DNA of 64,000 bases. Origin: Cirrosporium novae-zelandiae. Taxonomy: Eukaryota. The notes under the pieces are model-generated. The model did no database searches, was not told where the DNA came from, and saw nothing but the letters and a program-made list of their open reading frames with translations. The stretch is from positions 1 through 64,000 of the forward strand of contig JAPETS010000010.1 of NCBI GenBank assembly GCA_026023565.1, in the 5' to 3' direction. This document shows, piece by piece, positions 1-64,000 of the stretch (its first letter is position 1; each line of letters begins with the position of its first letter). Both the position numbers and the translations under genes were made by a program.

Positions 1-2
1 AA

Positions 3-182
3 GCTCGGGTGATTAACCTCCCTGACTTTGATATGGTTTTAGGACTGTCTTGGTTACGGAAACACGATCCGTATATCAAATGGAGCAATATGACAATGGA
101 GATCAGTGACGATATGAATCGCAAACACCAACGTTTGCGGAACTCGCAGACAGTCGACGTACAGGTGTACGTCCCCTTTTAG
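3..182 (+). CDS. C-terminal part of a retrotransposon aspartic protease (5'-partial)
   Basis: Manual frame-3 translation ARVINLPDFDMVLGLSWLRKHDPYIKWSNMTMEI...YVPF* matches the Gypsy retropepsin D-x-I/V-L-G-x-x-W-L-x-x-H-x-P-x-I-x-W pattern. Confidence 0.75.
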   Translation, partial: ARVINLPDFDMVLGLSWLRKHDPYIKWSNMTMEISDDMNRKHQRLRNSQTVDVQVYVPF

Positions 183-241
183 TAAGGGAGGAAGAGGCTA
201 GGATACAGCAACCGCAAAAAGCTGTAACGCTACCCTCAGTT

Positions 242-607
242 GTGACGGTTGAGGAACCTGCAGAATCTATGGTGGAATCTTATAATTTAACCCGTAAAGC
301 TTTTGCGGAGTTCGCAAAACCTAGTTCAAGTGCACAAGAACCGTTTGCGAGCGGAGCTCGAAAGACAGGAATGAAAGAAGATTCTGCGGAACAACCAGCA
401 CGTACAAGGTTTCTAGACGTGGAAACGACAAGATCTTCAGACGTGGAGATGACTGATATACCACCAGAAAACGACACAGAAATAATAGATACTGTTGTCG
501 AGGATAGTGAGGACCGATCATCCGAGATATATCCGCAAAGGTCTAGGAATTACAATCTACGAACGAAACTACAGAAGACTAGGAAATTTGATAATTCCTG
601 GGAATAA
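242..607 (+). CDS. Acidic low-complexity ORF of the retroelement (frame open from 110)
   Basis: ORF track, 121 aa; ends RSRNYNLRTKLQKTRKF, resembling R-x-Y-N-L-R tails of retroelement polyproteins; no RT or integrase motifs. Confidence 0.4.
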   Translation: MTVEEPAESMVESYNLTRKAFAEFAKPSSSAQEPFASGARKTGMKEDSAEQPARTRFLDVETTRSSDVEMTDIPPENDTEIIDTVVEDSEDRSSEIYPQRSRNYNLRTKLQKTRKFDNSWE

Positions 608-679
608 GTTTCATTCTAAAATTGTAAATAAGACACAACCAGAAAACAACCCGCGAACCCAGCCACAGCATTTATACAA

Positions 680-1334
680 TCACGTCAAGATAATGGCGTT
701 GGAAGGGGAGGAACCGGGAGGGAGGGAGCGAGCCGCGGGAGGAGGAGGAGAGGGCCCAGGCGACGGAGAGGAGGGCCCAGAAGAAGGAGGACGGAGAGAA
801 GACCCTAAGAAGTTAGTTGCGAATCGCAAAAGAAGGGATCCGTAGAAGAAAGAATAACTTACGACGAACACACCGAGCGGCAAGTGCCTGATAATGGCAA
901 CTCGCACATGCCCCATTAAGTTCTCCAGGATAATATCGACACTCCACAAAACAACCACGCCCAGCCGTACAATTCTCACACACGGGATCGCGAGGCCGAC
1001 CCAGCCCTATTCAACATAAGTATAAACAGTTACGAATCGTAAAGGAATCATAACTAAAATACTTACATTGGATCAACCCAGCTTCCGTATAAGACGACCG
1101 AGTCTGACCCGCAACAAAACTGGACAGCAACACGGTAGAAGACTCGCGGATCGCCATATGGGCGACCCCAGGGAGACGACCGGTTCGCAAAAGATCCAAC
1201 GCCGTTTGATATAAATGACGTTCTCTCTGAGTCCAAGGCCGAGGAGGATGCTGATTTATAGGGACCAATGGTCCCACCGGAGAAAAAGGAGGAGGAGCGC
1301 CACCGCCAGGAATAAGAGCCTGATTATTGTTCAT
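680..1334 (-). CDS. Spliced antisense Cys-rich protein, DUF3716-like, 178 aa; exons 1334-1067, 1006-863, 804-680
   Basis: Introns 1066-1007 (GTAAGT...AATAG) and 862-805 (GTAAGT...CTAAC...TTAG) join three exons in frame (268+144+125=537 nt). Core EAGLIQWLGRPRDPVCENCTAGRGCFVECRYYPGELNGACASCHYQALAARC fits the DUF3716 pattern as I recall it. Confidence 0.8.
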
Positions 1335-1390
1335 TTGCTATTTACGGATCAGTTTACGAACCAACATCATTCGCAATTCGATACTTACGA

Positions 1391-1461
1391 AGAAGGTGAA
1401 GTTGAGGTGAAGTTGAAGGTGAAGTAGAAGGTGAAGTAGAAGGTGAAGTTGAGGTGAAGTT
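1391..1461. repeat. Degenerate GAAGGT/GAAGTT/GAAGTA tandem repeat upstream of the antisense gene
   Basis: gaaggtgaagttgaggtgaagttgaaggtgaagtagaaggtgaagtagaaggtgaagttgaggtgaagtt is visible directly. Confidence 0.8.
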
Positions 1462-1836
1462 AAGATAAATTGAGGAAAAAGGATCTATTAACTGTTAACC
1501 ATTGCGGATTCATTCGTAAAAGGATTGACAGAGATAGATAGGGATTACTTACGGAAGAAGAATAGTTGCTGAAGAAAGAAGTGAGAAAGGAATTGACAGT
1601 CGTTATATAACCTTGGGTTAGTCACCCTAAAAGTGTTGGTTACGAAGATTCACTTTCACAATTCACTTACGGCTCGCAACTACAATCGACCGCACGTACC
1701 CTATACCTGAGTGTTACGATTCTATTCACTATATTCATTCATTTGGTTACGGATGGTATTCCTATCTACGATTACATACACAGCGATAGTGAGGTTGAAG
1801 AGACCAACCTTAGTAAGTAAGGGAGGCTGTGGTTTC

Positions 1837-2036
1837 TGTTAAGGATCTCGGAAGATGCCGTGCCAAGACTAGATAGTATAACTAGTATATTTTGGATAAA
1901 TTTAATAAAGAACGATACACAAAATCACAGATCCTCACCTTGCACCTTAGACCTAGCCTCCTCAGTCATCGAATACCACACCAGTTATACACCTAGATTG
2001 AGCCTCATAGAGCCCCATATCATAGGCGTCGTAACA
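1837..2036 (+). repeat. Candidate 3' LTR, 200 bp (alternative start TGTGG at 1828)
   Basis: Begins TGTTAAGG and ends TCGTAACA (terminal inverted TGTTA/TAACA); follows a polypurine tract; AT-rich host-like DNA resumes after it. Partner LTR not in the window. Confidence 0.65.
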
Positions 2037-2896
2037 GATTCATAATTATTATTAATTAGTCCGTCCAGTCGCTTTCATTTTTATTTTTTAATCCAAAAGG
2101 TATTTTCTATATATATATATATATATGTATCCTAATCCACCATCAAACCATATTGCAAACACCCACCACCCTTAGCCAACATTTGTTTTTTTTTTTTTTT
2201 TTTTTTCCTTTCTAGGACTCTTAACAGTTCTTATTCTTCGATGAATATTTTAACTGTACAGTGCTAGGACACCCTCGAAGGTCTATGCGGTAAAATCAAT
2301 GAATCTATTCTTCTATCTAGCTACTACTCAAACATGACTCGCGTTTACGCTCAAATAACCGACAACTAACTAGTAAGCGAGTCTATAACCGCGAAGCGGC
2401 TACGTAGCCTAAAGCCATAACATACACCGTAACATCCAGTATGCCGGAAGGCAGATGGATGATATAAGACCAAGTTTAAATAGCATTTAACTAAGTTTGA
2501 GAAAATTTCGAATGGGATCTTAGGGAGGAGAATCGAGCGTTAAACCTATGTAACTACATAGCCTACAAGATTAGGACGACTCGACTCAGGATAAATAATC
2601 AACCAAACCAACCAGCTGATCAACCGAGATAAATAGATAGATGAAAGGACTTTTGGGCATGGTGGGTTTTCACATAGTAGCTACTAGATGCCTCCCAGGG
2701 TTAGGAATAGACTGGACCAAATAGAGCGTCTATATAAATACGAATTATATGATGGGGAGGGGTGGACTTTGGGGGATATCGGGATTCGGAATTTATGGAA
2801 TTTTGGGTTTTAACCTAAAGCCAAAAAGGTATCATTAATCTCCCCCCCCCCCCCCCACATCCCCCAATATAGCCCTGAATATCTACCCGTTGTGTC

Positions 2897-3130
2897 TCTG
2901 AGTATTGAGGCCCTGACTGGGCTTGCAACTGAGGCTTGTATTAAGGCTTCTACTAAGGTCCTGGCTGAACTTCTGACTGAGCTTCTGATTGAGGCTTCTA
3001 TTGAGGCTCGCACTGAGTATTCTACTAGGTATTTTACTCAGTACAATACGCCCATCCCGCCACTGAGGTTTCCCCCAAGACACAGACTGAGTATTCCCTT
3101 GAAGCATTGACCGAGGCTTTGATTAAGGTA
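2897..3130. repeat. Degenerate 12-bp minisatellite (consensus about GAGGCTTCTAYT)
   Basis: Units such as gaggcttgtatt, aaggcttctact, gagcttctgatt, gaggcttctatt, gaggctcgcact; these account for the ORFs on both strands. Confidence 0.7.
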
Positions 3131-3149
3131 TTGCAACACGTCCCCCTTG

Positions 3150-4335
3150 ATCACGCAAGCGATGATTACCCATACTGAGTACAAACAAGCCCAAAATGTC
3201 CAAAATAATATGTGTTATTTTGTCTAAGCATGTAGAATTAATTCTATGAAAAACATGCCATCTATACTATCTATTCTTGGCACGGAATATGCCAGAACAT
3301 TAATTTAACCCTTTCGAAAAGCCACACTCTGGGTCCTGTTCTGGGTCCTGCTTTGGCATCCTGCTAGGGTTGTTGTTTCGTGTCAGGATGTAGAATCAAA
3401 TCTATCCCTCAGCAGAACCATTCTTACTGAATTGTTCCTTCAATATGGTTGCGTTGGAACGAATGAAGCGAGAAAGCTGAAGAATTAGATTATTGACGGC
3501 GGACTTCCAACAATGGATCCCGGGTATATCAAGATGTTCTTCAGGGACGAGGGCTTCGACAAGATTCTTTGAAGCTGGTGGCTATTAAAGAAGCCTTCAA
3601 CAAAATTAGACCAGTATTGATGAATTAAAAAGAAAGAAACATACCTTGAAGCTGGTGTTGCTTTTTTTTCGGGACCGGACCCCCAGGCTCAAGCAACAGC
3701 TCGGAGGAGCCCGAAAAAAGCTCCCCTCCCCCCCTTGGTCTCCCCCCCTTAGTCTCCCCCACAACACCCCTTCCCCTCCACAGAGCACGCCGCCACCATG
3801 ACGGACGACGCAGCACCCACCACTGTTGGCCGCAAAGCGGCGCGGACGAACTGTTCAGGCGAGTCAGTCAACTGCCACGGGATGAGAGAAAGGGAGGTAC
3901 ATACAGACGAGAAAGGCATATTTAATAAAAATATTAATATTAATTAGACAGGTAATATGTCTTAATATTAATATAGGGAACAAAAAAAGAAAGGCAGACT
4001 GAGGAGAAGGCCGACATGGTTTTGCTGATGTGACTTCTTTTTGTGACTGACTATTCAGAGGATATTCAAGGATGATGGTTTTGTAATAGAAGAGAAATCC
4101 AGATAGATATACCCCCGCACGGGGAGTCCATGCACACGAGCTACTGTAATCCCATGGTAATATGCAAGCAAAAAGGCAAGAACACAGCAGGTTCCATAAC
4201 AAAGGAAACATACCTGAGAGCATTATTGAGAAAAGGGTGAGGATGTATCACTACTAGTCACTACTCTTTCTGCTAAAGGGTTATTCGTCAAACTCAGAAG
4301 CCATAGTGGATGGATCTATATGGTGAGCAGCAGTC
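3150..4335. repeat. Dispersed repeat copy A, homologous to 55590-57125 in the same orientation
   Basis: Shared blocks include TCAGGGACGAGG(G/A)CTTCGACAA..TTCTTTGAAGCTGGTG, ATTGATGAATTAAAAAGAAAGAAACATACCTTGAAGCTG, AAAGGGTTATTCGT and GATCTATATGGTGAG. Confidence 0.85.
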
Positions 4336-6630
4336 CCCTAGTAAATTAGATCCATCAATAGCAAAGGAAGTCATAGTGGCCATGGACTGACTGCACTCGT
4401 AGCCAGGTCGAGTCTTCCGTGTGGTAAGAGGGGCAAGAACGCTGCAAGATCCATAACAGAGAACCCCCTTTCTTTCAAGCTTATAGTCGCTTAGGATCGT
4501 GTGTTGAGAAGTGGTAAATTTCAATTTTCAGGTCCGTTTAAGTCCTTTGTAATCAGTCTCGTCTCACTAGTGAATTTATTTATTATACAAATATCATATG
4601 AAAATCATTTTGATATGATCGCCAGTGGATGTTTCGATATTAAGCCAAAGTTTATTCATTCTAGCCGCACACATGATATTGAACTATATATTCTAGAGGT
4701 CTGTTGTATATAAAAAAAAAACTAGTAACTCATTCAGATCAATACCCTTATAAGTTACAAGAAATAAAGTCCAGGTCTTCATTTTATATACAAAAGGGGG
4801 CGTGATTAACGAACGGACTTTAGGATTCGGATTGAGGAGAATAAAGTAAAGGGGGTTGGTTTTTTTGAGAATTATATAGTTGAGAAAGAGAATGGGGGGG
4901 TAGAAGGGATTTTGAGAAGAGCGACGGTCCTTTGTCTGTGAAAATACTTCTACAGAGGTAGCCACTTGCTCCCAAGTTCCACATTCTGCTGTTTCCATTG
5001 TGGAATGGTCTTTGCTACCCGAATGAACCAAGGGAGTACGGTCCGACGTATCCCTCTGGCTGGTCCTAGAGCTCCATGAGCCAGGTGTGGTTTTGAGATT
5101 CTGATCTGCCCTTGCACATATGGTACAGGGGTCTAAGCAGCCCCATAAGATTCTAGATCAGTTTTAGTTGACAACTTATCAGCAATCTTGGTGACTTGCC
5201 CTTCATTTCTTTCTCATGGCTCTCATACCATTTATCGATCTATTCTTATCCTGAAATTCCTAGAATTTACTCATAACCTGATGAGTGTAGTCTGTTGGGG
5301 ATCCTGGAACAGTTCCTGAACGTCAGCTTAAAAGATACTACCTTTTTTTTGCCCTCTTTGAATGTAGAATCATATCTTGATGATTCTTCAACAGTCTCAC
5401 GGGAGTCTTTGTCTGAGCAAGGTCTCTTGCATTCTTGAAATAGGAGGGTGCCATCCCGTCCTCAGAAAACACGGACATCGCCGAAGAACCTTCGGAAGGA
5501 GCGACTGTAGCGGCAGTGGGGACAGAACACAGACATCATCCTTGAAAACTTGGTTCGTTTGTCGTTGTGGATGTGTCTTGGGGATAGGAGACCAAACTAG
5601 AAATGGAGATGAATATAAAAGCTCCAAGTCCCTGCTGTGGGAAAGAGCCACGTCCCACAAGGTGACGAGGTTGTGTACGAATTTCAAGCCATCGGCATTT
5701 GTTTTGGTCTCAACCACTAGTTTGGCTGCATTCTTTGGTTCTTTTCGATATACATTATGGGAGGAGTATCGATCTAGAGACAGGTAAGGAGGCCATCTTG
5801 AATAGCTTCATAGACAGGAACTGTTGGAGGGTCCATAACATTCACGGAATTATCAAATAGCTCTGGCTTATCCAGTTCATCAATGTCATCAACAAATTCA
5901 TTTCCATCAATGCCATAATGCCATTTACAGTGCGCTGGAGATCGCTTGATTTGGATTGACCTGAAACTAACAGTGTAAAAGCAGAGATCTGTGAAATAAT
6001 GTACCTAAGGAAAGTATTATAGTAGATGTTAGATGTTACGTGTATATAGCAAGTAATGAACTATGAAGAGTAAGACAAGGGAATATAGACATAGGCATCA
6101 TAAAGAATCGGCAGATAGAACATGCAATAAGGACAAGCCATCTATCTCAATGTCAAGAAAAGAAAAGAAAAGGATTGAACAAGTACAATAGCAAAAGCAA
6201 ACAAATTTAGCTATGGAATCGCGAGTTCCTCCTGGAAGTCGAGAGAGGCTAGTATCAGTAAGCAAAAGTCTCAAAGTATTAGTTACCATGACTGATTGTT
6301 TCTGCTTTCTGGATGAAGATGAGGAAAAGAATTTGGGTTTGGGGAGGAGGGAGAAGGAGATATTTATGCTGTGGTTGAGATGCGAAAGTCTACATAGGCT
6401 AAGGTAAAACTTCACTGTTTGCAAATTCTGTTTGCGCTTCATCACAAGACTCATGTAAGATGCAATGATGGTGATGATGCATGAACGGCATTGCTGCCCA
6501 AGCCAGAGCCGATTCACTTCCATATGTCTTCACAGTTTTTTTGGTTTGACATTAGCGTTAATATGACATGTGCGACCTATGCTGTTGTTCGTTTCATCAG
6601 CAAGATTCACGCCTTCTAAGTTCTACTTTC

Positions 6631-6678
6631 CCTATAGTTAGTAGGACCTATAGTTAGTAGAATCTACAGTTAATAGGA
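6631..6678. repeat. 16-bp tandem repeat x3
   Basis: cctatagttagtagga / cctatagttagtagaa / tctacagttaatagga. Confidence 0.8.
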
Positions 6679-6897
6679 TTCGTTACATTCGAAATGAAGA
6701 CAGTGTCAAGGTTTCCATGAGCACGAGATAACATCGATTCATCATGAGTGGCGCGCCGGCCACGGATATCACTTAAAAGTCACCTCACTTCAGTCTCATC
6801 CAACATTCCAACTTTCCCTCCATCCTATCCCCTCCCCTTCGCTTCTCCCTTCCACTCCAACTCTAGTGTCCCGAACAAGGAAGCCATAACCAAGAAT

Positions 6898-7311
6898 TCA
6901 AGCGGAGGATGTGGTGGCGGGATCCAAGTACATCATTTCGTACTCCATTGTAATTCCATCATCGTCAAGCGCAAGCGGGGTGAGGATGGCATGGTAGACT
7001 AATTAAGGAGCGATTGATTAGCAACTTATTTTTAATAGTAAAAGATAGTAAAATGAGATGAAATATTTACCAGAAACGACCCTATTCGGATACGCACTTG
7101 GCCAACTACCTGGCATATGAGCGTAAAAACCCCTTGTGAGGCTTGTGGGCTGGGGCTGGTCCGTTGTCCCGAAACCGAAACTCGCAGCGCTGGATGGAGT
7201 GGAGGGAGGTGGTGGATGATCGGGCCGGGAGGGGCGGTGGCGCCGGCGGCGTCCGCGTACGCAGGCAGTGATCCGATCATGGATAAGTGAAAAAAGCCAC
7301 TTGAAAGCCAT
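6898..7311 (-). CDS. Hypothetical small Pro/Arg-rich protein, about 113 aa; exons 7311-7071, 6998-6898
   Basis: ATG at 7311; intron GTAAAT...GCTAAT...TTAG (7070-6999) keeps frame; no family recognised. Confidence 0.35.
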
Positions 7312-7833
7312 ATTTGAGGTTCTTGTGTGGCGGTGCAAATAATTGGGGAAGAGATGCTTTCGGCCGAAAGAAATCGACTAAGTAGTGTGCGATGTGGCCC
7401 GTGCGTCCTTATCGATAAGCCAACCGCTTCTACTTGAACCGAGCGCCGAGACCACCGAGGTCCTGTTGCCTTCAGTCCTAGGATAAAGTACACATACGAG
7501 TTCTAAAGGAATGGGCAAGTGTTCACGTAATACTATAATATCATATACCTCATTTCTCTCTACCTTTCAGTCATTCATCATCCAACTTGTTAGCCCGCCT
7601 GCCATTGTGAAGATCCATCGCCAATGTAAAGACTCCCCCGCCCAACGTTTGAGTCTCCTGAGTCCCAATGCTGGAATCATCTAGGATGGAAGGAAATATT
7701 AAATACATAACGCCCCGAGATGCTATATGCATGGCTCCGCTACGAATATAAACAATGACACGGTGAAATATGCGGTGTCCTCATCCCGTGACTAAAAGTT
7801 GCAACCCCAAAGTGTAGGTTGAGTCCACCATCG

Positions 7834-10800
7834 TTATCTTGCAATTCGCTGAATTAAACCCTGAATTGACATTAGTCAGAAGTCCCTTCATGAATATCTC
7901 AAAGCCTTACCTGGAAAAAGTGTTTAAACCCCTTGCTATCTAGCGTCATCAAGGCCTTTAGGTACTCGCCCGCAAGATCGTCGTTCATCCCCATACTCCT
8001 CAGCTCCGTCTCTCGCAACCACGAAAAATAAGAGTCTCCACAAACGCTATAGATCGTCTTCTGGAGGCCTGCGGCTTCGTTCAAAGCTTGTTTCGCCTGT
8101 GCATCTTTGGGATTGAATGACGCCGCAGCAGCCCAGCATAAGGGGGAAAATCGAGTCATCATGAACTGGTCAAATCCAGGGAGAGCATGTTTTGCAGGAT
8201 CTGTACCACCCCAGGTTGTTGCCATTTTGCTGAGGACGAGGAATGCCATTTTGGATGTAGGAAAGTCGTTGGAGTCTTTGGCAAAGAGTTCAAGCATGGA
8301 GATGACGGTCTCGAAAGCACCTTGGTTTCTTGGACTAATTAGAATACTACCGAGGTCGTTGTTGAGGATGACTAGGAGGAAGTTTAGGTATTCGCGCTTG
8401 AGCTCTGCGGATTGAATCTCATCGTCGGTACCTGCCGGAGGTTCTGCAATACCATTGAATACGCGTTGCATGAAAGGGGTAAGGAGGGTGTCTAAAATGT
8501 CTGATATTTCCCCTTTGAATCCATGAATTACTTGCTCCATTAGTCGTAGGAACAAGGCCATTTCATCTTTCGTTGAACTCTGGGTCACAAGACCGTCAAT
8601 CCATCGAGAGAGCTGAGGAAGAATGTTTCGACCAATCACACCAATCAGCCTGGAGAATGCAAATCTCGAAGCAGTCCGGATCTGAAAGGATTCATTCAAT
8701 GTTTCTAGAGCTGTGAGGGTTGCATCACCGACTCTGGTAAATTCTATGGATACTTCTTGGGCTGGAGGACTTCCAGAAGTACTTCCAGGAGACCATTCGG
8801 AGTATCCCTTCGCCAGAGTTCCGAGGGCCATTATATCATGATGGACTTGGAGAGCCGCTCGCTCATCACCACCCTTTGCTGATGGAAGTTGTGATTCCAT
8901 GTCAGAAAATATAGGGTTCATGATTGTTTGAGCAATAAGAGCTTGCTTGTCAACAGGGACCGCTGAAGTTGCTGATATGCATCCGATAGCCTCGAACAGG
9001 TTCAGTTGGCCTACAAAGATTGTATCAGCCGAGTTTTCGCTGGTTACATCATCCGATGACATGTCATTTTCTTCGTTATCTCCGGACAGCTCGGCCATGA
9101 TTGGGAGAAGAGGCTGCAAGGCACCGATGACGGATTCTGCTACATCACCAATATGAAACCTCATTTGCCGCAGGAATCGAAGGAGCAGATACCAGGATCG
9201 CAACTTGACCTTTGGAGAAGGTGAGTGAACTAGCTGTAAAAGGGATTCCAGAACTCGCGGGATCATTGAGGGATTCATTTCAAAGAATGAGCTGTAACGG
9301 ACGCAAATCTCCATATAGAGGACCTGGGTGGCAGGATGCCTGAAGCCAGAGATATTGGATTCGGCCAATTTGGCAAGCATAGCAGCTAGTCGTTCCGCTG
9401 CAGGTGAGACAGGTCTCTTCTTCGAATAAAGACCCCCGGACTTCACAGCCAAGTCCCCTAACTGGTACATTTCGTAAAGACCGAGTTCTAGCTCTCTCCA
9501 GTCAAGCTGGTCTCCACTTTGCTCAAGAGCTTGAAATATCCTACCAACAACATTACTGATAAACTCCAGGTACATTGGCTCGTCGATTGCAAAAATGATT
9601 TGTTGAAGATTATTCAGCCGTTTCCGAAGCTCTTGAAATTCCGCCTCATCAGTTTGGTCATCTTCTTCTCCCCAGCTTGATGTCTCGTCGTACTTGACTT
9701 TGGTAACTATCGCACCTAATATCGGTCCTAGGGACCGAGAATACTGTTCCGGAAGGGAACCATGTGCTTTTGCATATTTTCGGAAGAATCCAAGAACGTC
9801 GCTCAGAGCAGGAATAACGGTCGAGCAGACTTCATCATATTCATCAGAAAAGAATCGTAGAATATGCTGCATGAATGCTCTTAAAAGCTCCTCCGCTCGA
9901 ATCCTAGCTTCTGCGGATAACGAAGCGGCCTCTAATGACTTTATGATGTCGACACTAGTGATATTCACAAGCTTAGCCACGGTTTCTGCAAAGTCAGTAT
10001 CATATTTTGAACTAAAGCGGAGTTCGCTCAAGGCGGGACTCGTAATTAGTTGGGAAATGACTTGATCAAGGTTTAAAAAGACAATCAAATCAATCTTGTC
10101 GCCTGGTTGCATTCCCTTGCCAACAATCTCAGCAAAAGTGTCAACTGTAGCATCCCGCACCTTCTCTTCGGCCTGCCCGAGACTCTGTTGTTGGGTCCGG
10201 CTGACTTGGTCATACAGTAGGGAGAGAAATGTTTGATCGACGAGCAGAGAAATATCAACCCAACTAACCCACCGCCCAATTGTTCTCAAGCACATCTCGA
10301 TGATGCTGTAGTCTTTCCCCCTCCATTGCGTCAATATTTCTTGCCAGGAAAGAATAATTCTGCGCATATCTCGAACTCGTACAAGGTCTTTTAGCTCATT
10401 TGCTTTTGATTTTTCTTCTTCTGACCGAAGAATAATTTGATCTGCAATTTCTTCGTGAACAGAATTTAATATCCGTAGGTATAGGGCAACCCCTGGTGCG
10501 TGACCCTCCATGTCTCCATTCTTGGGTATATTGGTAAGACCAAGAAAGTCTGAAAAAAAACTTTCCCATCCCGCAGCATACAATACTGAGAAAAGAAATG
10601 TCATGGCCTGGGTCAACTTGTTTTGCATGGCCGGAGTATCAACTTTTGACTTGTCCCCTTGGGGGCCGTAAATATTTAGAATATACTGCCATAAATTTTC
10701 CTTGACCGTTGCCAATCCTTGTTGATCTAGATATCCAGAACGTATAGTATTATTGACGAGCTCAAGGCCCACGTGCCTAACAACATCATCCAACGGCGGA

Positions 10801-11008
10801 TCCCGAGTAAAGAGTGACAGGCAGACCTGCCATGCGGAGGGGTTCGAACGAAGTCCGGTGAGATATTCATATGCTGCGGCTTTAAGCCTTTGATCGGATG
10901 TAGGGTCCCAGGCGACACGGATAGCATTTGTAACCTAATAGAAGTTCCCCGGGTCAGCTTCTGGTCCGAAGTAATTTTCCCAAGGCTGGATGGTACCTCT
11001 TCCTCCAT
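7834..11008 (-). CDS. los1: Exportin-T (tRNA exportin), 3 exons
   Basis: 964-aa ORF; spliced N-terminus MEEE|VTNAIRVAWDP; RFFSDEYDEV and EAEFQELRKRL motifs; short last exon GLIQRIAR*. Confidence 0.93.
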
Positions 11009-11632
11009 GGTAGATACCGGAGATGGATTCTGGACACTGAAAGTCTATGGATGATTGCTTTTATGACTTGACATATATTCTTAGAAAAGTTGTATTGTGT
11101 TAACCTCGCAGATGCGATTGAGAAAGCTCATAGATTCATCAACGGTTGAAATGCTGAGCCAGCAAGCCAGCGGTGAACGTACTCGGGCGAGTTAACGCAT
11201 TCTTTCCAATTTTTAGATCTGATAGTTAATAATTTTCGAAGCTCTTGAGAGCAATGAAAACCTTGGAGCACTCTAAACCGTATGGGCAGGTTTATGTGGT
11301 GATGTTAAAAGTAAAGTTAGGTCGTGTGCAAATTACGGTGTTTGGTTAGCTACTTTGGTAATTTTGAATGCCCGAATGTGGGCTTTGGGCTGCCCCTCAG
11401 GCATTAATTAAAGTCGTATGTACAACATTAACGTATGCATAATTACCTCGCATGTGGGGAACAACGCACAATTTTTATTATCTACTGCATCCAAACAAAG
11501 TACTTGTACATCTACCTCAACAAAAATATCCTATCAATGGTTGAATATAAAAAAATCATTCCAAGTCTTATCTAGACCCATCTATCATCTTAATACTCCG
11601 TTCCTCATTCAAAATTTTATCACGAGACCCAT

Positions 11633-13410
11633 TCAAATCTTGTTTTGTTTTCTCCTTTCTAGTAACTCTGCCTCCATCTTTGCGAATCCTTCTACTGCCT
11701 TTCCATATTTCTCAAAAACTCCGGGCTGGTAACCATCAGCAATCTTTTCAACAAAATCTTCCTCCTTCCATCTTTTTCCAACCAGGTCTTCGAATTTCTC
11801 TCCATTTTTACGTTCAATAGCCCATACGGCCTTATATGCCGCTCCCAGTGCACAAGCATTCTCTCCAATCTCAAGCTTGAAGACACCTTCGGACCCTCCG
11901 AAGATTTCACCAGCGAGCTTAGCAATGGCCTTGTTTCGAGAGCCACCGCCGACCAAATAAACCCTTCTTGGTTGCGGAGGTAATCCTTTGGCTGGACTGT
12001 GGACTAAGTTCTGGGAGCGGAAACGACAAGAAAGGAATTGACTCTCAACAATTGTTCTTGCATCATCATCTGGCTTGTTGAAGCCTTCCAGAGACTCTTT
12101 TAGAGCCCCTGTCTTTGGATCATAGTTGAAATGCCATTCACCAGCAGGTAGGTTTGGCACAATTTCTGGCCTGGAAAAGTATAATGCCATTTTCATCAAA
12201 TCAGTATCATTGGTCGTCCCAAGAGGTGGTTTTGCAAGGCATAATTTGTCAAAGTCGGCCCAGACATTTCCAGTGTTTCCGGTTGTTTTGTTGATGGCGT
12301 CTCGTACATGTTCACGGGCTAAGCCTCCATTTTTGTAGCAAAGCATAAACATGTAGAGACCAGCAGTGGTTGGATGGTTGAAGAAGTGATAAGCAGGATC
12401 GGGCCGATACTCGGGAGTGGACATGAGGAATGTGGTGGAGGTTCCAAGGGAAACCATGGCGTCAAGAGGTCGGAGTGGCAGGGCGATTATGGTGGCTGGG
12501 TTATCACCAGTAGATGGTACGACAGTACACTCGGGGCTGAACCCATACTTTTTCACAAAATATGGGCTAATGTGGCCTAAATGATAGCCACCATCTTCAT
12601 GTACTTTCCCTAGTTTCTGCTTTAACTCTCCTGCTGTAGAGATTGAGCCCGAGGCAAGCTCCAGGAGTTTCTCATCCCATTTTCCCCCGTTAATATTCCA
12701 AAGATCCATGCCACATACATCGGAGATATCAATGGGCGCAACGGCTCCAAGAAGGACGGATGCCACGAAGGAGGATACAAGGGAAATACGAGCTGTTTTC
12801 TTGTAGGCCTCGGGATGCTTTCTGGTAAGGCGTAGTATCTGTGGGCCAGTGAAACGCTATGATGCAAAGTTAGTAATTATTCATCGCATTGGATCGATAT
12901 TCTTACATGATGTGCTTTGCTTCCAGTCGATTGGGCAAGGGCTTCTGGATTCCCAAGAGCGACATCAAATTCATCACACTCTTTCTGGGTGCTTGCGTCT
13001 TGCCAATTGGGACTGTATGGATGAGCAAAAGCTTCAACCAATTGCTCTTGGAGTCCTTTGCTAGGATCGAGTTTCTTTAACAGCTCCTCGCCTTTGGCAC
13101 TCCAGAAAACGCTCCCATGTTGCTGACCTGCGCCGCTGATTCCTCGAATGCGACTCACATCCACCTTTTTATCCACAAATTTCTGCAAGACATGATCGAA
13201 AGCTTGGAGCCACAAGGCCACTGGCGCAAAGACCTCGTGCTCTGCCTCATTGACCATGACACCCTTTTCAATCGCAAAGCCTTTTGATTCGGCATCAAAA
13301 TCGAAAAGAGAGACATCTACAACTTTGAGGTCTGAATCCACAACAACACCCTTCAATTGTTGGGTTGAAAGATCGAACCCTAGATAAAGCGGTCCACTTC
13401 CGTTTGTCAT
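11633..13410 (-). CDS. xks1: D-xylulose kinase (FGGY family); intron 12906-12857
   Basis: [42 protein letters not shown] and VGGGSRN motifs. Confidence 0.95.
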
Positions 13411-13540
13411 GGTTGCTAATGGTATAAGGAGTAATTGGAAAAGATGATAAGTTATGAGATGCCTGAAGGGGGATGAGATGTGAGACCTCAAAAATATATT
13501 AGTAGATGGGGCACAATTGTTTGGTTGATATGGATGAACA

Positions 13541-13546
13541 GGCTAA
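13541..13546 (+). promoter_or_regulatory. Possible XlnR/Xyr1 site (GGCTAA); CreA-type GTGGGG at 13751-13756
   Basis: Consensus hexamers about 130 and 340 bp upstream of the xylulokinase ATG; short motifs that could be chance matches. Confidence 0.35.
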
Positions 13547-14219
13547 TTTGTAGGTTAGTCAGAGTTACGCCAAACTAAAGGATCCAGTTATTAGTATAAT
13601 GATAACTGGGATCTTGTGAGCAGATAGAATGCCTCTATTATCTAGTCATACTTTGTGCACGCTATCTGGTGGTCTGAAGATGGAAAAATATAGAAGAGTT
13701 TCATATTTGGACCTGACCTGTTGGATATGTAAAAGGTAGAATTACCCACAGTGGGGTGATGGTGGTTGTTATTTCTGGTGGGTTTTGGATGAATTCAGCC
13801 AGATGAGTTTGTGACGTCGGCAATCGGGTTAAAGTAAAGCCACCCGTCGGATGAATTGACAAATGGTCAAGGGTTTCACGTGCACAATTATATCGTGAGT
13901 TTGGATAATATGCTGAATGAGAGGAATAAGCGGTCTAATTGTATTCGCTCTAGAGTACCTAGGTACTATGTGGTATTCCCTTTCTCATCCTTTTTTCTTG
14001 GGTAATATCTTGGATATGTACTTTCGAAAGTATTGCCCTTGCAGTTATTTCGCAGATCTTCTAAGATCTATCCTATTCCACCGTCCAAGGAAACGCAGCT
14101 AGCCAACCCTCCGACTTGATAACTCCTCGTCTTAATGCCAGAAATCCCTGTGTAGAAATACATGTTTCGAGTGCTATTCCCCAAACTCCCAATAATCATT
14201 TGGACCCATAATCCAACCT

Positions 14220-15727
14220 CTATGGCGCCTTGATTTTGCCGTTTGTTTGTACCTCGTGATGGTCATGCTGGTGATGATGTTCATGTTCATGTTTCTCGTC
14301 CGGCTCAGGGCTGTGTGGACTGACTTCGGACCCTATAAATTCATCCGCAAAATCCGGCTGTTCCTGCTCTTTAGGCACAAACCTAATTCGAACCCGTCGG
14401 ACACCCCTCACATTTGAACCAACCCGCTCTCGTACCAGCTGCTCCACAACCCGTTGTCGAGAAAGGGTCCACTGGCTTGGGACCGCAAGTTCAACATCCA
14501 TAAGATAGTTTTGTCCAGATTTAACTCCTTGGATATCACGAACCTCCACATCTTCTGCAGTGGCCATGGATGCATTGCGTAAAGCTTTATCTGCTGCCTT
14601 TTTAACCGAAAGTCTCATCTCATCGTCTACTCCAATGTCTGCACATTCACAAAATGCATTAACCGTGTTACCCCATCCGGCCCGAATGACCATAAGAGAG
14701 ATGATCAACGATCCGACTGGGTCCATCCAAGTTGCCCCGTTCAGAAAATATGAACCACCGATGGCAGCCAAAGCGACAATGCCGGTAAGGGAATCAACAC
14801 GATGGTGGATAGCATTAGAAGAGAGAACCGTAGATTTTCGTTCTTTGGCAACTTTCATAGCTGAAAGAAATGTTAGGATGAACTTCTTCTTCAAGGGAAA
14901 GGATACTGACTTGCTCGGTAAAGCCATTCTTTGATAACTACTGAAGCCGCAGCAAGCCAGGCGGCATTGAGGCTAGGAGCCATATGACTATGTGAATGGC
15001 CTGAAAAGAATGGTATTTCCCAATGATGCATGAAATGGGCAACATCAGGCAGAAGATGCCAGCATAGGCTAGAACATGCTTCACCACACATAAACAAACC
15101 GCCTCCAAGTAGCAAGGCGGAGACGCCTAAAGAGCCAAGACTTTCTATCTTTCCGTAGCCACTTGGAAACTTACGGGTCGGTGGTTCGTGTGACCATGAT
15201 ACAGTTGCAAGTGTCATTACATCAGAGACTAGATCCGTTGCAGCATGAATAGCATCTGCTAACAATGCTTGCGAGTGAAAGATGTATCCCCCAACCCCCT
15301 TTCCCACTGCCATCAGAACATTTGCGTAGAGACCAAGTCGGGTAATTCGAACACCAGCATCGGTTTTGTCGGTAGAGGTGAGGTAGACATTGTCGTGGGC
15401 ATGATGGCTGTGAGAATGCCCTCCGTGGGATCTCGTCTGAATGGCTGTCATCTTGGGTAGAAGAATAGGAGAGGCGATGTTTGGATTAAGAGTCTGACGG
15501 TGAGAAATATTATAAGTGACAGAAGAATGAAGAGGGATAAGGGTTGAAGTCAACAGGATCCGCCGTTGCTGGCTGTTCGTGAGGACGCGTGTTTTGAAAA
15601 GTAGGTGACGTCTGGGATTGAAACCTGAGGATCTGCAGGGGTTGTTGGAACGCAAGGTCCCAAGGTTGGCAGAAGCCGACCGAGAGAGCGAGAGCAGAGC
15701 CCCATCCGAGCAGCTCAGCAACGGCAT
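14220..15727 (-). CDS. mmt2: Mitochondrial cation diffusion facilitator (Mmt1/Mmt2-like), 2 exons
   Basis: Arg/Ser/Leu-rich presequence, HGGHSHSH, SQALLADAIHAATD, FPSGYGKIESL, KEWLY, SNAIHHRVD. Confidence 0.9.
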
Positions 15728-16266
15728 TGGTATTAGGAGGGGGGACAGTTAATTAAAAGAGTAGGAAATTTTCGATGATTGATATTTGTCCAAGAAAAGT
15801 CCGTTCTCGCATTGCTGAGGGTTAGAAAAATGAATGAAAAGGATGTCAATCTCTACATTAATCATTGATTTATGTGGAGCGATCGCAATTATTTAAAGAA
15901 GTTGTCGTAAAAAAAAATTGAAATCTCATCAATGAGGGAAGGATCTCAGCCCATTATGACATTTGGACCCCAGTCATTAAATTGACGCGATTCTGTTCTT
16001 TGCTGTGTCCGACCTTTACACCGGAACTATCCGTCATCAACCCCCCCAGGCCGATAAAATACCCCGATCGAATAGCCCGACCTTTGGTACTTTAAACCCC
16101 GATCATCGCTCTCATATTAACGTATCAAAGATCAAACTAACTCAATGATGTAATCTATCTACTGGAACTAATTACATCTACTGCATTCTTAAGCAATAAC
16201 ATCTCCTTATCCGATAGACTATCTCCAAATCTTCTTGCTTAATACTCAACACATGGGCTCTTCTCC

Positions 16267-17491
16267 ATGAATAAACCTTTTATGAGAATACCCTACACGG
16301 GCCCATTACCACCCCCCATTATTATTCCGTCGCATGCTAACACTTCTGCTGGTGCCATATCCGCCCTATACAATTTCCTGGTCGCTCGTTCTTATGGTCG
16401 TCCTTCGCGAACTGTGTTACTCTCGGGTGCCGGAATATCGGTAGCATCTGGATTGGCTGATTATCGAGGCAAAGATGGGACATATACACGAAACAAGGCA
16501 TATCGACCAATTTATTATCATGAGTTCTTGGAAAGTCATGAGGCTCGAAAACGTTACTGGGCGAGAAGTTTTTTAGGATGGCCAACACTACATCATGCAA
16601 AGCCAAACAATGCCCATTGGGCTGTAAAAAAGCTGGGGGAATTAGGACTATTGAGTAGTGTAATTACACAGAGTACACAGCGCCCAAGTTTTAAGGAATA
16701 ACTACTAGTCAAGTACTAATTGTTATTTTGCAGATGTGGATTCCTTCCATCCTATTGCTCATCCTGAATTATCAACCATTGAACTTCATGGATTCCTTCG
16801 TTCCGTAGTATGCGTCAATTGTCACGCCCACATGCCTCGAGATGACTTTCAGAAGTCTCTAGCAGTTTTGAATCCTGCATGGGCTGAATTCCTGGAGGAA
16901 TTACTTAAAACTGGAGCTCTAGATACTGAAGACCCTGTTGATCGTCGGAAGAAGGGATTACAGACAAATCCGGATGGAGACGTCGACCTACCACGTGCTC
17001 CCTATAGCACCTTCAGATATCCAGCTTGTCCAACATGTTTGACAAGACCACCGAAACTAGAAAATGGAAGAGTTGCAACAGTAGAGGTTGACTCGGACGG
17101 TGCATGGTCTACAGCATCGACAGCTGGAGTGTTGAAACCGGCTGTTATAATGTTTGGAGAGTCTATATCATCTGAAGTAAAGATTGCTGCGGAGGAAGCT
17201 ATTGATCACAGCGACCGAATTTTAATCGTTGGATCCTCACTTGCCACCTATTCTGCCTGGAGGCTTGTTAAGAAAGCTAAAGATAATGGAATGCCTATTG
17301 GAATACTTAATCTTGGAGGTGTCCGAGGAGAAGATAAATTTTTTGAGCATATTAATCCAGATAACAAAGGAGAGGGAGCATTTCGATGTAACGAAAATGC
17401 CCAAGATATTTTGCCTGAAGTTGTTGATAAGCTTCAAAGTCATACCCACACGAAAGCTTCAATTCCTCAAATCAAAGCACAGGCTAGTTGA
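16267..17491 (+). CDS. Class II (SIRT4-like) NAD-dependent deacylase; intron 16673-16733
   Basis: SGAGISVASGLADYRG, RKRYWARSFLGW, ITQNVD across the splice, ELHG, two CxxC pairs, LKPAVIMFGE, VGSSL. Confidence 0.92.
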
Positions 17492-19741
17492 TTCCAGTCC
17501 TACTGGAAAGTGATAGGATACCTTATAGCAGAAATGTGTCCGGTATTCACATACTGCTTTTGGTATCCCAATGAGATTTATGTATTGGGCTGGCATCTTT
17601 GTTGAAGGTCCAGACCGGGGTTAATGAGTAACAAGAGTGACTGATATTATCATTTTTCGGGCTCTTTTAACTATTCAATATTATCTATCGATATCTTCCA
17701 ACATTGCAGCAAGTCCTAACCGACCTTATACTCTGGAGAATTTTACGATTCCTATTCAGATTCTATCAATATCATGTCACTTTCAATATGAATGACGATG
17801 ACTATAATCTGATCTCGCCATCTACATCCACAGCATCGAAAGCATTTTACTCCCAGGCATTTCTAACTGTGAATCTTACTGTCTTGTTCCAGGGCCCTGC
17901 TTCCAGTTGACTCCACTAATAGCCCTACTAGTATTGGAAAAGAACGAGTTGAAGTTGTCTGAATCGCCCTAGCTACAATCTGTGAATACTACCATTTTAT
18001 GAAAGAACGGTATCTCATCTTTCAAATAAATTCAACCTCGATCGACACTCCACACTGCCCAGGTCTGGAAATATCTAGAAAAGCTATATATAACCTTCAT
18101 AACTTGGTCTTTTCTCACGATGATGGAGCGCCTGCCTATTCATTGCTCATATATTGAAGCCTGGTCTTCTGCAAAGCTTATGAAGAGTCTACCATCACCC
18201 TTTTTCTCCTAGAGAGGAGCCTTGGCTATACTGTCTAAGCATTGAAATAATTCTGGGCTTTTAACTAACGAAAATTCGCTACCTACTGCACTTACATCAC
18301 CTACATTTCGATGTAGTTGTTACTTATGCTACAGAAGCGAATATATATTGGAATTCCCTTGTCCATCTGATAGGCTAGAATTGACCCCTTTCTTCCCAGA
18401 CCGGTTTTTGGCAGCTTATACTCTCTGGTTACACTGATCTTGTGTCTAGAGCTAGTCTTGACTCATTCTCTGCTTCACTTAAATGACTGGCATTCCCTCA
18501 CTAGCGCCATTCTAGTTCACTTGAGTGAAGGCTGTCAAAGTTTGTTATGCTATACATCTGAGTGACTAATAGTTGGCTATTGCTACAGTGAATTTTGGAC
18601 ATGTTTTTGTTTGCTAGGATGCACATAAGTTGATGGCAATTCCTGCTTCTTTTCAATTTTTTCTGGATCTCCTTCCAGAAATTCTATAAGAGTAAATTTC
18701 AGTCTATATATTCTCTTTGTGACAAGGTCTCTGCAAGTATGATTGTGCTCACACCTGTTAAAAATTACCAGATTCTCCATCCACCCTAGTTTACGATTCT
18801 TGGAAGAGCGTGATAGTTATAGTATAGATGAGAAATTCAAACAGCACCTTGAGATCTTGGTTGAAGCGTTTCATCAACAATATCTAGAAAATCAAACCAG
18901 CTAGTCATGAACCCCTTTTCACACTCACCCATATATTACTATACTAACGGCATAGTAAGATGAGATCGCTATAAGATATTCGAGATCAAGAAGAAAAAAA
19001 GCTTTGAATTGAATCTTTTGTTTCTCTCTTAATATTTTATACCAAATGTACGAGCATGCTTACGAAGAAATAGGCTTTGTTTTATTTTCACTGACAGCTT
19101 CTTCATACCACAAAAGCAAAAGAAATTCCTAAAGTCACCTTTCGGGTTATATTAATACCTAACCAGGCCCAAACGGATCATTCCTAAATTCGTGACAGTC
19201 CTCCGTGACAATAGCATCCCTAAAACGTATCTGCCAATTCAATGACCAACAGATTCACACTACCATTAATAAAAAGATAACGGGGGGACAAGCCCAAACC
19301 AATCTCCACAACTAGCGTTCTGTTCCCCTAAAAGATAGCTTCTTCCAGCCTCTTCTACCACACTCGCTACCAACCTAAAGAAAGAACTCTAGAAAAACGA
19401 GATCTGGAAATGATTCTCATCACAACACACTATCTCCAACTAAGGACTATACTCCCGCAAGTGCAATTGCAATTGACTTTCGCTATATTTACTGCTATAA
19501 AACAAGTCAGGTAAGCTCTTAATTAAAGAAGCTCCCGCCTCTTGAACGTGTGCTACGAATTTTTTTTTACAAAATATCGTGGAGGCTAGCAAGTTCATCC
19601 GCTTTCATGCATGCAAGCAACGGCAATTACCACTAAGCGTGCTCTCAGTATGTTCCAGGAGCATACTCACATCTTAGATTTTGAGATGCAAAATGTTCCC
19701 AAGACAGGTGCCTCGGCTTGGAAGCACAGAGAATCTGACAT

Positions 19742-20512
19742 CTGGTACTCCGCCGCCTCATTGACTATGCAACTTGGACAGCTAAATCCGGCAAATGGAA
19801 AACAGCTCGCTGTGCAATCGAGGGAAGCATTCCACAGCGGAAGGACGGCACTATTATTGCGTCAACCCCCTACATATGGTGCTAGCGACCCAGCGTATGA
19901 ACCGGGATTCGAAAAGATGATAACACCGAATGGATAGCATCCGCGGAGGAAGCTGTCATTCAAGGAGAACCGGACTGAGATCCATCAAACTATAGGAAGA
20001 GCATTATAGCTTCAACCAAGATCGAAGATAACTATTATGCTATTGGAGATCTCGAATACCGCTGGCCTCGGGATTATAAAGCAAAGTTACTAGTAGCTAA
20101 CAAAATCTATACATCCCGACAAAAAGCCAAATAACCCTGGTGTACGCATGGGAGTCCAGGCGATTTGTGGATGTGTGCTATAGTATACATATACTCCTCT
20201 TTATATTCTTGCTATCCCCATTTTTTTTCAACACAATATCGACACTTCTATTTAGCCCAAGGCTTGGATAAAGATCTGGAGGGTTATACTGATACCGTGG
20301 GAGAATTATATCAGCAAGCGTTTGCCGATGAACAGCAGAAGCTGGCAGACGCTATCCACAATCCGATTCCGTGGGAAACCGAGCCCAAAGGTCGTAGTGG
20401 CCGGAAAGCCAAACGCACTCTCGAGACCGCGGCGGATACGAACGACGAGACAGCAGAGTCGAGCCCGGCCAAGCGAGGTCGCCAGTCAGGAGGACGAAAG
20501 GCGAGATCTTAA
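19742..20512 (+). pseudogene. Degenerate gene with a His-Cys-box/His-Me finger endonuclease-like motif and a basic C-terminal tail
   Basis: HYYCVNPLHMVLATQRMNRDSKR* at 19849-19920 and CTHGSP near 20141; frameshifts and stops; last exon ends with NLS-like RKAKR and PAKRGR. Confidence 0.4.
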
Positions 20513-21015
20513 ATCAAAAAAGGCTTTGATTCTGCTTTGTTGTTGTTATTGATACATACCACGGGGAGAAAAATTCCAATAGGGATTAGCCCTAAAAGAA
20601 AGAAATGCGGCCCAGGAAAAGGCAGCAGCGGAGTATAATGATCTTATATATATACTCATATTTCTCCTTTTTGGTCCCGTGCTAATTAATCTTTTGAGTT
20701 ACTCATATATAGCTTCTTTCACCGCCTCCTCTACTTGTAGATGGCTCTTTCGAGGGACACAATATGGATGTCGCCGACTAAGGGGTGGTCTTGGGGTTTT
20801 CGCTGGGCCTGAGGCCACAATGCGTACATTAAATCAATACTGTACATCATACACACATTTTTCCCACTTCAGACCTACTCAGACTTACCTCTTCAAGCAT
20901 TAAATTCCTCCTCTTTTCCATAGTTATCCCCTTTATCTATTCCGCGGGAATTACTCCAGATTCTTTTCTCCCTTTCAGTAGTAGCTGTATCCTCCCCCCC
21001 CCCCCACTCAGAACC

Positions 21016-22850
21016 ATGGCATCTCAATGCACCCCCCTAGCTTTTCTATTTAATATTAGTTAAAAGAAATCGTCCATTGAAGAATTAATAGAACGTGTTT
21101 GAGATGCTCAACGAGCCAGTACAAGACAACTGGTGCTATTTACAACAATAACAACAATAGCAATACCAGCATATACCGATACAAGGGAAACGATGTCTAC
21201 TCCACTAGTCCCGTCAACAATAGACCCATAGAACAATAGAACAGACAATACCTTTCACCTAATAGTTCTACACCAACATCCATCGGTATCGCCTTTGTCC
21301 TCGTCTTTCTTGCCCATTTCACCGGAAAGGTCCTTCGAGTTTGATGCTCACCGATATAAGCCAAAGTGCTCTCTTCCCCGTCAGCTAATGAAGCTCCAGA
21401 TTCGTTTCCAAAAAAAAAAAAGTTTCCACGAGCGGGCCGGATTGCTTGCCCAGACAATTTTGTTCTTGAAATAAGGAAATCAATTAAAATATAATCAATC
21501 CTTAACCCTCACTTATTTCTCATTTACTGAACTACCAACTCACATTAGTCTTAGTCTTAGTGAACCCATATACATATTTATATACATCAATTCCAGATAA
21601 AATTTCAATTTTTGATGTAGTAGATGATATTTCATCTAATATAACATTTGGAAAAGAGAGATTGCTGAAAACCCACCTACTGAATATGACGGATAAAAAA
21701 CAGAGACGCCTGATTTTTGATCGATTCAAATCCAAGGTGCTATCAGATTTGAACGAAGGCTGGCGAACTTATATAACTGTAGATTCTCCCTCCAACCTCT
21801 CCCGCTTTTTCTTTTCAGCCAACCTCTATGATCCTAGTGTGCGACAAACAAGCTTGAAGCTCCGGCACCCTTTTTTAAATGGTATGCGGTTTCCGAATCG
21901 AGTTCGTTGATCATTAACTCATCAACTTATTAAAGAGTACCTCTCATACATAGCTTCATTAAATGCTTCTTATACCCTTTTTCATTATCGGTTTTGTTTT
22001 TCTAGGACCCATCTGCAATACTTGAAACTGGGGAGAATTTATTTGCCTCTAGATATGGCAAGCTTCAGGGAGGAATCCAATGGTTCCATGCGAATACTCA
22101 TCGCCTTCGTCTTACTAATGCTACCACCAGAAAGTCAATCAAGTCAGTGTGCTGACCGGTACTCTTATGAACCGTTTTGACTCCGCTCCGGCTGACCAAT
22201 GTCGAGCCTATTTCTATGCTGTATCGCGTAGCTGGAGTGATGTGCGAATGTTATTCCGCGGGGCGATCGGTCGATTCCTCGTCAAAGAAAGAGGTTGAAT
22301 ACTTCAACCTGATTCTTACTCCTTCGGGTTTGGATCGATCAAGTTGTACGCATACTAACAGCACGCCTAAGCTTCATAGTATCTCAGGTAGTTAAACAGC
22401 CTTTCAACTTCACAAACCACCACAAGTTCAGCCCAGATCAAGTGATTCCGGTGGGTGGCCAGATCTTGGAGAAACCGAAGAACATTAGACTATTTTGAAT
22501 GATGAAGAAGAAAGTAACATGGAATTTGAAAAGTATAGGGGAATTCCACGATCTCTTTCACAATGCGTATTTTTTTATTGATTGATCGCCTGAAAGGATA
22601 CTGCAGTGGTGAAAGGAGAGGACTTACTTCAAATCTAATATTCCATGTTTGCCATGAGAGGTGCAGCAATGCAACGGTACAGTACACGCATGAAGTGAAT
22701 GAAAGTGACAAAAGGTTCATTCGGATCGATGATATCAACCAACACTTTGCTATCTTAATCTTGAGAAGGGATTCAAGCAAGAGACCAAGCCGAGATCCTA
22801 AAATTACAACAGTGAAGAAGACGTGTTTGGGTCTGAATAAATGAAATTCG
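21016..22850 (+). pseudogene. Decayed protein-coding gene, possibly F-box/LRR-like
   Basis: Protein-like fragments (ORF 21560-21910; THLQYLKL, HRLRLTN, LTPLRLTNV) broken by stops and frameshifts. Confidence 0.3.
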
Positions 22851-23857
22851 AGCTGGGAGATCATCACCATCACGATATTATGCATGCCAAAACACTATTC
22901 TCGAGTGGGAAGAGCAAGCTCGCTTCTATTGGGTTCAGTATACATACATTTATAGCTCCGGATTGGGTTGGGTCTCGTCAAACTAATGACTAAATGCACA
23001 GTACACCACCCTTTCCACAGGGGATCAACTGATAATAAACAATAAGCAATAAGCAATAATGCAGAACAGCCCAAGGGGGAAGAACAAGGGCAAGCTTGTT
23101 CTTTAGCCGCCATACCACCATAATATATTTCTATAGTCACTAGCATAATCGAAACAAGTGGGAGGGAGGACGTGGTTTGTCAAAAAGGTGGAGAGGGGGG
23201 AGGGGGGGTTATTGGATTAGATTTGTTTGGATTAGAGAAGATTAGATTAGATTAGATTATTAGAGAGGAAAAGAAGTATTTAGGGGTATAGATGGGTATA
23301 AGATAGATAATAATTAGTGATAGGATTCTTATACTCAGTAGTATGGAGGAAGCTTCAAGCTCCAAGGTTCCAAGGTTGAGTTTTCGTGGTGGTTGTGTTT
23401 GTGATATACTTGTCTTGTGCTTGCCTATTCTCGGTAGAGATGGAATGAGTCGGCTACCTAGGTAGGTAGATCTAAAAAAAGAGCGTCGATTCTTTGTTTG
23501 TTGGGACTTGTCAGATTTGTTAGAAAGGAACTCGTTCTGACTTAGTTACTTATTGAGGTGTTTAGGTAATTAAGCTAAAAGCATAAAAGAACGAAAGTGG
23601 ATGTGGGAGATGTAGGGATAAGACCTCGTGTAATGGAGTGTAGTGGAGTGGAGTGAAGTGTTGAGGATATATTAGGAACTTGATTTTTTTTTGTTTGAGG
23701 GGATTCTCTGAGTTTGTATGTCTAGTTCTTTCTGTTTTTTGGGTCTGGTCGCTTTCATTCCTTACCTAGCCAAAAAGTACTGTGGTAGCTTTTGAAGTAT
23801 AGGTATATATATATATTCATCTATTCATTCATTCACGTACATTACGCCCCCCCCCCC

Positions 23858-25077
23858 CTACAATGAACTAGCAACATCACAATCACTCTCATCCGTACAC
23901 ATTTTCGTCCTCGCCAGATTCTTCTTCACCGGCCCCGTCGGTCCACTAACATACTTGCACTCATCCAAAATATCCCCCAACTCTATACAGATCTGTCTGC
24001 TGTCGCTTTCCGGGTACTCTTCGTCGCCCCAATGGCCTATATAGCTTAGCCAGCTGACGCCCTCGGTGGCTTGTTCTGTTGCGCCAATCCCAGAACCACC
24101 GGCGGAGGTGAACGTGGTGGTGGTGGTGTCGTACCAGTAGGAGCGGTAGTTTTGGGTCACGTCCCAGGGGGTGCCGGCGCCGGTGGTGTCATAGAGGAAG
24201 GTTACCGTTTCGTAGTAGTGTTTTCCGGTTTTGGCGTAGTCTGGAGGTGGGGAATGGGGGGTGAGTATGTGGGGTGATTGCTAGTTGGGGGGAGGGGGGA
24301 TGGCTTACTAGCATGTGTGCCTTGGGCAATGTAGATGGTAGCACGGCTGTTTGTTTGGGTGAGGGCAGAGTATTTGAAGGCTTTGCCGTTGGAGTGTTGG
24401 GAGAGGAAAATGTATTCGGGGGTGCCGTCGACGAAACGGACCTGATGAGGAGAAAGGGGGTCAATTGATGAGTAGATAACGGGAAGATGGGTGGAAATGG
24501 ATGCGAACCATAGTATGCTCCCAGTCTCCTACATGATTACCCCAATGTATCCCTAAAAGCCTGATTGCGGTTGTTAGGTTTGTTTTTGTCTTTCTCATTC
24601 GGAATTGGATTCGAGAAATCATGAAATTGCATACGAGTTTCCTTGGTCGTAGGAATAAAAAAAGAAGTAAAACACATCCACATAAGTACCCTTGTCCACT
24701 GCAATAATTGTTGCAGGCGCTGCCGTATACCCGTCACTGTCAGGTTTATTCGCTACCGATGTCAACCACGCCGGTTTATCCTCTACATCATCATACGAAG
24801 TCAGGTATGTGTCCGAGGCGTACTCGCTCAGCGTCTCTAGGGTCACGCTCGTGGAAACATTCACGTAGTCTTCTTCGACCGAGACATGCTTGACGTGCGT
24901 CGCAATGTCAGAACAGTAGAATGATTCGCCGCTGTAGAAATACGCGTAGGGAGCATAGGTCAGGGCGTAGTCGGGGAGGGCAGTACGCTTGGATAACTTC
25001 GGGGTAGGGGCGGCAAACACTGGAGTGAAGAGAGCCTCGGAAAGGAGTAAAGCACCTGAGAAGAAAGAGAGAGCCAT
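23858..25077 (-). CDS. Secreted Vps62-family protein, multi-exon
   Basis: Signal peptide then LSKR; YALTYAPYAYFYSGE, VDVFYFFFYSYDQGN, HVGDWEH (24536-24510 region), GTHA, WLSYIGHWGD, GPTGP. Confidence 0.85.
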
Positions 25078-26082
25078 TGTGACGACAAAGACGCGTATGC
25101 TACCCTCGAGCTGAGACAGTTATGAAAAACATGAGGGAAAGAAATATATATAATGCCAGCCCTGACAGGCATCGTCGACGACTACATGGTCCCCCAGTCA
25201 AAATTTGACCGCACAAAAAAAAAACTACAATATCAAAGTAACATAGGAACAAAAATCGTGCTCAAGCCGAATCAGCGCATTGGTTGGTACCGGCAAGATC
25301 AGTGCCAGACTAAAGGCAGATGATGAGTGAAGAGCTTGAGGATATGCTTAATGACCAAGTGCGGGCCGGGCCTTGTGGCCATCAAAAGCATCAGAAGGTC
25401 CTATCAAATGTTCAGCATGGTGTAGACTTGATTGGACTAGATGGAAAGATAGATGTGATAAAGAAGATATGTGGACGGGTGAAAAGCTTCGCATTGCAAC
25501 CACTCCGGGTTTATTACCGGAATGGAGAGTGGGGACGCGGGGGATTGCGGAAAAGGGGAGGTTGGCACGGCGAAGGATCCTTGGGGTCTTTCGGCATCTT
25601 GACATTCAATAACATGAGGTTGACATTTGTTGAAAATTTCATAGCTGGCAACTGATGTATGCATTGAATGTTAGCAAAAGTACTGTCGGAACATATGTCC
25701 AGGGGAGTAACAAGCATTGTGAACAGACATCCGAATAAATGCTCACGCAGAGAAGTAGACCAGACTAGAGAATTATCAGTTTTTAATTACTGTTTTAGGA
25801 ATGGCTTGTACCTTTCCGTACCGTACAATACCTTAAATTTACCAAACTTTCGAACTTGGAGCTCTTTGCTTACCAGTTCCAAAGGTAGCCAAATATCAAA
25901 GTTGAGCTCAGAGACACTTATAACTTCATCAAAGTAAGAGATACTTTTTAATTGATATATAATCATGCTAATTGCGAGACATAGTAATTTCCGGCTTGGT
26001 GTTACACTATGGAAAGCATTGAAAAGCCAAGCCAGAAGGTTGTCTTACGGACTTATCATGAAGGAACTTGGTGTCGAACAGT

Positions 26083-26871
26083 CTAATATCCACCAGGTTG
26101 ATTCGTGGCCATCGGCTTCAGAGCTACCTCAGTTGGTTCATCAGTGATCCCTCGCTTTGTTGCTTCTGCCATGATAGCTGCCGTGGCTGTTGCACCAATC
26201 CTTGTGACACCGAGAGACATGACGTACAGCAAGTCGTCGAGCGTGCGAACTCCTCCGGCAGCCTTGATCTGAACATTGGGACCAGAGTGTTGACGCATGA
26301 GCTTGAGATGGGGTACAGTGGCTCCTTTATAGGAGTAAAGGCCGTTTGACTGCTTAACGAAGCCGTAACCTGTCGATGTCTTGACAAAGGCAACAGACAA
26401 GGAGGTGCAGATCTCGCAGAGGTGGATGATGTGTTCATCTTTGAGGAAATCGTTCTCAAAGATAACTTTAAGAATAGCACCATACTTGGTAACAGCTTCA
26501 TTAATAAGTCGAATCTCTTCAGTCACATAATCCCAATCCCCCCCGAGAGCCTTGCCGATATTTACCACCATGTCGATTTCCTGGCCCCCAGCCTTGGCGG
26601 CCTCCTCAGCCTCGAACACTTTCACTTTCGTTGTGCTGTTTCCATGAGGAAAGCCAATGACGGGGCAAATTCTCACGTCAGTATTCTCGAGCTCCTTTTT
26701 GGCGAGAGGAATGAGGTACGGCTTAATGCATGCCGTTGCGGTTTTATACTGTTTCGCAATTCTGAGTCCAGCAAGTATATCACTGTCGGTCATCGTTGGA
26801 TGGAGAAGAGAGTGGTCGATCATCTTCGCAAGCTGTGGGTAGGTCACTGTGATAGTTTGAGTTGGTGCCAT
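26083..26871 (-). CDS. deoC: Deoxyribose-phosphate aldolase (DERA/DeoC), intronless, about 262 aa
   Basis: IDHSLL, VIGFPHG, EIDMVVNIG, LKVIFE, FVKTSTG (Schiff-base Lys), IKAAGGVR, RIGAT. Confidence 0.95.
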   Translation of the reverse strand: MAPTQTITVTYPQLAKMIDHSLLHPTMTDSDILAGLRIAKQYKTATACIKPYLIPLAKKELENTDVRICPVIGFPHGNSTTKVKVFEAEEAAKAGGQEIDMVVNIGKALGGDWDYVTEEIRLINEAVTKYGAILKVIFENDFLKDEHIIHLCEICTSLSVAFVKTSTGYGFVKQSNGLYSYKGATVPHLKLMRQHSGPNVQIKAAGGVRTLDDLLYVMSLGVTRIGATATAAIMAEATKRGITDEPTEVALKPMATNQPGGY

Positions 26872-27164
26872 CTTGATGTTTTGATGCCCGTTTGGATGTC
26901 TGTTTGGATGTCTGTTCGGATATGTCTCGTAATTCTTGGAGCAGACCAATGTTCAGCACATCCAGAGATTATATATCTATACCAGCAATTGTCGTACCCT
27001 ATCCCGGCAACTATTTCCTATTACGGTAAGCACATCCGACCCACCGGGACCAAATTTCGTATATGTACTGCACAGCTTCCGGTCATTGAACTTCCATTTG
27101 CACTTCCGGTTCCTTTCCACATTTCTATGCCGTCTAACCTTCCGACAGGAGGATAAATGTGAAT
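26872..27164. promoter_or_regulatory. Bidirectional promoter between DERA and the Zn2Cys6 gene, rich in CGG/CCG triplets
   Basis: 293 bp between divergent ATGs; TTCGGA, CCCGG, TACGG, TCCGAC x2, ACCGGG, CTTCCGGT x2. Confidence 0.6.
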
Positions 27165-29828
27165 ATGGCCGATTGTGACAACACAGAAATTGTGGTTGAC
27201 AACCAGGCCCGGAAATCCCAAGTCGGTAAACGAAGCCGAACACCGAGAGCCTGCGCTCGTTGCAAGCGACAAAGACTAAAGGTAGGATGTCTTCTCATCT
27301 AATCGTAATTTCGGATTTAACATTGCTTACACTGTTGCCATCAAGTGCGACATCCAAAGGCCTTGTATGACATGCCGAAGAGCAGGCGCCAAATGTGAAA
27401 ATGTCCAGATCAATCGTTGGAGACATCAATATGGAAAAGAAAGCGCACATTATGTTAGCCAGAATGTTTCTACTTCACCTTGTCAACAAAAAACTCCCGC
27501 AACTCGAAAAGGTGCAGGCTTGGAGACACCTGAAGCTTCTCAACCGGAACACGAACTTTCAAAGACACCAAAACCCAGTAGCATAGATGTTAATCATGAA
27601 CACACTCCATCCTGCGAGGGTAGTAGGTCAAGGACTCCACAGAACATTGAACATCTAGAGCCATCTAGCTCCACCTTGGAATTTGTCAAAGAGGCAAGAC
27701 TACCCATACCTCCACTTGTCAATCACTAATCAATCATGTAGGCTTTTCATTTCCATAGTTCAGATGCTCTCGACACATCGCCTACCTCTGCTCTTCCGGG
27801 TGGAAGGGTCTATACGCCGATGCTACGAAGGTCACGTCATCTACCAACTGCAAAACTAATTGCCGTACTCCCAACCCATAAGGCGACGTCTTTGCTTGTT
27901 GATACTTACTTTGATCGGGTGCACTGGTTTATGCTTGTATTTCACCAGACCGCTTTCCGTGCAAAGTTCGGTGCTCTGTTTAGCACTGGATCCTATCAGG
28001 GCACGGATGGAGACGGTGATTTTGGCTTTGTCTGTAGTGTCTTAACCGTAGTAACACTTGGTTTGCAGTATACCTGTCCGTATCGGAAAAAAATACTATC
28101 AGATCTTAATATTGACACGGATCTTTTGATGGAGCAACTACTATCCACACTTCGTTCTGTGGTTTTCGATTTGGTCTCTGTTGGATCTCTAGAGTCGGCC
28201 CAGGTTTGTATTCTTCTTGGCAGTTTTTATCTATATCATGGAGACCCTGGACCAGCGTGGCCTATAATTGGATGTGCATTACGGATAGCGCAAGCTCTTC
28301 GTCTTCATCGAAGGCAAGATATTTTTTCCAATCTCTCTACTTCCCAAGAGGTCGCAGAGCAGACAAGTGAAGAAAAGAAAAGGTGTTGGTGGGCGCTTTT
28401 CGAAATTGATTGCTTTTGCTCCATGGTCTATGGCTACCCACTTAACGTTTCTAAGAGAAACTGCGACGTTGATCTCTTGGATCCTTTTGCAAAACCTGGA
28501 TCTGAAAGAGGCAAATCACAGGCAGATCAAGCACCTCGTGAACCGACTCTTCTATCCTACAAGTTCCATATGTCAGAGTTATCACTCATCTTGACAGACA
28601 TACTAAGCGAGCTTTACAGTCCTAGCCATGGGACCTTGATCTTTACAAGAAATTTAAGTCGCAAAGATGGTTATGTGCAAGATCTTGTTGCGAAAGTAGC
28701 GCATCTAGATGGCAGACTTAAACAATGGCGTTCAACTATTCATCCAAAGATGCTCCTGGAAGATTCTCTCATGATAGGAGCTGCATACTCTTCAACTGAT
28801 CAGATGCATGCAGATATAGGAGCTTCAGGGCCTGTATTTGAACGCCATGTGATGAGAATGCAAGCCATGACCCTAACACTTGCTTATGAAAATGCCTTGA
28901 TCGTCACCCATCGACCTCTACTTTCTTTCCGCCTCGCACAACCATCCATTTCAAGCGATATAACGCGTCAAATAACTCCAATGTTCCGAGCAGCTGACCC
29001 TTTCAGATATTCACTTGAAACGTGCCGTCAAGCTGCCTTTCAGACTGCAAATATTAGTCGTCTTCCAGTCTTCCACGAAGCTCTCGATACATATGCAATT
29101 GCATTTGTTGGAATCCATCTCTTTACAGCAGGTGTTACATTATGTCTCATGGCAAGTTATGAACCACTGACTTTGCAAGCCCACGAAGCAAAAGCTGGTA
29201 TCCGTCGTATCTTGACTATGCAAGCGGCCTTGCGATCAAAGTCAGTTCTGGTGTCTCAGGGATTTGATATCTTACGCAAACTGGCCAAACTTGTGTTTAG
29301 CAAAGAGCTCGAAAAGATGCTTGATGTGGAGGATTTGGAGTCTGATGAATTACCAGGAATAGACTCTGTAAATAGTCGGGCACAAGTGTTGGAGAACCCC
29401 TCAGTTGCTGACCAGTCTGGCGTATCTACTCATCAACTACAGGACGACCTCCTATCCGAGTCTAGAAATCCAGCCCATCTCGACAATATCAATACCGACA
29501 ATCAATCAAGTTTCAATCTAGGCCCAATTTTCGGCTCCACAGTCGACCTAAATTTCGTCCAAGACGAAACGATGATGCAATCACTTTTTGACATCGACAG
29601 AGGTTAGTCCCATCCCCGTTGAATCCAACGTCCGACATCAGTAACATCAGTAACACTATCATAGTTCTATCCTATCGCCCACCTACGGATTCCTTGAATG
29701 AATCCGGATGGCCTGAAAACGAGCACTTTCTATCTTTGGACTCGGCGTCTGCGTCTGTGTCTGCAGATCAGGAGCAGGAACAGGCTTGGATTTGGAACTC
29801 GGGGCTATTTCCTGGAGGGGGATCGTAG
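27165..29828 (+). CDS. Zn(II)2Cys6 transcription factor with fungal-specific middle homology region, 4 exons
   Basis: Spliced cluster ACARCKRQRLK|CDIQRPCMTCRRAGAKC; LVDTYFDRVHW, ALRIAQALRLH, EEKKRCWWALFEID, HRPLL. Introns 27282-27345, 27694-27741 (GC donor) and about 29603-29664. Confidence 0.92.
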
Positions 29829-31726
29829 ATGGAATAATAATTTTTTGTGATAGTGTGATTTAATAAGGGGAGTTGGATAGGCATGGGATCTCATGTAAAA
29901 AACAATAGTTACCTCGTATGCCCAGGTCATCATTTCGAGGTTAAGTTCTTGTAGTACTTATGAGAAAGACTGTTAACCCCAACAACTGTTTATACATCAC
30001 CTCTAGTATTAAGACCTAAAATCCTAACACCTCCGTACCTCCCTCCCTCCCTCCCTCATCTTACTGTATCTCCCATACGCCCCATAACCCCCCAAAACAT
30101 TCCACCTAGGTAGATAACAAATACTCGAGTAACATCCTCATATTTTCAACTCCTCCCCAATCCCAACTCCTCCATATCTATCCTACTTTCTTTTTTATAA
30201 CCATCTTCACTGGTTATCAGCCAATCAAGTAGATTTCGTTTTATTCTTTAGTTATCGAAAGATGCCTTTTTTTATATTCGCATCGCCTCAGAAGCCCAAA
30301 TTCCCCCTCCCCCGCTCCTCCCTGCTTTCTCTACACCATAACTTCTACCATTTATGCGACTTTGGTGAGATGGGATAGGATATAAATAAATAAATAAATA
30401 AATAGGAAAAAGGACTTTTCAAACATGAACGCAAATCGTCCATCGCCTGTTCGCTTGGAATGCGGATCAAAACATACCACTCCCCCCCTCTCTCACACCA
30501 TCATCCCCTATTATATCCCCCATAATATTCATAATAGACATCTTCTCCTCCTTCTCCTCCTCCTCCTCCTCTTCCCCCGGATCTTCACAAAAAAAAAATC
30601 AAAACACACCTATCTATATCTATATCCCTACACCCCCCATGTCCCCGTCTCTCCAAATCACCGGTAGACATAAATGTAAACCCGCAAGATCCAACCCATT
30701 ATAACATAAGTGTTCGGAAACTGGATCTATAAGGACAAAAAGAGAAAGCGGAAAGGAGAAAGGGGGATTTGAGATTTGGGATTTGGGTCTGTTGGGTCAG
30801 TTGGGTCGGTTTGGTGGTGGTGGTGGATGGTGGTTGGTGCTAGTGATGTTAGATGGATGCAGAGATGAATGAGTGTGGAACTGTCTAGTAAGGGGGAAAT
30901 AGGTACCTTCGAGATTCGAGTTCATCTAGCACACCTTCGACATTTAGGAAGAAAGAAGGAAAGTAGGTCATGAACATCACTAACCCCCCCCCTCTTCCTT
31001 CCTAGTCCTATCACATAATACAACCAAGTACCTTACTATTACTATTACCATTAACAGTGCCTAAATAGATAAAATAAAATAAAATTAAACGTCTAATTAA
31101 GTAAATACCAAAATTCCTTTTTTATTTTTATTTTTAGAGAAATTGATATTGATAGTTCGGATGGTTGGATGGAAGGTCTAGGGTTGGTTGGGGGAGGGGG
31201 GGGATAGGAATAAGTAAGTGGAATGAAATTATAGGAATGAAAGAGGGTGGGGTTTGTTTATTTATTTATTATTTGGGGTTGGGTTTCGTGGATGTGTTGT
31301 GCTTGTGGCGGTGGCTAGGTTATATATCCTAACACTAACACCGCGCATCCATCCCCCTTAGTTAGTTGGTTGGTTAGTTAGGTCAGAGTAATGGCGTGTC
31401 TTGTGACACAAACGTAAAGGATGGTGGTAAGTATTTCATGAATGGATCTGGAGACTGATGGGACGTGAATATGGATAAGATTGAAAAAGCTAGGCATTGC
31501 CTCCAATTCGCTATGTAAATTTAATTGTTACCCCCCCCCTTCCACTCCCAGCAGAAATAATTCCCGTAATGAAAACAATTGCTTGAAACTCCATTTCAAG
31601 CGTACAGTAGTATAGCCTCGCTCGCTAGCTACATAACTTATATAGGGATATGGAAATTCCATTCCCAGACGACAAACAGTTCGTCCATCTCTTTCATGTC
31701 TGAAGAGGGGAATATTTGTAGGATAT

Positions 31727-33450
31727 TTATCCCGCGACGACTCTTCCTCCCTCGACAATAACTTGCTCATCGATTCTCTTCTCCGTCTCACCGTATTCAA
31801 GACGCTTCCACGTTGAGATTCGGGCCTCGTTGGTATCGATCCCGAAAAATCTAACACGCCTGTGATATCCGCCATAGCCACCATATCCGCCGAAGCCTGC
31901 ACCACCTCCATAACACATCCAGAGCTGCGGTTTGTCTTGTTCGGGTGAGCGGGATAGCATGCAGTAGTCGTTGACGTGGTCATGGCCACAGCTAACCATC
32001 AAGACGCCTTCGTCCACGAGAGCGTCATGGAAGTGGGAGTTGAAGCCAGGCGCGGTGGGGGGTTCGCGCCATTGGCCAACGATGAGGTTGTTTGGTTCCC
32101 TATATTCTGGGAGAGGTATATGGATGAATGCAAGGTCCATGTGTACGTGGGTGTAGAGATCGTGAGCGCCTTTTAGTCCTTGCGCCGTCTTGTGGAACCA
32201 ATCTATCTGGTTGGGTTTGATCCAGTCATAGCCGCGGAAGTGGTTTTCATCTGGGGAATAGGCGTGGGTGTCGAGCATGTATAATGTTAGGGCTGAGTGG
32301 GTGGATGTTCCAGGGGCAAGGACCTCGACATAGTAATTCCCTACACCTTCGACGTCTTTGGGTCCTGCTTCAGAAACGGAGTAGGGAAGAGATTCAACAA
32401 GGGCCATTTGCCCAGCACGAGAAAGAGAGCCCTCATCATCATGATTTCCAAAGATACTAGCGTAGGGAATACCACGTTTAATAAATAGCTCAGCATATTT
32501 GAAAATGGCACTTTGTCCATCAGGAGCCGTATCACCATTAACCTGGTCTCCAGTGAGAACCACGAAGTCAGGTTTCTCCTGATCCAGTAATCTTGCAATA
32601 AACTCCAAGGTTCGAGGATCGGCATCACATTTGCCACCATTATGGCCTGGTGGTTCTGCATCCCGACAGGCACCTAGACCGGTACTTAGATGGATATCGG
32701 CCACTTGCATAATCTTGAATTTTCCATCTTTTCGTATACGCGGTATATGTTTCTCTATCTTAGCGGGCGTCCCTCTTCGAACGCTCAATCTTGCATCATG
32801 TTGACCATTCGACATGTCTAGTAACAATGGCGTATCTCTTATTTCCCACCCGGTCCGGGGTTCGACCGCATCAGCCCCGAACAAAACATCGACAGAAGTA
32901 ATGACCTTTTGCGATTCGCTAGAATGTTTCTTCGCACTTCTTTTTAACCATAACCCCCCAGGCCTCGACTCCCACTTCTCATTAGCTTGTCCCTTTTCGC
33001 CCATGGCGGGATCCAATCTCCCAACCCTCACATCCAAAATAATTTTATCATCCGGCGACAAATCCGCCTCCATCTTTCTCTGAACATGAACGTAGGCCTT
33101 TTTCAGCCACCCGCTCCCAAGATACAACTCTTTCTCTATGCGATGCCATTTATCGGGATCCAGCTGACATTTGGAAAGGAGGTTGATGGAGGAACAGCTG
33201 ACAACCGTAATGTCCGTGACAACAAGACCCGGATGGTGAGCTGGGAGATAGCTGTGCATCGATTCCGGAAGAACATCAAGGCGATTATCAACGAGAATCA
33301 AGAAGCATACAAGGATAAATAAGAGAAAGCCAAGCTGGGTAGCCGTACGGACCTAGGAAGACATGCTTAGTTCAATGTCTGACGATGCAGTGGAACTTTT
33401 AAATACAAAGAACTCCATGGGATAAAACTCACAAGTCGTCGGGGCATCAT
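31727..33450 (-). CDS. dcr2: Calcineurin-like metallophosphoesterase, Dcr2 family; short first exon MMPRRL
   Basis: FKIMQVADIH, VLTGDQV, IFGNHD, AFIHIP, CGHDHVND, GFGGYG; N-terminal signal anchor. Confidence 0.9.
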
Positions 33451-33802
33451 CTTCCCAAGCTGTCCTTTGCGAAGTCAATCCAAATAGTCTGGAAAGCACC
33501 AAAGGCTGTATCCATCAGTGGCTGGTACGGCAGTTGAAGAGCTGCGTTGAAATCGCTGGCTCCAATATCTGAAGGAGCATATCGCCTAAAAAAGATAAGA
33601 TTAGGTAAGTCGTATTAATGCAGATGCATGACAAGTTATAAGTCGGTTGTTGAGGTGGTTCATGGATGTAACACATAGGCAGCCAAGAAGTCCGGGAACC
33701 CTGACGCACAGGCCATGTGAAAATCTGGGGTTGGCCCACTCCAAGCTTGCACAAATCTTCATGTCAATTGAATTCCAATATTCCTCTCCTCTCTCTTATA
33801 AA

Positions 33803-35187
33803 ATGTCTACCACCCTTTTACATTCTTTTTCTCTGAAGAGGGCAATACTATCATCGAACCTACAAAGACTCAATGGACTGTCTTTCTGGTGTCGACGAAC
33901 CTACACCTCAGACAGTTGGGTCTTCCAAGGTTCCTACATCCCATATCCCATGCCTCCGAACCATACTAAGACGCCGATGCAGAGGGCGACAACGTAATAC
34001 TTGACTCTAAAAAGGTGTACAAAAAACAAAAATACCCTATATTCATTCAAGCTCTAAAGCGCGACAAGCGGCAAGAGACTCGATTTGGGAACATTGAACA
34101 CAATGATATAATTGGAAAAAGACCTACCGAGGAAGTCTACAGTCATAATCAAAACTATTTTACGGTCCTAAATCCTACCCTGGATGAACATATTCGTCTG
34201 AGTCGGCGAAAAGTAACTCCTGTATTTTCCCTGACCTTTTCCTTGTTCATATCACCTTCTCAGCAGATCCTCCAGTAGATTTACCCCCGCGATGCCGACT
34301 TTTTAGTTTCCAAACTAGAACTCCACCCACCTCTACCAGATGATAAAGGGCCACCCCTCGAAATTCTCGAGGCTGGGACTGGACATGGGTCTCTGACGTT
34401 GCATCTGGCGAGAGCAATCCACGGCGCAAATGGATCTCCTCCAGAATCCAAATTGCAAACACCCGAAGGAGAAGCAGAGGAATCCCCAAACCCGATATTG
34501 GAGGAATGGAAGGCCCATCGAAAAGCAATAATTCACACGGTTGACATCCTCCCAAAATATACATGTCACGCTCAGAAAATCGTTTCCACCTTCCGCCGCG
34601 GTCTCTACACCCATGACATAGATTTTCACGTCTGCCCGCAGGGAGTCTCTGAATGGGTCACCACCCAACTCTCCCTCCGACACAGTCAACACCAATCCCA
34701 ATCCAAACAGCAAGAACCTACCACCTCACCTCCCTTCCTCAGCCACGCCATCCTCGACCTCCCCTCAGCTCACCTCCAAATCCCAACCCTCTACCCAGCC
34801 CTCCTCCGTAACAGCACGCTCGCAGTCTTCATGCCCAACATCACACAGATAATCGACTGCTGCAATGTGATAAAATCCCACGACCTGAATCTCAAGCGCA
34901 TTGACACGCTAGAGCTAGGGGCCGGCTGTACCACACCAAGACAGTGGGTGATTCAACGAGTGATTCCGAGGGCGATTGAGAGGGCGAGGGAGGAGGTTGT
35001 GAATGCTGATGAGGAAGTTGGGGTGGAATCGGCTGAGGGTTCGGATTCAGTTTCAGGTTCAGAAACAGCAGCAGGGGCATCATCAAACCCCCAAGATTCT
35101 CAATTCCAAACGGTATGCCGACCCAAACCGGGCGTCATAGTTGGCGGTGGTGGATTTCTAGGTGTGTGGAGAAAAATGGAAGATTAA
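33803..35187 (+). CDS. tRNA m1A58 methyltransferase catalytic-subunit-like (Trm61/Gcd14 family), probably mitochondrial, 3 exons
   Basis: HNDIIG, PTLDEHI, VTP|IYPRDA, ILEAGTGHGSLT (SAM binding), AILDLP, VFMPNITQI; presequence-like N-terminus; start codon uncertain. Confidence 0.85.
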
Positions 35188-35998
35188 GCACCCTGGGGGG
35201 AGAGGAAGGGGGGAGGGTGCAAGATTGTACAATACCATACCATACCATACCATCGTCTGTACTCTGTACCAATTAGCCTAGATAAATCCCTCAATAGATG
35301 AATAAATAAACAGATGATTCTAAAGACTCCCACGATGGTCCCACAACCAAACCAAACCACCAGTCTATATATCTATATTCCTAATAAAGGGGGGAAACCC
35401 CCAAACTCCAAACTCCAAAAACCCTGAAATATCCATCTAGTCTACCAGACTACCCATCCTCCCCACCTTATTAATCCACCCATAGGCCATGGGGGGGGGG
35501 GGGGGTTCAAACGAAAGCCAAAAAACTAAATAAATCACTCTAATCATTAATGAATGAATGGGATAAATGGATAGAATAGGATAGGATAGGTCTAGTAGTG
35601 TAGATGATGATGATGATGATTTTATATAATTAATGAAAAAGGGGGTTTATATTCATTCGTTATATCCGTTCCCATGCGTTCATTTTATATTCCCCTCCAA
35701 TTCATTCCCGTTTATTCCTATAGAGAGAGGACGGTGGGGGCGGGGGGTATCCCAAATCCCAGACCTCACACTTTAATATATATATATATACATATATATA
35801 TCCATTGCGCTTCTTCTTCTTCATCCTCATCCTCACCAATAATCAGTCTATCCATCCCCCTTATCCAAATCCCAATTCTTAAGTTGATGATGATGGATAA
35901 ATTCATTTTATTTGTCCGCATGTATGTCGCCTTCAGGTTATATATATATATATATATATAGCAGACTGGATTCTTGAAGTTCTCAAATTCTTAAACTC

Positions 35999-38022
35999 TT
36001 AAAGTTTCGCAACTGGAGTATCCTTCCTCTTCCTCTTCCCCTCCTCACCACCGGTACCATTCCCACCCTCCTCCTCCCTCTCCTCCTCCCTAATTTTACT
36101 CTCCCTAGCCTTCACGTTCCTCCCCCCTTCACTCTCCCTCTCCTCTCTAGCCCCCTTACTCTCCCCACTCTCTCCGCCAGTACTAGATCGATCCCTAGAT
36201 CGATCCAATACCCACATGGCAACTTCATTCGCGAAGGTTATTTTGTCGTTATTTGGTTCTGCGTGTACTGTGTTTTGGATGGTTAGTAGGGAGTTGATTT
36301 TTTTGACTTTTGGGGGGGGGGGAGCGAGAGGGGACATGAAGGGGTTGATTTTGGGATGGGGGTGGGTTTTCCTCCTTGTGAATGATAGAGGAGGTGGGGA
36401 GAAGGGATGCATGTGTTTTCTTTTTCCTCTTTTTTCTTTCCGGGGGTGGGGCGGGAGTTATGGATGTCAGGATGTAAGCAAGTAAAGGTGTAAACATGCA
36501 AAAAAACGTAAGGATGTAAGGGAGGTATGTTGATGTCAGAAGAACACTAATACCAGTGTGACCAATCACTAGGGCTCTTAGGAATCGAACTAAACCTAGT
36601 ATTTATGGCATCCAACATGTATGCGTGTATGCATGTGTGTATATGTAAACATGTAAAAATCTAACGATGTAACATAACCGACCTAGAGTTGGCTACTTCC
36701 ATCAAGTATCGGTTTGCTCCCAAGTTTCCAGCTCCGGATCTCTTGTGCCAGAGACCGAATTTTAGTGAAATGACCAACTCTAGGTTAGTTATGTTAGGGG
36801 TAGGTAGGTAGGTTATTATGAAGTGACTATGTGTGTAGGGATGCATGCAATAAAGAGGGAGAGAGGTGTAAATGCCTCATCCCCAAAAATGCACTTCTTA
36901 ACCACGAAACGGAAAGCAGCACAACCCCCCCAAAAAAAAGAAAAAAACTCACACTTATGAAACCACCCCTCAAACTCTCTCAAAGTCCAATCCCTCGCCC
37001 CACGCTTCACCCCCCTCTCCACAAATCTCCTACTGGCCTCCACACTCGTAACCCTATCCCCACTCCCATGCCCAATCCACAAACTAACCCCCGTCCCCAC
37101 AACAACGTCCCCCCGATCCAACCTCGCCGCCCTGTCCAACAACCCCGCCAACCCCTCCAAAGAAACCGCATCATAATTCCACGGATCCCTCTCAAACTCC
37201 CTCACCACATTCTCATCCCTCGACATATCCTTGGGACTTAATTTTGACTTGAGTTTCCGCTTGGGGAAGAGACGGGCGGCGAGTTTTCCAAGGAGGACTT
37301 TTAGCCAGGGGGGTTCTGCCGCTGGGGGGAAGGCGATGTGAGGGCTTTCACAGAGGAGGCCTCCGAGGGCGGAGATGGTTTGGGGGGGCCCGTGAGCGAA
37401 GAAGTGCAGGGCTAGTTGGCCGCCCATGGAGTGACCCATGAGGAATAGGGGAAGGGGGGAGGGCAGGTGGGATTGGATGAAGGAGTTTATGTCGGATAGG
37501 ATTTGTGGGGTTGTGCCGATGTTTCCTTGCGAGGCGAGGGTGGGGGCTGAGCGGCCCCAGCCACGTTGGTCGAAAGTGTGGACGAGGATTTTGTGTGCGC
37601 AGAGGGTTGGGAAGAGGGTGTAGTAGGCGTTGCCTGTTAGAAAAGAAAGGAGAGGGGAAAGGTTAGTTTGGGGGGTTGTTCCTTGTACTTGTTCTTGTCT
37701 TGTCCTGTCCTTGGAGCATATAGAGGATGGGACATATAAAAATAAATACTCACAATGATCACAAAACCCATGTAAGAATATAACAATAGCAACAGGTGGC
37801 TCGGATGGCTAAAAAACGAACCGAAAAAAATTATAACAGTCCTGATTTTGTTCCCAACAACAATAACAACAACAAATGCATTCTAAGAAAAGAAAAAAAG
37901 GAACCAAAAGGGATTTGATTGATTGATTGATTTGGACTTGAGTTACAGACCCGCCATGTTTTTGTATAGAGCTTCACGCCATCTGGCAGAACATGCTGAC
38001 CTTCCTCCTCTGTGAAAGACAT
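35999..38022 (-). CDS. Alpha/beta hydrolase, monoglyceride lipase/Yju3-like, 4 exons; last intron 36952-36268
   Basis: DGVKLYTKTW, FLHGFCDH, FDQRGWGRS, GHSMGG nucleophile elbow, HGSGDRVT, WFHK|LHAEP across the splice. Confidence 0.9.
36670..36796. repeat. 127-bp inverted-repeat element (MITE-like or RNA hairpin) in the hydrolase intron
   Basis: TAACATAACCGACCTAGAGTTGG / CCAACTCTAGGTTAGTTATGTTA, 21 of 23 complementary, extendable to about 44 bp; TA at both ends. Confidence 0.7.
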
Positions 38023-40520
38023 TTTTCTTTTGGGTGGGGGTTTGGAGTAAAGAATTAATGAATGAATGGGGGATGAGGGATTTGATAAGTTTGATTGGAA
38101 CAACGATGAGCTTTTTCTTTCCTTTTGTTTTTAACAAACAAGGACAAGGACAAGGACAAGGGCTTCACGGCTGTGTTTTTTTTGTTTTTTATGAGCAAAG
38201 CCTCCCTGTCTACTTTAAATGACATGTGGTCTGGTGGAGCAGGCATTTTCCATGCATGTTAATTATCTGGACTACGCGTGTCTGCCCGCCTTTTCCGAGG
38301 TTCATCTGCTGTACTGTACTGTACTGTACTTTCAATAACCCACAGGAAATATTACCAATTACTTCCAAAAAAACAGAAAACAAAAGAAAAAAAGAGCACT
38401 TTCCCTTCATTCAAGCCTTACGTCAATCAAATCCCCATTTTCATGAAACTTTGCCTTTCTTTGTTTTTTTCTTTTTTTTCGTCCACCGTTGTAACCTCGG
38501 GGACTTCTTCATGTCCGTTAGCAAATTACCCCACAAAACCTTCCCAAACGCCCACACGCCGCCGCCGCCCTACAGCCAATCCCACGTCATCAAGGAAAAT
38601 TCAAGTCACCGAGCTTCTGGGTTCTCCCGTCGAACCCTAAACTTTAATGCGGTCCTTTAATTTCTCTGGGGGTGATGGGGAAGTTATTTTCTTGTGTGGG
38701 GAAAGTAACGGTGGGGGAGAGATGGTTTTGTATAAGATTTTCATTGTGGGGGAGGGGGGGTAGTTAATTGCTTGTCGACTCTGGAGTTCGGGGTTCTGAG
38801 TAGGTTGTGTTTTTCTTTCAGCACGACTAATCACCTTGACTATGAGAAAGCCACCCATAGGTCACAGTACAACAGATCAATGAGGTTCCATTCACTATCC
38901 TTCCCCTGGTACGCCGTTTCTCCTATTTCATGGCCTTAATTTGCACTGTTTAAAGTGTGGTTTTGGCACATCAGCTAACAATATCCTCATTCAGCGCCCG
39001 TCTAGCCTCCTCGTTACCTTCCTCATCACCACGCTCCCTGTGGAAAACAATTGCTTTCCTATCACACGAGAGCCGCCATCGCAATCAGGTGAGCCAAATG
39101 CGAAGCACAATAACAGTGAGTGGAGTAGCCGCTGTAGGCAATATCTACTCCTTGCTAGAGACATGGACGTTCTTACTACTAAAATTAAAGAAATATAGTG
39201 CTGAGTAGGGACTCTAGCTTGGTATATATAGCTAGCCAGTCTCGGTCAATCAATTTTTGAGTTCTGGAGACCTTTGGGTAGGAGGTGTTGGCCCATCTTT
39301 ATTAGTTTTGATCCATCCTTGTTGGTTAAAAATACTCACCGAAACAAAGCTATGAAATATTCCAGCATCTGCTAGAAACAATCTGCATAAACTCTAGGTG
39401 TATTTCAAAATCGAATAATTTCGAGGAGAGAATACCAGCTTTTGGACATCTGGTGGCGACGTCGACATGTCCATGATAACTTATTTCCTCCCTGCTCCAT
39501 GTTAGAATACTACTTGGTTGGTTTAGGGGTTACTCCCACAAATGATACAAGGAGATTGCATCGCCCAAGCACTTACTGCTGTCATGTCGTTATTATCTTA
39601 TCAGCTACCAACCAGGTCATCCAGATAGAACATTACAACTGCTTCAGACATGTTCAGACAAAAAAGTAGGTTTATGAATCGTCAGGGTTGCTCTCATAAT
39701 CAATTAAAAGAAACCAGATAGAAACTACAAGGTAATTTATAGAAAAAAAACTCTAGCAAAGCTTTATTATTATCTCTCTGACGATACTATTCTATTATCT
39801 TTGTTTGAGCCTGCGAACCCAATAGATGTTAGGGTATAAACCCTAACCCCGCACGCGCCACGGCACGAGTACAAAAGCTCTGAGAATACTTTCGAAAGTA
39901 CCTAAGTAATTAGCTTGTAGGGAGAATAGTCTAATCAATCATACATTTCCACAACAATAGAAGTGATTCACCCATCATATTATTCTTAATTTCAACCACG
40001 TCCACCTTGGGCCATCGAACTAAGACTCTCGTTCCTTGAAGGCTTCCAACTCTACTTGACAATCTGTGGATATTGAATTTTGAACATCTCATGACTAATA
40101 AATTAATTAGTCCTTGATATGATGCTGTAAACACAAGCGTGACAGGTTACCCAGATAGCTCTACGCATTGGAATCAAGAATGTAGGACAAGTATGAGGTA
40201 ATAACACAATAGTGCATGAATGAATTCTAAACTTCAGTCCTCGAAAAGACTGCAGTTTGAAACTATAGAGACAACCTGTGTCAAATGAATAACTCCAAAG
40301 ACAACCCTTCATCTGGATCTCATAGAGTGAAGAAAAAAAAGAGATAGACTAAAACATCAAAGATTCCCCGTCCCACCAAACACCTACCTTCACTACCGCC
40401 AACCACGTAGAAGCATTCATTCCCACGCCAGTTAATCTCGGATTTTCCAAGCGGCACAAGTACACAGCGAAGAGGAAAAGACGAAACAAAGTCAAGATCA
40501 TGATTGAAGAATGTCATCAT

Positions 40521-42915
40521 TCAACTCTTCTTATCCCGTGATTGTGGCCCAAAATCAACCTCAACTACCTTCCGTTCTTTCTTGCTTTTGACCGAAAACT
40601 CCGCTAACAATGCTAGATGATCACTAGGGAAATGGTCGTTTGGAAAGCCAGGTACTCGTTGAAGATATTCCGGATCTACTTCTCCAAGCAATGCCGTGAC
40701 CTGCAATGCATTGGTCGAATACCATATATAATCAATAACATCTGTAAATCCTGGCGTGTAATTCGTAAAGGGCAGTTCACCGATATTTCCATACGAAGAT
40801 TTCAAATTAAGAGGATGTGAAATTCCGTCTCGGGTGAAACTACCATAGGTCCACCTTTCTAGATCGGGATGAGTATTAGGAACATAACCTTGGGATAATA
40901 ATTGATAAACGCCGGAATCACGGGTGGAGTTGAAATCACCACATATCACAAGAGGGATTTGGGAGCCCAGGGAATATTCAAGAGATGGCCCAGGTTCGGG
41001 AAGAGGTTCTGGAGGTGTGATTGGTGTCGAATCATCACTTTGCTCTGAAAATCGAATGGCTACTTTGTCTGTACACGCCGGATATTTAGCATATTTGCTT
41101 GCCAGCTTTGCAACCTGTTCCATAAGAATTGCTGTCTGGACCAATTTCACATCTTCAAACGATGGATCCCAGAAAATGTGAACATTCACAACAATCAATC
41201 GTGATCCCGTTACCCGATTTTCGAGAAAGGCAACTACAGCAATGTTGTCCCGCGGCATAACCCGGTTAAATATGTCATGTTCTCCCTTCATGTCCGGTCG
41301 GTTGATAGCAGTATTGGCAAAATCAATGACCTGCTTATCCAACATAATAAATTTGCTTGATTTGTAGAATGTTGCACATCCATCAACCGCCTTTGCTTCC
41401 TTTTCACCCATCGTTCGGGCTCTTGACTTGGGCCAAAAAATACCTTTATAGTCGCTGTAGGCCAACTCCGGCCGAAAGTACTCGTTGAAGCTGTCCATGT
41501 CGACCTCTTGAAGACAAACAACATCTGCATCCCTGTCTTTCACCTCGTTTAATATGTTCTGCTTGCGGAAGTCCCACGACAGATATTTGGAAGCTGTGTA
41601 GCCATATTGATTCGTAGTAGCATACTTGTCGCACAAGGTATTGTAATTGAGGAGCGAGAATTTGTCCGGAGGTGGTCCGCTTGGAGGTACTGGGGTATCA
41701 TCGAGAATTATCCAGTCACGGTCTGAAGGAGGGACGTGTACTAGAATAAGTTAGAAGTAATAATTTCAAGTACCAATTACCCTTCGACTTACCATTTGCA
41801 TTTTCACGCAACCAGGTAATTAATCCCTTTGTCCCTTCGTCCATTATCTGTCTCCTAACGCCATCTTCAAGAGGATTCCCCTCTATGCCCAGGAGTTCAA
41901 GCCGATGCAAAGAGCCTAGTTCATCTGGTAAAGAACGTATATTGTTGTCAACAAGATTGAGCGTTCGTAAGTTCGTAAGCATACCAATTTCCTGCGGAAG
42001 CTCGGTGATATTGTTGTGGGAGACGTCCAATACCTGAAGGTTTGATAGGCGGCCAATAAAAGGAGGCAATTGGGTGAGCTGGTTGTAATTAAGGTAAAGC
42101 TTCTCTAGTCGAGCATAATTGAAGAAGAGGCTCTCAGAGACAACCCGCAGCTGGAGACCACCGAAATCGAGACCATCTAAATAGCAAGCCTGTGATTTTT
42201 GAGATTTGGAAAGATTATTTACTCTGATCGGACGTTCCTGAGGTTCTTGTTCTTCCCGATCCCCGTTTGTCTGACGATCTTGCTGGAGCTTGGTTGGGGT
42301 CTCACGTTTGGCGTGATAATGTCTCTCTTGAGCAGATCTCGATTCTACAGCTATCTGCTGTTGCTGCTGCCAATGTTCAGTCATTTGAGATTCATCCAAG
42401 TCTTCGTGTGCACTGTTTGGGGTTCCGTTCTGAAGGTGCATGGACGTGAAATGCGGTGTTGTCGACGAAAGCCCGCCGGAAGAAAATGTATGATGGTGGG
42501 TGAGATTTCCGCTGTGGGCTGTGTGAAGTGCATGGCCATGATGTTGTTGCTGGTGTTGAGGTTGCGGCTGTTGATGGTGATGCTGTTGGGTATGGTGGTT
42601 TTGGTGATTCGGCTGGTGGTGTTTGGAGGTCAAGTTGATAGGAAGACCGCCGAATCTGTACGGATGATTGCCGTTCAGCAACGGATGCTGGCTTTGTTGA
42701 TGATTTTGACTGTACATGTTGTAGGCGGGAGAATGTGATATGGGCGATCGCGTGGGTGAAGGAGTGTCGCTACTGAATCCTCCAATTCGTCCGTTGCTAA
42801 CTGGTGAACCATTCCGAGTCAAATGTTGTTGCTGTTGCCGTTGATGATTTTGTTGAGTTTGGTAGTAATATTGTCCGGCCCCTGTTTGCTGGAACCGATA
42901 GGTACCATCCGCCAT
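40521..42915 (-). CDS. ccr4: Ccr4 mRNA deadenylase (CCR4-NOT subunit); intron 41792-41741
   Basis: Q/H-rich N-terminus, LRRs (LEKLYLNYNQL, LQVLDVSHNNI), EEP domain (CLQEVD, DGCATFYK, CGDFNS, IDYIWY, FPSDH). Confidence 0.96.
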
Positions 42916-44031
42916 CTAACGCGGCGGCAGGAGGTGAGGGGGAGCTTGGCCCGTAGAAGGAATATTGTGGAGGATCTGAGGGGAGAGTCCGAAAAGAGGT
43001 TGTATTCTTAGTGGGGTCTGAGGCTGTCTCAATGGTCTTCGCTTTTTCAACATGGGAGAAAGAGAGACCACAGACACTCCTCATTAACTCGGGTCTTGCC
43101 GAACCGCTCAGGTGTATACCAAACTCGACGAGGGCCTTCCGCGGTTGGTTAGGATGAGGCTAGATATAGATCTTCGAGGGTGGGTTTGAAAGGTGAGACT
43201 GAGGGCAAAGATTAAGCGAACTGTAAACAGTTATCGAAATATATTAGTATCATGGATAGAATAATTGGTGGTAGAAATCCTGTTTACCAAAGAATCCTGC
43301 CGAACAATATCTGTTTTAGTACTGATGTGTTTGCGGCGGGGGTGTTGAAGGTTTTGAGGCACACCAGTCTTGTATCGGGAGGAGATGGTTGGACGGATTG
43401 ATTTATGATGCGTGAATAGAAATGGACAATAACCAGTAGCGAAATGGAAAGTAGCGATGGTAGTGGTGCTTAGTTCTTCAAAACTCAAGAGCCGACTGTG
43501 CATGAATTCGTGAATCGCCATCAATGTTGGAGAGGTCGAAGCCGCCAGTCGAAGCAGGCTTGGCGCCGATGCACGTGACCAAGTACCTTTTTTTCATTTT
43601 TACTGTCACTCGGGTTGGTACACGTTGGGTTGGTATAAAATACTTGGAATCATCATCTGCCCCCTGGTATTTTGGTATTTTGGTATTTTGGTATTTATGT
43701 ATTTTTTATTGCAACATATATCTACCACAGAACCATTGAACTCTACTTGATAATCAATCCTCTAAGGAATGACAACTCAACTTGAACTACCTCACTCTAG
43801 CCTTAAGGTTATTCCACCACATAGTAGTGCAAGATTCTTCGGCCGAATACAGTTACAGAATACACTGTTACGGAATACACCCACACACATATGATACGAG
43901 ATCAGGACAGATGGTCCAAAGTATAAATACCAGATTTGGGATAAATAACTTTTTTGGATGTTTCAACCCCCTATCTATGGAGCCTCTTGCCTCGAAGATA
44001 AAGAAATCTTTGGATAATTAGCAAATGTCCC

Positions 44032-44272
44032 CCACGAACACCAATTTTAGGGGGCTCCTAAGCTTGTCCATGTGCCTTTGCGGCTTTCCGGGATGACCTT
44101 GCTACACTCGTTAGCTCTTCGCATTATAGAGCCCTTCTCAAGAGCCCATGTCCCTCCGATATAACAACAGCACCCACTCACATCGAGTCTTTGAGCTGAT
44201 GTCTCTACTCAAACACCTATGACATCTAAGGAATTACAATAGGGCCGGGAGCCCCTCCAAATTAAGTCGTGG
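44032..44272. mobile_element. Possible decayed MITE upstream of the SDR gene
   Basis: Imperfect terminal inverted repeats CCACGA..AATTTTAGGGGGCTCC and GGAGCCCCTCCAAATT..TCGTGG. Confidence 0.3.
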
Positions 44273-44588
44273 TCAATGCAATCCATAATCTATGCAATGG
44301 AGATCATTAAAACATAGCTTCTCCGCCTCTTCAGATCAGTCCACCTTATCTGTTTAGGCTACGGTAAGCAGCAACGGTCGCACTGAACTGACGCATTCAC
44401 CATGGCTAAACAGGATCGGTAAAATCGGTCGCAATGTTACTAATGTCGATATTTCAATATAAAATCTTCTACGATCGAATCCTTTCGTTCATTCCATCTA
44501 AAGTCTGACGGTACTCTTCATCCATGCGTGGTTGATATCTACTATCTCCCCTCCTCAACCAAACCCAATTCGAGAGCCTATCAATACG

Positions 44589-45412
44589 ATGATTTCCCTA
44601 GAAGGAAAAACTGCTATCATAACTGGAGGTGCTGGTGGATTGGGAAAAGCCATCGCACACGCTTTCGTCCTCGCAAAAGCCAACGTCGTCATCTGTGATA
44701 TCAATATTGATCGGCTACAGAAAACGGAAAAAGAGTTGTCGTCATTTGGCGCCATCGCCGGCATCGAGGCCGACGTCACGTCTGAAGATGCGGTGAAAGA
44801 TTTATTTGATGAGTCAATCGCAAGGTTTGGTCGGATCGATATTGTCGTCAACAATGCAGGAATTATGGATCACTTTGACCCTGTGGGGACCACCGAGAAA
44901 ACAGTCTGGGATCGAGTCCTGGCTGTAAATCTTACAGCTCCATATCTTATAAGTAAATTTGCGGTGGAACACATGTTGACTCGTCAGTTTACGAGTGGGG
45001 TTATTTTGAATGTAGGGTCAGTGGGCGGTGTGAGGGGATGGGCAGCGGGTATGTCCTAGGAATATATTAAAGTTGCATACAAAATTAACAAATACAAGGG
45101 GCCGCATATACCGCCAGCAAACATGGACTGGTTGGATTGACCAAGAATACGGCAGCCTTCTACTCTAAAAAAGGAATTCGATGCAATTTGATTCTTCCTG
45201 GTGGAATGCTGACCAAGTTTGGAGAGGGAGAAACGTTTCAGGCTGGTCCAAACCATGAAGGTTATCACCTCATGGAATTAGCAGCTGCGATGGAACCCGA
45301 TCGATCTGGATTAGAAGAGATGTCAAGTCTTTGCCTGTATCTCTGTTCTGATCAGTCATCTGTGGTGAATGGAGCGGTCATCTCTGCGGACAAAGGTTGG
45401 ACATCTTACTGA
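44589..45412 (+). CDS. Classical short-chain dehydrogenase/reductase, 1 intron
   Basis: TGGAGGLG, NNAG, NVGS, YTASK catalytic YxxxK after splicing, IRCNLILPG. Confidence 0.92.
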
Positions 45413-45739
45413 CATGCTTGCATGGCATACCTCCTGCAGCCGAAGTGAGCTCAACGCTGCTCAAGGTTATATAGAAATGATTCTTGTTCGGAGGATGTTG
45501 CTTGCGGAGCATTTGATATTTAGAAAAGGCTTTTGCAGGGGTGCTGATACCATCATAGACTATGTTTAGCGTTTGAAATTGATTATTCAAGGAGCAGTTT
45601 TTACTATCACGAATTCCTGGAGTCATCTTGCAACGACAAAGAGTTACTTGTATAGTCTGCCTGTATACTGGTATCGACCTAGTTTTCTCTAGTGAAGACT
45701 ACGTTCCTGTTACCTAAACCCTAACATGGGAAAATAGTC

Positions 45740-45990
45740 ATGGCTGCAAATATGGATCTATTCCCGAAGGTGCCCCCGAACTCGTGCTGATAGTGATCGA
45801 CTTCCCCAAAGATGACTTTTCCGCCCTCTTCAGCTTCAGACAAGCGAGTCAACGGTGCTACAAAATTCTATCTCTAAAAATCCATAGAGCAATTCATTGA
45901 GTTCATTGAGTATTTACTATTCATTGAAAAGAGGCCCGCTCTCGCTTCCAACAATCTTGCTAACACTATCAAGTACTTAGGGTCCCACAA
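45740..45990 (+). pseudogene. F-box protein pseudogene; fragments may extend to about 47400
   Basis: MAANMDLFPKVP/PELVLIVIDFPKDDFSALFSFRQASQRCYKILSLKIHRAIH*; F-box pattern needs one extra base in the C5 run at 45773-45777; stop soon after. Confidence 0.6.
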
Positions 45991-47523
45991 TCGCTTTTCT
46001 AACTAAACAAATTCACCCACGTCTACTATGTGCGCTTGCGTCCAGCTTCAAAGTTCATAAGCTATAACGTCCTTTTCCAAATCAGATTCCACATGCTAGG
46101 AGAACCAGAGGACACCTAGTATACCCCCGTTTCTGCCGTTATTACACCATTAAGAAGAGGCTATTATTACCCCCTCCCCCCATATTGATGAGGGGTTAAC
46201 AAAACATGATTAGAAATCTGAATCAAGTTCATCCGTCCAACTAGAGGGAGTTCGTTTTTGGAAGAGGGTATTAGCACCTTAATACGGGATGTCTTGGCCC
46301 GACAGGAAAGATTGTTGGATGGCAAGGAAAGGAAAGGAAAGGAAATGGATTCCCTTCTAGCTACACTCTTTTGTATTTCAATTCCACAAACAATGTTAGG
46401 GATTAGGCTTTTAGTATCGCAACCAGGAGATATTTAGGTATGAGGAGATCATACATATATATACGTACACTAACATTTTAAAGAGCCAAAAAAAACCATC
46501 ATTTTAAATTATAATAGTCCGGTCGTCATGTTTAATTTCATTTTTCAAAATATGAGATATGATAAGATAAGATAATCCGGATAAATGCAAAAGTTACTTA
46601 TCTCCAGTAGCTTTTACCCCGGAAACTCATCAAAGTACTATCCCAGTCTAATCCAATACGCCCACTTCCACATACCCACTCTGATCATGCTCATGATCCC
46701 AAGGTCTTTTTCCGCATCTCAAATCCTGAAAGGGAAAAAGGTCATGTCTCTGTGTTCTCTACAAGTTACTTGTATGAAGGAGACATGTGTACAGTACAAT
46801 GGTGAAGCCATTTTGTGTCCAAGCGGATTTAGGATCTAGGTCCTTCAGAGATGCAACAAATTCGTCATCTTGGTATACGCAGCAGGATCACAATGCTGTT
46901 GCTATATTTTTTCGAAAGGTCAGCAGTTATTTATTATAAACTTACTTCTTTAAAAGCTCAGAGTTAGGGGCTGATGACTTTCCATGTTTACTAGAGAAAT
47001 TGCAGTGGTGCTCTAATATAATGTTAAGACTACATGCCTCGGTAGTCTAAAAGAATCGAACTATGAGCACGAATACCTTGTGGAAGGTTATGTGATTATA
47101 GATGCAGTTATCTTTTATTACTGCCTGGATGACGGCGACGGTCTCGGTAGGTCAAGGGATGATATCAAGGAATACACATTGACAATCCCATTGACTGAAA
47201 AATACCCTGATATAGACTGCAGAAATGCCTGGGTGATGATGCTTCTGGGTATGTTCCGGGGGAACTACCCGAGGATGAGACTGTTGGATAGCAAGTCCTT
47301 CTGGATATTCCACGAACTATGTACTACAGCATACAAACCCCGTTTTACTTTATTCGTCAGTGTGACGATTGAGTCATCTAGGGCCTTATCGATGAGCAAA
47401 GCTTTATTTCTTCAAGTATCCCTACACCACTTTGACACATACTCCAACTTTTTCATATAGCTATAGCTCACCAACCAACGGTCGGTATATCAAAGCTTAT
47501 TTACATGTCCAGCCAATCCCTCA

Positions 47524-48509
47524 TCACCGAATGAAACTCCAATCCTTCTCTACCCCATCTGAAGTCACGCTCTTTATCACATCCTCCCACTCCTTAAAGT
47601 CTTTTTCAATACCCTCCATATCCGTCCTCATCATCTGTAACACAGTCTCCTCCATCGGCAGCCTCAACGGCAAGGGCTTATCCCCTTTCCTCGCAACTAC
47701 TTTAAAAATAACCCTAGCCACCTTTACGGGCTCCACAAACGTCTCCCTAGCCTTCGGGTCTCCAAGAAACTTTACCAGCGTATTATACGGGCACCTCTCA
47801 TCACCCTCATAAGCCGGATGTCGCAGGAGCACCACCGAATTCCCTGCAAACGCCGACTTCATATTCCCAGGCTCCACAATCAGCATCTCAATATTCCATT
47901 CGGGGTTCATCTCCCTAGAAATACACTCCGTCATCCCCTCTAGTGCAAATTTACTCGCACTGTACACCGAACCCCCGGGAAATCCCATCCAGCCACCCAG
48001 ACTGGTGACCTGCACCACCGTTCCCCCCTCACCCTTCGGATTATCCTCGCGAAACACCCTTAACGCCTCCTTGGTCAGATTCAAAGGTCCCCAGAAATTG
48101 GTCGCAAACTGTGCTTCCGCCTGTGCGAGGGGAATGGCTTCAAAGTCGCTTAGAACCCCATAGGCGGCATTATTGACGAGGACGTCGAGACGGCCAAAAG
48201 CCGAAATCGTAGCTGCAATTGCTGCTTTAATCTGTGAGAGCGAGGTCACGTCTAGGCGGAGCTTGAGGATGTTGGGGCTGGACGGTAGGAAAGAAAGCGT
48301 GTCTGGGTTGCGCGCTGTGGCTACGAGACGGTGGCCAGAGTTTGCGATTGTGGTTGCGAGAGCCGCTCCTATGCCAGAGGAACAGCCGGTTACTGGAAGT
48401 ATCTCAATATCAGCATACACATCCACGAAACAATTCAGATTATATATATAAAAGGGAACCCACCAAACCAAACCGCATCCGCAGAAAGATTCTTCTTCGT
48501 CGCCGACAT
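47524..48509 (-). CDS. Classical short-chain dehydrogenase/reductase, 1 intron near the 5' end
   Basis: MSATKKNLSADAVWF|VTGCSSGIG, LVNNAAYG, YSASKFALEG, VEPG. Confidence 0.92.
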
Positions 48510-51500
48510 TGTCCAACAAAATTCATAATCCTATGCAATGATATTCAAAACAGTACAGCGTACACAATCTAACCATCTACTGTCCCCTTTATATGCCCCC
48601 ATCCTCTCTATCTCACCTCTACCCTCCAAATAAGGCGTTAACCAAACCTCGAGCATCCTAAACCCCTATCCCCCTAAACTCCGCTCCTATTCCCTCCGCT
48701 TACATCTATTTCACCCATTCTCATTCTCCACTCATCTATTTAAAGTGTGAAAAAAAATCCAAAAGTAAAATTTCGTCCGGGAATTCGTCCGTCCCGAGGG
48801 GGGAGGGTCTATCCATGTTCAAACCAGCCAGTCAACTAATTAGTTTAGTGATCCAATTGGCCAATGAACCAAAAAGGATTATTCATTCATTCATTTACTT
48901 GTTCATTCACTTACTCACTTAATCAATCAACCAGCCAACTCAACCGATACCGACAAATCCAGCAATCCATCCATCCAACGACCCCAAGACCCCCAAGATA
49001 TTATTAAATCCCAAATCCTATATGAGTAATATTATATCATATTTATAATTAATGCCTACATATCCGACCTACCTACCTACAAATTACCACCTACTAAGTT
49101 ATCAAAAGGTGACTGGGTCATAATATATTGAACATAGTGTGGTGCGTAACTCAACATCACTGACTACCTTGCCTCCTGTTATCATCATCATATGAAAGGG
49201 TATATATATACATACACACACGCGTATATTATATAAATACTAGCTCCAAAAAGTGAGAGAGAAGCTCTAATTACTCAAGTAGTTGTATATTTATGTATTC
49301 ATGTACTTGTTCCTCGAGCCAGAGAAAAGCCCGGTCTAGAATTTATTATTTATTTTTTTATTTTTTATATTCTATATATTCTTAATTAGTTGGTTAGCTA
49401 GCCAGTTAGTCAGGGAAGGGAACGAGAAGTAATGTGCAAAAAGCCGGACAAAGAAAAAGGGAAAAAGAAATAAGAGAAAAAGCAGGTATCAGATATCTAC
49501 TCCATCGTCCCCATCCTCATCCTCTCCCACCTCTCGCCACTCCAAGAACCCACTCCACTGCATCCCCAGGCCCATACCACAAGGGAATCCTCCCCCCCCT
49601 TCTCATTCTTACCTCTCCACATTCTCCACTCTACACTCCCGATCTCCAATTCAATTAAAATCTCCTCACTACGCCAATAGCAATTCCTCTAGACCCCAAT
49701 CCTCTCAAACCTCTCGCCTCTCAATGCCACGCACAGTAACGACGACGGTGACTATAATAGTAATGATATGTGATATGTGATATGTGATATATAGATCTTA
49801 CTAACCAACCAGCCAAACCAAACCAAATAAAACCAAGCCAAATCAAACTTGAGGATCAGAGTTGAATCTATATGCAAAAGGGGGTGGATAGAGGGGAATC
49901 GGGAATCGGGAATCGGGAACTGGATTTTCTACCAGAGAGGGGAGAGTATATACTATACATTAGAAGCAGAGAGAATCAAGCGAATTAGGAAGCTGGGAAA
50001 TGAAGATATAAATATCGTAAGGACTTCGGGGTGAGAGTAGGAAGGGAAGGGAAGGGGATGGTATTGTTATATTGTTGTTATTGTCGGTAATCCTCTCTTG
50101 TCCTATCTTTTTCTTGTCTTTGTCTTATCTTAAAATAGATTTCGGGGTCGTTATATATCTATGTATAATATATACGTGGTATGTAGACCGTAGATCCTTA
50201 TCTAGTCATTTCTATCCATCCAACCTCATCTTCCAGCATCTTCTAGCATCTGCCTTATCTGCCCATCTGCCTAATCTCCTATCCACCAATACCATTTATA
50301 TCTATTCTTACATCACGAAAACAAAATCCCCCGAATTCCTATTCTCTATCCCTATTATCATGATTGTTTAATGTTTTACTATACAGTACATGTACCTCAA
50401 GGACTTCCCTTGACTTATTGTAAAGATTGTAAAAGTCCCCCCATCCATTCATCTATTAAATATCTGGGTAGATAAGTACAGACAAAAAAAAAATACCAAA
50501 AATAAAAAATAAGAAAGAAATAACACAGGTAGGTAAAATACCTAAAGTAGTAGAGGACCCGTCGTCGTCGTCATCGTCGTCATCATTAAAACCTCCCTCA
50601 CACTCACATTCCCACAAAAGAAAATTAAAAGGATAAGAATAGAATAAGAGAGCTAGCTAGCTAAGTCGGGGGGGGGGGGGTTTAGGTTATATTTTGGAAA
50701 GGTGAAAGGATGGGGGGAAGGGTAAAGGAAAGGAAGGGAAAGGAAGGGGTTTTAGGTATGATGATGGATGATGAAGATTAAGAATGGAAAATAAACGATA
50801 TTGAGACTGAGATTGAGGAGTATTGCTTATATCCTCACCCCCCCCTTCCACCCCCCACCCCCAATCACCATCACCATATATAAATATTCCTCAAATCCCC
50901 TTCCTTTCCCCACCTCTTCCTCCTCCTCCACCACCAACGAAAAATTCACTCTAGTACGGTATAGTACACTCACACTCACACTAATACCATAATACTAATT
51001 ATAATTAAGGTACGGGCAGGACACGCGACACGACACGATACGTAAAATAGGTAAATGGTGTTTTTAGGTATAGATGTGGGGATGTGGAGATAGGAATAGG
51101 AATAAGAGGATATATAGGGGGGGTGGGAGGGTATGATAACTAAATTACAGTAGCTACCTGGCTAGGTAGCTAGGTAGATGGGTAGGTGGGTAAATTGTTG
51201 ACCAGGCCAGTTTATGACATGGTATGGCATGGAATAATGACTTTGTATAAGGGACATGGAACAATTTGCATAGGAAACATAAAACATAAAAATTAAACAA
51301 CCTATCTATGCTCAGAACACACGCTGTCCAAAAAATTCATTGATTTCTAAGTTTCGTAAAGCAAAGTACATAGCACGTAAAACATTTAGCGGAGGTTTCT
51401 CATCCCATCCATCTATATAGTAGAGTACGTTATTCACAAAATGTCTGCTGGGAGATCTTGAGGTAGCATAAGTATAGCATACAGTATTGTATCTATACTT

Positions 51501-51860
51501 TCACAACCTCACCACGCCACATCAAGCTCTAAGAGGAATGCGAAGAATGTCCGAAAGCGAAATAAAGGTATCCATTCCCTATTATATCTCTTTCGGACTA
51601 TGCAGGCATGGGTTATTTAGTCGCTATCCTCCCCAAGTTTTGGCTAGGAAAGAAGAACGTTCATCCACATATCCGCTGAAAGTCATTTCAGACTTCTCGT
51701 AGTTCCAATCCTAGTTCCATATAGCTCCTTTCTCGGGGTATATTGCGAGGGGCCTTGGTATTAATAAAACAATTTGAGGCAAATAGGTTATTCACAAATT
51801 TTATGGCTCAGGGAATCCAAAGGTAATAGGCACAGGTAATTAGGGTCTAGGTAAAGTAAT

Positions 51861-51925
51861 AAGGCGTAGGTCAAGGCGTAGGTCAAGGCGTAGGTCAAGG
51901 CGTAGGTCAAGGCGCAGGTGAAGGC
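51861..51925. repeat. 12-bp minisatellite AAGGCGTAGGTC, 4 perfect copies plus degenerate ones
   Basis: Directly visible; lies downstream of the stop of the flavin-reductase-like gene. Confidence 0.9.
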
Positions 51926-52115
51926 AATAAGGCGGGTCAAGTAAGAGGGCACAGGTCAAGGTCAGGCACAGGAATCCAAAGTAAAGGTCATAAGCAGGTA
52001 ATTCATCCAAAAGTCCAGTTCAGGCTATCCGCTCATGTTTGGTAAAGGTATCCAGATAATATACACATAGAAAGAAAGTCGTTCCATCGTCATAGCCGAT
52101 AAGCGAAAATGGCAT

Positions 52116-54068
52116 CTATTTTGTTCCCCAGGGAATAGCACCGTGTGGCTGATACTCATCAACGTGATCCACCTCGTTTGCTTCGAGCACGTCAAGTTCG
52201 GCCTGGATCAGGTTTATCCGCTTGCCGCTAATGATAAGCTGTCGTTCAATTTCATCGAGGGTTGGAGTGGCTCCGGCAAGTTCCAGTTCCGATGTATGAC
52301 CCTGGGTCAGACGGCTGATTTCTCTATCAAGGTCACTGATCTCTGTAGTAATCTGGTCAATCTCTTCTTCTATTGACTCGAGGCTTCGAGAAGCTTCAAG
52401 TGAACTCTTGGATTCGAGAGATTGCATTGTCTCTTTATTTGGATATTCCGGAGAATCATCCGAGTCCAAGGCATTTATAGTAGATTCAATCTCTGCGATT
52501 TCTTTCCCAGTCTGAATGAGTTCCTTGTCAATAGCATCAAGATTTATGTTGGAAAGTTCTTCGGGATAAGTAGCTAGATGATCGAATTCAGCTTGAATGC
52601 GGTCAATTATCCTACCGGTCCGGCCAATGTCATTCTCGATGATATTAAGACTGGGAATCCGTGAACCCTTCGACTTGGTGAGCTGGGTAGTTGGAATCGG
52701 TATACCTAGTTCCTCCATCTGCCCTTCGACTTTTTCGATAAACTTATCTACACTGATCAACTGACGTTGTAGGTACACAAACGGCAGACGGTATGGATGA
52801 ATCTCTTCAGGAGATGGGATAGGAGGTGGCGTCTGATTTAACAGATCCAGTAAAGGCGCATCAGAGTCCGCAACGTTAACCACAGGAGAGTCATCGATAA
52901 CAAAATGCCACTTGTCTTCCTTTATATCCGGAAAATACTGGGCATATTTAGTGGGATATCGACCAGGAGGTTCCATAACCCGCATAATAGCGCTTCGAAA
53001 TGACCTATTACCATAGCATAATGTTGATTTATCTGAGTACTTGAGTGATTCTGCACCTTCAGGACAATATACTTTCTCGACTTTGCCAAAAACAACCATG
53101 TGATCTCCAACGGAGTGGGTGCTGAGAAGCTCACACTGAAAAGCAAAGGATACCGCATCCATGACTTTCAGCAGCGGGGATCTCCCAGACACCTTATAAG
53201 TCATCTCCTCGATATCGGATGGCTGGACGCCCTTGTGTGCAAGATCAGGACCTGCAAATTTTCTGGCAATACTAGTTGCAACCCGGGAATCATTAAGCAA
53301 GTGCACGGTGAACGCATGGCTTCTATCTATTGCTGTCCATGTCCTCGACGGAAGCTTGATGTTGAAAGAAACAATTGGGATAGGGTCAAGCGAGACAGTG
53401 TTGAATGAAGATACTGTCAGACCAAACTTCCTATCTCTGGCTTTGCCGTCCTTTTCTAGTGGCAGATCTTTTGAGAGAATAACGGCAACATTTTGTGGAA
53501 CTCGACGCATGAGATTTCGAACGGACGATGAGAATTCGGCCGTATCCAAGTGTTTCTGTGGCACTGGAACCTTTCTTGCTTCTGTTTCAGTTTCCAGATA
53601 TGGACCCCAAGTTGGTTCCGGAGCAGCAGGCGGATCTTTAAACAACAGGCTCGATTTCAAAGGTTGAAATGAATGCTTGCTGGGGAGAAATGGTGCATTC
53701 ATAAGTGGGCGCCATACAGCAGTGGCAGCTTTCTTGCGGGGTTGGGGTTGAGCGGAGGCCCTAATCTGGTCTCTCACGTCCGGATTGACTATCACAACAA
53801 ATATGAGCATTTTTCAGACAAGAGTTCCAAGTATGTGACCATAGGGCCTACATTCTTGTGTCGCTTTTATTTCCGGGTCGAGATCTGTATTTTGTAAGAT
53901 GCTTTTGGTCATCGAAAATAGACGCTGAGAAGGTAATTGCATTCTCTGCACCAGCGGAGCAATTGCGCCTATACTTGACGCTGTCTGTAGAAGAAATGTA
54001 GATGATCTGGCTCCCTGCATGAGAGCAGTTCGCCGCAGGCCATATTGAAGAGCCCGATTAGCTTGCAT
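52116..54068 (-). CDS. Flavin-reductase-like domain protein with mitochondrial-type presequence and helical-repeat tail, 1 intron
   Basis: VRNLMRRVPQNVAVI, GLTVSSFNTVSLDP, VSFNI, VGDHMVVFGKV, LCYGNRSF; Arg-rich N-terminus. Confidence 0.85.
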
Positions 54069-54453
54069 TGAGCTTGATAAATCTTGAAGAGAGTTCTGGA
54101 TAAATTTAATTTTGTTTCATGCCCAAGGAAATTGGTGTTCCTTTGATGATGGAAATGTCCAGCGGCACTTGGCGGAGAACAATTAAGCGGGCAATGGTGA
54201 TGACGGTGATGGAGGAACTTGTGGAAACCGATCGATATCAAAAAGAAGAAAACATGGAACAACTAAGCTCTATTAAAGTCGGAAGATTCTCTGTTCGTAT
54301 AAAAATCCGGAGAAGAACTGAGAAATTTCACCGGCTTAGTCACGATAAACCCTAACTAATCGGGTCATTTATCCATCCAGAAGACCCCCACGAAATCTTT
54401 CATCCTCATCTCCAATCCCTCAATTCAAATTCCACATCTCCCCTCAAAAGATC

Positions 54454-54942
54454 ATGTCTGTCCACCTCCCGCTTCGGCGTGTGACAACCTCCAAATCCAT
54501 AGGTTACATCTGCCAACAATGCCGACATGCCACGTTGATCCCCCGTCCCAAACGACCATACACATTCACCCAGCTGGTGACTCTATCCGATGGTAGCTCA
54601 TTCACCCACCGAACCACCTCCCCTCAAGCTGTTTACAAGTCCACCCGTGACACATACAATGCACCGTTATGGAACCCATCAAGTCAAAAACTCATGAATA
54701 TCGAGGAGGACGAAGCAGGAAAATTAGCAGCTTTCAGAAACAAGTTCGGAAGAGGATGGGATGCCGGAATTGCTCTCGATGGAGATAAACTCGAGCATGA
54801 AGAGCAACTCGCTGCTGACGCTCAGGATGAGAGCTTGTTGGATTTGATTAGCGGATTCGGCCAGGATGAGCATGCTGTGAAATCTGCATCGGGAGGGAAA
54901 CTCGCAAAGATACCTAAAAAAGACCCTGGAAAGAAGAAATAA
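54454..54942 (+). CDS. mrpl36: Mitochondrial large-subunit ribosomal protein bL31m (YmL36)
   Basis: RPYTFTQLVTLSDGSSFTHRTTSP, PLWNPS, GKLAAFRNKFG. Confidence 0.9.
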   Translation: MSVHLPLRRVTTSKSIGYICQQCRHATLIPRPKRPYTFTQLVTLSDGSSFTHRTTSPQAVYKSTRDTYNAPLWNPSSQKLMNIEEDEAGKLAAFRNKFGRGWDAGIALDGDKLEHEEQLAADAQDESLLDLISGFGQDEHAVKSASGGKLAKIPKKDPGKKK

Positions 54943-55589
54943 TTGTGAGATGGGAAATTTTAAAGCCTTGTATGATTGGAAGAGCTGGGTTTTATCTGTA
55001 CAGTACAGTGATGATGACATGCCAATTGGGAAGAATATGCATAAGAGAAGGATAGCAATGTTGATATTCCGAAGTTGGAGAATGATAGAGCTGTGATGAA
55101 TCTGTAGATGGAATATGGGGAAACCTCTTTCCATCATTATTACTCAAAAAGAATACAGGAAGACACCTGATATCCTGAACCACCATCCCGCAACCCTCTC
55201 ACACACCAGAAACCAAAAACCCTCCCACATACACCCTTTGCGCCCCCCCAACACGAACCCCCCCACCATACTCTTCATAATCATATCCTTCCCCCCTCCC
55301 TCCTCATCCTCACCGACTACGATCCGGAGGCGACACGACTGAATGTAGAAACAAAAGCAGAAAGGAAAAGAAGATAGTCTCCAAATTAAATCCCCGCAAT
55401 CACGCTAGATACTCCTATTCTCCATTCCCATTTCCCATTCTCTCCAGATCTCTCAGACTCCCGCCTAGACTTGACTCGATGCTCCTACTTATTTGTCCTC
55501 TTCGTCTGTTTTTCAAAAGAAATTGAGAGTTGGGTACAAAAGAAACCATGAGCGTGATATTGGTAATTTATTCAGCTACTTAGGTATAA

Positions 55590-57125
55590 TTAATGTAAGC
55601 GATAATAATACGTACACAAGCAGGTCCAAAATGAATATAGAATTGATTCTATCAAAATCATCCTATCTATACCATCTAGTCTTGGCTCCAGATCCAACCA
55701 AACCACCGAATAGATATACTGAATTATTCCTTCAATATGGTTGTGTTGGAATTGGACCGATGCGCTCATGAATGTAGCAGGGAACATAGAATTAGAAATT
55801 AGACCACAAGGTTGGGAGGTGAGTAGCTGGAAATGCTTCGAGATGACTTGCTTTGAGCCGTTCTCATATGAAATAATCTGGGTATTACGCTGTGGATTCT
55901 TCAGGGACGAGGACTTCGACAAAGTTCTTTGAAGCTGGTGTTGCTTTTTTTTAAAACGTAGGCCACCAAGAGAGCCTTCAACAGAGTTAGACTAGCATTG
56001 ATGAATTAAAAAGAAAGAAACATACCTTGAAGCTGATGTTGCTTTTTTTCCTCTTCATTCATCAGGCTGCTCATGTGGCAGCCTGGGGGGACCAGGATAA
56101 AACGCCCTGCCTACCCCTCACCCCCTGTCACCTCTCCCACCTCTGCCTACTTCCCCACCCCCTTCTCCCTCTTCCCAAACCCTAGTAAAATACCTTCAGC
56201 GGCCGTGGTGATGTTCCAAGTGAGGGTTCCTGTAGGGCTAATAATCCCTTTAAAAAACCATTCAAGTTAGTTAATTACTTTCCCCCCCGCACAGAACAAT
56301 CCGCAGACACGGATGATGCGACAGCGACGACCACGGTAGAAGCAGCCACAACAACCTTGAGGCGGGTGGCGCCCCGCAAAAACTATTAAAGCTAGCCAGT
56401 CAATTGCCCCAGGATGAGAGAAAGCGGGGGTTGCTTTGCCGGTGTTGTTTTGCAATACTAAAGGCCGATGCAGAGCAAAGGCGTCGACAAGGTTTTTTCA
56501 AGCAGTTGTTGCTTTGCCCCCCCCAAGCTTTTTTTTTCTTTTTTTGTCAAAAATCTTTTTGGAGGAGAGGGCACGACCAGGGCACAAGTTCACGTCTTAA
56601 CTTGTGCCCCCCCTAGAGGCCGTGGCCCTCCCTCCCCTTCCTTCACTTCCCCTCCCCCTTCTCCATCTCTAAAGAGACCCCCTTGACAGCGCAGGAAGCC
56701 ATGATGATACCGGTAGTGGTGTTCGAAGGTAAAAATCGTTTAATAAACTATTAAAGTTAGTTAATTCCTTCAGGATAGGGGGCCGTTGGTGTTGGCTTGT
56801 AAATATACGGGAGGGAGACTGTTAGAGGTATTTAGGGGAGAAGATACACACGTTGAGAGGCATGTTGGAAGCTGAAGAGAAAAAAAGGGATAGATTGAGG
56901 AGAGAGTCATTGTGTCGATGATGATGATGAAGAAGAAGAAGAAGAAGAAGAAGAAGAACAGACTGAGGAGAGGGCAGAGTTTTTATAAACGTACCTGAGA
57001 GCCATGTTTAGGAAAGAGTGAGTACCTTAGGTATGTTATCACTACTAGACTACCCTTTCCGCCAAAGGGTTATTCGTTCAAACCCGGAAGTCATAGTAGG
57101 ATAAGATCTATATGGTGAGTAGTAG
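55590..57125. repeat. Dispersed repeat copy B, homologous to 3150-4335
   Basis: Same collinear blocks as copy A, with a different and longer middle section. Confidence 0.85.
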
Positions 57126-57836
57126 TAACGATTAGTAGTAGAATAATATGAGATCTCAAGGAGACCTTCAAACAAATTCAATTGAAGGTCTCTCCAAAGT
57201 CCTAAGAACAAATTAATTATAAATATGCAAAAATTGATTTTGTTTGAAGACCTCCCTAAGGTCACATTATTCTAGGTTCGTTTTTTGGGGGGGGGATCTG
57301 GTCGCTTTTATCCCATCCATCCATCCATCCAAAGTTCCACTGATAAACTTGTCATGGCCAAAAAATATCCCCATCAACTAGATAATATTCAAGTTTACAA
57401 GGCCATCCCAGAGTTTGTAGCCTTACAAGGACTAGAATAATGAAAGTAATTAGCTTGCTTACCTGTCCTTGTAGACTAGCTGTTTAGATATCTAATTACC
57501 AAGCTGCAGTAATAAATACGGTAATTTGAAAATTACAAGTCACCGTGCCAGAACATCACAGTGATCAATAGATTAGTACATGACCATCTTTTTAATTAGG
57601 ATATTCTGATAATCAAGATACTCTGTTCCATCACTCATTCGGCTTTGGGTCTGGTTATCTGCAAGGCATTTGTCGCCAATAACAGGTACCTTGAAGTAGC
57701 TGACAAAAAGCCTTGCGTATTTTCAGGGTATCGTATCGTCTTCTCCATATGGTGTCTCGCTGTCACTCGTTCCGACACCCAAGCTTTATTATCCAAATAC
57801 CCGTACATTAATATTGGTGGAACTTTGCTTGCTTTC

Positions 57837-59786
57837 CTACTCATCTCCTTCTGTTGATTTTCCAGTCGTCGGACGATCACTTTCTTCAGAGACCTGTTTT
57901 GGAGAGGATCTGGATACATCTGCGTCCGCTGGTGTTTGATAGGATGCTTGAGATTCTTCATCGGCATCAAGGCGCATGAGGAAAGTTTCCCATAGCTCGA
58001 TTAACTAAGAATTTAATTAGTATCGAATGAAATGATAGGGTAGATAGAGAGAAAAACGAACCTCCTTCTGTGCTTCAACTGCACTTTCCAAAAATGTCTC
58101 AACTCCAGATTTGAAATCTTCTACCTTTTCCTTTTCAAATCGCTCTAATTCTGACCTCATCAAGCGGCCCATATCCTCAAATAATAATCTCGCCTGGTTG
58201 ACTTTTCTCTCAGCATCAGCAACATCGGCATTTAACTGGTTTAGTCGATCCTGCTGGGATTTGCCCTGCCGTAGTAGCTTCTCCTGAAGCGATTTACGTT
58301 TCTGTAGTTCAGTCTCGGCCGCATGCCATGTGTGAAAGGACTTTTGGCGTTGAGAAAATGACGTTTTGATGCTACCTATTAGGCGGATGTACTCGTCGAT
58401 GGTGATTCCTAATGTGAGGACATCTTGTTGGGCTTGGCGATCGTAGAGTTCTTTTATTCGGAGTTGGAGCTCTGAAAGACCTTCAAGGGGACCGGACAAA
58501 GATGCAGATAATTCGACAGTCGATAGAGCGTGAAGAGACGCTGAAAAATCGCCACAGGCTTCGGAAAGATTCTTGCGCTGAGCAACCACAGTGTCAATGG
58601 CTTTGAGGAGAGCTTTTAACTGGTTTTCGAGCGCGTCGAGATATACTTTTCGATCATGAAACCAATCATCGTGTTCAATAAACTTTGTTCCACTACCAAC
58701 GGAAAATCCCATCGAGCTGAACATGCCCTTGCTTTGACCAATATCAGGATCCTTATTCTCCTTGTGTTTGACGTCCATGTTAAAAGTTTCGCTTTCCAAA
58801 AAGAGCTTTAGATCACCATCATGTTGTAAAATAGGATGTGTAGAAGTCTTATTAAGCATACGTTCTAGCGCTGCTCGTCTAGACTCTACAAAATTTGCAT
58901 CAAAGCGCCCAACCGCTTGTTTTTCTGGTGGTGGTGGAACAACGACACCCGGATTGTTGCTGTGTAAAGAGCTATAGAGCCAGAGAAAGTCCCGATAACG
59001 ACGGCTGACTATGAATTCTGGTTGGCGATAGGCTTTCGATGTTGTCTAAAACCTAGCTTTAGCTATATCCTTGCTTCGAGTGAATGGCGTCTTGCTCACC
59101 CTCGTCCTGACCTGATACACAGTATGACTGCTTGTCAGATCTCCGACCTTGTGTGGATCCCCAACTGTGATAACAAAAGATGGCTTTGCGGCCTGTTCAA
59201 TACTCATACTAGGTTGTCCCTGTCTCTTGACGACATCAACGGTGGGCGGTTGTACTGGTGGTGGAGCCCTCGCTCTAGCAACCGGTACCTGTGCATCATC
59301 ATCGAGGTCGACCGAATTCATTGAATCCATCATAGACCTCTGCTCGGTCGCTGATATAGCCTTTCCATTTCGTGCCTGTTCTTTTTGCGGGGGAACAGGA
59401 GGTTGTTCGGCATGTAATGGGGATGGAAAGCTATCTCCTAGAGCTGCTAACGGATCTAGAGATCCATCCAGAGTTTCAATTTGTGTCGCCTGACCACCAA
59501 TTCTTCGAGGGGTCCTCCCCGCTGGCGATTTTGAAGCTGTAGATGTGGCGGGACGGGAAGGGAGGGAAGTAGTTTGTCCTAGGAATCCGAATGAGCATGC
59601 CTCTTTAGAAAGGTTCGCGACGACCAACCTGCAAGGACGCTCTCATCATCCTTGGGCGTATTCTGATAATTTTGATTTGTATCTGACCTGGAGGGCATAT
59701 CTATTTCAACGTAAGCATCCAAATAAAATGGGCACCTAAACATGCGACTAACCACCCCAAGGCGAATCCCCGCCCTCTAGATCCAT
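57837..59786 (-). CDS. vps5: Retromer sorting nexin Vps5 (PX+BAR), multi-exon
   Basis: MDLEGGDSPWG, ITVGDPHKVGDLTSSHTVY, RRYRDFLWL, PPPPEKQAVGRF, BAR helices, AQKE|LIELWETFL. Confidence 0.95.
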
Positions 59787-60212
59787 CTTGAAAGAAATCT
59801 GACAATCGGATGATAGGAATTCTAATGTCGGTAAGCTTGATATAAAAAATCCAGGATGTGTTCAAGGCCTCGAACAAATTAATGTTGGTGATTCTCGTTC
59901 AATAATGCGGCAGCAGCTATCATCCAAGTTCGACCGGTCGGCATCTCGGCATCTTCCGTTTACCGAAAACTCCAATTTAACGACAATATAATCCGAGGTT
60001 TACTTCTTGATTAACTTACGGAAATAAGAATCAGAGATTTTACAAAGTTTTTCGACTATAATATTCTGCGCACTCAAACCTAATCTAAGGACGATTATGA
60101 AGACTTTCTTCTAACGAGAGATTGCTCATCGAGATCAGTAAGAAACAAAAAAGCAATAGGCTAGCACCTCCGCAAATGAACACCGAAAGCATCCCCTACC
60201 TGACTTCCAAGA

Positions 60213-60772
60213 TTACATATGTCCTTGCTTTGGTGTAGAGCTGCTGTTCAGTGATCCTGAAAAGTTCACTTCGTCATCCATAAAATCTCCCTCAACATCA
60301 GAAAGACGTATAGCTGCCTCGGCCCCTGATACTTGGTCGAGTGCCAATTCCGTACTAGTTGCCCCAGCTGTGATCGATTCATCCTTCTCACAACAGTGAA
60401 ACCCGTTCCATGGCTCCTGCTGCGAACTCTCTCCCAGCCAGGTTTGGAGCCCATACGACAGTTGGTTTTCTTGGACTGAATCCAGACTTGGATGGATAGC
60501 AACCGAAGATCGAGTACGGGATGGACGCCGAATCCCAGTTCTTTGACTTAACCCACTCCTCCTTGTTCCTTCATGGCTTGCCTTCTTAGCTCCCCTTTTT
60601 TGTTTGGGAGCTGCGGTTTCCTAGGTTTCGATTATTGTCTAAGTTAACTCTTTCATCATAGAAGGCGAAGTACCTGCTGGGAAGTATTTTGGGCTGCCAT
60701 ATAGCCTTCAGGCTTTATATTGGTAATTTTTTCCTCTTGGCTAGTATTTCCGGATGTCATTGCCACAATGAA
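60213..60772 (-). CDS. Hypothetical multi-exon gene, last two exons (60772-60674, 60620-60213); 5' exons unresolved
   Basis: Phase-0 intron GTACTT...CTAG joins a 33-codon exon to a 136-codon exon missed by the ORF track; no family recognised. Confidence 0.4.
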
Positions 60773-62223
60773 CTACGTGCAGTCTTAGAAATGTCTTCAA
60801 TTTCTATTAGAATTCTTTCCACGCTGAATAACATACCTGGTGGGATACCTAGTAAGTCATGCAAATTCATACAAGAGGAGTTTTGGTTGTGCTTTGATTG
60901 TAATTTCTTTCTCGTGGGCTTGGCCTTATTATATACCCGAGATCATGACCTCCATTTGTTAGAATGGGATGCAAAAGCTTCGCTTTCATTCGATGTGACA
61001 TATTATAAATAAGTCTGCTGCACGGGACTTGTGTTAAAGAAACTCCATTGGCTAGGAACTGTGCTTCGACCACTTAATAAAAATGCTTGAAGAGCGTTGG
61101 GCACCCTGGGAAAAAGCTATCTCTGCGAGGTATTTACGTAGAATGGTGTGAGATGAATTTTGTGGAGTGTTTCGGCCAGGCCAAATCGAAGTACCCCAAT
61201 TCTGTACTGTACAACCAAAAGCTCTCCTCACATCTCACAGGTACCAGCTACACCATCTACATGGACTAATACACAAACTTCATTTAAATTTTTTTGTCTA
61301 CTATTCACGAACTGGGATGCGCTTTCTATATTGATCACTCTATTTAGGCCAGTTTGTCATTGGTTTCATGGAAATCGTCAAATTTCGTATATCATTACAA
61401 CATACGACATGGGGAAGCAGTTCACCTAAAACTGCTGCTTCTCGGGTTCCGCCCTAATGTTTAGAGGCGAACTAATACCTCCTTTACGGATGATTTATTT
61501 TAGATTCATCGCCTTTGATGGAGTGCGTGCTAGCTTATGATGGGTGCCTGGAGATAGAATATGGAGAGCAGGGATGTGGAGAGTGCGGGAAACACGACGA
61601 ATCCACCGTTTTTTTACGAATAAGAGTATATTTGCAGGAAGATATCCGCGATTAATGGATAGGGAATAGCAGGGAATACATCTGGAGCTAGCATAGATGG
61701 ACACGTTTATCGGGTTCACTCAGCTGGAGCGAATACTAAGATAAGTCTGAAAGGCTGAAATTGTTATTAAAGTCCTGATGATGACCAGAACGAGGTGAAT
61801 GCGTGTGAGGGTTGATGATGATGACGTTTACTGGCCAACGCTGGTTGGGTCTACGCCCCTTTTAACTCGGTTTAGTACTCCAATTAAGCGAACATAAATA
61901 TGTTAAATGAATGCAAGGAACTTGTGTCTATCTTTTGGATTAGATGCTCACGCTGTTCTTTGACAGTTCACCAAGCCACTGGTTGTGAAGTATGCATGGT
62001 ACTTGTGTTTCTGTCCAACAATTGGTTGCTTAATACTAGTGCATGCATGGAACTTTGGTTCCCTGTTAATATCAAATCATTGCCCAACCTCACTCAAATT
62101 TCACCATTACAAAACACTATGTATAAAGTCTAGATTCCCGTTGTTGCTAAGAAGCGGATACCATATTCTTCATATCTATTTTCCAGTTTTGCATTAAGCT
62201 TCCACCTTTTCGATATATTCACA

Positions 62224-64000
62224 ATGGATTCTCCCGATGTGCAAGTACTGTACTCACAGCCTTACCGCCCAAATGGCTCCGATGATTGGGAAAAGTACAA
62301 GGCAACAATTGCAGAGCTATACCAAGCCAATGAGCTCAGACTTGTGATGAAAGAGATGGGAGTACGGCATCACCTCAAGGCTACGTATGTCAATATATGC
62401 CATTGTTGTCGCTGGAAAGCTTTTAATTCTATTTCAGTGAACGTCAGTACAAGGCAAAGCTACGTGAGTGGGGCCTTGACCGCAAACATATCAAGGGCCC
62501 TGAATATAAGTACATGGTCCAGAAAAGAGCAAGACGTAAACAGAACGAGGGGAAGGAGACTCAATTCTATATCGGAGATAAAGCCGTCAGCTCTGCAAAC
62601 ATCCAACGTTACATTAAGAGGAATAAGATCGACGAAAATAACATATTTTCTAGTATTGGTAAGGATCCTTTCTGTAGAACTCGATGAGTCTCATTGTGTT
62701 GCTAAGTCTTATTTACAGTGGCGACACCGCGAGGGTTTACCTACCTCACACCACCTAGCACCTTTAAAACGATAAACGGGACAACCGAGCCTTCCTGCGC
62801 CAATCTACCCAACCACTCCGGCCCTCCATGTCGGAGGGATGGTGTTGGCCCTAGCCCCCTTGGGAGAGCACCTCCGAGTTCTGTTTACCCTAACAGAAGC
62901 ATACAACAATCATCGATGCCACTCAGCCCTTCATGTGCTTGGATGGAAAGATTTGTTAAACTTTCAGGATCAGTGATCAGCAGTCCCGTTCTGCAAAATA
63001 ATGAATTTGGGAAGAGTGTTAGTCCTATATTTACTAGCACCATCTCTCCAATTTTCTCGTATCTCGACAGAAGCATGCAAAAAACGTCAAGCCCATCCAA
63101 TCCTTCAGCCATATCATATAATACTTGAATGGAAGATTTTGTTAAACTTTCTAATGCATTTACAAGGAGTGTTATTCCTACATATGCTGGCAGAGGCTTT
63201 TTAACATCCTCGTACCCTAGCAAAAACATGCAGCAACGCTTTTCGGGCATACTTGATGACGTGAGAGGACTGATTTCGATTATCTCAAGTCAAACGAACA
63301 TATATGACGCTCCGCAAGATCATAGACTTCTCAGTGCACTCCTCAATATGCTCAAAACTCCGACTAATTATTGTTGCGACAGATATGGGTACATAATCCA
63401 GAATGAGATATTTCACGCTACCCATGGCTGTAATGATTGCAAAATATTACGAACTACGCTTGACATGCTTAGGAACGAACAAAGAATAAAATGACTAGAA
63501 GAAATGATTAGTCCCAACATTGATAAGGATGCACAACAAGCATACAATGATCTTCTATTGAGAGTCATATCATGGACCGGGTTATTCTGTGAACGTGAAG
63601 AATATATGGGACAAATTCAAGAAACCCTGGAATCCGCCATTGCTGACCTACGTAATGAATCCGCATTTACCTCTAGCTACTACCCGATTCACGCAATTCT
63701 AGCATCGTACTATATTGTGCGTGGAGAACATGAACAAGGCAAACAAGCAGGGGGATTGACATTTGAAAAGAGAATGGAATATCTCAGAACTGCTCGTTTG
63801 TTACAGCATCGCTGCTGGCGATGCCAGCTCGGAGCATTGAAAGTTCTCCCACCTAATATTCTTTCCCGTTGGGAGGACATGGGTAAAACGAAAGACTCGG
63901 TCTTAGAGAAGGCAGTAGGGAAGTTTGGGATAGTACCATGGATTATCAGAGCCATGATCGGGTTGCCAAACGGAAGAATGAGAGTGTGGATGATAACTGT
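62224..64000 (+). CDS. Clr5-domain protein (3'-partial) with two in-frame TGA codons; pseudogene or recoded gene
   Basis: DWEKYKATIAELY...VMKEM...HHLKAT|ERQYKAKLREWGL is a Clr5 domain; two introns; TGA at 63126-63128 and 63492-63494; frame then open to the window end. Confidence 0.8.

Follow-up and report, generated by a model that had tools for sequence, protein, structure and literature searches.

We identified an intact gene for a DUF3716 protein lying backwards in repeated DNA near the left end of a 64,000-nt stretch of the Cirrosporium novae-zelandiae genome (the window). Analysis of the sequence confirmed that this gene, on the minus strand at 680–1334, is a real gene. It is probably the accessory gene of a young multi-copy element, most likely a Ty3/Gypsy LTR retrotransposon, of which the window would hold an internally deleted copy. 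The Gypsy identity of the element, judged from features of the DNA, is likely but unproven. DUF3716 as the backwards cargo of a family of Helitrons was also found in this analysis.

Results

The gene comprises three exons and two introns on the minus strand. Exon 1 (1334–1067; 268 nt) begins with the ATG at 1334–1332 and encodes a Pro-rich N-terminal arm, exon 2 (1006–863; 144 nt) encodes a Cys6-His core and holds the match to Pfam PF12511, and exon 3 (804–680; 125 nt) encodes a Pro/Ser-rich tail and closes with the TGA at 682–680. Intron 1 (1066–1007; 60 nt) and intron 2 (862–805; 58 nt) both run GTAAGT..AG with the complete fungal consensus at their ends, and the latter has a CTAAC 10 nt before the intron end. 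Recomputed from the sequence, the exons (268 + 144 + 125 = 537 nt) join in frame to give 178 aa, in agreement with the preliminary description, which had proposed two canonical introns, three exons and a protein of this length with Pro-rich arms flanking a Cys core; the spliced translation has these arms. The core reads C99-x2-C102-x5-C108-x3-C112-x10-C123-x2-C126-H127-x7-C135 in the 178-aa numbering, so that every spacer of the Cys pattern given earlier was reproduced but the last, which is x7 and not x6.

The exon-2 ORF (window positions 813–1010, minus strand) matched PF12511 (DUF3716) with an E value of 1.7e-9 and 37.9 bits over profile positions 8–57 of 59, about 16 bits above the gathering threshold of 22 bits. 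The earlier assignment to DUF3716 therefore holds on exon 2 alone, and the outcome of no hit to the family is excluded. The ligand set conserved among eight relatives is C-x2-C ... C ... C-x2-C-H ... C; all seven of these invariant ligand-type columns (six Cys and one His) are kept in the window protein, which has one extra Cys, C108. With a profile built from the eight relatives without the row of the window, the spliced protein scored 44.7 bits over residues 78–141, a segment that spans the joint of exons 1 and 2, compared with 35.8 bits for exon 2 alone. None of 200 controls in which exon 1 had been shuffled reached 44.7 bits (mean 38.0, sd 1.8, maximum 43.9), and it is the splicing out of intron 1 that restores the alignment to the intron-less relatives over this segment.

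Within exon 1, similarity to the relatives is confined to the last ~12 residues, and no relative was detectable for the remainder. A word-index search with exon 1 (89 aa) against proteins of 59–189 aa gave no relative, and an exhaustive HMMER search against 1.84 billion representatives gave a single match (E 4.4e-4), to a repetitive protein, which was judged spurious. Exon 2 had no match among longer annotated proteins in the word-index search, and the gene was not found in the annotated proteome searched with the exon 1 and exon 2 queries. Structure modelling was poor for the 47-aa core of the window protein (pLDDT 55.7) and confident for the 128-aa protein of one relative, L005 (pLDDT 89.8, pTM 0.84). 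Compared with the PDB, the L005 model had no Foldseek match at E ≤ 0.001, and none of 48,161 chains reached Z ≥ 2 with VIA-align; such an absence of a match does not amount to a new fold. The same model had no match in BFVD, a sequence search of the PDB gave no match, and a scan of the domain alignment against viral_contigs gave none.

Upstream of the start codon, two candidate 5′-UTR introns, which we infer from their splice signals, lie on the minus strand at 1338–1388 (51 nt; GTAAGT..AG) and 1485–1552 (68 nt; GTAAGT..TTAAC..AG); the two coding introns are supported by sequence and by homology. There are four ATGs between 1700 and 1335, and all of them fall inside the candidate introns, at 1370 and 1367 in the former and at 1513 and 1502 in the latter. 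The presumed 5′-UTR also contains a tandem array with a unit of ~12 nt at 1391–1472 (family D1; five overlapping 35-nt copies at a spacing of 11–12). A TATATAA on the minus strand at 1609–1603, which by its sequence could serve this gene as a TATA box, fits the zone of 1400–1800 in which a promoter had been predicted.

Word depth placed the gene inside repeated and not single-copy host DNA, as had been proposed. The contigs came from one DNA sequencing run, X1; two others of its study, X2 and X3, contributed none. The contigs covering 129–426 and 753–1854 had depths of 1350 and 1139, which is 3.1–3.7 times that of the flanking single-copy contigs (331, 372 and 363), and both matched the window with 0 differences (over 1102 nt in the latter). 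When one genome is assumed and the depth is taken per contig (summed depth is not copy number), these values suggest about three to four near-identical copies of the element body. A further, diverged copy is represented by a single-depth contig (depth 337) of 6399 letters with collinear matches at 254–631, 776–1405 and 1714–1857. It carries 4805 further letters upstream of the matched part, which would be room enough for a full gag-pol; either a Gypsy element or a Helitron could have this size of 6.4 kb. One change in this copy turns the conserved C135 into Y. Across all contigs on window 1–6000, 176 of the 201 differing places (88%) are C>T or G>A. For the diverged copy, both this share and the direction of the changes would suit classical RIP. 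Of the 19 C>T/G>A sites listed, however, only 5 are in the classical context, CpA/TpG, and the pattern is termed only RIP-like. The proposal that the gene is maintained was not borne out for this family: so little separates the near-identical copies that selection could not be read from them, and the only diverged copy carries the damaging C135Y.

The right end of the repeat resembles that of an LTR retrotransposon. A polypurine-tract-like run on the plus strand at 1815–1826 (11 of 12 purines) is followed by C and then, at 1828, by TGTGG, the start of an LTR-like terminal repeat on the plus strand at 1828–2181. The start of this repeat is supported; where it ends (..CCAACA at 2181) was guessed. 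The diverged copy's contig stops at 1857, or 1827 + 30, as expected where 31-letter words enter a repeat at 1828, and the 3x contig stops at 1854. Summed depth climbs to 47,494 in the bin 1801–2000. A second, diverged and inverted copy of the repeat start was found on the minus strand at 3205–3326 (pair I1; 76% over 68 nt) in otherwise single-depth DNA; its similarity begins exactly at TGTGG, and the summed depth is raised in the bin 3201–3400. No direct copy of 1828–2181 is present within the 64 kb, and tRNA and Rfam scans of 1–6000, run to account for a short segment of very high abundance, returned no tRNA and one sub-threshold lncRNA match. The purine run and the TG-starting repeat thus lie where a polypurine tract (PPT) and an LTR had been claimed.

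On the plus strand, the window opens inside a retropepsin-like fragment at 3–128, which is open at the left end. The Gypsy identity depends on this protease-like tail of 59 aa. The tail has a motif of the type 'ILG-DWL-KH-P-I-W', which we take to be a mark of the retropepsin-like domain. The fragment lies on the same strand as the PPT-like run and the TGTGG repeat. Its match to Pfam RVP_2 (E 0.18, 12 bits, profile positions 100–129 of 136) falls below the cut-off of 20.3 bits, the ESM Atlas gave one weak row at rank 30 with RVP_2 on 13% of members, and a word-index search against longer proteins returned only P0001, the window's own annotated model. The preliminary description had set the gene on the opposite strand between the protease and the PPT/LTR; the strand and the order stand, and the protease itself does not reach the Pfam threshold. 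A 165-codon open frame follows at 110–607 on the plus strand, read as the C-terminal tail of the main ORF of the element. This frame had no Pfam family, including no chromodomain, helicase or Rep, and no usable match in the ESM Atlas. P0001, an NCBI model of 170 aa, uses an intron to bridge the protease-like piece to ORF 110–607 and consists mostly of the latter. The end of the open frame at 607 is convergent with the DUF3716 gene, with 73 nt between the two stops. No reverse transcriptase (RT), RNase H or integrase (IN) was found in window 1–2400, and no 5′ LTR, primer-binding site or target-site duplication was seen; the window begins inside the element, whose 5′ part lies beyond it.

A breakpoint at 123–128 separates the protease-like piece from the body of the repeat, and other copies differ from the window on both sides of it. 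On the left, one contig matches up to 127 and then continues with 255 unlike letters; on the right, two contigs match from 123 rightwards and have the same 25 other letters before this point, and the 3x contig of 129–426 begins exactly at 129. By-eye translation of these 25 letters showed the frame of 110–607 going on without a stop. A deletion whose junction shares a few bases, or a join made in assembly, would account for the breakpoint. Because the protease-like piece is joined straight to the 3′ region and the other copies differ on both sides, the window copy is probably internally deleted, or else an assembly join. The breakpoint may also place the protease-like piece in a different, neighbouring repeat.

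The nearest relatives retrieved were eight metagenome loci (L001–L008), and the Cys core of L001–L007 is 44–51% identical to that of the window gene. Seven of these loci (L001–L007) form a Helitron family, a Rep/PIF1 helicase gene being seen in four and three more belonging by DNA similarity; in four of the eight relatives the DUF3716 gene is convergent with the Helitron Rep/helicase gene. In L008 the DUF3716 gene adjoins a host ABC transporter, and L001 has a PIG-U flank. The eight are thus Helitron-linked or host-flanked, and LTR-retrotransposon genes stand beside the DUF3716 gene in none of them. It had been considered that homologues might occur only as single-copy host genes unlinked to LTRs: all eight indeed lie away from LTR genes, but at least four are the cargo of another transposon class. 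For the Helitron-borne relatives, dN/dS was 0.14–0.38 in the 7 of 10 pairs for which it could be computed, a range from which these relatives are judged to be under purifying selection. Neither PIF1 nor Helitron_like_N was found by Pfam in window ORFs 3–182 and 110–607, and tblastx of the window against L005 revealed no similarity outside the Cys core.

Discussion

In the explanation that we favour, the main ORF of the element would be on the plus strand and end at 607, and the DUF3716 gene would lie backwards between it and the PPT and 3′ LTR (1815–1832). The antisense gene would probably be transcribed from its own TATA promoter near 1603–1609 and spliced, and its product would be a 178-aa protein in which disordered arms rich in Pro flank the putative DUF3716 Cys6-His zinc cluster. 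In the genomic RNA of the element the introns are expected to be antisense, so that they would not be removed before reverse transcription, and each new copy would thereby inherit the split gene, as the known logic of antisense-intron retrotransposition reporters suggests. In the least supported step, binding to DNA or chromatin on behalf of the element, for example in transcription, targeting or protection from silencing, is the most likely role of the protein. The window copy would probably be internally deleted and non-autonomous, with the accessory gene still aboard.

An alternative reading takes the repeat at 129–1857 as something other than an LTR retrotransposon, either Helitron-like or similar to the DNA transposon REP9/IS3EU, truncated on its 5′ side against an unrelated relic of a Gypsy protease (1–128) and carrying DUF3716 as antisense cargo. 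The breakpoint with copies differing on both sides, the protease match below threshold and the 6.4-kb copy, which accommodates a 4.5-kb RepHel plus cargo, are all consistent with it, as are the nearest relatives, carried by Helitrons in a likewise convergent arrangement (the DUF3716 gene of L005 ends 46 nt from the RepHel stop, compared with 73 nt in the window). Moreover, DUF3716 genes have been reported on a DNA transposon, REP9, in the available part of PMC8232023. Nevertheless, we regard this reading as rather unlikely, because ORF 110–607 has no helicase or Rep family whereas the helicase domains of L005 extend almost to the ORF stop, and because the GC-rich terminal hairpin of L005, L001 and L004 has no counterpart near 1800–1857, where a 6-bp stem at most was seen by eye. 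The purine run and TG-starting repeat, common to intact and diverged copies and far more abundant than the body, are LTR-like, and the upstream extension of the frame of 110–607 in other copies likewise argues against this reading.

The gene might also be a host DUF3716 gene acquired by passive capture, which rides along neutrally, has no role for the element and is intact only because amplification was very recent. Near-identical copies with 0 differences over 1102 nt give no sign of selection, C135Y has damaged the one old copy, exon 1 is orphan sequence, and DUF3716 occurs beside host genes as well (the ABC transporter of L008 and the PIG-U flank of L001) and in the host genes PSC58 and NCU05718, as published in the accessible sections of PMC10776026 and PMC4650311. 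Against this, transposons of several classes carry DUF3716 genes again and again at the same position and in the same orientation, which is not expected from random capture, the dN/dS values of the Helitron-borne relatives are low (0.14–0.38), and the gene is tidy in its splice signals, its four upstream ATGs all within candidate introns and its candidate TATA box; we hold neutral capture to be quite improbable. An open frame and splice signals that arose by chance would agree with the absence of the gene from the annotated proteins, but a Pfam score 16 bits over the cut-off on one exon, the retention of all invariant Cys/His columns, homology across the exon 1/2 joint at a score that 0 of 200 controls reached and the full fungal consensus at the ends of both introns leave this reading close to refuted and extremely improbable. 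An accessory gene of a young, probably Gypsy-type element accordingly remains the explanation that we prefer.

Extra genes of retrotransposons are rare handles on the dealings between element and host, and no antisense one has a known function. The case in the window ties such an antisense accessory gene to DUF3716, a fungal domain that has a name but no explanation. Should this tie hold generally, the domain would be a testable candidate for a factor common to very different fungal transposons. Intact copies are uncommon in fungi whose genome defence mutates repeats, and the present one offers a clean sequence for expression and assay. We tentatively suggest, as a possibility that may well prove wrong, that DUF3716 is an accessory module dedicated to transposons, which has spread across the unrelated classes of LTR retrotransposons, Helitrons (L001–L007) and IS3EU (REP9) and always stands backwards behind the main ORF; that it is a DNA-binding zinc-cluster protein, with a fold unseen in solved structures, serving a shared need, for example evading genome defence or selecting target sites; and that host copies such as NCU05718 are domesticated versions. 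The literature found on DUF3716 contained nothing tying the domain to LTR elements or Helitrons, the literature found on antisense additional ORFs of fungal retrotransposons had only the Botrytis work as relevant, and that on Cirrosporium, in the parts available, was not seen to concern transposons.

The arrangement itself is already known in outline from Boty and from plants; the window alone is one more instance, with an incomplete Gypsy context. The brtn gene is reportedly an additional antisense gene of Boty-like Ty3/Gypsy elements in Botrytis cinerea and Sclerotinia, a finding said to go back to Zhao et al. in 2011 in Virology 417:248. The available portions of PMC7264820 and PMC8365987 describe brtn as an antisense additional ORF between pol and the 3′ LTR, and the latter, as far as its text is at hand, gives it as missing from the latest B05.10 annotation. 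The likeness, drawn from position and strand as described and not from a comparison of the protein sequences, is that of a fungal element with an extra gene on the opposite strand in the interval between pol and 3′ LTR, absent from the standard annotation. In the window this layout, that of aORF-3R, consists of the plus-strand ORF end at 607, the minus-strand gene at 680–1334 and the PPT-like run at 1815–1826, and applies only on the premise of an LTR retrotransposon. The pol of Boty has RT, IN and a chromodomain (PMC4227169, in the part available), whereas the window has no RT or IN and the last 165 codons of its plus-strand ORF lack a chromodomain; the host class also differs, the host of the window belonging, by the source name given for P0001, to the Xylobotryomycetes.

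Antisense additional ORFs between pol and 3′ LTR have been described in plants in Grande1 (maize), RIRE2 (rice), Retand (Silene) and PvRetro13 (Phaseolus) (PMC7264820, in its available part). They share position and orientation with the window gene, and in the same portion of that review they are conserved within their own families. The difference is that these are plant elements with proteins unrelated as far as the review goes, and DUF3716 is not mentioned in the part of it at hand.

REP9, an IS3EU DNA transposon of Zymoseptoria tritici, has two DUF3716 genes, REP9-1 and REP9-2, and altered expression of REP9-1 changed pycnidia formation, according to the accessible text of PMC8232023. By that description, on which the comparison is based, it resembles the window case in having a DUF3716 gene as transposon cargo, in many copies and without a signal peptide, and differs in being class II with an integrase-like transposase, whereas the features of the window are LTR-like. 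The only biochemical lead comes from Neurospora crassa, where recombinant NCU05718 binds double-stranded telomeric TTAGGG repeats directly, its DNA-binding domain being unassigned in the portion available (PMC4650311). NCU05718 is the orthologue of PSC58, a DUF3716 protein of Fusarium graminearum, and shares the Pfam domain with the window protein, both according to the available part of PMC10776026; in the accessible parts of these two papers, DUF3716 is not demonstrated to be the binding part of NCU05718. The likening is by description, not by sequence, and both proteins are products of single host genes and not transposon cargo.

Closest in sequence of the relatives retrieved are the Helitron loci L001–L007. 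Their main ORF is a Rep/PIF1 helicase, their element end is a GC-rich hairpin, and the first ~70 residues of their folded domain, conserved from locus to locus, have no detectable counterpart in exon 1 of the window gene. As in the window, their DUF3716 gene is convergent with the main ORF and near the 3′ end of the element, and by eye its intron donor lies a few codons past the last Cys.

An intact split DUF3716 gene on the minus strand

The three-exon, two-intron gene claimed for the minus strand at 680-1334 in the preliminary description was found as described. Exon 1 (1334-1067), an open frame with its ATG at 1334-1332, is followed by intron 1 (1066-1007; 60 nt, GTAAGT..AG), exon 2 (1006-863), intron 2 (862-805; 58 nt, GTAAGT..CTAAC..AG) and exon 3 (804-680), which continues the frame to a TGA at 682-680, so that 537 nt of coding sequence specify 178 aa. 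The N-terminal arm of the protein is Pro-rich and its tail Pro/Ser-rich, and the two flank the Cys core C99-x2-C102-x5-C108-x3-C112-x10-C123-x2-C126-H127-x7-C135; the arms and the Cys pattern proposed earlier thus stand in all but one spacer, the last being x7, not x6. The assignment to DUF3716 was borne out by Pfam, in which the exon-2 ORF by itself gave a match (E 1.7e-9, 37.9 bits; cut-off 22), and exons 1 and 3 gave none.

A scan of metagenome contigs yielded eight loci (L001-L008) whose translations are 44-51% identical to the Cys core. All seven loci whose DUF ORF was scanned with Pfam passed for DUF3716; the eighth, L006, was aligned only. The invariant columns of the alignment are six Cys and one His, every one of which is present in the window protein. 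Against a profile of the eight relatives made without the window row, the spliced protein scored 44.7 bits over residues 78-141, spanning the exon 1/2 joint (89|90), compared with 35.8 bits for exon 2 alone, and this score was reached by none of 200 exon-1-shuffled controls (mean 38.0, sd 1.8, max 43.9). Intron 1 is therefore backed by homology as well as by its splice signals; predicted intron 2 is backed by its splice signals and the reading frame. For the remainder of exon 1, searches of 1.84 billion representatives and of proteins of 59-189 aa detected no relative; the single match in the former set (E 4.4e-4) was to a repetitive protein and was judged spurious.

The window's own 47-aa core gave a poor structure model. 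The corresponding domain of L005 (758-1141, 128 aa), modelled from an alignment of nine sequences, was predicted confidently (pLDDT 89.8, pTM 0.84) with three helices preceding the Cys core; the DUF3716 core belongs to a larger domain of ~120 aa. The fold yields no functional lead, because the model matched nothing in the PDB, whether at Z >= 2 over 48,161 representatives or by Foldseek, and nothing in BFVD, and a PDB search by sequence returned nothing.

The minus-strand sequence 5′ of the ATG contains a TATATAA (1609-1603) and two more candidate GTAAGT..AG introns (1552-1485 and 1388-1338), within which fall all four ATGs present in 1700-1335. A tandem array of ~7 repeats of a ~12-nt unit, purine-rich on the plus strand, lies 57-140 nt upstream of the ATG (1391-1472) and would sit in a spliced 5′ UTR, the whole of which we infer from these signals only.

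The gene lies in repeated DNA

Window 1-6000 was compared with contigs of X1, the sole DNA sequencing run containing the stretch. Long contigs had word depths of 331 (2217-2856), 372 (2967-3645) and 363 (3642-6000), and two contigs without differences from the window had depths of 1350 (129-426) and 1139 (753-1854). Per-contig depths were used because summed depth is not a copy number, and, with one genome assumed, we read these values as three to four near-identical copies. A diverged copy was found on a 6399-letter contig (depth 337), which is collinear with the window at 254-631, 776-1405 and 1714-1857 (81, 109 and 19 differences, respectively) and has 4805 further letters upstream. Its exon 1 differs by two indels that keep the frame (at 1290 and 1302), and 275 unlike letters take the place of the tandem-array stretch (1406-1713).

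Across all X1 contigs on window 1-6000, 176 of 201 variant places were C>T or G>A. Nineteen changes were visible in 500-900, five of them within exon 2, including one that turns the invariant C135 into Y. We term the process RIP-like rather than RIP because only 5 of these 19 changes are in CpA/TpG context. The window copy is itself mildly RIP-like (TpA/ApT 0.96, (CpA+TpG)/(ApC+GpT) 0.87, versus 0.60 and 1.42 in the exportin gene), and its frame is intact despite these indices.

Elsewhere the window holds typical fungal genes (FGGY kinase, cation-efflux protein, Sir2, fungal transcription factor and others), and the first clear host gene right of the element encodes exportin-T (7899-10934, minus; an uninterrupted 1011-codon frame; Exportin-T E 5.7e-286, Xpo1 E 6.2e-32). 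At the left end, the sole matching database protein is P0001, named by NCBI 'MAG: hypothetical protein M1834_000530, partial [Cirrosporium novae-zelandiae]', a 170-aa plus-strand model (45-607) whose intron bridges a protease-like piece (frame 3) to ORF 110-607 (frame 2); it is probably a gene-finder artefact on transposon remains. Searches of annotated proteins did not recover the antisense DUF3716 gene next to P0001.

Separately, at 2750-3110 long frames overlap on the two strands and contain a recurring motif rich in Ser, Ile, Glu and Ala; the stretch also shows raised depth in several X1 contigs and length variants (a 15-nt deletion at 2896, 97-100 nt skips and a strand-switch joint 2759/3269). 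It may be a minisatellite or other repeat relic.

Nature of the element

The gene had been placed in a Gypsy-type element. Its status as transposon cargo in repeated DNA is confirmed; Gypsy identity is likely, although the protease match is below the cut-off and neither RT nor RNase H nor integrase occurs in the window. Positions 3-128 look like the last, C-terminal quarter of a retropepsin (weak Pfam match to RVP_2, E 0.18, 12 bits; cut-off 20.3), for which an Atlas search gave one weak match only, and ORF 110-607 (+) is a 165-codon tail with no family assigned. On the other side of the gene, 1815-1826 (+) has 11 purines in 12 positions, followed by C and then by TGTGG at 1828, and a diverged, inverted second copy at 3326-3205 begins its similarity precisely at TGTGG. 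The diverged copy's contig ends at 1857 (1827 + 30) and the threefold contig at 1854; a stop at 1857 is what a contig built from 31-letter words would show if a higher-copy repeat begins at 1828, and summed depth reaches 47,494 in bin 1801-2000. Together, these features bear the signature of a polypurine tract leading into a 3′ LTR, whose end we would guess at ..CCAACA (2181).

At its start, over ~100-140 nt (1857-1970), the LTR-like repeat is far more abundant than further on: summed contig depth is 97,427 at 1886 (17 contigs), falls to ~4,900-6,000 at 1967-1975 and is 977 one bin later, compared with ~363 for single-copy contigs. No tRNA or Rfam family accounts for this segment, which could be a portion that numerous solo LTRs have conserved, or else a short element in its own right. 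The inverted copy of the repeat start (3205-3326, 76-77% identical) lies 1.3 kb off in single-depth DNA.

Copies disagree at 123-128: one contig matches to 127 and then has 255 unlike letters, and two match from 123 rightwards, sharing 25 other letters before it that keep ORF 110-607 open (NQELEVEVE, then the window's TPTF.., translated by eye). On the simplest reading, full-length copies would run from protease through RT/RH/IN to the tail, and a deletion between short stretches of similarity would have removed the middle of the window copy. The same pattern would arise from an assembly join or from a truncated element abutting an unrelated Gypsy relic. At 6.4 kb, the diverged copy has room for gag-pol plus 1.2 kb but would suit a Helitron too. 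On balance, we regard an LTR retrotransposon in plus orientation as the probable identity of the element, and lean somewhat less firmly towards that identity combined with an accessory role for the gene.

Relatives of the gene

In L005, the DUF3716 gene (518-1593, plus strand, two exons or more) runs convergently towards an intact ORF of 1492 aa that carries Helitron_like_N (E 2.1e-56) and PIF1 (E 1.2e-69) domains; within L005:300-6114 the gene is oriented against this Rep/PIF1-helicase ORF and sits between it and a terminal palindrome that is GC-rich. L002, L003 and L006 are collinear with L005 across both the DUF3716 gene and the 3′ end of RepHel (67-76% nucleotide identity for L003 and L006), and L002 has a helicase C-terminus in the equivalent place (Pif1_2B, E 1.7e-12). 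Since the helicase gene or its 3′ end is present, four of the eight nearest relatives are seen as Helitron cargo. L001, L004 and L007, placed in the L005 family by DNA similarity, are on contigs that stop short of the helicase and are probably Helitron cargo too; L001 has a host PIG-U gene on its far side, and similarity among L005, L001 and L004 starts just outside a GC-rich palindrome resembling a Helitron 3′ hairpin. L008 adjoins an ABC transporter and looks like a host gene. LTR-element genes were seen beside DUF3716 in none of the eight. For the Helitron-family cargo ORFs of L001, L002, L004, L005 and L007, dN/dS was 0.14-0.38 in the 7 of 10 pairs with computable dS, the other three being saturated.

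Discussion

A young repeat thus contains an intact split gene for a DUF3716 protein, encoded on the other strand from the long ORF of the repeat. Reverse transcription leaves in place any intron that is antisense in the genomic RNA, the principle of antisense-intron retrotransposition reporters, and the introns of the DUF3716 gene would be kept in this way as element RNA is reverse transcribed. Because full-length element RNA necessarily covers the gene in antisense, element and gene transcripts can pair. With six Cys and one His as ligands, the protein might bind zinc, and it might also bind DNA.

DUF3716 has been met in other settings. REP9, an IS3EU DNA transposon of Zymoseptoria tritici, carries a pair of DUF3716 genes, and one of the pair influences the formation of pycnidia (PMC8232023). 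PSC58 is a DUF3716 protein stated to be orthologous to NCU05718 (PMC10776026), and recombinant NCU05718, a protein without an assigned DNA-binding domain, directly binds double-stranded TTAGGG repeats (PMC4650311). No Helitron-borne DUF3716 gene is described in PMC8232023 or PMC10776026, the two papers found to name the domain. A review covers additional genes that lie antisense between pol and the 3′ LTR in Grande1, RIRE2, Retand, PvRetro13 and Boty (PMC7264820); brtn, the antisense gene of Boty Gypsy elements, is drawn on BcGypsy1 and is absent from the current B05.10 annotation (PMC8365987). An antisense gene behind the main ORF is known in outline from such elements; the window adds intact young copies, an unusual host class (Xylobotryomycetes) and, for the gene itself, closest relatives that ride Helitrons.
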